A stretch of DNA of 39,568 nt, taken from a virus. The notes beneath the pieces are model-generated. The model worked only from the letters and a program-made list of their open reading frames with translations. It was not told the DNA's origin and did not search any database. The stretch covers positions 1 through 39,568 of IMG/VR virus record IMGVR_UViG_3300045988_025144. The stretch is one strand, 5' to 3'. Each line of letters opens with the position of its first letter. Position 1 is the stretch's first letter. This document shows, piece after piece, positions 1 through 39,568 of the stretch. The position numbers were made by a program, and so were the translations under genes.

Positions 1-36
1 CTGCTGATTTGTTTGTCTTGTTCGTTCATGCTGTTT
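1..36. repeat. Terminal direct repeat copy A, identical to 39533-39568 (circular closure or terminal redundancy)
   Basis: ctgctgatttgtttgtcttgttcgttcatgctgttt is present at both ends of the window. Confidence 0.95.
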
Positions 37-3000
37 TCTCCAATTTTTCTATTTTATGATTAAGCTCTTGAATGGCCTTGATAAGATAAGGCACAAGAGC
101 AAATGTGTTGTAAGAGTATGCGCCGTCAGGGTTTTCAAAAAACGCTTCGGGAGCGTACTTCTGGACATCCTGCGCCATGATACCGCAAGCGATATCTTCT
201 ATTTTTCCATCGTATTCTTTGCGATAGCTGTACGTTTTAAGCTTCTGGATAACATCGAGGCCAGAGACTGTACTGTCTTCGATATTGTGCTTATATCGAC
301 GGTCTGAAATCTCTTTGTTCATCGGAATCCAGTCGTATCCTGAACCGCTGTAGTAAAGGTAAAGATAGTTATTCGAAGGCTCGAAATTTGAGTATTTAGA
401 CGAGTGAATCCAATGACCAGATTTACCCGAGTTTTCATTGTTGTAGTAAATGTGACCAGTTACACGGAGATTCCCATGGATGACTGGCGTGTTCCAAAAT
501 TCTGCTGTATTGTAACAATACATCTTTCCGTTATTTTTCACGTACCAAGCATAGTCACCAGGATAGCCCCAATTGTTTCCCCAGTTGACCCACAAAGCCG
601 TCTGCGACCACTGGCCAGTCCCGTTACTCATACCGACTGAAAATTGGTTTTGGCCAGTGATCCAGTACACCGATGAATCTTTCTCATGCGTACCAATTTG
701 AAATCCACCAATCCGCCCTTTATAACCTTCAAGCAAGGTAGCAGTAACCACAACAGATCTTAATTTATTGATAAAGGCTTCTTTAGCAACAAGAGTATCA
801 GTGAAGATATCACTTGAGACGAATCGTCTGGCCATGGCGATATCCATGACCAACTTGTCAGCTGTGATAGAGTTAGATCTAATGATGTCTGAATTGAGCG
901 TTCCGACACTGGCATCGCCTACAAACAATCGTTTGAAATAACCCTGAATAGCCGTCAATTCATCAAGCAAGGTCTTACCCTTCAAGCGAATTTTTTCTGC
1001 CTCAATCAAGATCTGATTGTTCGTCGCATTGATTTGTGAAACGATTGAGCCTGCACTGGTCAAATTTTGAACGGCCCATGAGCCAGCCAGTTGACTCTGA
1101 ACCGTGCGAATAGCTTCGTCGCTATCTTCAGGAGCAGGGGACCACGGCGTCGCCCTAGAACCTTTTTCGATTTTTAGAAGCTTAGTATGCACCTTGTAAC
1201 GAGATGCACCATCCACACGAACATTGAGCCACCAAAAATTATTACCAAGCATCTGCTCTGTTAAGGTCACATCATATTCTATTTTACGCCAGTTATTGCC
1301 AGCAATTAGATTGCCGAGACGATAACCGAAAGGATTACCAGAATTCCATTTTTTGACATCACCCCAAGACTGCAAAACAGCCGTAGCCGTCTTCCCGGTG
1401 ATAGGCTGGACATCATCGATAGAAATCTCTAAGCACACATGTAGCTTATCTCCTGCGACAAGACCAGATGCCACAACTTTATGAAGATCAGCATTTAGGT
1501 TGATACCAGCAGGACTAGCAATTGTGATGAAGCTCGTCCACCCCTTGCTTGTATTTAATGCACGATTGATACCGTCAGAACCATACTTCCCAACTTCAAC
1601 CTGAAACAACTGGCTGGTCATAGCCATGCGAGCGACATTATCGGAGATGCTGTTATTAGTATTTCCTAGAATACGCTCATAGAGTCGACTAGTTTCTTGC
1701 ACTCGCTGGAAGTCAGTTTGATTAGCCTTTCCAGCTATCTGAGATGTGATACTTGCAAATTGGCCGTCTACTGTCTGCTTATACTGAGCAATCTTTGAAG
1801 CAATATCATTGTTCGTCTGCGTGCTTATTGCACTAAATCGACGTTCAAGACCTCTTACATCCTCTTGATAAGCTGATTTCCCAACGTAATCTCTGGATAT
1901 CTGCTCACGTACTGCGCTAACTTGACGAGCACTCTCATCACGAGTGTATTTTCGTAAGGCTTCCTGTCGCTGACCATCTTGTCCGACATAGCTTTCGACA
2001 GCTGACAGCTTAGCAGATAGGCCATCGGCGGTTTTCTGAAATTCAGATTTAGCGACGACAAGATCCGTCTTGCCATCTTCAGGAGCAGGTCCTGCATCTA
2101 TACGAGTAGAACTTCTGGTCAATTCGACCTTGCGAAATGCCACATGGCCAATCTCGTTATAGCCCAGAATAATTCGCCAGAAGTCAAAATTATCAGGCTT
2201 GGTCAGCGCTTGGATAGTGACTTGATAAGTCTGCCAGCTAGATGTGAGAGTGAAATTGCCATTCATAATCTCAGGATTGCCAGGTGCTGTTCGATTAGCT
2301 CTCAAAGAGATCCAGACATTTGAAGAACCAGAGTAGCAAATCCCTTGAAATGAGAGAGTATAAGTCTCGCCAATTTCCAACTCAAGAAGAGCTGCCGAAT
2401 TCTTACCTGAAGCTTGACTTCCTTCTTTTGAATGAATTTGCATCTGCTTCCAAGTGTTAGTCGTCCCTTTAACGTTGTATTCACCATTCAAGATGGTCCA
2501 ATCTTGTGGACTACTGTCCCCTTGGCTATATTGCCAAAGACCTCGTGAAAAGTCGTAGTCTTCAGCATAATTCCGTCCTCCCACCTTCATCTTAGCGAAG
2601 GTCTGAGTAAGTCCATCAATGCCTTGCTTGACCTCTGATTTCGTCGCAAATCCATTCATCTGACCAGTCATACGACTAAGAGCCTCTGTGGTCGTTCTGC
2701 GATACTCAGACGCTTGTTTGACCTCGCTTGTGACTGTTCGCTTCAGAACGTCCAAATCGCCCGACAGAGCCGTCTGAGCGCTCGTAGACTGCGACTTAAA
2801 GGCTTCAAGCCTAGCGATGGAGTCCAACCCAATCCGCTTGGCTTCTTGAGCGATTAAGCTGCTGGAGCTAGCGTTTCGCAAGGCTTCTTCAGCTTTTTGC
2901 CTATTTTCTTGGATAGTTTTTTTAATTTCTTGAGATTTTCGATTGAATTCCATATCGAATTTCTCGTGGTCGAATTCCGTCGGTTCAAGTTCCCATTCTG

Positions 3001-4192
3001 CACCATTCCAAAAGTACAGTTGTTTTTTATCCCCGACGGTCAAAAATAAACGATCGCCCTTCCTCAACGTCCCTTTTGGCACATCTAAAGGCTTCACATC
3101 TCCAAAGTAGTTCGTGTTTTTTCCATCTGCAGACACTAAAGCTCTTGTGGCCGTTTTTAAGGCACGTTCGCTTCCTTCTATTGAATCAGTTAGCGTACGT
3201 GATAAATGACTAATTTCACTTGTTGCACGCTGAACCGTTCCAATATCATTACAGACAACCTTTCGACTAATTAGTTTACCACCTACATCATATTCACTAG
3301 TAAACGATACAATACGGACTTTTTGACGAAATCCCAAGGTTTCGTTAATGGCCATAATATAGTCGCCCGGATTCGGACGGCTGATCCGATAGCCAGCTTG
3401 TGATAAGTCTTCCATATCGATTTCAACAGAAACCTTGTACGACTTATCAACATTTTCTTTCAGTCTTCCTAATAGTTTTCCTGTATCTTTGTAGCGCTCA
3501 TCTACAACAGGGTCTGCTTCAATTCGTCCATAAATTACAGATAGTGGGCTCTCGTATGATGTTTCATAACGACCTTTTGAGTGATCCTCATCGTCTTTCC
3601 AAGCACCGATGCCACGCTGGTAGGTTACAAAGCTGTTGATATTTTTTTCTATTTTCAGCTCGTTCATATTAAAGTCTTTACGAACGATTGTTGATAGATC
3701 TGTTCCGATTCGTTTTAAGATTCGGACCACATGACCACGTACAGAAAATTCAAGTCCAGCAACCTTTATAATATCGTTGAAAAGCGAGAGTCGAGACTTA
3801 TTTCCGAAATTTTCTTTTCGAATAGACCCGACCGTCGTTTCCAGATTGTAAGTATAGCCACTGCCTGAAAAGATCGCTTGTAGATATGTTTCAAACGGCT
3901 TTGAGCCATTCAAAGTAGTGTAGACCATTGATTTTGACATGTCGTAGAAGAATTGGTGCACCGCATCAAATTCAACCTCAATCTGTCGTCCTGTGTCGTT
4001 AGGTTTTGCGTAAGTAATACGATAATATTCATCGTCTAAGCGAAAACGCCAGCCTCGACCTATACCGTGCAAGACTTTGTCGTTGGTATAGATTGTGCCT
4101 TTTACAGAAAGTTCACCGTTGACCGCATTAGTTACAGAGTAAGCAACTAGAGCACTATGCTCTGTACCTTTTTCATCGACAAATGTAATCAA
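26..4192 (-). CDS. Tail-associated protein / receptor-binding tail fibre (Tal-like; N-terminal prophage-tail endopeptidase-type domain, C-terminal S74 intramolecular chaperone domain)
   Basis: A 1388-aa ORF lies directly downstream of Dit. It has a TTG start 5 nt after GGAGGTG. The C-terminus (SDRRYKHNIEDS...GIMAQDVQK...ALVPYLIKAIQEL) has the endosialidase-chaperone (Peptidase_S74) pattern. The central part contains coiled-coil and beta-sandwich-like segments. Confidence 0.85.
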   Translation of the reverse strand: MITFVDEKGTEHSALVAYSVTNAVNGELSVKGTIYTNDKVLHGIGRGWRFRLDDEYYRITYAKPNDTGRQIEVEFDAVHQFFYDMSKSMVYTTLNGSKPFETYLQAIFSGSGYTYNLETTVGSIRKENFGNKSRLSLFNDIIKVAGLEFSVRGHVVRILKRIGTDLSTIVRKDFNMNELKIEKNINSFVTYQRGIGAWKDDEDHSKGRYETSYESPLSVIYGRIEADPVVDERYKDTGKLLGRLKENVDKSYKVSVEIDMEDLSQAGYRISRPNPGDYIMAINETLGFRQKVRIVSFTSEYDVGGKLISRKVVCNDIGTVQRATSEISHLSRTLTDSIEGSERALKTATRALVSADGKNTNYFGDVKPLDVPKGTLRKGDRLFLTVGDKKQLYFWNGAEWELEPTEFDHEKFDMEFNRKSQEIKKTIQENRQKAEEALRNASSSSLIAQEAKRIGLDSIARLEAFKSQSTSAQTALSGDLDVLKRTVTSEVKQASEYRRTTTEALSRMTGQMNGFATKSEVKQGIDGLTQTFAKMKVGGRNYAEDYDFSRGLWQYSQGDSSPQDWTILNGEYNVKGTTNTWKQMQIHSKEGSQASGKNSAALLELEIGETYTLSFQGICYSGSSNVWISLRANRTAPGNPEIMNGNFTLTSSWQTYQVTIQALTKPDNFDFWRIILGYNEIGHVAFRKVELTRSSTRIDAGPAPEDGKTDLVVAKSEFQKTADGLSAKLSAVESYVGQDGQRQEALRKYTRDESARQVSAVREQISRDYVGKSAYQEDVRGLERRFSAISTQTNNDIASKIAQYKQTVDGQFASITSQIAGKANQTDFQRVQETSRLYERILGNTNNSISDNVARMAMTSQLFQVEVGKYGSDGINRALNTSKGWTSFITIASPAGINLNADLHKVVASGLVAGDKLHVCLEISIDDVQPITGKTATAVLQSWGDVKKWNSGNPFGYRLGNLIAGNNWRKIEYDVTLTEQMLGNNFWWLNVRVDGASRYKVHTKLLKIEKGSRATPWSPAPEDSDEAIRTVQSQLAGSWAVQNLTSAGSIVSQINATNNQILIEAEKIRLKGKTLLDELTAIQGYFKRLFVGDASVGTLNSDIIRSNSITADKLVMDIAMARRFVSSDIFTDTLVAKEAFINKLRSVVVTATLLEGYKGRIGGFQIGTHEKDSSVYWITGQNQFSVGMSNGTGQWSQTALWVNWGNNWGYPGDYAWYVKNNGKMYCYNTAEFWNTPVIHGNLRVTGHIYYNNENSGKSGHWIHSSKYSNFEPSNNYLYLYYSGSGYDWIPMNKEISDRRYKHNIEDSTVSGLDVIQKLKTYSYRKEYDGKIEDIACGIMAQDVQKYAPEAFFENPDGAYSYNTFALVPYLIKAIQELNHKIEKLEKTA

Positions 4193-4204
4193 TCTATCAC
4201 CTCC

Positions 4205-5068
4205 TTACTTATATAGCTCTTTAAAACCTAGAATTTTGATCGTCCCTCTAAAATCAGTAGAATAACGAACTTGCTTCTGCGGATTTGGTCGAATGACAAA
4301 ATATTCATAATTCGTTCGAACGTTGATATTCAGGTCTGGTAATGCCATGCCTTTATAAATTACATTTTCGACACCAGACAAGCGCAATTTATCGCCTTCT
4401 TTAATCGGTGTTGAAGCATGATTGTAGATCCAGCGTCTACCGTCAATCTCCAAAAAGAAGCTTGTTTGACTAGCGCTTGCAGTCAATTCCACTACATAAG
4501 GCACCTCTAATTGGCTGAGAGCTGCCATGCCTTTGTATGGAATGACTCCACCAGATAAAACAATGTCTCGAGGAGCAGTTTCGCCAAATGGCAGCTCAGC
4601 AGTTACCAACTCAAAAGAAATGTTATATTTCAGACCTGCTGCTGATTTGCCAATAAAACTATAATCAATTTCATTTCCGATATGCACCTTATATCGATAT
4701 TTCCAAGCAGTGTGAGGGATATTTAAAAGGTTCAAATCCCCTTTCTTCGCCCCCGGCAATTCAAATCCGTACAAATCATCTTGTACTGGGTGCATTTTCG
4801 TAACGAAATAAGGTTCATCACCATAAAGCCAACCTGCAAGCTCGTCTTGTTTTTCCATAAATGCAGAAAGACTAGCAACTGCCAGCCTACCCGTAACTTT
4901 TATAACTTTCTGGCGCAATGTTATCCCGTCGTGGATATAACCATTACGCCCTTTTACTGTACGCCTATCCACTTCAACAGAAGGCGTACTATCAGCAATT
5001 TTAATGTTATAAATGCCTAGCTGAGACAATTTGGTCTCAGCGTTAGCATGTGTAATCAATAAATCCAT
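4205..5068 (-). CDS. Distal tail protein (Dit, siphovirus tail component)
   Basis: A 287-aa ORF between the tape measure and Tal genes, which is the conserved position. Confidence 0.75.
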   Translation of the reverse strand: MDLLITHANAETKLSQLGIYNIKIADSTPSVEVDRRTVKGRNGYIHDGITLRQKVIKVTGRLAVASLSAFMEKQDELAGWLYGDEPYFVTKMHPVQDDLYGFELPGAKKGDLNLLNIPHTAWKYRYKVHIGNEIDYSFIGKSAAGLKYNISFELVTAELPFGETAPRDIVLSGGVIPYKGMAALSQLEVPYVVELTASASQTSFFLEIDGRRWIYNHASTPIKEGDKLRLSGVENVIYKGMALPDLNINVRTNYEYFVIRPNPQKQVRYSTDFRGTIKILGFKELYK

Positions 5069-5080
5069 TTCGTAGCCTTT

Positions 5081-8000
5081 CTATTCGTAGACAAAGTAGT
5101 CGTCTTTGATACGATCACGAGCTTCTCGCTCTTTAACAGACGTGTAAATCTTGTCACCCACAATTTCGTTATGGATTTCAAATTTAGCGTTTGATAATTG
5201 AGAATTCTTCACATCATCGCTTAGATTTTCTAAACTTGATTTCAGACCAGTATTATTCACACTGGCCGAAGTCGTGATTAAGCTATCAACGCCATAACTT
5301 TGGTCTGTAATCGCCATCGCATACTGTTTCGCAACACCATTGATTCTGCGCACCCAATCAGCCATACCGTTATACATCCCTTCGCCTGTAAAGCCACCAA
5401 TCGCATCCATGACACGAGAAGGGGAATGGATATCCAGAGCAGAGCGCATCACGCTTGCAATGTTAGAAGCGATTGAATATGCGAGCGCGTACAGACTGCC
5501 AGCCATGCTTGCTAATCCGTTGTAAAGCCCCGAGCCAGCGTGAACACCTACAGAGTGCAAATGACTAGCCAGTGTATTGAAAATAGCCACGATCTGACTA
5601 TTTGCAGAAGACGAAACGCTGACAGCTTGATTCATTCCGCTATTAAAAGCAGATGAAATATCAGACATCCCTTGTTGGACATAACTCTTGACTTTATTCA
5701 AGGTACTATCGAACGTCTGAGCCATCTTGTTTCCGCCTGAAGTTGCAGCTTGGTCAATTTTATTCATACCATCTGTAACGGCCTTAGAAACGCCGTTCAT
5801 AGCATTTATCGCAGCAGTTTCAGCATTCTTGAAGTTACTTGTGACAGCGTTCGCAACCGCTTGAGAACTACTTTCAGCGTTCGACTGCATAGTAGAGAAT
5901 GCCGAGGTAGTAGATCCCTGCATGCTATTTGCTGAACCTGTCGCGTTTCCACTCATGGTACTGTAGTTACCTGAGACAGCAGCTGCTGTACTGCTAGAAA
6001 TAGCACTTGCGTTGCTTTGAACAGTCTGGAATGCAGTATTTGAATCTGTTTGAAGTGCCTGTAAATATGAACTAGCACTTGTATTCAATCCACTTAAATT
6101 GCTAGTGACATTTGCATTCATAGTAGCTGATTCAGTCGTTGCAGTTGTTTGGGCCTGTTGCATATTTGTGGATACATTACTACTCAATGTCTGCATGTTG
6201 GTACCGGCAGCTGCTGCAAGTCCTTGCATGCTTGTGTCAACATTTGTACTCATAGTATTAACCTTGGTTTGAGTATCAAGGTTCATTGCATCCATAGAAA
6301 GACCGACATTCGTTTGCATAGATTGTGCCTGTAAGGTTGCATTCGTCGACATTTCTGATGTCTTAGCAGATACATGATCCGACATTTCTGTCGTCTTAGC
6401 TTTGACTGCTTCGCTTCCTTCGGTTGTTTTTCCAGTGACAAAATCCCACATACCACCGAAGAAATCTCCTACTGCCGAAACAACTCCACTGATTGCTTCA
6501 GGAACAGCTGTTAACATCGCCTTACCTAATTCAAAGATAATTTTAGCACCAGCTTCAAGAATTTTTGGCAAACCAGCTACTAAACCAACCACTAGTTTTG
6601 CAACTAGCTCAATGCCACCACGGATGAGTTGAGGAATTGAACTTGCTAACCCTGTGACTAATGTGCCGATGATTTGGGCAGCAGATTGAGCAATCTGTGG
6701 AAGATTATTTATGATTCCTTGAACTAGCGATACAATCAGCTGTATACCGCCACTAATGATCGCAGGTAAGTTAGATACTAACCCCTGGATAAAGGATGTG
6801 ATAACTTGAACAGCGATACTTAGAATCGTTGGTAATGATTGGATGATACCATTAACAAGATTCTGTAGGATTTGAATGCCGTTCTGAATAATACTTGGCA
6901 TTTGTTGGCCAAGACCAGTCAAGAAGGTCGTAACAGCCTGTTGAGCCGATTGCAAAATTTGCGGAAGATTGCTAAGGACACCTTGCACTAGATTTGCTAG
7001 CAATTCAACACCCATACCAAGCAACTGCGGAAGTGCACTAGCAATAGACTGTACAAATGTTCCAATCACAGTCACTGCTGAACTGATTAGAGATGTAGCG
7101 TTCTGACCTACTCCTTGAACCAAACTACCAATCAAATCAACTCCAGCCTGTACCAAAACAGGGAACATGGTTGCAAAAGCGCTGGCAAATTTTGCTATCA
7201 AATCCGCTCCCGAAGCTATCAAAGAAGGGATTTGACTAGTAATGCCCTGTACCAAATTTTGAATAATTTGAGGGCCTTTAGTCGTCACCGTATTTAGTAA
7301 CTGGTCTATTTGAGTGCCAAATTGATTATTGATGATACCCAATCCAGCTACTACAAGCCCAAGGATGGCAGCAGGACCGATAGCTGCCAACGCAACACTC
7401 ATGACCGACGCGATTCCTTGCGACATCATTGAAACAACAGACAACCCTTTTGAGGCAGCATTTCCCAAGACACCAGGTAAGCCTCCGATTTTAGATGCAA
7501 ATACTTCCACATATCCAGACGCTGAACTAAAGCCGCTACCTAAAATTGATCCAAAAGCACCAATCTTACCACCTAAACCACCTAATATACCTGTCAATTT
7601 TGTCAAGCCCTTAGTAGCAGGACCAAAAGCTAGCAATCCACCGACCAGGCTTAAAATAGGTGCGGCTGATGCCATAGAACTAGTGAATTTATCCATGACA
7701 CCATCAGCTAACTTCGTACCATTCAAGAAATGGTCTAAGACTGGATTGATGTTCGCCATTGCATCAGTGAAATTTTGAAGCGCTTTAGATTGGCCAAATT
7801 TATCAACTAACTTATCCACGTATTTTACAATCGTAGTAAAGAGTGGCAAGACGGATTCTCCGAGCTTGATTTGTAGAGTCTCAAACGACCCGCTTAGACC
7901 TTCAACAGCTCCCTTTAAGTTATTAAGCTTCTCGGCAGCAACCTGCGCAGCAGTAACCTTGCTGATTTCTGCTTGCATCTTGTTTGCGCCATCTGCACCC

Positions 8001-9442
8001 TCGTTCATTGCGATGGTTGCAGCACGAACCGCATCAGTACCAAACAAAGTTTTAAGCGCTTGTTGTTGCTGTTGTTGTGTCAATCCACCCAAACTATCTT
8101 TAAGCACTTGGGAAATCTCAGCAAACGATTTGATTTTACCTTCAGCAGTAAAGAATTTATTAGCACCATCTTCTGTGATGATCCCTAAGTTCTTCATAGC
8201 TAGGTATTGACCTTTGGTTTGAGGTTGCAAATTCATCAGCATCGTTTTAAGCGATGTACCCGCGTCTGAACCTTTGAGCCCGTTTTGTGCGAATACTGCT
8301 AAGGCGTTAGTTGTATCTCTGAAAGAAAGACCTAGACCGCTAGCCACAGGGGCAACTGCAGAAAGGCCGTATTTTAATTCGTGCACATCTGTCGCCGATG
8401 CGTTTGCTGCACCCGCTAATTGATTTGCCGCATCTACTACCGATAGATTATCTTTTTTAAATGCATTTAATGCCGTAGATGCTATTTCTGCTGCTTCTTT
8501 CAGGTCAAGTTCCCCAGCGGTTGCTAAGTTCAAAGCACCCGTTAGACCACCGTTTAAGATATCCTTGGTAGATACCCCAGCTTTTGCCAATTCTTCAATG
8601 GCATCCGCTGCTTCAGTAGCAGAAAATGCTGTATCAGCACCCGCTTTAATTGCTGCATCATGGAATTGCTTCATCGTTTCAGCACTAGAGCCAGTAACAG
8701 CTTTGATGCTGCTCATACGAGCTTCAAAGTCAGCCGATTTGGTGATCGCACCGCCTATCGCATTCTTGATGAAGTTAAATCCTGCATAAGCTGCAGAAAT
8801 ACCAAGGGCTGTCTTGATGAGATTACTTGTAGCAGATGCCGCTTGATTTGTGTGATTTACAATCCCCATCAAAGCATTAGTAGCTTTACTACCTGCTTGT
8901 TGAAAAGCATTGCCAAGCCCACTTGAAATTTTGCTAGATAAAGTGCTGACTTTGCTGATCAGCTTGCCACCTAACGTGTTACCAACTTGATTTGTAAAAT
9001 TATTTACTTTTCCTAAAGTTGAATTAAAGGCATTACCTATTGTGCTACCTAATTGTGAAAATCTATTTGAAATTGGAGATAAAGCACTTGAAATTTTAGA
9101 ATTTAAACTAGTAAATGCTTGTGCTATTTTTGCTAAACCTGCTTGTATGGGTTCAGGCAATCTTTGACCGATGTTGGATGCAATACGTTGGATTTCGCCC
9201 AGAGCGATATTTAAACCGCCTGTAAATCCTTGGCCTATTTTTTGACCGATTGAAGCATTTGAAGTTGCGAGCTCATTCATCAATTGACCAATTTTTTGAA
9301 TCATTTGATTTGAACTATTGACCGCAGCTTTTTGTGCATCATCGAACGCTTTTTTTGTATTTGATACAATTTCATTCATTGATTTTTCATAATCTTTAGT
9401 ATCTGCCCCAATATAAGCATATATAGAACCGTCAAAACTCAT
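5081..9442 (-). CDS. Tape measure protein
   Basis: A 1453-aa ORF with a long A/G/S/I-rich helical repeat region (LVQG...LP periodicity) and an S/T/N/M-rich low-complexity block. It follows the chaperone pair. Confidence 0.9.
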   Translation of the reverse strand: MSFDGSIYAYIGADTKDYEKSMNEIVSNTKKAFDDAQKAAVNSSNQMIQKIGQLMNELATSNASIGQKIGQGFTGGLNIALGEIQRIASNIGQRLPEPIQAGLAKIAQAFTSLNSKISSALSPISNRFSQLGSTIGNAFNSTLGKVNNFTNQVGNTLGGKLISKVSTLSSKISSGLGNAFQQAGSKATNALMGIVNHTNQAASATSNLIKTALGISAAYAGFNFIKNAIGGAITKSADFEARMSSIKAVTGSSAETMKQFHDAAIKAGADTAFSATEAADAIEELAKAGVSTKDILNGGLTGALNLATAGELDLKEAAEIASTALNAFKKDNLSVVDAANQLAGAANASATDVHELKYGLSAVAPVASGLGLSFRDTTNALAVFAQNGLKGSDAGTSLKTMLMNLQPQTKGQYLAMKNLGIITEDGANKFFTAEGKIKSFAEISQVLKDSLGGLTQQQQQQALKTLFGTDAVRAATIAMNEGADGANKMQAEISKVTAAQVAAEKLNNLKGAVEGLSGSFETLQIKLGESVLPLFTTIVKYVDKLVDKFGQSKALQNFTDAMANINPVLDHFLNGTKLADGVMDKFTSSMASAAPILSLVGGLLAFGPATKGLTKLTGILGGLGGKIGAFGSILGSGFSSASGYVEVFASKIGGLPGVLGNAASKGLSVVSMMSQGIASVMSVALAAIGPAAILGLVVAGLGIINNQFGTQIDQLLNTVTTKGPQIIQNLVQGITSQIPSLIASGADLIAKFASAFATMFPVLVQAGVDLIGSLVQGVGQNATSLISSAVTVIGTFVQSIASALPQLLGMGVELLANLVQGVLSNLPQILQSAQQAVTTFLTGLGQQMPSIIQNGIQILQNLVNGIIQSLPTILSIAVQVITSFIQGLVSNLPAIISGGIQLIVSLVQGIINNLPQIAQSAAQIIGTLVTGLASSIPQLIRGGIELVAKLVVGLVAGLPKILEAGAKIIFELGKAMLTAVPEAISGVVSAVGDFFGGMWDFVTGKTTEGSEAVKAKTTEMSDHVSAKTSEMSTNATLQAQSMQTNVGLSMDAMNLDTQTKVNTMSTNVDTSMQGLAAAAGTNMQTLSSNVSTNMQQAQTTATTESATMNANVTSNLSGLNTSASSYLQALQTDSNTAFQTVQSNASAISSSTAAAVSGNYSTMSGNATGSANSMQGSTTSAFSTMQSNAESSSQAVANAVTSNFKNAETAAINAMNGVSKAVTDGMNKIDQAATSGGNKMAQTFDSTLNKVKSYVQQGMSDISSAFNSGMNQAVSVSSSANSQIVAIFNTLASHLHSVGVHAGSGLYNGLASMAGSLYALAYSIASNIASVMRSALDIHSPSRVMDAIGGFTGEGMYNGMADWVRRINGVAKQYAMAITDQSYGVDSLITTSASVNNTGLKSSLENLSDDVKNSQLSNAKFEIHNEIVGDKIYTSVKEREARDRIKDDYFVYE

Positions 9443-9462
9443 ACATCCACCTCCTTCTGTTA

Positions 9463-9732
9463 CTAATTTCTATTTGCAAACATCTGACTCGCTTTTTCAA
9501 GCAATGCCACAAAATCGTTTTTATTTTTGATTTCTTTCTTTTTGTCTGGATGGAAAACCCTTCTAACTTTGTCCTTATCTCTCTTTTTACTGAGTTTCTT
9601 CGCATCGACTTTTTTGGCATTCAATGTATATCTCAGTTCAAGAGCTAAACCTGAAAGAGCTTCACGCTCTTCAATTTGTTTGTAGTAAAGGCCTTCCAAA
9701 ATTGCATCAAGCTCCCACTTATTACAAGACAA
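9463..9732 (-). CDS. Tail assembly chaperone, frameshift-extension part (gpT-like)
   Basis: The ORF is in the -1 frame relative to the upstream 157-aa ORF, and that frame stays open far upstream into it. Its position immediately before the TMP gene is canonical for G/GT. Confidence 0.55.
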   Translation of the reverse strand: MSCNKWELDAILEGLYYKQIEEREALSGLALELRYTLNAKKVDAKKLSKKRDKDKVRRVFHPDKKKEIKNKNDFVALLEKASQMFANRN

Positions 9733-9773
9733 AATAGTTTCTTGATCAGTAAGACCGAGCTTAGCGCATTCTG

Positions 9774-10247
9774 TTAAGATACCGCGTTTTCCATCTTGCC
9801 AATAATTTCTGAAATTGCTTTGACTTGAGCTTCTGCTGTTTGATCCCCAGCTTCCGCTTGAGCTTGTGCCAATTCTTGTCCAAGTTTCATGTTTTCGATA
9901 TATTTCAAAATCTTCTTCTTGAAAAAACCTGACTGCACCATTTCTTCTTCAATTTCCTGAAATAGCTCTTCCTGAGGATCATCACTTTCCGATTTTTCAA
10001 ATCGTGCTTCAATAGCTGCCAAAGCTTCATCTTCAGATACTGCCTTACCTTTTTTACTTGCACAATATTGAATCAAATCAACAATCCCTTGGTCGTCACG
10101 ATTGACAATTTTGAAGAATAGCGCACCAACACCATTTCCCGCGGACTGGCCATTTGCATCTTTAGTCGCCATATCTTTGTCAATCTTGAACATTAAGCGA
10201 TAATCAAATTTGATTTCAACGATTTTTTTTGCAACATTAAATTCCAT
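9774..10247 (-). CDS. Tail assembly chaperone (gpG-like)
   Basis: An acidic 157-aa ORF between the major tail protein and TMP genes. Confidence 0.7.
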   Translation of the reverse strand: MEFNVAKKIVEIKFDYRLMFKIDKDMATKDANGQSAGNGVGALFFKIVNRDDQGIVDLIQYCASKKGKAVSEDEALAAIEARFEKSESDDPQEELFQEIEEEMVQSGFFKKKILKYIENMKLGQELAQAQAEAGDQTAEAQVKAISEIIGKMENAVS

Positions 10248-10264
10248 GTGTATATACTCCTTTT

Positions 10265-10300
10265 ACAAAAAAATAAAAAGGTGACCTTTGACAGTCACCC
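10265..10300 (-). terminator. Intrinsic terminator after the major tail protein gene
   Basis: On the minus strand, GGTGAC-8 nt-GTCACC is followed by TTTTTATTTTTTT. Confidence 0.7.
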
Positions 10301-10312
10301 TTCTTAGATAGA

Positions 10313-10897
10313 TTAGCGCTGGATGTTATCGTAGTCGCCTGTTGTTTCGCCTGGGTTTTGGTAAGCGTAGATGTTGTTCAACACAGCCAATTCCTCAGCA
10401 GAAAGTGGGAATTTACCATCCTGAAGACGGCCAACGATACCAGCAGTGTATGAAAGCTCAACAAACTCTTCTACTCCATCGTTAAATTCGACATCATCAG
10501 TGATTTTAGCATAGCCAAACTTCGCAGGATAAGCATCCTTTTTATTTGGATCTTCTCCGATTTGAGTTTTGACACTCTCGTCAACAATGACGCGCCAAAT
10601 CTTGATTGACTCACCCTTAGCTTGTGCATCTAAGACGACGTTAATTGACGGATCCATTGGAGCAAAGTATTGAGTCAAATCAATTGAGTGCTCATCGCTT
10701 GATTTTTCAAGCAAGCGACCTTGTTGTGTCTGCTCATCCTGGTATTCACCCCCAAGAGTAGTTGTTCCGTCTGTACGGTAAGCAGGAAGCAATGCTCCCT
10801 CGCCTTTTTCAGCATGAATCGATTGGATGAAGTAAAATACTTTCTTACCAACGATTGGTTTCGCAGTTGTAATTTTCACTTGTCCTTTTTTATCCAT
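10313..10897 (-). CDS. Major tail protein
   Basis: A 194-aa ORF with a strong RBS (AAGGAGG), followed by a terminator, in the position expected for this gene. Confidence 0.75.
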   Translation of the reverse strand: MDKKGQVKITTAKPIVGKKVFYFIQSIHAEKGEGALLPAYRTDGTTTLGGEYQDEQTQQGRLLEKSSDEHSIDLTQYFAPMDPSINVVLDAQAKGESIKIWRVIVDESVKTQIGEDPNKKDAYPAKFGYAKITDDVEFNDGVEEFVELSYTAGIVGRLQDGKFPLSAEELAVLNNIYAYQNPGETTGDYDNIQR

Positions 10898-10916
10898 TTA
10901 GCTAGGACCTCCTTGT

Positions 10917-11282
10917 TTATAATATTGTTTCGGTCGTCTTGATAACGATATGATAGACCTCACGACCGATTGAGTTATCCATCAATATAGTTGAAGTAGT
11001 TCTTGTATTACGTCCTAGCAATCGAATAACTTGTGACTTTACATCTTCAGCATATGCTCGACTTTTATTACCAGATAAGTAAATATCAATCTGAACCGTG
11101 CTGTCTTCGATTATAAGACCTGTCTGCGCCGTTTTTGATGTATCAGATGTAATTCCTCCAATCACCAAAAAAGGCTCGGCTTCGGACGCGTCAGGTAGCT
11201 TAAAATGGATTGGAACATTCAAGAGTTCCAATTTATTTCTTAAGCTATTTAATAGTTCAGTTGTTGGAGAATTCATCGTCAC
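10917..11282 (-). CDS. Tail-completion / head-tail joining protein
   Basis: A 121-aa ORF in the connector gene block. It has a GTG start at 11282 or an ATG at 11276. Confidence 0.55.
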   Translation of the reverse strand: MTMNSPTTELLNSLRNKLELLNVPIHFKLPDASEAEPFLVIGGITSDTSKTAQTGLIIEDSTVQIDIYLSGNKSRAYAEDVKSQVIRLLGRNTRTTSTILMDNSIGREVYHIVIKTTETIL

Positions 11283-11627
11283 CTACTTCCTAAACATTTT
11301 GTTAAGGTTATTCATCAATTTTGGATATTCCTCTCTCATCGCTGGTTCCATGAAAGGTTGTTCGGCCATTTTTCGTGTCCCCAACTCGACATATATCGAA
11401 TAAAAAACAGGCGAAATAACTTGATAACCAAGCATTTTTTCTTGCATCGAGTATATGCTTTCACTCAGCCAACCAGTATCCCAAGGAGCATACAGTTTAG
11501 CCAAACGCTCGACACGTAGACTGGAACGATTCAATTCTCTATCGACAGCGATGGGGGCTTGTCGTCCTTTTCTATGCGTCTCGCGCAAAAATTTATCCAA
11601 TCCCTTCACACGATAAGTTAAGCTCAT
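11283..11627 (-). CDS. HK97 gp10-like tail component
   Basis: A 114-aa ORF in the conserved position. Its stop and start codons are coupled to the neighbouring genes. Confidence 0.55.
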   Translation of the reverse strand: MSLTYRVKGLDKFLRETHRKGRQAPIAVDRELNRSSLRVERLAKLYAPWDTGWLSESIYSMQEKMLGYQVISPVFYSIYVELGTRKMAEQPFMEPAMREEYPKLMNNLNKMFRK

Positions 11628-11902
11628 AGGTAAATCACCGTACTATTTTTGTGATGCTTCTTCCCTTGGATGCTTCGACGTCTACCTTTATAGATAACCT
11701 CTGAGAAACCAGCGTGAACTCCTTGAAGATGTAGCTTGAAGCTATCAAGGTTGTACTTCCCAAAAATCCCCATTTGTTCTGCATTCGTCAGAGAACCTTC
11801 CTGACATGGCAGAGGGCCAATTTCGTTTTGAACTTTGTCTCCAAAAAGTTCATCTTCAGGATCAGCTTCTTTGATTAAAATAACTCTTTGGTTATAAATC
11901 AT
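11624..11902 (-). CDS. Head closure / head-tail adaptor protein
   Basis: A 92-aa ORF in the conserved position, with a 4-nt overlap to the next gene. Confidence 0.55.
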   Translation of the reverse strand: MIYNQRVILIKEADPEDELFGDKVQNEIGPLPCQEGSLTNAEQMGIFGKYNLDSFKLHLQGVHAGFSEVIYKGRRRSIQGKKHHKNSTVIYL

Positions 11903-11913
11903 AGAATCACCTC

Positions 11914-12273
11914 CTAGATAAAACGAGCAATTCCTCGAGCTTTTCGCTTGCTAGCTAAAGAAATAAGAGTCTGTTTATCATCTTCAGATAGATAGCTATC
12001 TTCCCACGTAAACGCTCGTCCTTCTTCACTATCGGCCTTAGCACCCTCAGAATTAAGCTTGTTAAATCGTTTTACTGCTACATCGCGGACGATGTAGGCT
12101 GCGTTGTTTGGAATTTCCGTAATTGATGTTTCAGAGTAGCGATTGATAAAGGCAAGGATGCGCTCTATGCTCTCTTTGATGGTCAAATTCAGCAAGTCAT
12201 CCTGCGCAGTATCGCTTACCCCTTTTAATAATTTGATCTCTTTTAAAATCTCATTCGTATCAATCGCTGTCAT
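11914..12273 (-). CDS. Head-tail connector (gp6-like)
   Basis: A 119-aa ORF immediately after the major capsid gene. Confidence 0.6.
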   Translation of the reverse strand: MTAIDTNEILKEIKLLKGVSDTAQDDLLNLTIKESIERILAFINRYSETSITEIPNNAAYIVRDVAVKRFNKLNSEGAKADSEEGRAFTWEDSYLSEDDKQTLISLASKRKARGIARFI

Positions 12274-12276
12274 TGA

Positions 12277-13167
12277 TTATCCTCCAGGTACTGCTGCAGG
12301 AGCCACTTTTTCGATAGTAGTTTCTACGACACCTTGAGGGATTTCCGCAAACAGCACGTTAGCACCGAAGAATACAGATTCGTAAGTGAGGTTTTTCAAT
12401 GCACGGTCACGCGCAACAGCAATCAAACCAGTTTCATCTGTAAAATCCGCAAACAATCCGCCGAGGTCCCCAGAAGCTACATTCAAGTTAGCAAACACAA
12501 GGTTTTCAATTGCTGTCGTATAGATTTTACCTTCTGGTACACCGTTCATCACGATGACGTTTTGCATACCCAAGAAATTCTTGAGCAAAGTCATACCGAA
12601 GACGTTCGAAGCGTCAGCACCTACACCAGCGTTTCCAAGGTATTCAGCAGCATCGACTGGATTCACAAAAGTAACGATTGGAGATCCTTCAAATTCGTTG
12701 AAAGTTGCGATTTTTGCCCATGCTTGAGCAAGCGCACCTTGCAAGCCTTTCCCCTTGTTCTTTGTCGGGTCAGCTTTCAAGAATGTGAAGAATTGTTCTT
12801 TGATTCCATTTTGGATTTCACGCATCAAACGTGTATCAGCTTCCGTGATAGCGATGGATGCCCCATGACGCGCAATTGCTTCAGCAGAGACAGAACGACG
12901 TTTCTTGAACCACGCCACTTCGTGCGCTTGATCTTTAGTGCGAACCATTTGAGAAAGCGGAATGTCTTCCCCTTCGCCCGGATTTGTTGCGTCCACATCA
13001 GCAGTCCATTTGTAAGTTTGGATTTTCAGGTCGCTTGTCAATTCTTGTCGACGGCTAACACCCAAGAGAGTCAGCAGATCGTTGATATTTTTGGAAAACT
13101 TGTTGACAAAATCAATAGACTTGATTTCGCCCAAGTTAGCCATAGTAGTTAGTTTTTGTTCAGCCAT
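12277..13167 (-). CDS. Major capsid protein
   Basis: A 296-aa ORF directly after the scaffold gene. Its strong codon bias leaves the antisense frame open over almost the whole gene. Confidence 0.85.
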   Translation of the reverse strand: MAEQKLTTMANLGEIKSIDFVNKFSKNINDLLTLLGVSRRQELTSDLKIQTYKWTADVDATNPGEGEDIPLSQMVRTKDQAHEVAWFKKRRSVSAEAIARHGASIAITEADTRLMREIQNGIKEQFFTFLKADPTKNKGKGLQGALAQAWAKIATFNEFEGSPIVTFVNPVDAAEYLGNAGVGADASNVFGMTLLKNFLGMQNVIVMNGVPEGKIYTTAIENLVFANLNVASGDLGGLFADFTDETGLIAVARDRALKNLTYESVFFGANVLFAEIPQGVVETTIEKVAPAAVPGG

Positions 13168-13170
13168 ATT

Positions 13171-13767
13171 CTAGCCCTTTCTAAAAAGATTGATATTTTC
13201 AGCAATCATAGCCTGACGCTTGTCAGTATCTTCAATTGCCATAATTTGTTCTTTCGTGATTCCTGTTGTAGTACCACGACGTGGCGCGCTTTGAACCAGT
13301 CGTTCGTTTACGCGTTTTTCAACTTCGCTATCAAATACATTGCGCAAAGCCGTAATTTTAGCCTTAACTTCTTCAGCAGTCGGAGCAAGCACATGATCCA
13401 AAAATTCTTGTGGCAAACCTTCATCTACTAAGAGCGATTGTGTCGCTAGTTTCATCTCACGTTCAGCTATATCCTGCTCACGCTTCTCCAAATCAGCGAT
13501 TCGTTTCGCTTCTTCTTCTTTAGCGCGCTCGTCTTTTGTCAGCTTGGCTAGTCGTTCACCCTCGCTTTTAGCTTGTTCAAGAGCTGCTGCTTGTTCAGCT
13601 TCCCATTTTGAGCGTTCAGCAGCTAACATTTTCCCGATTTCTGAACGAGTAAAAGTACGTTCGTGCTTTTCGCTATCTGCATTTGATTCTGTTTCTACTT
13701 TCTCGCTCTGAGTGTCGACATTCTCAGTTGATTCAGTTGAGACAGTTCCGTTGATTTCTTCTGACAT
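13171..13767 (-). CDS. Scaffolding protein
   Basis: A 198-aa E/K/A-rich coiled-coil ORF directly upstream of the capsid gene. Confidence 0.8.
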   Translation of the reverse strand: MSEEINGTVSTESTENVDTQSEKVETESNADSEKHERTFTRSEIGKMLAAERSKWEAEQAAALEQAKSEGERLAKLTKDERAKEEEAKRIADLEKREQDIAEREMKLATQSLLVDEGLPQEFLDHVLAPTAEEVKAKITALRNVFDSEVEKRVNERLVQSAPRRGTTTGITKEQIMAIEDTDKRQAMIAENINLFRKG

Positions 13768-13863
13768 AATTGTCCTCCAGCGATTACGTCGCCACTCGAT
13801 AATCTCGTTTTACGTCCGGCGACGAAACAATACAGCTTTTAACGTCTTCAGCAAAGTTTGGAC

Positions 13864-13895
13864 AATAGAAAAACCGTACGGGATTCCATACGGTT
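13864..13895 (-). terminator. Intrinsic terminator closing the small accessory cassette
   Basis: On the minus strand, the 9-bp stem ACCGTATGG-AATC-CCGTACGGT is followed by TTTTTCT. Confidence 0.7.
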
Positions 13896-13900
13896 AATTT

Positions 13901-14113
13901 CTATAGTTTAATTTCTTCAATTTTTGCACGTTGTTCTAAAATTTTTAAATAATTCCACATGGCCGAACGCTGACCTTTTAACAAATCAATAGGACATTTC
14001 GGTTCAAACTCTAATTGTCCTTTTTCGTATTTGTCAATCATCATATCTAACTTTTGAAATCGTTCTCTCAATTCGTGGTATTCTTTTCTAAATCTCTCTT
14101 TCCAATCTTCCAT
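13901..14113 (-). CDS. Small helical protein of unknown function, paralogous to the N-terminal half of 21381-21824
   Basis: The start was chosen at MEDWKERF, which is preceded by GAAAGGAA. It shares ME..K.R...EY..L.ER....CP..LL..Q..AM..YLKILE.RAK with the 147-aa protein. Confidence 0.7.
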   Translation of the reverse strand: MEDWKERFRKEYHELRERFQKLDMMIDKYEKGQLEFEPKCPIDLLKGQRSAMWNYLKILEQRAKIEEIKL

Positions 14114-14163
14114 TTTTCGTTCCTTTCTTCGATTCAGTAATTTATAGCAGTCTATTCTGCAAG

Positions 14164-14301
14164 TCAAGATTCTGGATCACCTTCTTTCATTGATTTTCTG
14201 ATTCCATCAATCATCCCACTGATAATTGAATAACCTACAACTAATAAAACGAGCAGGACGATAGCGCCTGCTGTAACGAATACTAAATTCCAGATAAACA
14301 T
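14164..14301 (-). CDS. 45-aa single-pass hydrophobic peptide (MFIWNLVFVTAGAIVLLVLLVVGYSIISGMIDGIRKSMKEGDPES)
   Basis: A hand-translated ORF below the 60-aa cutoff of the ORF track. It has an ATG start preceded by the purine-rich AGAAAGAAG, one clear TM helix and a charged tail. Confidence 0.5.
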   Translation of the reverse strand: MFIWNLVFVTAGAIVLLVLLVVGYSIISGMIDGIRKSMKEGDPES

Positions 14302-14320
14302 TTTATCTTCTTTCTGGAAA

Positions 14321-14352
14321 ACAAAAAAGCGCCTAGATTACTATCTAAGCGC
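14321..14352 (-). terminator. Intrinsic terminator at the end of the structured leader
   Basis: On the minus strand, GCGCUUAGA-UAGUAA-UCUAGGCGC (9 bp including one G-U pair) is followed by UUUUUUGUUUU. Confidence 0.8.
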
Positions 14353-14445
14353 AAGATAGGCGGGACCGCCGAATGTCGCCCGCATTTCTCGACCCACTAG
14401 CTAAGTGGCGCGTTGGAGGCGGATACTTTTCAACCTCTATCTTTA
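14353..14445 (-). promoter_or_regulatory. GC-rich structured RNA leader (riboswitch- or attenuator-like, unclassified)
   Basis: A closing helix pairs AAGAUAG(A)G at 14443-14435 with CCUAUCUU at 14360-14353. Inside it are a CCACU/AGUGG hairpin and the competing GC helices CCGCC/GGCGG and GCGGG/CCCGC. Confidence 0.45.
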
Positions 14446-14450
14446 CCCTA

Positions 14451-14479
14451 AGTATATCACATATCATCTTTAGAGTAAA
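14451..14479 (-). promoter_or_regulatory. Sigma-70-type promoter embedded in the 3' end of the MuF gene
   Basis: TTTACT-17 nt-TATACT with a TG extension. The MuF TGA stop codon forms the TGA of the extended -10. Confidence 0.5.
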
Positions 14480-15860
14480 GTATCTTTTTCTCACGTTTCA
14501 ATTTATTTAATTTTTGTTTTTTAATTTTGTGATAGTGGATGATGTAGTTGCCATCATCCTTTTGTATAAGAGCCGCTTCCATTAGATATTTCAAGCGTTC
14601 TGGGACTTTTTTATAAAGCAATACCGAATTCTTATGATGGCCAGAATTATCTGCGACATAATCCGGATCAGCAACTAATTCTTGCAACAATAACATTTGT
14701 TCCAACGGGAATTCTGTACCATGTTTTTCTAAGATTTTTGCCAAATTCTTACCAGTCACTTGTACACGTTTTAGTAACTCTTCGGTCCCCTTCACACTTG
14801 GCAACTGTCCAATTGTATAGCTTTCTGCAAGACTTCGTTCAATACTCTTGTAAGGTTGGCTTCTTTTTGATATATCATCCCACAAATTAGCAAGATCATC
14901 TCTTAACTTCTCAAAGTCATGATCATGAGCCTTGGTAACACCGTTCAATTCTTCCTCGTCTGGCATCACACCAGACCTACAATTAAAATGAAAGGGCGGA
15001 GCATTTACTCCTGCCTGCATTTCGTCAATCAAATATCGCTTATTTTCCGCATGGATTCTTTTACAGATTTCAGTCGTTCGATTATCCAGGTGAACCAGTA
15101 TACGATAGTATTTCAGCCCTGCATCCTTGTAACGTTGGATAGCGGAACGATTGACAATCATCGTTCCGTCCGTCCGAATGAGTGTTTCAGCTCGGCTGTT
15201 GGCTACTTTATACTTCTGCGCCAAATCACGCGCCATTGTTCGCGGATGATCTCCTCGTACAAATCCAGCCTTCAGAATCTTTTTTAAATCTTTGACAAGA
15301 TTGTCTGTATTCCCCCACAATTGCTGACTGTAGTTATAGCCGTTAAACGGCGTTTTCACTAACTCTTTTAATGCCGGTTCGTTAATTGTACCCGTCCGAC
15401 CGCTCATAGCTTTTTTATAGCCCATAAAAGCCATTTTCTGCAAATAACTTTCAAACTTATCAGCAATAAGATCTCTTGCGACACCTGCACGAAAAAGCAT
15501 ATCCAGCTGCAATGACTCTAATCTTGTAGCGCGTGCAGTCGTGTACTGCTCGTTGAGCCTTTTAAGCAACTCTGGGTCTTTCTCGGCCTGCTCACGATAC
15601 TTCCTAGCGTTCTCCCGATAATCTGACAGGTCGATGCCTTTCAGTCGCTGTAGCGCTTCCTGATAGCTCATTGAGCCACTCTCAGAATACTTGTTAACAA
15701 AATCATAAAATGCTTTTTGCATTTCGTTAGCTTGTTCTTGATAGACCTTATTTAATTCGGCAAAAAAATCAATATCTTTTTGGTCTAGATAGCGAAAAAT
15801 TTCATCTGAGCGCCCTGACCAGTAATCAAGATGGTTTTGATTCGGTTTCTTGCTCATCAT
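14457..15860 (-). CDS. Head morphogenesis protein (SPP1 gp7 / Mu F family) with a 167-aa C-terminal extension
   Basis: The MuF hallmark LDNRTTEICKR...APPFHFNCRS is present, and the gene follows the portal gene. The start is probably the MMSKK ATG after GAGGTGG. Confidence 0.85.
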   Translation of the reverse strand: MMSKKPNQNHLDYWSGRSDEIFRYLDQKDIDFFAELNKVYQEQANEMQKAFYDFVNKYSESGSMSYQEALQRLKGIDLSDYRENARKYREQAEKDPELLKRLNEQYTTARATRLESLQLDMLFRAGVARDLIADKFESYLQKMAFMGYKKAMSGRTGTINEPALKELVKTPFNGYNYSQQLWGNTDNLVKDLKKILKAGFVRGDHPRTMARDLAQKYKVANSRAETLIRTDGTMIVNRSAIQRYKDAGLKYYRILVHLDNRTTEICKRIHAENKRYLIDEMQAGVNAPPFHFNCRSGVMPDEEELNGVTKAHDHDFEKLRDDLANLWDDISKRSQPYKSIERSLAESYTIGQLPSVKGTEELLKRVQVTGKNLAKILEKHGTEFPLEQMLLLQELVADPDYVADNSGHHKNSVLLYKKVPERLKYLMEAALIQKDDGNYIIHYHKIKKQKLNKLKREKKILYSKDDM

Positions 15861-17355
15861 TGACCACCTCATCTACTGGATCTAGCCGTGGTTCAGGCTG
15901 TTCTAGGACTTCTTGCTCTTTCAAACGTTCCAGCTCATCTGCAGCGTCTACTCCCGTAACTTGATTCAGCAATTCGAAAATCGTCTGATCGCTGACGATT
16001 CCATACAATGACTTAATCATCTCAACAATTTCTTTTTCGTTTTGCGGAACGTTTGGACTAAAGACTACTGAAGTTTCATTGATGAGTTCGTAGGCTGTAT
16101 TTTCATTACCTTGGATTGACCAGATGTTAACCGCTAAACGCAAACGACGCATAAGACCTGCTTCAAACAAGTCTTCTTGTTGTTCTCGATAATTATCACT
16201 GGCCATAAGCTTGTACTTCATCGATTCGCCAGATTGCGTGCCAGCGAAGTTGTTATCAAGCGTGTCTGGCGTAAATGTGAAGCGTAAGATATCATTTACA
16301 AGGCGCTTCTTGTATGCTTCTGCTCCGTCACTATCGTACTGCTTAATCAAATAGCTAGCATCCGGATTCGCTCCGCCCGGATTCGGGTTATCGTCCAAGA
16401 TGAGAACCTGCGCCTTTTTGTAAGCCTGCGACACATACAGCCGACCGTTTGGGTTGATTCGTCCGTCTTCCAAAAAGTCATTTTCCTCTGCTCCCGTGTA
16501 CGGATTCCCTTTGATCATCAAGATAGCATCGTTGCTATTTTGCTGAAAATTAGCAAGCTCAGATTGTGATAAATCATAAGCATCGATGTTGTCTAAAACC
16601 GACTCATAAGAACCTAAACGGTCCTCGTTGTTGCTGTACTCATTTACTGGTACGGCCTTAAAATAGTGCTCTTGCTCGTCCTTGAGCGCCATTTTATCGC
16701 TATCTGTAGATTTCCACTCGTAGCTATAGATATGATCTGCAGTATAGACTTTTATAATCGTCTTACGCTTGCTATCTCCATAGTCAATATCGTAGTAGTT
16801 CACGGCCATGAGCGAGTTTTGCTCGTATGTATCATCATAGATAACAAAAGTCTCTTCTGGTTTTAACTTGTACAACTTGACCCAAGCCTTGCCACCTCGA
16901 TTCGTTACAGTCAAAAGTTCATAAGCACGGCCATACACACACAAATCTTTTTTGATGGAAGAGTTGTGCTTCTTTTCGTTGTTTTTAGCAGAGAAGTCTT
17001 TGATATTGTCAAGTATTGTTTCGTCTTCGTTTTTATACTCGACCGGATTCCCCAGCATGTACCCCTGTTCAAAAATAGTAATATATTTAGCAAAGTCGCT
17101 AGAAATGCGATTGTCTGCCGCAGTTTCGTCTGTTTTAGCAGGTCGATACTTGATATTGTTATCGCCTTTATAGTACCGCTTTAACTCTTTCAAACGAGGT
17201 TGTTGTTCTGCTTTGTGACGATTCACGTAACGTTTTAGCTGTTCAATCCAATTATCAGAACCGTATTCGATGGCTTCGAAGTCTTCTGTCATCATCATGA
17301 AATGCTCGTTTGACTTGCTGTCAAAACGCGTGCCGTTTAAGAATTTAACTTCCAA
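15826..17355 (-). CDS. Portal protein (SPP1 gp6-like)
   Basis: A 509-aa ORF between the terL and MuF genes, with a TTG start 5 nt after GGAGG. Confidence 0.85.
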   Translation of the reverse strand: MEVKFLNGTRFDSKSNEHFMMMTEDFEAIEYGSDNWIEQLKRYVNRHKAEQQPRLKELKRYYKGDNNIKYRPAKTDETAADNRISSDFAKYITIFEQGYMLGNPVEYKNEDETILDNIKDFSAKNNEKKHNSSIKKDLCVYGRAYELLTVTNRGGKAWVKLYKLKPEETFVIYDDTYEQNSLMAVNYYDIDYGDSKRKTIIKVYTADHIYSYEWKSTDSDKMALKDEQEHYFKAVPVNEYSNNEDRLGSYESVLDNIDAYDLSQSELANFQQNSNDAILMIKGNPYTGAEENDFLEDGRINPNGRLYVSQAYKKAQVLILDDNPNPGGANPDASYLIKQYDSDGAEAYKKRLVNDILRFTFTPDTLDNNFAGTQSGESMKYKLMASDNYREQQEDLFEAGLMRRLRLAVNIWSIQGNENTAYELINETSVVFSPNVPQNEKEIVEMIKSLYGIVSDQTIFELLNQVTGVDAADELERLKEQEVLEQPEPRLDPVDEVVNDEQETESKPS

Positions 17356-17357
17356 TT

Positions 17358-18638
17358 TTACCTCCTAAAATAATAAGACGCATTCTTCATGCGGTCTTGT
17401 GTTGAACGGCTTTGTAAAATCCTATCTTGCAAAGCGTATCTAATCGCATCGATGCAGTGATTGTAGCTATCTACTGGGTCGTTGATATACTCATTTGTCT
17501 TCTTGTCCTTCTTCCAAGTGTAATTTTCCAGTTCTTCAATCAACTTCACACATCGTTCATCTACTATCCAATCGTATTGCAAGAGATACTGGATCCCTTG
17601 CATGACTGATCCAGGACCTTTCTGCACATCAATAACCCGAGGGATGCCAAGATTTCGCAATTCCTGATTCGATTTCTTTTCAGCACTGTCTGCTTTGATT
17701 TGCTCTTTAGCATACCCAAGGGCCTTGATACTTTCAGCAATTTTGTCATTGGTTAATCCCTTTCTTACAAACTCCTCAACAACGTATAGTCGCTTGTTAG
17801 CATCGTCTATTCTTACATGAAGCAAAGCTGACGGGTCGTTGATAAAACCGTAGTCAAGACCAAAATAAGCCGGCAGATGCGCCAGCTCGTCTTTATTAAG
17901 TAATCGTTTCTCGTATTTCGGAAAGACTAACTTGTCCAGAGTTGCGAACTCGCCCAGAGCGTAAATCTTGTAGTACGCTTCGTTTCTGTTGGCCAGTTCC
18001 TCGATATTTTCAATTGTTACCTGGTCTAAAAAACGATTATCCTTGTAGGACGTATGATAAACAATCGTATTTTTTGGTTTCTTAACAAAAAAAGCGTTGT
18101 AGGTCCAGTTGACTTTCGAAACTGGGTTAAACATCAAGAAGATCTGCTTCTGCTTGTGCTTCTTATCCCGTAAACGCAAAGTCAACTGTGTGTAGTCATC
18201 AAGCGTAAACTCAGAGGCCTCTTCCATAACCACATCAGACACACCCTTAATTGACTTGATTTTCTCAGGGTTATCCAGCCCTTTGAAAATAAACTGTGCT
18301 CCGTTTGGTAGCTCAATCCGATAAGCTGAATTGTTGACCTTACACTTATCGAGCAACTGCCAGCTATCCAAACATTGCTTCACATCCTCAAAGATTGAGT
18401 CGTGAACCGTAGCGCCTACCTTACGCAAGAATAAAACCTTACGTGGATGCTTCCAATCTTGACATGCTTTGAATACAACTTTTTGAATTACACCGTGACT
18501 CTTACCGCTTGAAGCCCCACCATAGTGAACTTCTGTAAAGTTTGAGTAATCTGTTAACTTGTCGTAGATATGCTTGTTAAATACTCGGCTAGGATATTGA
18601 ATGACAATATTGATTTTAGGTCTAGTCTTCGTCAACAT
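17358..18638 (-). CDS. terL: Terminase large subunit (PBSX / Terminase_3-like)
   Basis: It has the Walker A-like YGGASSGKS motif and overlaps the end of terS. The ATG at 18638 follows AGGTAGGTG, and a GTG at 18647 is an alternative start. Confidence 0.9.
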   Translation of the reverse strand: MLTKTRPKINIVIQYPSRVFNKHIYDKLTDYSNFTEVHYGGASSGKSHGVIQKVVFKACQDWKHPRKVLFLRKVGATVHDSIFEDVKQCLDSWQLLDKCKVNNSAYRIELPNGAQFIFKGLDNPEKIKSIKGVSDVVMEEASEFTLDDYTQLTLRLRDKKHKQKQIFLMFNPVSKVNWTYNAFFVKKPKNTIVYHTSYKDNRFLDQVTIENIEELANRNEAYYKIYALGEFATLDKLVFPKYEKRLLNKDELAHLPAYFGLDYGFINDPSALLHVRIDDANKRLYVVEEFVRKGLTNDKIAESIKALGYAKEQIKADSAEKKSNQELRNLGIPRVIDVQKGPGSVMQGIQYLLQYDWIVDERCVKLIEELENYTWKKDKKTNEYINDPVDSYNHCIDAIRYALQDRILQSRSTQDRMKNASYYFRR

Positions 18639-19056
18639 CCCAATCACCTACCTTGATTTCGATAGTTCGTTGAGTGATTTCTTGTTTGTCGGTCCAAAGC
18701 CTGTGACGTTTTCCTAAAAGCTCAGCTGCCTTGATTCTATCTTTCGCCCCGACATCTATATCCGTAATCGTCTGACCTAGCTCTCCAATACTAATCAAGG
18801 TCTGTTCTTGCGTCTCTCCTCGCATGACTGAAGTTAGGTAAGTAAGCACCTCTTCCTGTGTTGCAATCTTCTCAGACGCAAGCTGAGCCAATCTTTCATC
18901 GATATAAGATTTGATTGTAGTATTTTGTAGTAACTTAGAAGCATTCGTATTAGCATACTTAGAACTATACCCTGCCTTAATTGCTGCATCTGTCGCATTC
19001 CCGCTGATGATGTACTCATCAGCAAATCTCTGTTGTTTTAAAGTTAATTTAGCGAT
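18622..19056 (-). CDS. terS: Terminase small subunit (P27 / Terminase_4-like) with a non-canonical start
   Basis: The open frame from 19062 reads (W)K-I-AKLTLKQQRFADEYIISGNATDAAIKAGYS...AAELLGKRH. The only start-like codon at the expected N-terminus is ATC at 19056-19054, 9 nt after GGAGG. Confidence 0.75.
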   Translation of the reverse strand: MAKLTLKQQRFADEYIISGNATDAAIKAGYSSKYANTNASKLLQNTTIKSYIDERLAQLASEKIATQEEVLTYLTSVMRGETQEQTLISIGELGQTITDIDVGAKDRIKAAELLGKRHRLWTDKQEITQRTIEIKVGDWDVDED

Positions 19057-19077
19057 TTTCCATCACCTCCATTTTTT

Positions 19078-19108
19078 TACAACACAAAAAGCCACACGAT
19101 TGTGTGAC
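19078..19108 (-). terminator. Intrinsic terminator between the tRNA-Trp gene and terS
   Basis: On the minus strand, GUCACAC-AAUC-GUGUGGC is followed by UUUUUGUGUUG. Confidence 0.7.
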
Positions 19109-19126
19109 TTAATGCAAGACCTCTCA

Positions 19127-19197
19127 CAGACTTTGTAGGAATCGAACCCACGTTTACAGATTTGGAGTCTGTCGTGTTACCACTACACTAAAAATCT
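19127..19197 (-). tRNA. tRNA-Trp (anticodon CCA), 71 nt, CCA end not encoded
   Basis: It was folded by hand as AGAUUUU-UA-GUGU-AGUGGUA-ACAC-G-ACAGA-CUCCAAA-UCUGU-AAAC-GUGGG-UUCGAUU-CCUAC-AAAGUCU-G. All four stems pair. U8, GG in the D loop, U33, the TPsiC loop UUCGAUU, A1-U72 and G73 are present. Confidence 0.85.
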
Positions 19198-19350
19198 AAA
19201 TAACGGTATCAGGGGTTGAACTAAATAATACAAAGAGGAAATCACCAGCTTACCACCCCTGACACGGTTAAACATTAAAGGAGTCACCAAGTACTTGCCT
19301 TACTCGTTGACAATACCATAATATCACTTTAAAAATTCCAAAGAGTTCCA

Positions 19351-19761
19351 TTAGTTCCATTTTTTAGAAATTTTTTTCAAAGCGCTCTCTCTAGCCCGAT
19401 GAATCGTTCCGCGCCCGCAACGTAGCTGAGCTTGAATTTGATTCCACGATAGTCCATCAATATACAACAACCGCATGATAATATTTTCCACAGGGTCGTC
19501 CAATGACTCAATCACTTGCACCAGCTTGTCTCGTTCTTGATAAAGTTCTTGGATTTCCTGATACAGTTGTTCTGACTTATCAATAATCAGCACGTTCAAT
19601 TCTTCGGAGCGATTAGACGAGTTTTCTGACTTTGGCATATTGTTAAACTGTTGCCCTCGTAAAATTCCAGACTTTAAGCTGATAATTTCCTGGTGCTTCG
19701 ACTTCGCTTTGATATCGATGTACTGCAAGGCCTTTAGTCGTTGTTTGATATTGATCGTCAT
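19351..19761 (-). CDS. Late-gene transcriptional activator (ArpU/RinA-like, sigma-70 region-4-type HTH)
   Basis: The C-terminal sequence YIDGLSWNQIQAQLRCGRGTIHRARESALKKI is a sigma region-4-like HTH. It is the last gene before the packaging module. Confidence 0.65.
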   Translation of the reverse strand: MTINIKQRLKALQYIDIKAKSKHQEIISLKSGILRGQQFNNMPKSENSSNRSEELNVLIIDKSEQLYQEIQELYQERDKLVQVIESLDDPVENIIMRLLYIDGLSWNQIQAQLRCGRGTIHRARESALKKISKKWN

Positions 19762-19964
19762 TTATCCTCCTCGTAAAATTCAATCTTTGCAAAGTTTTTG
19801 GGATTTATCGTGATGATAGTTTCAGTAGGCTCAATCTGTTGTAAATGAAGATAATTTATATTACCTCGCTCAAGCCATTCCAACATATTTAGAATATGCC
19901 CATAATCTTCTTTTACCTTGATTTCTTCTTCAAAGTAAGGATTTTTTAATACTATCTTTGCCAT
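19758..19964 (-). CDS. Hypothetical protein
   Basis: The start was chosen at MAKIVLK after AGGAGG. A TGATG overlap couples it to the upstream gene. Confidence 0.55.
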   Translation of the reverse strand: MAKIVLKNPYFEEEIKVKEDYGHILNMLEWLERGNINYLHLQQIEPTETIITINPKNFAKIEFYEEDK

Positions 19965-20476
19965 CAATCTACCTCCTGAACTTTCCAACCAAGAATATCC
20001 GCAGCCTTTTGGGCTTCTTCCTTTGTGTCGAATTTCTTAACATACTCCATCGTACCAGGTTGTTCATCCACTAGTATGACAATTTCAATATCTTCTTGAT
20101 AGTTTTTGAAATACAAATGATTACCATCGGTCACTACATATTTTGTTCCCTGAATATCATAACCGTCAAGCCATGCTCGAGCAAAGGTTGCTTGGTTATT
20201 TTCTGTTTCTAAAAATTCTTTTAGCTTTGAAAAATCTTTTTGATTTGCATAGTTGTAAAAGTATACATCGCCAACAATTAAAGCGTGTTGCAAATCAACA
20301 TGAGTAAATTTACAATACTCTATCCAATCCGCCACAAATTTCGGAATTGTGACTTTTTCTGGTTCTTTTAATAACTTTATCAATTCCAACGTTGTTAATT
20401 TATCAATCTTAGATCTAGAGCCACTGCAATCTACTGGTAACTCAAAAACTGCTTTAATCAATTCCTGTTTATTCAT
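19964..20476 (-). CDS. DUF1642-like phage protein
   Basis: A 170-aa ORF whose motif IPKFVADWIEYCK is typical of the streptococcal phage DUF1642 family (from memory). Confidence 0.55.
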   Translation of the reverse strand: MNKQELIKAVFELPVDCSGSRSKIDKLTTLELIKLLKEPEKVTIPKFVADWIEYCKFTHVDLQHALIVGDVYFYNYANQKDFSKLKEFLETENNQATFARAWLDGYDIQGTKYVVTDGNHLYFKNYQEDIEIVILVDEQPGTMEYVKKFDTKEEAQKAADILGWKVQEVD

Positions 20477-20766
20477 TTTTCTACCTCAAATTCCTCAATT
20501 AACCAATCCAGATTCTTACGAGCTTTCTTCAGATCTTCAAGCCCATTCTTTTTTTGAAACCGCAACTGATATTTCAAAGCATTTCCTAGATAGAAACCCT
20601 TTAATTGTTCTGGTGTCATAAAATTTCTTAGAGCATCGATAGATTGCATACCATATCGTCTTTGGTAGTGGCTTGGGTTATTTACACTATCATGTAACTC
20701 TGTCACTGTTTCGTCACCCAGCTTTTTCCAAGTTTTTTTATCTGTACTAAACTCACACGTAACCAT
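20473..20766 (-). CDS. DUF3310-like protein
   Basis: It contains the NPSHY motif. Confidence 0.6.
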   Translation of the reverse strand: MVTCEFSTDKKTWKKLGDETVTELHDSVNNPSHYQRRYGMQSIDALRNFMTPEQLKGFYLGNALKYQLRFQKKNGLEDLKKARKNLDWLIEEFEVEK

Positions 20767-20993
20767 TAACTTCCTGTTCCTTCCGCTTGTTTTTCTAGCC
20801 AGTTAAAGAGTAGACCGAATTGCTCCGTCACCAGCTCGTCATCATTGTATTGCTTGCAAATTTCTCCGATAGACAACACGACCCATTGCCAATAAGCGTC
20901 TGAACCAAATCCGACTTCTTGACTTTTCTGATTACTACGCGCCATCCATTCTGGAATGACTCTGCTGAAGAAATCAATATAATTGATTTTCAT
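20766..20993 (-). CDS. Hypothetical protein
   Basis: A 75-aa ORF translationally coupled to both neighbours. Confidence 0.5.
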   Translation of the reverse strand: MKINYIDFFSRVIPEWMARSNQKSQEVGFGSDAYWQWVVLSIGEICKQYNDDELVTEQFGLLFNWLEKQAEGTGS

Positions 20994-21388
20994 GGCAATT
21001 CCTCAATCTTGATATAGATCCCGACTGTGTCCGCCCAGAACTTCTCGACAATCTCGCTGGCCACCTGTGCATCATCTTTCCAGTAGCCGAGCTTCGTCAT
21101 GCAATCCTTAAGCAACTTCTGCAGATTGTCTGTATCTGGCTTTGTGATCTTGTACTGGCCGTCATAGCTTTTTTTGATACGAGGGAAGCACCACTTGACT
21201 GTCAGACGAATCGCTCCTTTAAATTTATCAGGAGGCACATGCTGCGCGAGCAAGCTCTCAAATTTTGCTCTGGCATTTTTCAGATCCTCTGGCTCATAAA
21301 AGATTGGTTTTCCAAATCGGACGTTTACCTTTTTTTGTTGGTGGGTCGTCGTTGGAATTTTTCGCATGGGTAAAAAGAATTCAATCAT
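20990..21388 (-). CDS. rusA: RusA-family Holliday junction resolvase
   Basis: A 132-aa ORF with the KPDTDNLQKLLKD and WKDDAQV acidic motifs. Confidence 0.75.
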   Translation of the reverse strand: MIEFFLPMRKIPTTTHQQKKVNVRFGKPIFYEPEDLKNARAKFESLLAQHVPPDKFKGAIRLTVKWCFPRIKKSYDGQYKITKPDTDNLQKLLKDCMTKLGYWKDDAQVASEIVEKFWADTVGIYIKIEELP

Positions 21389-21824
21389 CTTTTACCTCTT
21401 TCGCAAATTGCCACGCCCATGCTACAGTAGAATTTTTTATTCTTTTCTCGGTAAGCCCACCAGGAACATAACTATTATGTTTTCGTAATTTTTCAAGCGA
21501 TAAATATTTATGATCACTTAAGCACAGATTTCCGTTGCCACTTTGACACAAAGTTTGAAAGAAACCATCACCTACCGGGATTTCTACTGTATATATTTTC
21601 TCTTTCTCGATAAGGTCAATTCTTTCGAATTTTGCACGAGTTTCTAAAATTTTTAAATAGCTTCTCATTGCGTGATATTGAGATTGTAACAATTCAAGTG
21701 GGCAGGACAATTCAAAGTCAGGTACTTGTTTTTCTTTATATGCTTTTAAAAAATTTTCAATTCGCATACATCGTTCTTTTAGTTGATTATATTCATCAAT
21801 CATTCGTTGTTTATAAGCTTCCAT
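21381..21824 (-). CDS. Hypothetical protein whose N-terminal domain is paralogous to 13901-14113
   Basis: The start was chosen at MEAYKQR after GAGGTG. The N-terminal 70 aa align with the 70-aa protein. Confidence 0.6.
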   Translation of the reverse strand: MEAYKQRMIDEYNQLKERCMRIENFLKAYKEKQVPDFELSCPLELLQSQYHAMRSYLKILETRAKFERIDLIEKEKIYTVEIPVGDGFFQTLCQSGNGNLCLSDHKYLSLEKLRKHNSYVPGGLTEKRIKNSTVAWAWQFAKEVKDD

Positions 21825-21972
21825 TTTCACACCTCGCATATCTTTGTTTTTTTAATTTCGCTTTTAGTCCATGACCCTTGTATATGACAGGGTGCGTTTT
21901 AAGCAACCCTGTCTATACAGGTATGGACATGATGGACGACAGGACATTATCTATATATATAATATATAGTTG

Positions 21973-22080
21973 TCTGTCGCGCGACAACACCGTATTTTAT
22001 GGTTCTGTCGCGACAACACCGTAATTTTATAGTATTGTCGTTATTAGGACACGACCAGAATTTTACGGTTCTGTCGTTGA
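21973..22080. repeat. Tandem 30-36-bp iterons, candidate replication origin
   Basis: There are three and a fraction copies: TCTGTCGCGCGACAACACCGTATTTTATGGT / TCTGTCGCGACAACACCGTAATTTTATAGT / ATTGTCGTTATTAGGACACGACCAGAATTTTACGGT / TCTGTCGTTGA. The run is preceded by an alternating AT tract at 21950-21969. Confidence 0.6.
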
Positions 22081-24336
22081 TTTTATTACAGGGATAATGT
22101 TACCTGTATTTTTATCTATTTGATATTTTTTAGATGTTTTTATTCGTCTTTCGACAGTTCTGACAGTTATACCTAAGTAATCTGCTACATCCTCTTTTGA
22201 TGGTGGTTCACCATAATTTGCATTTTCGATAGCTTCATCAAACTCTATCAGCTTTTGCTTTTTATCTTCCTTCGCATTCTTTTTGCGAGTTTCTTTAGCT
22301 TTCATCCACCCTGGTTTATCATCGTCAAGCTTAATATCCGCCAGCACGCCCGTTTCATCAAGCGCGTGTACTGGATAGCTGAACCACATATTGACTGGTT
22401 TGAATTTGGCGAACTCTCGAAGCGTGCCCTCAACTCGCCACGCAGTAGCTATCTGAATCTTGTTGCGAGCTTCTTCGAGCTTATCCACGAATAGAGCACG
22501 AGCCATGACATCAGGAATGCCTTTCTCGAAATGTGTCCTCATCTGCACAGGGCTCAAGAGGTCATCTAAGCCAACATTTTGCTGGTAATAGGCATTATTT
22601 CTCTCTTGCAAGGCCTGCTTGTAAACTTCGCAAGCTGCTTGATTCAGTCTCTGAGTAAGTAATTCCTCTGACACTTCCAGCTCGACCAAATCGATAAGCG
22701 CGTCAGGATCCCTAGCGAATACACCCGAACCACTGGCACGGTCCATAGACTTCTTGCCACCTTGCGACCCCTTTGAGTGGTGATGACAGTAGATAACACT
22801 AGAGCCTAACTCTGTGGCTACCTTATCAAATTGATTGGTGAAGTGTGCCATCTGGTCTGCACTGTTCTCATCACCTGTCAAAATCTTGTAAATTGGGTCG
22901 ATGATAACTGCGATATAATTCTTCTTCAAAGCTCGACGAATGAGTTTGGGCGCCAGCTTGTCCATTGGTACAGTCTTTCCACGGAGATTCCAGATATCAA
23001 TGTTACTGATATTCTGTGGTGGCAATCCCATAGCCTGATAGACATCACGGAATCGATGCAGGGCGGATGGTCGGTCTAATTCCAGATTGACGTATAACAC
23101 ACGTCCTTGGGTACAATCCCAACCGAGCCACTTCTTGCCTTCTGCAATAGCGATTGACATCTCTATCAGCGCGAATGACTTACCAGCTTTCGAAGGTCCA
23201 GCAATCAGCATCTTATGACCCTGACGAAGGACACCTTTTATCAACTCAGGCGCCAACTCTGGCAAGTTATCCCAGCTATCTGCCAACCCTTCAGGATCCG
23301 GCAGGTCATCGTTTAAATCTTCGATGTATTGGTACCACTCGTCCCAATCGGCCTTACCAATGTTAGTATCTACCAAAAATTGCTTCTGACCGTTTCGGAT
23401 GAACCCTGGCATACGTGATAACCTGCTTGGATTTTTATTTTGAGTATCAACTATGATCCCGTTCTTCTGACAAATTTTATAAAGATAATCAACCCGATTA
23501 CGATACTCTTCGTAATTCTTGGCATCTACTTTGACGATGGCATGTAGCGACTTGTTTCCACTGTGAACCAAAACAGCAATCGGTAATTCAAGTTCTTTAT
23601 AAATGGCATTCTGCTTGTCGATTGGCATGCTGTCGGATTCAACCAGAGCATAGCGAAAATCTGTCACGTTTTCATTTTTAGCGCCTTTGCCATCCATGGG
23701 ATTGAATCGCACCCATGCGCCAGCTTCTTCGTGATAGTCGCCAAGGACAGCTCCAATATCTCCATTACATTCTTGTAAGAGCTGAATCAACTCACCAGCT
23801 GTACGATCATATGCTCCCTTAGTTGGCAGCCATTTGACAATCTCGCCAGTTTCGTCGTCAGTCTTGGGGTAGCACTTGGTCACATAACCGACATTTTCGC
23901 CAGCTTCAAAAAGTGTTTCAAGGTATTTGATGATTTCTTGCACCGGATTCCAAATTGTCGGCTCATGGATTTCCTTACCTTCAATCCAATCTTTATCAAT
24001 TACACGATAATCACGGTCTATTGTATCGGTCCAGCCTAGCTCATGCGCATTCTCACTATCATAACTAGACTGCGACACCCAGCCATTTTCTTTAGCAAGT
24101 TGGGTAATAGTAGCACCTGTCACGATAGTTCCTGCTTCCTCGTTGAAGGTATCCCATTTTTTGAAACACTCGAATTTCTTGTACCGGCTATCGTTTTGCG
24201 ACCAGTTATCCCAGTCAGATGCCGTGTAGCCTTCGTGTTTTAAGGCCATGCCCACATTTATCCATGTCTGGTAGTCTACCGTGGCAGGATTGATGTAATC
24301 CAGCAACGGCAACAAATTAAAATCATTCTCTGCCAC
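22063..24336 (-). CDS. Replication protein: primase-polymerase plus RecA/DnaB-like helicase fusion with a C-terminal HTH
   Basis: A 757-aa ORF with an N-terminal PriCT-like W..VGMALKHEG...KW motif, the Walker A LIAGPSKAGKS and a C-terminal YLGITVRTVERR HTH. Confidence 0.75.
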   Translation of the reverse strand: MAENDFNLLPLLDYINPATVDYQTWINVGMALKHEGYTASDWDNWSQNDSRYKKFECFKKWDTFNEEAGTIVTGATITQLAKENGWVSQSSYDSENAHELGWTDTIDRDYRVIDKDWIEGKEIHEPTIWNPVQEIIKYLETLFEAGENVGYVTKCYPKTDDETGEIVKWLPTKGAYDRTAGELIQLLQECNGDIGAVLGDYHEEAGAWVRFNPMDGKGAKNENVTDFRYALVESDSMPIDKQNAIYKELELPIAVLVHSGNKSLHAIVKVDAKNYEEYRNRVDYLYKICQKNGIIVDTQNKNPSRLSRMPGFIRNGQKQFLVDTNIGKADWDEWYQYIEDLNDDLPDPEGLADSWDNLPELAPELIKGVLRQGHKMLIAGPSKAGKSFALIEMSIAIAEGKKWLGWDCTQGRVLYVNLELDRPSALHRFRDVYQAMGLPPQNISNIDIWNLRGKTVPMDKLAPKLIRRALKKNYIAVIIDPIYKILTGDENSADQMAHFTNQFDKVATELGSSVIYCHHHSKGSQGGKKSMDRASGSGVFARDPDALIDLVELEVSEELLTQRLNQAACEVYKQALQERNNAYYQQNVGLDDLLSPVQMRTHFEKGIPDVMARALFVDKLEEARNKIQIATAWRVEGTLREFAKFKPVNMWFSYPVHALDETGVLADIKLDDDKPGWMKAKETRKKNAKEDKKQKLIEFDEAIENANYGEPPSKEDVADYLGITVRTVERRIKTSKKYQIDKNTGNIIPVIKSTTEP

Positions 24337-24347
24337 TGTTTTCTCCT

Positions 24348-25025
24348 TTAAAATAATTTTATTTGTGACTTATAATTTTCAAGTCTCTGTTTTGCTGAGT
24401 TGAAAATAGCTTCGTCTAATTCGCAACCTACATAGTTAAATCCCATTTCTTCACAAGCTATTAGGCTGCTTGCTGAGCCGACGTGTGTGTCTAGGATTTT
24501 ATCTCCATCACTTGCATAGTTTTGTAATAGCCAAATATATAAATTAACCGGCTTTTGCGTTGGATGTATCCTTATTTCATTAAGTGCTTTATTTCCTTGC
24601 TGCAGGTGACCTTCCGAGATTGATTTTCCTTGCATCATACCATTCCACATATAGCGAAATAGTCGTGTGCTATCATGTAAGCTGCAGTATGCTATCTCAC
24701 AATCTGAAAAACTTGACTGGCCATTAACTTTATCCCAAACGATACGGCCGGGTCCGAAAGGATAATCAAAATAATTCACACCCCAAATGATTTGATTTTT
24801 AGATACCCTGAAAAGTTCATCAAAATAATCTCTGTTTGGAATTTGCCACTCTGAGGTTTCGCCATAAAGCCTATTGACGCCAATCGGACTGACTTTCCGA
24901 CCATAGTATTTTCTTTTTTCTGGTCCGCTGAAATATGGAGGGTCTACAATAGCCAAGTCAAAATATTTATCTGGATATTGACGCATTACATCAAGGCAAT
25001 TATCTAAAATAAACTTTCCTTTCAT
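24348..25025 (-). CDS. DNA N6-adenine or N4-cytosine methyltransferase (beta-class, DPPY motif)
   Basis: IVDPPYF lies near the N-terminus and the AdoMet motif ILDTHVGSASS near the C-terminus. Confidence 0.8.
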   Translation of the reverse strand: MKGKFILDNCLDVMRQYPDKYFDLAIVDPPYFSGPEKRKYYGRKVSPIGVNRLYGETSEWQIPNRDYFDELFRVSKNQIIWGVNYFDYPFGPGRIVWDKVNGQSSFSDCEIAYCSLHDSTRLFRYMWNGMMQGKSISEGHLQQGNKALNEIRIHPTQKPVNLYIWLLQNYASDGDKILDTHVGSASSLIACEEMGFNYVGCELDEAIFNSAKQRLENYKSQIKLF

Positions 25026-25888
25026 CCTAACTCCTTTGCTATCGCCTCAATCACATTGACTGTCACGCTATTTCCTGCTTGCTTGTATAATTGAGAATTG
25101 CTATTTACCTCTTGCGCTTTGTCAAAAGCCCAGTCTGGGAATCCTTGCAATCTCCAGCACTCACGAGGGGTTAGTTTGCGTACCTTACCGTCAATAAAGA
25201 TTTTTGGTTCTCTTTGTCCACCTTGCATCGTATTTAAACAAGGTGCTAATCCAACTGGACTATAAACTCTCCCGCATTGAGGGTTTCCACCAAAACTTTC
25301 AGTTTTCTTGATATTCCCTAGTTGGATAATTGATTTATCTGATCTTGTTTCAAAAATAGGAAATACTTGTCTTCCACTTGTTCCTCTAAGATGTCCGATA
25401 ATGAACACTCGTTCTCTGTTTTGGGGGACTCCAAAATCTTTGCTGTTAAGCACTTGCCATTCGACATCATACCCCAACTCATCCAACGATTCGATGATTG
25501 TCTCGAAGGTGTACCCTTTATCATGGCTAATAAGCCCCTTGACGTTCTCGAGGAATAGATACTTAGGTTTGAGAACGGAAGCGAACCTTGCGATTTCAAA
25601 GAAGAGAGTTCCGTTTGTATCTTCAAAACCTCGTCTTGTCCCAGCAACGCTGAAAGGCTGGCACGGAAATCCTGCGCAGATAACATCGACTTGTCCGATT
25701 GCTTTGATTTCTTTCTTTGTGATTCCTGTTGCATCATGCAGCTCTATTTCTCCTTCTGTATTATGTATAGCTTTATAGCTTTCTCTAGCAAATTTGTCAA
25801 TTTCGCAAAAACCAACACATTCATGACCCGCGGATTCCATTCCAAGACGAAATCCACCAATTCCTGCAAATAGATCCAAAAATTTCAT
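25022..25888 (-). CDS. DNA cytosine-5 methyltransferase
   Basis: Motifs FAGIGGF (I), GFPCQPFS (IV), ENVKGL (VI), QNRERVFIIG (VIII), RKLTPRECWRLQGFPD (IX) and GNSVTVNV (X) are all present. Confidence 0.95.
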   Translation of the reverse strand: MKFLDLFAGIGGFRLGMESAGHECVGFCEIDKFARESYKAIHNTEGEIELHDATGITKKEIKAIGQVDVICAGFPCQPFSVAGTRRGFEDTNGTLFFEIARFASVLKPKYLFLENVKGLISHDKGYTFETIIESLDELGYDVEWQVLNSKDFGVPQNRERVFIIGHLRGTSGRQVFPIFETRSDKSIIQLGNIKKTESFGGNPQCGRVYSPVGLAPCLNTMQGGQREPKIFIDGKVRKLTPRECWRLQGFPDWAFDKAQEVNSNSQLYKQAGNSVTVNVIEAIAKELG

Positions 25889-25891
25889 ACA

Positions 25892-27475
25892 TCACCCCGG
25901 CACATATTCAGCTGGTCGCACGCCTGCTGGTAATCGCCAGCCGTTTGCAGCAATGCGATCAATCATATTTCTAGCGTGATCAAATTGCCACATGCCAACA
26001 TCTTTGAAACCTCGACCTTCTAAGAATCGAATTTGTTTTGGTGTAGTCAGGCCTTCTGATTGTCGCTTGTGCAATCTGTCTAAATATAAAGCAGCCTTTC
26101 CAGCATTCCCGATTTCATCAGGAAGTATGCCGTACTTCTCAAGCGCTTTGATTTGTTTATCGCTAGCAGGAGCCATTTCCCATCCAAAGTTAGGAACGTA
26201 GTTCGATAAATCTTCAGCATGGATAGACATTTCGAATTGCAATGGATCCACAAGTTTACGCTTACGCTTGCGCATTTCTTCCAGCTGTTTTGCCAAAGCC
26301 TCTTCACGCTGTGCGACAACGTCTTCTGCTGCCTTAACTTCCATATCTTCAAGGTCAAGCATGACACCTGTCTGCTCTTCCATGTTCTCAACCATTTTCT
26401 GAGCGACTTCTGGAGTCTCACAGATTAAGTGAGCTGGCCGGCATAGTTCGTGGCGTTCAGTGTGCCAGAGGAAGTCTAGCAAGAGCAATTCTTCCTTCCC
26501 TGGATGCAAGCGAGTCCCACGCCCCACCATCTGGCTATACAAGGCACGTACCTTAGTAGGTCTTAGCACAACTACACAGTCTACTGATGGACAATCCCAT
26601 CCTTCAGTTAAGAGCATAGAGTTACAGAGCACGTTGTAACGGTCATTCTCGAAGTCTTCTAAGACTTCTGCACGATCCTTGGACTCTCCATTTACCTCAG
26701 CAGCGCGAAAACCTTTTGCGTTTAGAATATCTCGAAACTTCTGTGAGGTCTTCACCAAAGGCAAGAATACGACTGTCTTACGGTCTGCGCATTGCTTGGC
26801 CATTTCATCTGCTATCTGCTCCAGGTATGGATCCAGTGCCGTTCCGACATCGCTCGCCTTGAAATCGCCTGCCGACATGCTGACATTCGATAAATCCAAG
26901 CTGAGCGGAATTGTCAAAGCTTTGATTTTTGATAAGTACCCTTCTTGGATAGCTTGAACTAGCGAATACTCATAAGCTAAGCTGTCGAAGTAAGAACCAA
27001 GGTTCTTCATATCTCCGCGGTCAGGCGTTGCAGTTACTCCCAATACATTCGATTGTTCAAAATAACCAAGGACACGTTGATAACCGTCTGAAATAGCGTG
27101 ATGAGCTTCGTCAACCACAATCGTATCGAACCAGTCAGGAGGAAATTGACTAAGTCGCTTCTCTCTCTGCATCGTCTGAACAGAACCAACTACAACACGA
27201 TACCATGAACCGATAGAGGTATTCTCAGCTTTTTCTAAGGCCGTGCCGAGTCCTGTCGCAGTCTTGAGCTTGTCGCTAGCCTGCTCTAAAAGCTCTGACC
27301 TATGAGCAAGGACAAGCACACGCTTGCCCTCTTTCACTTGGTCTTCAATGATTTTGGAGAAGACGATTGTCTTTCCACATCCTGTAGGCAATACTAAGAG
27401 CGTGCGCTTGCGACCTTTAGCCCATTCAGCTTGAACAGCTTCCCGTGCTTCCTGTTGATAAGGTCTTAATTGCAT
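25892..27475 (-). CDS. SF2 DEAD/DEAH-box helicase with a repeat-containing C-terminal extension
   Basis: It has PTGCGKT (motif I), VDEAHH (motif II), GVTATP (motif III) and QMVGRGTR (motif VI). Confidence 0.9.
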   Translation of the reverse strand: MQLRPYQQEAREAVQAEWAKGRKRTLLVLPTGCGKTIVFSKIIEDQVKEGKRVLVLAHRSELLEQASDKLKTATGLGTALEKAENTSIGSWYRVVVGSVQTMQREKRLSQFPPDWFDTIVVDEAHHAISDGYQRVLGYFEQSNVLGVTATPDRGDMKNLGSYFDSLAYEYSLVQAIQEGYLSKIKALTIPLSLDLSNVSMSAGDFKASDVGTALDPYLEQIADEMAKQCADRKTVVFLPLVKTSQKFRDILNAKGFRAAEVNGESKDRAEVLEDFENDRYNVLCNSMLLTEGWDCPSVDCVVVLRPTKVRALYSQMVGRGTRLHPGKEELLLLDFLWHTERHELCRPAHLICETPEVAQKMVENMEEQTGVMLDLEDMEVKAAEDVVAQREEALAKQLEEMRKRKRKLVDPLQFEMSIHAEDLSNYVPNFGWEMAPASDKQIKALEKYGILPDEIGNAGKAALYLDRLHKRQSEGLTTPKQIRFLEGRGFKDVGMWQFDHARNMIDRIAANGWRLPAGVRPAEYVPG

Positions 27476-27485
27476 CCCTTACCTC

Positions 27486-28043
27486 CTAGAATTGCCCAGC
27501 TTGGTATCCAGCTTGTCCTTGTGGTTGTTGTCCAAAGTTCTGCGGTTGTGGTTGTTGGTAGCTTGCTTGTGTAACTTGTCCTGGTTGTTGGTTCAACACT
27601 TTTGTATAATCCACATCTTCAGGGTAGAGCATGGATTTGACTTCGTTGTAATTGTTGTTATTGTATTGTCGGGTTCCGACTTTACATACTCCACTTGCAC
27701 CGATGATGGTATTCCAGTTCATGCGAAGCGGTTCGCCCTTTTTCTTTTGGCCAATTGCAGCAAAGAAAGCAGATAGCATTCCTTCGGTTGAGCTATGTAA
27801 GAATAGATTGTGGCGCAGTTCTGTTTCACCTTCGTTTGCCACGATTTTGAGGCTGACGATAGCCTTATTACACGCTGGTAGTTTCCCTGGATTTTGCGGA
27901 TTTGGCGTGTGTCGTGTACGTTCCATGCCAACGACTGTAAAATAGTACAATCCGTCAGGCAGTAGGACGAAATCCGAGTCCTTTTCAATCGTGTCTTCCC
28001 AACCAATTTCGTGATCAAAGTTGTTGTATTGTTGTTGTGTCAT
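27486..28043 (-). CDS. DUF669-like protein (probable ssDNA-binding partner of the Sak4-like ATPase) with a Q/G/P-rich tail
   Basis: Its size, its position between the helicase and AAA_24 genes, and its C-terminal QQPQPQNFGQQPQGQAGYQAGQF tail support the call. Confidence 0.5.
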   Translation of the reverse strand: MTQQQYNNFDHEIGWEDTIEKDSDFVLLPDGLYYFTVVGMERTRHTPNPQNPGKLPACNKAIVSLKIVANEGETELRHNLFLHSSTEGMLSAFFAAIGQKKKGEPLRMNWNTIIGASGVCKVGTRQYNNNNYNEVKSMLYPEDVDYTKVLNQQPGQVTQASYQQPQPQNFGQQPQGQAGYQAGQF

Positions 28044-28056
28044 GTTGATTTCTCCT

Positions 28057-28794
28057 TTAAGCTAAAATAGTAATTTTTTTGTTGCTAGCAAGTTCATTTT
28101 TTAAATAATTTGCGATGCTTTCGACGGCTTCTAATTTCCATTTACCCCCATCTGCTTCAAAGAGCGCAAGATTCGCCGATTTGTTGATGCGGAAGACGAA
28201 TTGACTAGCAGGCTGCTCTACTTCATTGAAAGTACGATATGGTCGCAAGGTTACTGGATTTGGAGTTTTAGCTTGTGCTAGGCTTGCTACCCCATCACGA
28301 ACCGTAGCCATTTGACTGATGCCATTGTCCTGTACTTCTGCACCTTTTTCGATTTTCAAATGGCTAGCAAAATCCAAAACCAAATTACGGTCTGCATCAT
28401 TGATAAACATAGACTGCAGCATAATATTGAATTCTTCCTGGTCGCGCCAATTGCTAAAAGGAATAACTGGAACGGTTGCTTTTACAGATACGAGCTGAGG
28501 ACGTTTACCATTTTCAAAATCAACTTGATCATATACAGATACTTTTTGGAAACTGTCCACGACAACTACAAGTTTACGATCACTGATGAAATCGTTATCT
28601 GATTTGAGATAGTCAACTAGACTTTTGAGTGTCTGAAGCTCAAGGATAGGTGCGTACTTACGAGGCGTCAGTTCCTGTAAGTCATATTCATTGCTGTCAA
28701 AATATTCCTTCCCAGTTTCTGAACGAATGATTTTCTTTTCTTTACCCGCTAGTTCGACTGCGTATGATAATGCATCTTTAATATTTTCTGTCAT
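28057..28794 (-). CDS. Hypothetical replication-module protein
   Basis: A 245-aa ORF with a good RBS context. Confidence 0.6.
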   Translation of the reverse strand: MTENIKDALSYAVELAGKEKKIIRSETGKEYFDSNEYDLQELTPRKYAPILELQTLKSLVDYLKSDNDFISDRKLVVVVDSFQKVSVYDQVDFENGKRPQLVSVKATVPVIPFSNWRDQEEFNIMLQSMFINDADRNLVLDFASHLKIEKGAEVQDNGISQMATVRDGVASLAQAKTPNPVTLRPYRTFNEVEQPASQFVFRINKSANLALFEADGGKWKLEAVESIANYLKNELASNKKITILA

Positions 28795-28796
28795 GG

Positions 28797-29219
28797 TTAG
28801 TTACCTGCTTTCTTTTTGTTGTAATCAATAATATTTGTGCTTTGTTGTTCTACTTTTTCGATGAGATCGCCAGTATCGGTCCGCATATCTCCGTTTTCAT
28901 CAAAGTATGTCTGACCAGGGATGCCGCTTTTGAGCTCATTCGCGTGAATTTTACCAGTGTCATCACGGCCGACAATGACAGTTGTTGCGACACCTTTTTG
29001 TGGTGCTAAAGTAGATTTGACTTCCATGCCTGTCTTAACGACCGTACGTTCATCGTCTGTTGACATCGTTAGTGTGATAGTAACCTTACGGGTTGCTTTG
29101 GCTTCTGTATTGAGATCCAGAATATTCTCAAGGACTTTTTCAAGTTCTTTGTCAACCTTTTCTTGTAGGGCTGTATTTGCGATTTTTGACAAATCAATTT
29201 TAATAGTTTTATCTTTCAT
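28797..29219 (-). CDS. Hypothetical replication-module protein
   Basis: A 140-aa ORF. Confidence 0.6.
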   Translation of the reverse strand: MKDKTIKIDLSKIANTALQEKVDKELEKVLENILDLNTEAKATRKVTITLTMSTDDERTVVKTGMEVKSTLAPQKGVATTVIVGRDDTGKIHANELKSGIPGQTYFDENGDMRTDTGDLIEKVEQQSTNIIDYNKKKAGN

Positions 29220-29264
29220 AGATACTCCTTGTTATATTTTGCTATGATTTCTAATTCCCAAAAT

Positions 29265-30383
29265 CTACACGGTGAAGGGCAGTTCAGGATCCGCTCGTAC
29301 TTGATTTTGAATAACTTCCATAGTCGCCTGCCAATGTGCCACAATCATATCCCAGTAATCAGGAGGGAAGTTTTCAATCGGAGTTCCTAGTGGGAAGTGT
29401 CCACGGATGTAAGCGACTTTTTGAAGTTCTTCTTCTGTCACGTTTCCTTGCGTCATGAGGTCCGTCAAACTCTTAGGCAAGCTTGCATGATATTGCGCTG
29501 GTGGTGTCTGAGTCTTGCTAGGGGCTTCATTTTGAGGTTTTTCAGCGACCTGTGACATATCGAGAGGCAATTCCTCTTGGATTTGCTCAGGGGCTTGCTG
29601 TACGGTCTGCTGAGGTGCTGGAGCAACTGCTTGAGGTTGTGGCGCAGGCGCTTGTACTTGTTGATTCGCAAAGATATGGGCAATTCCTGCATAATGGAAC
29701 GGTAATTCATCTGGCAAACCGTGACGATTTTTGGCATCCCAAGCTGGCCGATGATTGGTATACATCACACGTTCACCGCCCTGCGCCTTCTTCTTGCCAT
29801 TGTCGGCCGTCATGACTAAGGTTTTGTAGTTTGCAAATAGAACCATGTCTGCCCACTCTTTTACAAGTGGTGCCGTCTGGGAACTTGTCTTCTTACCAAG
29901 CTTTAGTTCGTATCTGTCATAAGAACCCATCTCGTCCGGTTGTTCAAATTTCTTGATTTGAGCGTGCGCAGTCAATACCACGTTGATGCCCATATCTACC
30001 AAGTCAGAAAGGCTATTTAAGAAACGTCCCATTTCTTCTTGTACAAATGTGTACCCCTTGCCCCAGCCAAAATCCTCAATCCCTTGCTTGCCATGTTGCA
30101 AACAGATGTAATTAACTGCCAAAGCTTCCGCCCAGTCGATTGTGTCGATGACGAGTGTCCCGCATTCTGTAGGATTCGCTTTGATAAAAGCAATCTCATT
30201 GATGAGCATGGTCCAGCTGGTCGGCTTGTCGAGTCGCGCAACATCCATGTTGTCTGTCGACCCTTCTGTGTCGATAAAGACGGGGTCTGGAAATTGACTC
30301 GCAAAGCTAGATTTCCCAATCCCTTCTGGTCCGTAGATAACTACCTTTTGAGCTCGCGCCCGTTTTCCTCTAGTGATTTGCAT
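29265..30383 (-). CDS. AAA_24 / Sak4-like RecA-family ATPase with a P/Q/A-rich linker and a C-terminal domain
   Basis: It has the Walker A VIYGPEGIGKSSF and the Walker B-like TLVIDTID. Confidence 0.7.
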   Translation of the reverse strand: MQITRGKRARAQKVVIYGPEGIGKSSFASQFPDPVFIDTEGSTDNMDVARLDKPTSWTMLINEIAFIKANPTECGTLVIDTIDWAEALAVNYICLQHGKQGIEDFGWGKGYTFVQEEMGRFLNSLSDLVDMGINVVLTAHAQIKKFEQPDEMGSYDRYELKLGKKTSSQTAPLVKEWADMVLFANYKTLVMTADNGKKKAQGGERVMYTNHRPAWDAKNRHGLPDELPFHYAGIAHIFANQQVQAPAPQPQAVAPAPQQTVQQAPEQIQEELPLDMSQVAEKPQNEAPSKTQTPPAQYHASLPKSLTDLMTQGNVTEEELQKVAYIRGHFPLGTPIENFPPDYWDMIVAHWQATMEVIQNQVRADPELPFTV

Positions 30384-30385
30384 GT

Positions 30386-30730
30386 TTAGTCATCCTCCAT
30401 TCCAGCTTCTAACATTTTTAAGATTCTTTTAAATTCTTCTTCACTCGATGTTTCAGTTTCTTTAATCAATTCTTCCGGTTCTTCACCGTCAAGTGTCTTG
30501 AGCTCATACGTTGCAGTCACTTCGAGCAATTCACAATTTAATGCATTCGCTAGTTTTGTAAAATCTTCAATTTGTACTTTTGTCGCTTCAACTTCATTTT
30601 TAGCAGCATGTTCCAATCTTTTTGTATATTCTGCTGAATAAGCAAGAGTTTGTTCTTTGCTTTTGAATTTCAATAAAAAGCTACCTGTTTTTTTGTTACG
30701 TAATACGATAAAAGTTTCTGTTTTTTTCAT
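30386..30730 (-). CDS. Hypothetical protein
   Basis: A 114-aa ORF. Confidence 0.55.
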   Translation of the reverse strand: MKKTETFIVLRNKKTGSFLLKFKSKEQTLAYSAEYTKRLEHAAKNEVEATKVQIEDFTKLANALNCELLEVTATYELKTLDGEEPEELIKETETSSEEEFKRILKMLEAGMEDD

Positions 30731-30749
30731 GATTGTTCTCCTTTAGTTT

Positions 30750-32060
30750 TTAAAATCCACCTTGCCATGTTGGTGCGACTGTTTCAGCGTGTCCTTGTTG
30801 AGCGGCATTTGCAAATTTTACAGGTGAAACGCTATACCCGTCTTCAATCAGGATGCTACATTCATCTCCTGTTGATACCCGTGTCGCGATTGCTTGCAAC
30901 CCTTCTTGCTCAAGCCATGCGCCAAATTCTTGTAAGGTCTGCTGATCCATTTGCTCCAGCTTGTCAATCAAGACAAATCCACACTCTGGCTTCAATTTAC
31001 GCACGATTGCGGTCGCCACTTGTAGTTGTTGGCTACCAGACATGTTATCCCAGCGTTGGCCAAGATATAGCAATTCGCCATCATCCACAGACAAGCCAGG
31101 CAATGGTAAGTCTGCGTTTGTGAGCAGATCCGTCTTCTGCTTACGGATATCATCAATCACATTATCAAGTTCCTTGTATTGCTCACGATAACCCTTAGCG
31201 TCTTCTTCAGCTTTATCTTTATCAAGATTAGCTCGAACTTTACGATTGATCTCATCAATCTCTGCGATGTTCTGTTCGATTTCTTCAGTTGATTCATCGA
31301 GAAGATCCATGGCATCGGTATTCGCGATAGCCAAGTCTTGAGCTAACTGGCGCTCTTTTTCTTTGGCATCGGCCAGCAATTGCTCCAATCGTTCAACCTC
31401 TGCAGCTGCTGAATCGTGTTGATTTTTGATGGATACCAAGTTCTGGCGCTTACGGGCGTTCTCACCATTCTTGGCAAGTATGGCTTGCTGTTGTTGGATA
31501 AGTTCAGCGATAGAGATTAACTCTTTTGGCGCATCTGGATAGTACGGCTGTTCTTTAGCAAACTTTTCTTTCTGGTCAGCAATCACACCGATTGCATGGC
31601 GCTCGTCATATTTTGCCTTTTCTTGCATTTCAAGTTCAGCAAGCTGCGGACCGACTCCGATGATTTGCAGCAACGTCTTTGCCTTTTCTTTGCTAGTCTG
31701 CTCCATGAATTTCGGCAAGTTGATAGCTAGTTCTTCCACAAAGCTATCCAGCAAGTTTTGCCCAGCCTTGTTGCCACTTGGATCAATAACCTTGAGAGTG
31801 CTGTTCTTTCCACTACGCTCCACAATCAAGCCGTTTGATAGCGTGATTTTAAGACTAGGCGGGATTGTACTTCCTTCGCGTTGTGCTTGGCTAGGCTTGT
31901 ACTTGTTACCTCCCAGCGCCCAAGCAATCGCATCTAGTACGCTTGTCTTGCCTTGGTTATTATTTCCACCCACGATTGTCAAGCCAGTCGCTGACGGCTC
32001 TAATTTGACTGCTTTAACTCGCTTGACGTTTTCGATTTCTAGTTTATTGATTGTTACCAT
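30750..32060 (-). CDS. SMC/RecF/Rad50-like ABC ATPase
   Basis: It has the Walker A GGNNNQGKTS, a central coiled coil, the signature-like MSGSQQ and the Walker B FVLIDKLEQMD. Confidence 0.7.
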   Translation of the reverse strand: MVTINKLEIENVKRVKAVKLEPSATGLTIVGGNNNQGKTSVLDAIAWALGGNKYKPSQAQREGSTIPPSLKITLSNGLIVERSGKNSTLKVIDPSGNKAGQNLLDSFVEELAINLPKFMEQTSKEKAKTLLQIIGVGPQLAELEMQEKAKYDERHAIGVIADQKEKFAKEQPYYPDAPKELISIAELIQQQQAILAKNGENARKRQNLVSIKNQHDSAAAEVERLEQLLADAKEKERQLAQDLAIANTDAMDLLDESTEEIEQNIAEIDEINRKVRANLDKDKAEEDAKGYREQYKELDNVIDDIRKQKTDLLTNADLPLPGLSVDDGELLYLGQRWDNMSGSQQLQVATAIVRKLKPECGFVLIDKLEQMDQQTLQEFGAWLEQEGLQAIATRVSTGDECSILIEDGYSVSPVKFANAAQQGHAETVAPTWQGGF

Positions 32061-32064
32061 CTTT

Positions 32065-32262
32065 CTACTCCTTAACTAGTCCTACAGGTGGCTCCACATC
32101 ATAAGTAAATTGTTTGTCTGAATTTCTCAGATTCATGCGTGCAATATTGCTCGCCATCAGCTGACGCTCTTTTTGTTTCATTTCAGCGTGGTCATCTAGT
32201 TTATTTACTAGAGACCAGAGCCCGATTCCAACGATTGTTACGAAATAAAGGTATTCCATCAT
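32065..32262 (-). CDS. Small membrane protein
   Basis: A 65-aa ORF with an N-terminal TM helix (YLYFVTIVGIGLWSLV). Confidence 0.5.
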   Translation of the reverse strand: MMEYLYFVTIVGIGLWSLVNKLDDHAEMKQKERQLMASNIARMNLRNSDKQFTYDVEPPVGLVKE

Positions 32263-32453
32263 TTTACGTTCTCCTTTTCTTTATAGGTTGCTACAATTTT
32301 TTCAAGATCAGCAATACGCTGATTGGCATTTTGAAGTTTTTCTTGTGATTCAATCAGTGATTGATTGAGGTCCAGAGCGACCTCCTTCCAGTCAAGGTTA
32401 GTTTCTTCAACCTCTTCCGAAAAGTAGGTTTTGATTCTTGTTAGTAGATTCAT
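32259..32453 (-). CDS. Hypothetical coiled-coil protein
   Basis: A 64-aa ORF with a 4-nt overlap to the next gene. Confidence 0.5.
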   Translation of the reverse strand: MNLLTRIKTYFSEEVEETNLDWKEVALDLNQSLIESQEKLQNANQRIADLEKIVATYKEKENVK

Positions 32454-32465
32454 GTTTATCCTCTC

Positions 32466-32816
32466 TTACGCAATAAGATCTTCCAAATCTAATTCAGCAA
32501 CCTCATTTAAAAGGTCTTTTACTTTCTTCAAATCTTCCAACATCTCTCTCAGACTCTCTTTTTTTGTCTTGTATCTATTCCGTGACTTCCACATACAGTA
32601 CAGAGCAAAACCTTTGTAATTTACTAAAACTGTTTTATGGGTCGGGTGATAAACGAAATGTTTAAATTCAGGATGATTTTTCATTTCATTTGCCCAAAGT
32701 TTTAAAGTTGTCTCAGATAGATCGTTGAATTTTTCTTCTAAGCTCTTATATCCACCATACTCAGCTTTTTCGGTTTGAGATACAGGTCGATAATTCACAT
32801 TATTTATAACCGGCAT
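32466..32816 (-). CDS. Hypothetical early protein
   Basis: A 116-aa ORF with the RBS GGAAG. Confidence 0.6.
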   Translation of the reverse strand: MPVINNVNYRPVSQTEKAEYGGYKSLEEKFNDLSETTLKLWANEMKNHPEFKHFVYHPTHKTVLVNYKGFALYCMWKSRNRYKTKKESLREMLEDLKKVKDLLNEVAELDLEDLIA

Positions 32817-32850
32817 GGCATTTCTTCCTTTTCTGTGATATAATTCAGTT

Positions 32851-32894
32851 AGTTATTTTTGAAATGCGCCTGACTTCTGTTAGGTGCTTTTTGT
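32851..32894 (+). ncRNA. Candidate ~45-nt antisense RNA in the early operon
   Basis: A perfect extended -10 (TGATATAAT, 32836-32844) lies on the + strand. It is followed by the hairpin GCGCCTGAC-TTCT-GTTAGGTGC and TTTTTGT. Two G-U pairs make this hairpin specific to the + strand. Confidence 0.3.
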
Positions 32895-32895
32895 A

Positions 32896-33087
32896 TTAGC
32901 GGATTTTAAAATCTTCAATCACACGAGCGATGAACTGATTCGCTTGCGGATTTTTCAGCTTCCCATTCAGGATATTCGTTACATCCTGACGAGTCATGCT
33001 ATACTGTACTGCTAGCGTCGCCATCGTCAAATTGTGTTCTTTCAGATAATCTCTGATTTTTTGACGTCCACCATCCATATTTGGCAT
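32896..33087 (-). CDS. Cro-like / small HTH DNA-binding protein
   Basis: A 63-aa ORF with the HTH NLTMATLAVQYSMTRQDVTNILNG. Confidence 0.6.
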   Translation of the reverse strand: MPNMDGGRQKIRDYLKEHNLTMATLAVQYSMTRQDVTNILNGKLKNPQANQFIARVIEDFKIR

Positions 33088-33159
33088 ATTTTTCTCCTTT
33101 CTTTTCTTTTTCTCTTCTCGCTCTCTGCTTCAATTGTTAAAGTCAAAGCTATATAATTT

Positions 33160-33381
33160 TTACACATGGCTATTCAAGGCGCGCTTCGTGATTTCGTCTT
33201 GGATAGCTTTTGTCATTGCTAAGCCATGTTCTGAAAAACTGGTGTTTTTCGAAACTAGCAAAATTGCTTGCGAGTATGTCTCAGATTGTTGAATAGCTTC
33301 ATCAGCGACCTTCTCAACAAAACTTTGAATATCGTTTTTTAGATTCTCTAAAGATATTAGAGGAGCTTCATTTTTCGACAT
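33160..33381 (-). CDS. Hypothetical protein, first gene of the leftward early operon
   Basis: A 73-aa ORF with the strong RBS AAAGGAGGAAG. Confidence 0.6.
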   Translation of the reverse strand: MSKNEAPLISLENLKNDIQSFVEKVADEAIQQSETYSQAILLVSKNTSFSEHGLAMTKAIQDEITKRALNSHV

Positions 33382-33468
33382 CCATCTTCCTCCTTTTCTT
33401 TGTAAGTTAAAAAATTGATTATTTTTAACGAAAATTGTTGTCTGCTCTGACTTTTAGCAAATAGAACC

Positions 33469-33497
33469 TTTACAAACCTTCTTACATTTAGTATAAT
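33469..33497 (+). promoter_or_regulatory. Near-consensus promoter of the orphan rightward transcription unit
   Basis: TTTACA-17 nt-TATAAT. Confidence 0.55.
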
Positions 33498-33503
33498 AAT
33501 GTT

Positions 33504-33784
33504 ACCTTTATAACAGAAAGGAGCTGATGCAAATTGGCAGAATTTTTGAAAGGTACTGTGTCTCAGTAAGCTTTATTCTTCGTTTCGCAAAAAGCTAGTC
33601 ACTTATGCCGGATTAGTCAACGTTAGTAAGACTCAAAATATTTATGACTTTAAAGAAGAATATCCTTAACCAACTGCAGTGCGAGGCGCGGATACTTGCC
33701 AAGAGTTGTGTGTCACTGCTTCTGGCCTGAGCAGACAATTTCCGTAGCGTATTCTACGAAGCAGATAGAATACGTTTTTATTTT
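33504..33784 (+). ncRNA. Orphan ~280-nt transcription unit (candidate sRNA or micro-peptide mRNA)
   Basis: It is bounded by the promoter above and the terminator CGTATTCTA-9 nt-TAGAATACG plus TTTTTATTTT at 33748-33784. It contains only 11-28-codon ORFs. Confidence 0.4.
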
Positions 33785-33821
33785 GTAAGAAAATGAGTTA
33801 GTAAATTATTTTATAAATTAC

Positions 33822-33850
33822 TTGACAAAATTAATGTATAGTATTAAAAT
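33822..33850 (+). promoter_or_regulatory. Rightward promoter, copy 1 of a 29-bp inverted promoter repeat
   Basis: TTGACAAAATTAATGTATAGTATTAAAAT, read as TTGACA-17 nt-TAAAAT. Confidence 0.5.
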
Positions 33851-33969
33851 GAAAGCATAATTAAAAACCTTGATAAAACAATATCTATCAATTCTCTTGC
33901 TCGCCAAAGCTATTATTTTTAGATAAGTTTTTACTTCGTTTTTTACTAACTCACTAACTTACAAAAACT

Positions 33970-33998
33970 ATTTTAATACTTAGCATTAACTTTGTCAA
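33970..33998 (-). promoter_or_regulatory. Leftward (early lytic) promoter, copy 2 of the inverted promoter repeat
   Basis: The minus strand reads TTGACAAAGTTAATGCTAAGTATTAAAAT, which is 25/29 identical to copy 1. Confidence 0.5.
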
Positions 33999-34058
33999 GC
34001 ATTTTAATGAGAAATATTAAATATTTTTTGTCATGTTCTTAGAAAGGTTGATAAATCA

Positions 34059-34430
34059 ATGTTTCAGACATTTGACAGAATAAAAGAACTTGCCAAAAAG
34101 CAAGGCCTTTCAATAAATTTATTGGAAGAAAAACTTGGTTATAGTAGAAATACTATTTATAATCTAAAAAATTCAAAACCGTCCACTGAACGAATTTCAG
34201 AAATCGCCGACTACTTCAATGTATCCACCGATTATTTACTTGGTCGCACAGATAACCCGACTATTGTAAAGGATACCGTCACTACTCCAGACGGCCGTGT
34301 GGTCGACTTGTCAAATCTTCGCGAACGTGTTGTCCTGTTCGATGGCAAGCCATTATCAGACGACGATGTAGATAAAATCGCTCAAATCATTAAACTCTCT
34401 TTGGGGGTATCGGATATTGAAAATAAATGA
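34059..34430 (+). CDS. XRE-family phage repressor (CI / ImmR-like)
   Basis: It has the N-terminal HTH LSINLLEEKLGYSRNTIYNLKN and no S24 peptidase domain. It is followed by an ImmA-like protease gene. Confidence 0.85.
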   Translation: MFQTFDRIKELAKKQGLSINLLEEKLGYSRNTIYNLKNSKPSTERISEIADYFNVSTDYLLGRTDNPTIVKDTVTTPDGRVVDLSNLRERVVLFDGKPLSDDDVDKIAQIIKLSLGVSDIENK

Positions 34431-34797
34431 ACTACTGGATGAATACCAGGTCACGCTCTATCTCTTCCCAGAAACCATGTGGGAGCGTAGAGGCTTCTAT
34501 TTCCCTGATGAGCGCATCATTTACGTTAACGGCAATCTTACCCAGGAAGAGCGCGAAGAGGTCATTCTGCACGAATTAGGGCACATAAACCACAATCCAG
34601 CACATTACAAGCGACTGCTATATAAATACGAAAACGAAGCAGACCGCTTCATGGTACGACATTTGATCTCGGAAGAACTAACCCAATACGAAGCATCCGA
34701 ATTTAACTGGCTTCAATTTGCTGAAAGACACAAAATTTCAACAACCTGGGGGGAAGATATGATTCAGGAAGAATTTAAAAAAATAGTAGGAGTGTAA
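34417..34797 (+). CDS. ImmA/IrrE-family zinc metalloprotease (anti-repressor protease)
   Basis: It has the HEXXH motif ILHELGHINH and overlaps the repressor gene by 14 nt. Confidence 0.8.
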   Translation: MKINELLDEYQVTLYLFPETMWERRGFYFPDERIIYVNGNLTQEEREEVILHELGHINHNPAHYKRLLYKYENEADRFMVRHLISEELTQYEASEFNWLQFAERHKISTTWGEDMIQEEFKKIVGV

Positions 34798-34798
34798 A

Positions 34799-35464
34799 AT
34801 GGAAATATTAAAGAATATTTTGTCGTTAATTGTTTTAGTCTCAGCAGCTGGGATTTGGTATTTTATTAAAAAACGCCCAAACACCAAATATAGAAATATT
34901 TCAATTGCTGTTCTGATAAGCTGTGTTTTTATCATTGGGATTTTCTTCAAAGAAAATAAAACAAAAACTGAAAGTACAAAACTAGCTACAACACAAGTTG
35001 CCTCGTCATCTTCGTCTGAGAGTTCGGAGAGTACGGAAAGCTCAAAAGAAGATAAAGTTAGCGAATCCAAAAGTAAAGCAAGTTCAGCTAAAGAAATAAA
35101 AAATGATGGTCCTGAATATACAGAAGAATCTAACACACAATTCGCTAACCATTTAACTACTGAAATCAATAATCAGTTAGCAGAGTCTGGTCATCAGGTT
35201 ATAACTAAACCAGTAGGCAAAAATGTCATTTACTTGTATCTTCCTCAAGAGGTCAAATATTACTCGAAAGTCGAGATCCAACAAATTGCTGACAAACTGT
35301 ACAAAATTAAAGAAAGCACTTTTAAAAATTGGGCAATAGAAAATGGCTATGATTTGAGTTTTGCTAACTCTCCTAATCTATATGTAAAAGCGGAAGATGA
35401 CACAACACTTGCAGAAGAAAGTGGTATCATCAACAAATCGATGAAAGTTAAAGTAAATAACTAA
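34799..35464 (+). CDS. Membrane-anchored lysogeny-module accessory protein (candidate superinfection exclusion)
   Basis: It has two N-terminal TM helices, a Ser/Glu-rich linker (SSSSSESSESTESSKEDKVSESKSKASS) and a C-terminal globular domain of about 120 aa. It lies between the repressor module and int. Confidence 0.6.
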   Translation: MEILKNILSLIVLVSAAGIWYFIKKRPNTKYRNISIAVLISCVFIIGIFFKENKTKTESTKLATTQVASSSSSESSESTESSKEDKVSESKSKASSAKEIKNDGPEYTEESNTQFANHLTTEINNQLAESGHQVITKPVGKNVIYLYLPQEVKYYSKVEIQQIADKLYKIKESTFKNWAIENGYDLSFANSPNLYVKAEDDTTLAEESGIINKSMKVKVNN

Positions 35465-35510
35465 ATAAAAAAATCCCCACACTCGTCATCGCCAAACGTT
35501 GAGTGTGAGG
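35464..35510 (-). terminator. Leftward-acting intrinsic terminator between the accessory gene and int
   Basis: On the minus strand, the hairpin CCTCACACTC...GAGTGTGGGG is followed by ATTTTTTTATTT. Confidence 0.5.
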
Positions 35511-35586
35511 ATATCCTGTATAAGAAACAACCATTCAAAAGGTCGTTTTCTTATACCCATTTTAACAAAATAAAGGGGAAAAATCA

Positions 35587-36735
35587 ATGTGGATGGAAGA
35601 ATTGCCAAATGGTAAATACAAATTTTTTGAAAGATACAAAGACCCATACACTGAAAAGTGGAAAAGAGTCTCGGTTACTCTTGATTCAGGTTCAGCAAGG
35701 GCCAAAAAAGAAGCACAAAAGCAGCTGGATGAGAAGATTGTAAAAAAAGAAGAAAAGATAAATTCATCTGACAGATTTTTTCAAGATGTGCTTGAAGAAT
35801 GGTGGTCTTTTTATAAAAAGACCGTAAAGCCTACTACCGTAAAGGCCCGCACCGCACCATACAATCGCATTAAAAGTGATTTTGCGATAGCTACTCCTAT
35901 CAGAAATGTAGATACGGCTTATATAAAAAAGTATATCATGACTTGCGACTTGACAAAGGCCCAACTCAAACACTTTAAAGATATCTTAAATGCAGTTTTT
36001 GACTATGCTCATGAAATAAAAATGGTGACCGAAAATCCCGCCCGCGCTACAAAAGTGCCTAAATCCACCGCTGATGAAGTTCAGGTAGCTATCAATCAAA
36101 AATTTTTAGAGCAAGAAGAGTTGACTAGACTTTTAAAAGAGCTTTATCGCTTGAAGAGGACATATCGTGCAGGCCTTTTAGCTGAGTTCATGTCTCTTAA
36201 TGGCTGCCGTATCGGTGAAGCTGTCGCACTTGAATTGAAAAATTACAGGAAAGATGAAGGGCTTCTGGATATTCATGGCACACTGGATAGTGTTGATAGA
36301 CATGCTGAAAAGACGTCTACCAAGACGGCTTCTGGCTTCCGTACGACACACCTTACAAAAAGAGAGATGGAAATCCTTGATGAAATCATAGCTATGAATG
36401 CCCTATCAGCTGAACTCAACCCTTCATGGTCTGAAAGTGACTACATCTTTTTAAGTAAAGAGGGTAAGCCGATACAAAGAAATGCTTTTAATGTCTCTCT
36501 TCAAAAAGCTAATGCCAGACTTAAAAAGCCAATCGAAAAACACTTATCAAGTCATATCTTTAGGCACACGCTTGTGAGCACCCTTGCAGAAAGCAATGTA
36601 CCTTTAAAAGCCATCATGGGCCGTGTTGGTCATAAAGATGCCAGGACGACAAGTCAGATCTATACACATGTAACAAAAAGCATGGAGCAAGCGGTGCTTG
36701 ATGCACTTGATACCGTCGCATTAAATCGAAAGTAA
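35587..36735 (+). CDS. int: Tyrosine integrase
   Basis: A 382-aa ORF with the catalytic-region motifs NGCRIGE, HIFRHT and GHKDARTTSQIYTHV. Confidence 0.95.
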   Translation: MWMEELPNGKYKFFERYKDPYTEKWKRVSVTLDSGSARAKKEAQKQLDEKIVKKEEKINSSDRFFQDVLEEWWSFYKKTVKPTTVKARTAPYNRIKSDFAIATPIRNVDTAYIKKYIMTCDLTKAQLKHFKDILNAVFDYAHEIKMVTENPARATKVPKSTADEVQVAINQKFLEQEELTRLLKELYRLKRTYRAGLLAEFMSLNGCRIGEAVALELKNYRKDEGLLDIHGTLDSVDRHAEKTSTKTASGFRTTHLTKREMEILDEIIAMNALSAELNPSWSESDYIFLSKEGKPIQRNAFNVSLQKANARLKKPIEKHLSSHIFRHTLVSTLAESNVPLKAIMGRVGHKDARTTSQIYTHVTKSMEQAVLDALDTVALNRK

Positions 36736-36742
36736 AAAGTTT

Positions 36743-36759
36743 TGCCCCTTTTTTGCCCC
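36743..36759 (+). repeat. C-rich direct repeat copy 1 (TGCCCCTTTTTTGCCCC)
   Basis: A perfect 17-bp repeat of 36959-36975. Both copies are preceded by AAAAGTTT. Confidence 0.9.
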
Positions 36760-36958
36760 CTGCTATAAAAAAAGACCTATCACACAAGCCATGAAGCTTG
36801 ATATGATAGGCTTTGAAATGTTAGATTAACGTACTGTACGGATACGCCGACGGTGTGATTCATAAACCATAATAAGACAAAACCCTTGTAAAATAAGGCT
36901 TAATGCATAGTTGACTACATATAATTTTTACCATAAAAATACAAAAGTTTACACCTTA

Positions 36959-36975
36959 TGCCCCTTTTTTGCCCC
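36959..36975 (+). repeat. C-rich direct repeat copy 2 (TGCCCCTTTTTTGCCCC)
   Basis: A perfect 17-bp repeat of 36743-36759. Confidence 0.9.
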
Positions 36976-36989
36976 TTTTCAAAGCAAAT

Positions 36990-37020
36990 AAAAAAACCGC
37001 AAGCCTGAGCCTGCGGTTTT
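36990..37020 (-). terminator. Intrinsic terminator of the lysis operon (weakly bidirectional)
   Basis: On the minus strand, the hairpin AACCGCAGGCTCAGGCTTGCGGTT is followed by TTTTTTTATTT. Confidence 0.8.
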
Positions 37021-37053
37021 AGTGTAATCTAATTTGAAAGTCCTTTCTGTTTT

Positions 37054-38058
37054 TTATTTAGTGGTAACAATTAGTCCATCAGGTAATACATTCAATGCTG
37101 GTTTGTCTGAACGGCTTCCATCTTCGTTGACGTAGTACCAGCCACCTTCAACTTTAACAAGTTCTTCTGAAGACATTGCTCCGTTCTCTTCTTTGAGATG
37201 GTATAGTTTGTCCTTGTATTGAACCCAGCCAGTGACCATTGCTCCTGAAGCATCAAGATAGTACCACTTACCATTCACAAGAACCCAACCAACGGCCATT
37301 GCGCCGTTTTCTTTGAGGTAGTACCATTTCCCATCATCCTTCAACCATCGAGAAGCTATTGAATAACCTCTCTCGTTGAAGTAGTACCAGGTACCATCAA
37401 TCTTTTCCCATTCTTCTTTTGGATAAGATCCGTCAGGGTATTCATACCACCATCCAGTATCATTTCTTTTCCATTTGGGCTTAGCTTCCTCGTCATCTAG
37501 TAAAACAATGTTCTTGTCATACGGATTTGAAGAGTACTGCCACCAGCGAATCCCGTCCATAGAGGGAAAATACTCAAAGTCTGCTTGACCGTCATTCAAG
37601 CCATATCCAGCAATCCATAAGCTATTAGGGAATTGTGCAAGAATCTGCTGATAGTCTACATTTTCAAGCGTGAATGGCTTGTAGCTGTAATAGATTGGCT
37701 CATAACCATTTTCTTTTAGGATTTCCATAAAGCGAATACAAGCATCTGTATTTGCCTGTTTATCTCCGCTAGCATGATCTTCGTAATCAAGACACAAGTA
37801 TTTTACTTTTTGAGGTACATTATCAAGGAAGTAACGTGCCTCTCGTTCAGCTTCTTCGATGTCACCTCCAAACCATGCGAAATGATAAAATCCAACAGGG
37901 GTTGATTGCTCAACTTGAGCAGGCAGGCAAGGGTTTAGGTAGTTTGTACTCTCTGAAACCTTTATGATTGTATTTTGTGTGCCCATATCAGCCAGAATAC
38001 CTGTAATATCGTATCCATTGTGGCTGGATACGTCGATGAATAAGTCGTTTTTCTTCAT
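37054..38058 (-). CDS. Endolysin: GH25 lysozyme plus choline-binding repeat domain (Cpl-1-like)
   Basis: The N-terminus MKKNDLFIDVSSHNGYDITGIL...IIKVSESTNYLNPCL...FYHFAWFGG...IRWWQYSSNPYDKNIVLLDDEE is almost colinear with Cpl-1 as I recall it. The C-terminus carries GW..xGKWYY choline-binding repeats. Confidence 0.9.
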   Translation of the reverse strand: MKKNDLFIDVSSHNGYDITGILADMGTQNTIIKVSESTNYLNPCLPAQVEQSTPVGFYHFAWFGGDIEEAEREARYFLDNVPQKVKYLCLDYEDHASGDKQANTDACIRFMEILKENGYEPIYYSYKPFTLENVDYQQILAQFPNSLWIAGYGLNDGQADFEYFPSMDGIRWWQYSSNPYDKNIVLLDDEEAKPKWKRNDTGWWYEYPDGSYPKEEWEKIDGTWYYFNERGYSIASRWLKDDGKWYYLKENGAMAVGWVLVNGKWYYLDASGAMVTGWVQYKDKLYHLKEENGAMSSEELVKVEGGWYYVNEDGSRSDKPALNVLPDGLIVTTK

Positions 38059-38067
38059 TGTCCTCTC

Positions 38068-38346
38068 CTAGTTTTGGACTGGCTCTTGATAGTCAAGAGC
38101 GCGTTTGCTGTCAGAAATTCCTGCAGTTGTTGGGTCTGGAATGATATTTAGGATATTTACAATCGTCAACCCCACAAGATAAGGGTTCGCAAAGAATTTG
38201 CCAAGCAAGTCTAAAATGACTCCCCAACTGACCAAATCTTCTAGTTTAAGATTGAAATATGCGAGAATCGGCAAAGCTAAAGCAAATGCCACTCGCAATA
38301 AAAATGTTTTGTTTTTTAAGTTAAAACGTACTTTCCAGTTAATCAT
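38068..38346 (-). CDS. Holin (small, 2 TM)
   Basis: A 92-aa ORF with two hydrophobic helices, immediately upstream of the lysin gene. Confidence 0.7.
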   Translation of the reverse strand: MINWKVRFNLKNKTFLLRVAFALALPILAYFNLKLEDLVSWGVILDLLGKFFANPYLVGLTIVNILNIIPDPTTAGISDSKRALDYQEPVQN

Positions 38347-38348
38347 GT

Positions 38349-38765
38349 TTATTCTCCTTTGTTTTTGTCGTCATCTTTTTCAAGTAATCGCTGAAATGCT
38401 TTTAAAATCGGCTGAAAAAGAGTAACGTTTCCTTTTAATTTTCGATAATTTTCAATAAGTGATTGAAATGTGAATGCGATGTATCCGAGATAAATCGAAT
38501 ACAAGAATGCGAAGCCTGTTTTTTCAGGTAAAAGCACGGACATCGGAATAAGGATCATCAGTAAGAGAACTCCTAAAATCTTGCGAAGGAGCCCATTGAT
38601 GCCGATTTTGCTCTTATACTCGATGTCAGGGTTTGCGATAGCAGCAATCGTTCCTGTCACAAAATCAATGATTTCCATTGAGACAATCAATGCCAGGGCG
38701 TACAATACCAATCCGTCTTCGGTCTGAACGACGCTTCGAAAAAAATTGAAAAATTCGATTTGCAT
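38349..38765 (-). CDS. Holin (Phage_holin_4-like, multi-TM)
   Basis: A 138-aa ORF with 3-4 TM segments and a charged C-terminus, located in the lysis cassette. Confidence 0.7.
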   Translation of the reverse strand: MQIEFFNFFRSVVQTEDGLVLYALALIVSMEIIDFVTGTIAAIANPDIEYKSKIGINGLLRKILGVLLLMILIPMSVLLPEKTGFAFLYSIYLGYIAFTFQSLIENYRKLKGNVTLFQPILKAFQRLLEKDDDKNKGE

Positions 38766-38774
38766 ATATCCTCC

Positions 38775-39362
38775 TTAATCGATTTTAGGCATGACAACAG
38801 TCAGTACACCTTGCTGCAGCATATCAGAGAGTGCTTGCTCCTTGTAGGTATAGCCTTCTGACTGTTGCATCTGGAATTTAAAGATAGTCAGCGTGCCCTT
38901 TGGCCATTTAGGATTTGTATCGAATGGATAAGGCATAGCTACGATGTCACCATTTGAGTAGCGACTGTCTTTTACAAGTGGCTTGATAAATGCTGCCACC
39001 TTAGAATAAGCATAAGTAGGCATACCACCGTTTTGAGAGATGGTTAAAGCAATCAAGACCTCAGTGATAGCTGAAACAGATTCAAGATACTCTTTATTTG
39101 CTGTCAAATCTTCCTTGGCCTTGTTAAGTTGCTCCTGAGCTTGCACGATTGCGCTAGACGGGTCAATTTCAGTCTTGACAATTTCTAATACTGCCTTGAT
39201 TAAAACATCGTCAGAATCTCCTGTGCGGTCTCCTGCCAGTTCACGCATGTTCGTACTGTATCGAGTCCCATCCTCTAAACGGATTTCAACTACTGTCCGA
39301 ATATTGTCTCCAAAACCTCGCGTATAAGGCTTGCTTGCTAGTTCATAATTGTTAATTGCCAT
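38775..39362 (-). CDS. Conserved streptococcal phage protein between the tail-fibre and holin genes (DUF1366-like?)
   Basis: A 195-aa ORF. The family name is tentative and recalled from memory. Confidence 0.5.
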   Translation of the reverse strand: MAINNYELASKPYTRGFGDNIRTVVEIRLEDGTRYSTNMRELAGDRTGDSDDVLIKAVLEIVKTEIDPSSAIVQAQEQLNKAKEDLTANKEYLESVSAITEVLIALTISQNGGMPTYAYSKVAAFIKPLVKDSRYSNGDIVAMPYPFDTNPKWPKGTLTIFKFQMQQSEGYTYKEQALSDMLQQGVLTVVMPKID

Positions 39363-39561
39363 TTGTCATTTTTCCTTTCACTTCTTCAAATTTTGCTTTG
39401 AGCTCTTCGTCTGATTCGATGATTCGTTTCATCTGCTCAAGTTCCATCGCAGTCACTGTATAGAGGGCTTCTAGAGTTGCTGATTGGGTAGCCTCATTAC
39501 TGACTCTCTCACCTAACGATTTGATTGTTAGGCTGCTGATTTGTTTGTCTTGTTCGTTCAT
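39352..39561 (-). CDS. Hypothetical coiled-coil protein
   Basis: A 69-aa ORF. Across the circular junction its ATG overlaps the tail-fibre stop codon as ATGA. Confidence 0.55.
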   Translation of the reverse strand: MNEQDKQISSLTIKSLGERVSNEATQSATLEALYTVTAMELEQMKRIIESDEELKAKFEEVKGKMTNGN

Positions 39562-39568
39562 GCTGTTT
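39533..39568. repeat. Terminal direct repeat copy B, identical to 1-36
   Basis: See copy A. Confidence 0.95.

Follow-up and report, generated by a model that had tools for sequence, protein, structure and literature searches.

Among known systems, the type III toxin-antitoxin (TA) systems ToxIN, CptIN and TenpIN come closest to an RNase protein being neutralised by an RNA. Their antitoxin is encoded as an array of short direct repeats that precedes the toxin gene, from which a terminator separates it, and the toxin itself cleaves the array transcript into single units. A second point of reference is the MuF polymorphic toxins of temperate streptococcal phages, which join a MuF N-terminus to a swappable C-terminal effector and have a protective factor encoded in the slot directly behind this toxin domain (Jamet et al. 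2017, PMC5576092; Apk2, PMC12226406). Immunity to Apk2, a MuF toxin encoded by an S. pneumoniae prophage, involves both a hydrolase and a binding type of immunity protein (PMC12226406). MuF-type proteins are head-internal, injection is predicted for fusions to PBECR domains, the RNase activity of PBECR2 is likewise a prediction, and the PBECR domain of Mu gpF, which is inactive, has been proposed to bind RNA (PMC5512222).

The third relevant element is the skipping-rope RNA (Rfam RF02924), described by Weinberg et al. 2017 with 3' terminators as a stated family feature (PMC5737381). The authors counted it as one of a small number of bacterial small RNAs complex enough to suggest a 'sophisticated biochemical function', judged a riboswitch role improbable for four terminator-linked motifs including this one because these rarely lie in 5' UTRs, and reported that self-cleavage was not found (PMC5737381). 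In the literature on skipping-rope, PBECR and DUF3800, no functional study of the RNA was found to have followed that description in 2017.

Here we describe a skipping-rope RNA in a viral sequence of 39,568 nucleotides (IMG/VR record IMGVR_UViG_3300045988_025144; this whole stretch is hereafter the window), where it lies directly behind a gene for a MuF protein with a PBECR2-like C-terminal domain. The initial annotation of the window had read the block between the MuF stop codon and the scaffold gene as an independent transcription unit comprising a promoter, a structured leader, a terminator and two small open reading frames (ORFs). The features of the region, all on the minus strand, are as follows.

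14457..15872 (-): MuF gene (head morphogenesis / minor head), 471 aa, N-terminal Phage_Mu_F and a C-terminal extension
14460..14921 (-): divergent PBECR2-like domain (predicted RNase, metal-independent) formed by the last 154 aa of MuF
14474..14479 (-): TTTACT, a -35-like hexamer lying within conserved ...ILY codons of the MuF C-terminus
14451..14459 (-): extended -10 TGaTATACT, TG from the MuF TGA stop, ending 6 nt before P1
14352..14444 (-): skipping-rope RNA, four-helix junction with a loop-loop pseudoknot (cmscan, covariation)
14437-14444 with 14352-14359 (-): P1, closing helix
14431-14434 with 14412-14415 (-): P2, GUUG with CAAC
14405-14408 with 14394-14397 (-): P3, CCAC/GUGG, with outer pair C14410-G14388
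14379-14383 with 14360-14364 (-): P4, GCGGG/CCCGC
14418-14422 with 14366-14370 (-): pseudoknot, CCGCC/GGCGG
14323..14352 (-): intrinsic terminator abutting P1, 10-bp stem (14352-14329), loop of 4, U6
14164..14301 (-): 45-aa single-pass membrane peptide gene (MFIWNLV...), phrog_5469 (E 2.5e-7)
13901..14113 (-): 70-aa protein gene, Pfam crAss001_48 (PF21825, E 4.1e-22; phrog_774)
13864..13895 (-): second intrinsic terminator, 3' of the 70-aa gene, stem 13895-13872 with 10 pairs, T-rich tail

Identity and structure of the RNA

The cmscan analysis matched RF02924 at 14352-14444 (-) with 48.9 bits against a gathering score of 36.7, over model positions 1-80 of 80 (E 8.5e-9 for the whole window), and the same RNA scored 48.4 bits with a covariance model (R1) built in this analysis. 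The folded and GC-rich segment is one copy of this catalogued RNA, which constitutes a small phage gene of its own. Its GC content peaks at 0.567 (14340-14429) in comparison to 0.26-0.39 in the flanks, in agreement with the contrast first noticed there, and the RNA together with its terminator folds with a z of -2.0. The structured stretch had been put forward as novel, with an Rfam search proposed as a check, and the confident match assigns it to a known family; the underlying idea of a real, conserved and pseudoknotted RNA in this region is borne out by both the match and covariation.

Covariation among approximately 90 distinct relatives backs P1, P2, P4 and the CCGCC/GGCGG pseudoknot, with compensating changes of the kind that the initial annotation had suggested looking for. 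Across 53 distinct relatives, 93.7% of cells were paired in comparison to 78.9% in shuffles and 21 of 29 pairs had changed on both sides; the observed pairing and covariation values were reached by none of 500 shuffles, and slid controls paired at 31-45%. P3 was the weakest helix (77.7% paired among the 53 distinct sequences), and its loop ranged from 3 to 7 nt among relatives with an extra hairpin in some. Most of the helices first proposed were recovered, as the CCACU/AGUGG hairpin contains the CCAC/GUGG pairing of P3, GCGGG/CCCGC is P4, and CCGCC/GGCGG, which had been seen to overlap it, forms the loop-loop pseudoknot. The closing helix is likewise present as P1, but its proposed extension past a bulged A is foreign to the family pairing because G14434 opens P2. 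P2 itself was absent from the original list of helices.

Nucleotides of the junction (GAGG, ACGC, GARAUGC and CCNGCC) are conserved, and the complementarity of the pseudoknot is preserved over more than eight unrelated sequences, including CCGCC/GGCGG, CUGUC/GACAG, CGUUGC/GCGACG, UGUGCU/GGCACA, CGCCCCG/UGGGGCG and others. We also considered cognate specificity between RNA and protein; the pseudoknot sequence varies freely inside one PBECR2 clade (at least 70% identity), so that no such specificity is visible and the pseudoknot appears structural rather than a specificity code.

Promoter and terminator elements

Our scan recovered the previously proposed promoter (TTTACT, 17 nt, TATACT; 9/12 matches, with the TG) and both terminators. 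Promoter-like sites in the region numbered six in comparison to 4.4 expected in shuffles, a bare consensus match being not above chance, and terminator-like sites numbered five in comparison to 1.7 expected. TGnTATACT or TATAAT occurs at the same spacing in phage 2167-type phages, Javan235 and the satellite JavanS114, and the same ATACTTTAC is present in the -35-like region of Javan235. At the -35-like hexamer, coding constraint is inseparable from promoter conservation. A -10 box within 18 nt of P1 was found in 46 of 75 distinct contexts and a terminator within 70 nt of the RNA also in 46 of 75, each in comparison to 5% at control positions and each thus approximately 12-fold enriched. In satellite JavanS114, and in other places too, orphan RNA copies are accompanied by TGnTATAAT and a terminator, and these may be likened to orphan immunity genes.

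As the upstream -10 box and the downstream terminator recur across lineages, the RNA can be interpreted as a self-contained small-RNA gene that, judging from these conserved motifs, is probably transcribed independently. The independent unit of the initial annotation therefore stands for the RNA, which has its own -10 box and terminator, and not for the two ORFs, which lie outside it. It is important to note that a terminator upstream of the scaffold and capsid genes needs late read-through, a feature that explaining the RNA as an immunity factor leaves unaccounted for.

The C-terminal domain of MuF

The MuF protein matched Pfam Phage_Mu_F at aa 196-302 (E 5.5e-13) and the minor head protein family phrog_115 (E 1.4e-91). 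Its C-terminal domain, in which His67, Glu115 and His129 are invariant, scored 23.0 bits against PBECR2 (PF18810) as an isolated domain (E 1e-4) and 20.6 bits within the full protein, below the gathering score of 27.1, and PBECR2 domains adjoining the RNA in other phages scored 34-54 bits. Among relatives of the window domain, 14 of 21 matched PBECR3 and 10 of 21 matched PBECR2. An hhalign comparison of the window's family (A2) with bona fide PBECR2 (A6) gave a probability of 97% (E 9e-11, 119 columns), in which the KHG histidine pairs with the RHP histidine; the window domain has His where the PBECR2 family has Ser/Thr.

The AF2 model of the domain (pLDDT 96.5) consists of a helix followed by a 4-5-stranded sheet. 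Foldseek found no PDB match at E <= 0.001 and phmmer of PDB sequences likewise gave no significant match, the best relevant Foldseek match being the TA toxin 7vd7_A (TMt 0.53; E 0.36, not significant), so that the BECR fold of the domain stays a prediction. An exhaustive representative search with the C-terminal domain retrieved 32 clusters and a narrower homologue search four close matches, and a 6-sequence domain alignment led to three genome loci, all three of which were RNA-positive. The protein combines Phage_Mu_F with a PBECR2-like C-terminus here and carries other C-termini, or none, in relatives.

Linkage of the RNA to PBECR2

Genomic linkage between skipping-rope RNA and PBECR2 was found from both directions. 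Among streptococcal loci surveyed with the covariance model and HMMs, all of which carry MuF, the RNA was present in 8 of 8 with the domain and 0 of 7 without it, the latter being sister phages that retain the same flanking genes. In the GenBank phage set, tblastn with the domain returned 20 records and blastn with the RNA returned the same 20 and one satellite. The window MuF and that of phage 2167 share only 25% identity, yet the domain and the RNA are common to both. Stand-alone PBECR2 ORFs (~140 aa) also carry the RNA, and 14 loci have two to three diverged tandem copies, again downstream of the protein.

When loci were collected by the RNA, a PBECR-like ORF was present at 59 of 96 true RNA loci and at none of 24 false-positive loci, and all 59 ORFs were next upstream on the same strand with their stop codon 11-190 nt before the RNA. 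When loci were picked by PBECR2 homology only, the seeds being PBECR2 sequences already found beside the RNA, it lay just downstream on the same strand at 79 of 80 viral loci, and at 78 of the 80 it was full-length and started approximately 30-50 nt past the stop codon. This sample shows near-universal linkage for the sampled PBECR2 subfamily rather than for the PBECR families as a whole, and the loci counted do not represent separate lineages. Because neighbouring genes share their inheritance, their co-occurrence is by itself no proof of function. The supplement of Weinberg et al. 2017 names a protein associated with skipping-rope; the identification of PBECR2 is from the present analysis.

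The remaining 37 of the 96 RNA loci had no detectable PBECR neighbour, some of them being cut by contig ends. Some followed a MuF/minor-capsid gene with another C-terminus (L081, L035, L023 and L027, and L104 with a Gln_amidase toxin domain), and some were located in unrelated contexts (the L058 type with 11 loci, L072 and L130). An ORF upstream of the RNA at L053, considered as ToxN/AbiQ-like, had no Pfam match, and this reading was dropped. An MKYRKKPVV-type ORF after the RNA (IC1, L165) was rejected as a third component, as it was found at only 11 of 215 loci, including PBECR-less ones. Among the loci compared, no protein-coding neighbour tracked the PBECR2 domain.

Proposed role and alternative explanations

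The position of the RNA directly behind PBECR2 in approximately 80 other phages indicates that it is probably the RNA partner of the enzyme and not a switch for downstream genes. Our preferred interpretation, held tentatively and with real doubt, is that the RNA binds and restrains a virion-delivered nuclease, thereby acting as an RNA immunity factor. The initial annotation had listed an immunity module for the MuF extension among its suggestions, and this is the only suggested role that survives, with the RNA rather than the two ORFs as the candidate.

According to this interpretation, a small RNA of approximately 120 nt would start near 14445 from the extended -10 overlapping the MuF stop and end near 14323, and late read-through from MuF would also carry it. 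The RNA folds into a compact four-helix junction locked by the loop-loop pseudoknot. It would be dedicated to the PBECR2-type nuclease domain that ends MuF, which is head-internal and presumably enters the next host by ejection. By binding the nuclease domain, it would keep this inactive in the virion-producing cell and in lysogens, playing the part of the small immunity proteins of other MuF toxins, and the free nuclease would act only after delivery into a cell without the RNA. In sister phages K13, V22 and IPP10, MuF has another C-terminus and small protein genes, one of them for an HD hydrolase, occupy the corresponding slot. The arrangement agrees with the immunity proteins of Apk2, and by analogy these loci may be Apk2 modules.

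Alternatively, the RNA may be a working partner of PBECR2 and not its inhibitor, whether as a processed substrate, as a cofactor or scaffold in a ribonucleoprotein, or as cargo packaged with MuF and carried into the next host. The linkage data apply equally to this explanation, the head-internal location of MuF-type proteins and the predicted injection of PBECR fusions agree with it, as does the RNA binding proposed for the inactive Mu gpF domain (all PMC5512222), and the highly conserved junction nucleotides would suit a specific protein-binding surface. We nevertheless consider it unlikely, as the RNA has no variable single-stranded guide segment, P1 and the pseudoknot vary only by compensating changes, and the orphan copies in satellites and unrelated contexts are more easily explained as protective elements.

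A trans-acting phage small RNA unrelated to PBECR2, such as a protein sponge or a regulator of host or phage genes that moves as a cassette with the MuF 3' end, is a still weaker candidate that we judge quite improbable. The predicted promoter and terminator of the unit would fit such an RNA, as would the roughly one third of RNA loci without a detectable PBECR neighbour, including a tail-module context (11 loci) and satellites, and the persistence of the phage 2167-type RNA in L027 and L049 despite a replaced MuF C-terminus. Against this stand the linkage at 79 of 80 protein-first loci with constant order, strand and spacing, its extension to stand-alone PBECR2 ORFs and to MuF proteins only 25% identical, and the absence of the RNA from all seven domain-less sister phages that share the flanking genes.

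Slightly less probable again is a cis-acting 3' element of the MuF/PBECR2 transcript that serves end protection, insulation or processing and has no trans function. As such an element would, the RNA invariably follows the gene on its strand, is not separated from it by a terminator and has one at its own end. However, a -10 box placed for a start at P1 is found again in different lineages, orphan copies that have promoters of their own lie far from any such gene, tandem diverged copies occur, and a pseudoknotted junction with a conserved core is far too elaborate for a mere 3' stabiliser.

Genes downstream of the RNA

Both the 45-aa and the 70-aa ORF are present in the ORF list where the initial annotation had placed them, but its view of them as a moron is contradicted by their assignment to conserved head-module families (phrog_5469 and crAss001_48). 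Intact ORFs homologous to the 45-aa peptide were found in 28 loci, including the RNA-less phages K13 (L003 2399-2518) and Javan377 (L004 2362-2508), and across phages the RNA and the peptide showed no co-occurrence. Of 106 Streptococcus phage records hit, most matched the region with the 70-aa gene (query 432-791), and only 19 of the 106 matched the RNA as well. The two genes occupy the same place without the RNA in K13, Javan377, V22, IPP10 and others, and the RNA occurs without them in IC1, Javan235 (70-aa gene), satellites and non-streptococcal phages. The 45-aa and 70-aa genes are ordinary conserved head-module genes that are independent of the RNA.

The RNA had also been read as a leader controlling these genes through a three-way competition between helices. 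CUAUCU (14359-14354) is indeed complementary to AGAUAG (14346-14341), but a helix of at least 6 nt joining the 3' strand of P1 to the 5' arm of the terminator was found in only 3 of 57 combinations, matching the level of shuffles, and the alternative helix is lost in the close relatives L116, L039, L043 and L074, where compensating changes keep the terminator stem. The gene downstream of the RNA also varies among relatives (the peptide, other ORFs, a tRNA or none). A type-I-toxin-like peptide finds no match here either, as the RNA is on the same strand rather than antisense and stops 21 nt short of the peptide start.

A riboswitch or attenuator leader for the 45-aa and 70-aa genes, with the block as a moron or type-I-toxin-like unit, is thus largely refuted and hardly credible: RNA, terminator and two ORFs are in the right order in the window, CUAUCU can pair with the AGAUAG of the terminator 5' arm, and the 45-aa peptide is small and hydrophobic, but the ORFs occur without the RNA and the RNA without the ORFs, the competition is not conserved, the downstream gene varies, and the authors describing the terminator-linked motifs judged such a role improbable (PMC5737381). 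In terms of annotation, the intergenic block in streptococcal prophages is a small-RNA gene and the next two small ORFs are head-module genes.

Comparison with known systems

The window RNA shares with the RF02924 family its four helices, conserved junction nucleotides, 3' intrinsic terminator and phage/Firmicutes setting, and as no structural differences from the family were found it is a member; in the streptococcal subtype within RF02924 the loops of P2 and P4 are longer and the pseudoknot is a 5-bp GC helix. Features in common with skipping-rope are also seen in the DUF3800-I to -XI and drum motifs (Weinberg et al. 2017), which are complex conserved RNAs with terminators that are tied to one nearby protein domain and not to a 5' UTR, and which differ from it in RNA structure and in protein domain. 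DUF3800 is a putative nuclease that is RNase H2-like (PMC7736814), and Weinberg et al. 2017 noted a 'possible relationship' between the gene sets. With riboswitches and attenuators the RNA shares a structured fold with an intrinsic terminator directly 3', but its position in 5' UTRs is inconsistent, no anti-terminator is conserved and the downstream genes vary.

A likeness to tRNA is our own inference, drawn from a four-way junction of approximately 80 nt with linkers of 2, 1, 4 and 0 nt and helices of 8, 5, 5 and 5 bp, in which the loops of the second and fourth arms pair where tRNA has its D-loop/T-loop contact. As tRNA is cut by several BECR nucleases, a decoy role of the RNA is conceivable. 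Homology to tRNA was rejected, as no RF00005 match was obtained at E <= 10 on 14345-14450 or 13800-14560, and the T-loop and anticodon-loop signatures are missing. ARAGORN did not call the RNA and reported only a tRNA-Trp at 19126-19198. That a tRNA-shaped RNA immunity factor blocks a head-carried, injected PBECR2 RNase as a pseudo-substrate, with orphan and tandem copies as extra immunity genes, is possible, though we incline against this specific form.

The MuF polymorphic toxins resemble this locus in protein architecture and in the placement of a candidate protective factor directly behind the toxin domain. In the window this downstream slot is occupied by an RNA gene and no small immunity ORF, and the toxicity of PBECR2 is putative. 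No small immunity ORF tracks the toxin domain among the ORFs found here, as the 45-aa, 70-aa and MKYRKKPVV-type ORFs are also found in PBECR-less phages.

These results point to one partner for skipping-rope RNA, the predicted PBECR2 nuclease domain immediately upstream. Should this nuclease be neutralised by the RNA, an RNA mechanism of immunity would be added for MuF toxins, the missing immunity protein of a common MuF C-terminus would be explained, and a new natural case of an RNA inhibitor of an RNase would be added.

Type III TA systems resemble the window in that a predicted endoribonuclease lies beside a small pseudoknotted RNA whose transcript is shaped by a terminator, and both are phage-related conflict systems. 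In contrast to the repeat arrays of type III TA, the window has a single RNA of approximately 90 nt (two to three diverged units elsewhere) that follows the protein gene and has a -10 box of its own, and the protein is a predicted BECR-type domain fused to a virion protein and not a ToxN/AbiQ fold. If the immunity-factor interpretation is true, the RNA would represent an RNA immunity arm of a polymorphic-toxin system that differs from type III TA in gene order, copy number and protein fold.

Genomic setting and identity of the RNA

The window represents a streptococcal siphophage or prophage of mitis-group-like type, whose late genes lie on the minus strand; its nearest genome loci were S. infantis, S. 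oralis and S. panodentis prophages; among GenBank phages, none was close to it across the head module. The features concerned are:

19127-19197 (Rfam, 68.7 bits) or 19126-19198 (ARAGORN), minus strand: tRNA-Trp, anticodon CCA, upstream of the terminase genes
17358-18647, minus strand: large terminase
15826-17355, minus strand: portal
14457-15872, minus strand: MuF
Between MuF and scaffold, minus strand: studied block
14352-14444, minus strand: RF02924 skipping-rope RNA (48.9 bits against a gathering score of 36.7, E 8.5e-9, model positions 1-80 of 80)
13171-13767, minus strand: scaffold (DUF4355)
12277-13167, minus strand: major capsid

A whole-window Rfam cmscan gave two matches above the gathering score, the tRNA-Trp and RF02924. 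The initial annotation had described the structured stretch as a possibly novel leader; because of the full-length RF02924 match it is a member of a known family, that of Weinberg et al. 2017 (PMC5737381), and every defining feature of the family examined here is present in the window RNA. That paper regards terminator-linked motifs including skipping-rope as improbable riboswitches on account of their rarity in 5' UTRs, records that self-cleavage of skipping-rope was not observed, and already reports a protein association. A literature search found no functional study of skipping-rope RNA later than 2017.

The underlying observation is confirmed and its interpretation is partly supported. The promoter-like pair TTTACT-17-TATACT with its upstream TG and both terminators were returned by a scan where they had been annotated; terminators were enriched (5 found, 1.7 expected), and with 6 promoter-like sites found against 4.4 expected the window promoter match alone is not above chance. 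GC content peaked at 0.567 over 14340-14429 against a background of 0.26-0.39, and the RNA with its terminator folded at z = -2.0 relative to shuffles.

Two further elements were seen nearby. Between the second terminator and the scaffold ribosome-binding site lies a 7-bp GC-rich stem (CGUCGCC...GGCGACG, 13787-13824, minus strand, loop of about 24 nt), in surroundings that are 84-92% conserved among pneumococcal phages. A tRNA-like gene (L006 3776-3862) also occurs in S. gallolyticus phage Javan235, directly behind a small peptide gene; the placing of phage tRNAs beside a predicted RNase module could be coincidental or not.

Fold, covariation and pseudoknot

All helices of the initial annotation could be read in the sequence, and mapping on the family model added P2:

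14437-14444 with 14352-14359, minus strand: P1
14431-14434 with 14412-14415, minus strand: P2
14405-14408 with 14394-14397, minus strand: P3, with an outer pair C14410-G14388
14379-14383 with 14360-14364, minus strand: P4
14418-14422 (CCGCC, P2 loop) with 14366-14370 (GGCGG, P4 loop), minus strand: pseudoknot

Relatives were collected as an RNA-first set, in which a pattern scan of viral contigs gave 120 loci comprising 96 true RNAs (48 distinct) and 24 GC-rich false positives, and by a protein-first scan. The covariation that the annotation had asked for was found: with RNAalifold on 36 diverse sequences, 7 of 8 P1 pairs showed compensating changes, as did the variable P2 and P4 pairs. In an alignment of 53 distinct sequences, the structure with pseudoknot was paired in 93.7% of cells (78.9% in shuffles) and 21 of 29 pairs showed changes on both sides, values attained by 0 of 500 shuffles, while sliding the partners by 1-3 columns lowered pairing to 31-45%; these pair counts lean towards the nested helices, since the alignment was fitted to our own covariance model with nested helices. 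The pseudoknot lies outside that model, and the annotated choice between a pseudoknot and alternative folds therefore resolves to the pseudoknot. The longest loop-loop helix holds a constant place in every subtype with unrelated sequences (CCGCC/GGCGG, CUGUC/GACAG, CGUUGC/GCGACG, UGUGCU/GGCACA, CGCCCCG/UGGGGCG, CGUCCA/UGGACG). As its sequence varies freely inside one PBECR2 clade, we regard the pseudoknot as structural, with no cognate specificity visible. The P3 loop was not conserved among relatives.

Linkage of the RNA to a predicted RNase domain

The C-terminal 154 aa of MuF belong to a small family of 32 representative clusters, at or near the C-terminus in most, in which His67, Glu115 and His129 are invariant. 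Pfam places this family near PBECR2 and PBECR3, with the window's own sequence below threshold, and profile-profile comparison with bona fide PBECR2 sequences gave a probability of 97% (E 9e-11). The domain was modelled by AF2 at pLDDT 96.5 and Foldseek gave no significant match in the PDB, so the fold assignment rests on sequence profiles. PBECR domains are predicted to be metal-independent RNases; they occur as fusions with MuF, portal and polyvalent proteins and are probably injected along with the DNA (Iyer et al. 2017, PMC5512222).

Among GenBank phages, tblastn with the domain returned 20 records and blastn with the RNA the identical 20 plus a satellite. In streptococcal loci searched by covariance model and HMM, all with MuF, the RNA occurred in 8 of 8 with the domain and 0 of 7 without. 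The window and phage 2167 MuF proteins share 25% identity overall, and have both domain and RNA in common. The RNA-first set contained a PBECR-like ORF in 59 of 96 true loci and 0 of 24 false-positive loci, always next upstream on the same strand with its stop 11-190 nt before the RNA; non-streptococcal members scored above the Pfam gathering score for PBECR2 (34-54 bits), and some RNA-linked PBECR2 genes were stand-alone ORFs of about 140 aa. Of 80 protein-first loci chosen by PBECR2 homology only (43-100% identity to the query), 78 carried a full same-strand RNA starting about 30-50 nt past the stop codon, which shows near-universal linkage for one PBECR2 subfamily rather than for all PBECR families, because the query came from RNA-linked sequences. 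In one of the other two the RNA was cut by the contig end, and in one a breakpoint fell right after the -10 box. Loci in these counts are not independent lineages, and E-values of our covariance model are rough. No protein neighbour tracking the PBECR2 domain was found among the collected loci.

The locus L177 (1880-1935) matched L165 without differences as far as the -10 box that follows the PBECR2 stop; beyond it the two were fully divergent, which suggests that a breakpoint of recombination or of assembly lies just where the RNA unit begins. Two to three tandem diverged RNA copies occurred in 14 protein-first loci. In L131 (1962-2153), L139 (1932-2242), L143, L160, L172, L173, L178, L138 and L190 the copies lie behind a single PBECR2 gene and belong to different subtypes, with differing P1 and pseudoknot sequences.

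As the 2017 paper already reported a protein association, our claim is limited to the identification of PBECR2, made in this analysis; the explicit pairing and the immunity hypothesis may be the new part.

RNA loci without PBECR2

No PBECR ORF was detectable in 37 of the 96 RNA-first loci, some of them cut by contig ends. In L081, L035, L023 and L027 the gene before the RNA is MuF or Phage_min_cap2, but its C-terminus is of another type. In L104 (1-882) the RNA follows a protein ending in a Gln_amidase (papain-fold glutamine deamidase toxin) domain, plus a 66-aa ORF; the RNA can therefore sit behind a different toxin type. Other exceptional contexts were L130, after a sigma-factor-like ORF, L072, the satellites and an L058-type RNA of the tail region in 11 loci.

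This last subtype (P1 AUCGUCGG; e.g. L058 6790-6874, L059, L061, L068, L071, L089, L091, L095, L117, L123) begins 5 nt after a 174-aa ORF without Pfam match in an apparent tail-gene region, has no PBECR ORF within about 5 kb, and forms the largest exception group to the linkage. In L027 (oriented 588-2553) and L049, a phage 2167-type RNA lies downstream of a MuF with its C-terminus swapped for an unrelated domain, with an 81-89-aa ORF (...KIDKQIITM.KIEDG...KFSYGFG) in between. A homologue of this ORF lies upstream of the orphan RNA in satellite-like loci (e.g. L101 733-975), as if ORF and RNA move together.

A predicted stand-alone small-RNA gene

An extended -10 (TGnTATACT or TATAAT) directly follows the MuF stop, and its spacing to P1 is equal in the window, pneumococcal 2167/IC1/phiARI-type phages and Javan235. 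A -10 box within 18 nt of P1 was present in 46 of 75 distinct contexts, as was a terminator within 70 nt downstream, each against about 5% at control positions in the same loci; -35 conservation is uninterpretable because the -35 sits within conserved MuF ILY codons. The predicted product would run from about 14445 to about 14323, some 120 nt in all. In satellite phage JavanS114 (L007 4001-4092), a copy 96.7% identical to the window RNA, with no MuF gene nearby, carries TGATATAAT and its own terminator. In this copy the GGCGG pseudoknot strand is 2 nt shorter. Orphan copies in the satellite-like elements L007, L048, L101 and L105 have their own TGnTATAAT promoter and terminator and no MuF or PBECR gene.

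The independent transcription unit of the initial annotation is supported for the RNA, by its recurrent -10 and terminator, but not for the two ORFs (45 aa, 14164-14301; 70 aa, 13901-14113). The region matched 106 Streptococcus phage records, mostly via the 70-aa gene and scaffold start, and 19 of these also matched the RNA. Phages K13 and Javan377 both retain the 70-aa gene, as well as a 45-aa peptide homologue (L003 2399-2518; L004 2362-2508), with no skipping-rope RNA by Rfam or by our own model with filters off (best 8.1 bits); nor was the RNA found in V22, IPP10, Spn1, 34117 or Javan326. Conversely, other ORFs follow the RNA in IC1, a peptide and then a tRNA without the 70-aa gene in Javan235, and neither ORF in satellites and non-streptococcal phages. 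Since each occurs without the other, the RNA is not their leader. The 45-aa peptide is a real conserved gene (phrog_5469; 28 intact homologues, 37-91% identity) and the 70-aa protein is Pfam crAss001_48 (E 4e-22); both are head-module genes, contrary to the moron reading.

Single-pass membrane peptides of 35-48 aa (MFIW[ND]LV...), a conserved family with genes that are often unannotated, lie between MuF and scaffold in many streptococcal phages with any MuF type (window 14164-14301, L003 2399-2518, L004 2362-2508, L006 about 3626-3735).

Conservation of the proposed three-way competition was not seen: of 57 distinct combinations, only 3 had a P1 3' strand complementary to the terminator 5' arm over 6 nt, and complementarity on average equalled shuffles, terminator sequences of the window-type rows being read directly. 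Close relatives have AGAUAA, AGAUUA, AGAUGA or AGAGUU instead of AGAUAG and retain the terminator stem.

Proposed function and comparison with known systems

What the analysis shows is a conserved pseudoknotted RNA that has transcription signals of its own and is closely linked, in a fixed orientation, to a virion-protein domain predicted to be an RNase. MuF toxins are generally followed by small putative immunity ORFs (PMC5576092), and in an S. pneumoniae prophage the MuF toxin Apk2 comes with immunity proteins of two sorts, hydrolase and binding (PMC12226406). Sister phages of the window have a different MuF C-terminus, and the slot behind it is taken up by small ORFs, among them an HD hydrolase, which fits the Apk2 arrangement. 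The RNA occupies this exact immunity slot, and we therefore favour, tentatively and short of calling it probable, a role as binder and inhibitor of the predicted PBECR2 nuclease. In lysogens and in the cell that produces virions the RNA would bind and inhibit the domain, the nuclease would become active once delivered to a cell lacking this RNA, and the orphan and tandem copies would behave as additional immunity genes.

The main rival, a role of the RNA as substrate, cofactor or packaged cargo for the PBECR2 domain, shares the linkage and is unlikely. An unrelated trans-acting small RNA hitch-hiking with the gene is improbable; it would suit the loci without PBECR2 and sits poorly with the near-universal protein-first linkage. 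More doubtful still is a cis-acting 3' element, which the position behind the stop codon recalls and the orphan copies disfavour. The leader model of the initial annotation is very improbable. The PBECR2 linkage makes skipping-rope function directly testable.

Of the systems compared, type III antitoxins come closest in the proposed way of working; the window RNA is not one of them, because it is no repeat array, is encoded behind the protein and brings a promoter of its own. The junction joins arms of 8, 5, 5 and 5 bp through linkers of 2, 1, 4 and 0 nt, with a contact between the loops of arms 2 and 4; speculatively, this is the geometry of a tRNA cloverleaf, a shape that might suit a decoy for a tRNA-cutting BECR nuclease; unlike a tRNA, the window RNA gave no match to the tRNA covariance model, and the P3 loop varies. 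The locus is of the same type as MuF polymorphic-toxin loci and differs from them in that the immunity slot is filled by an RNA.
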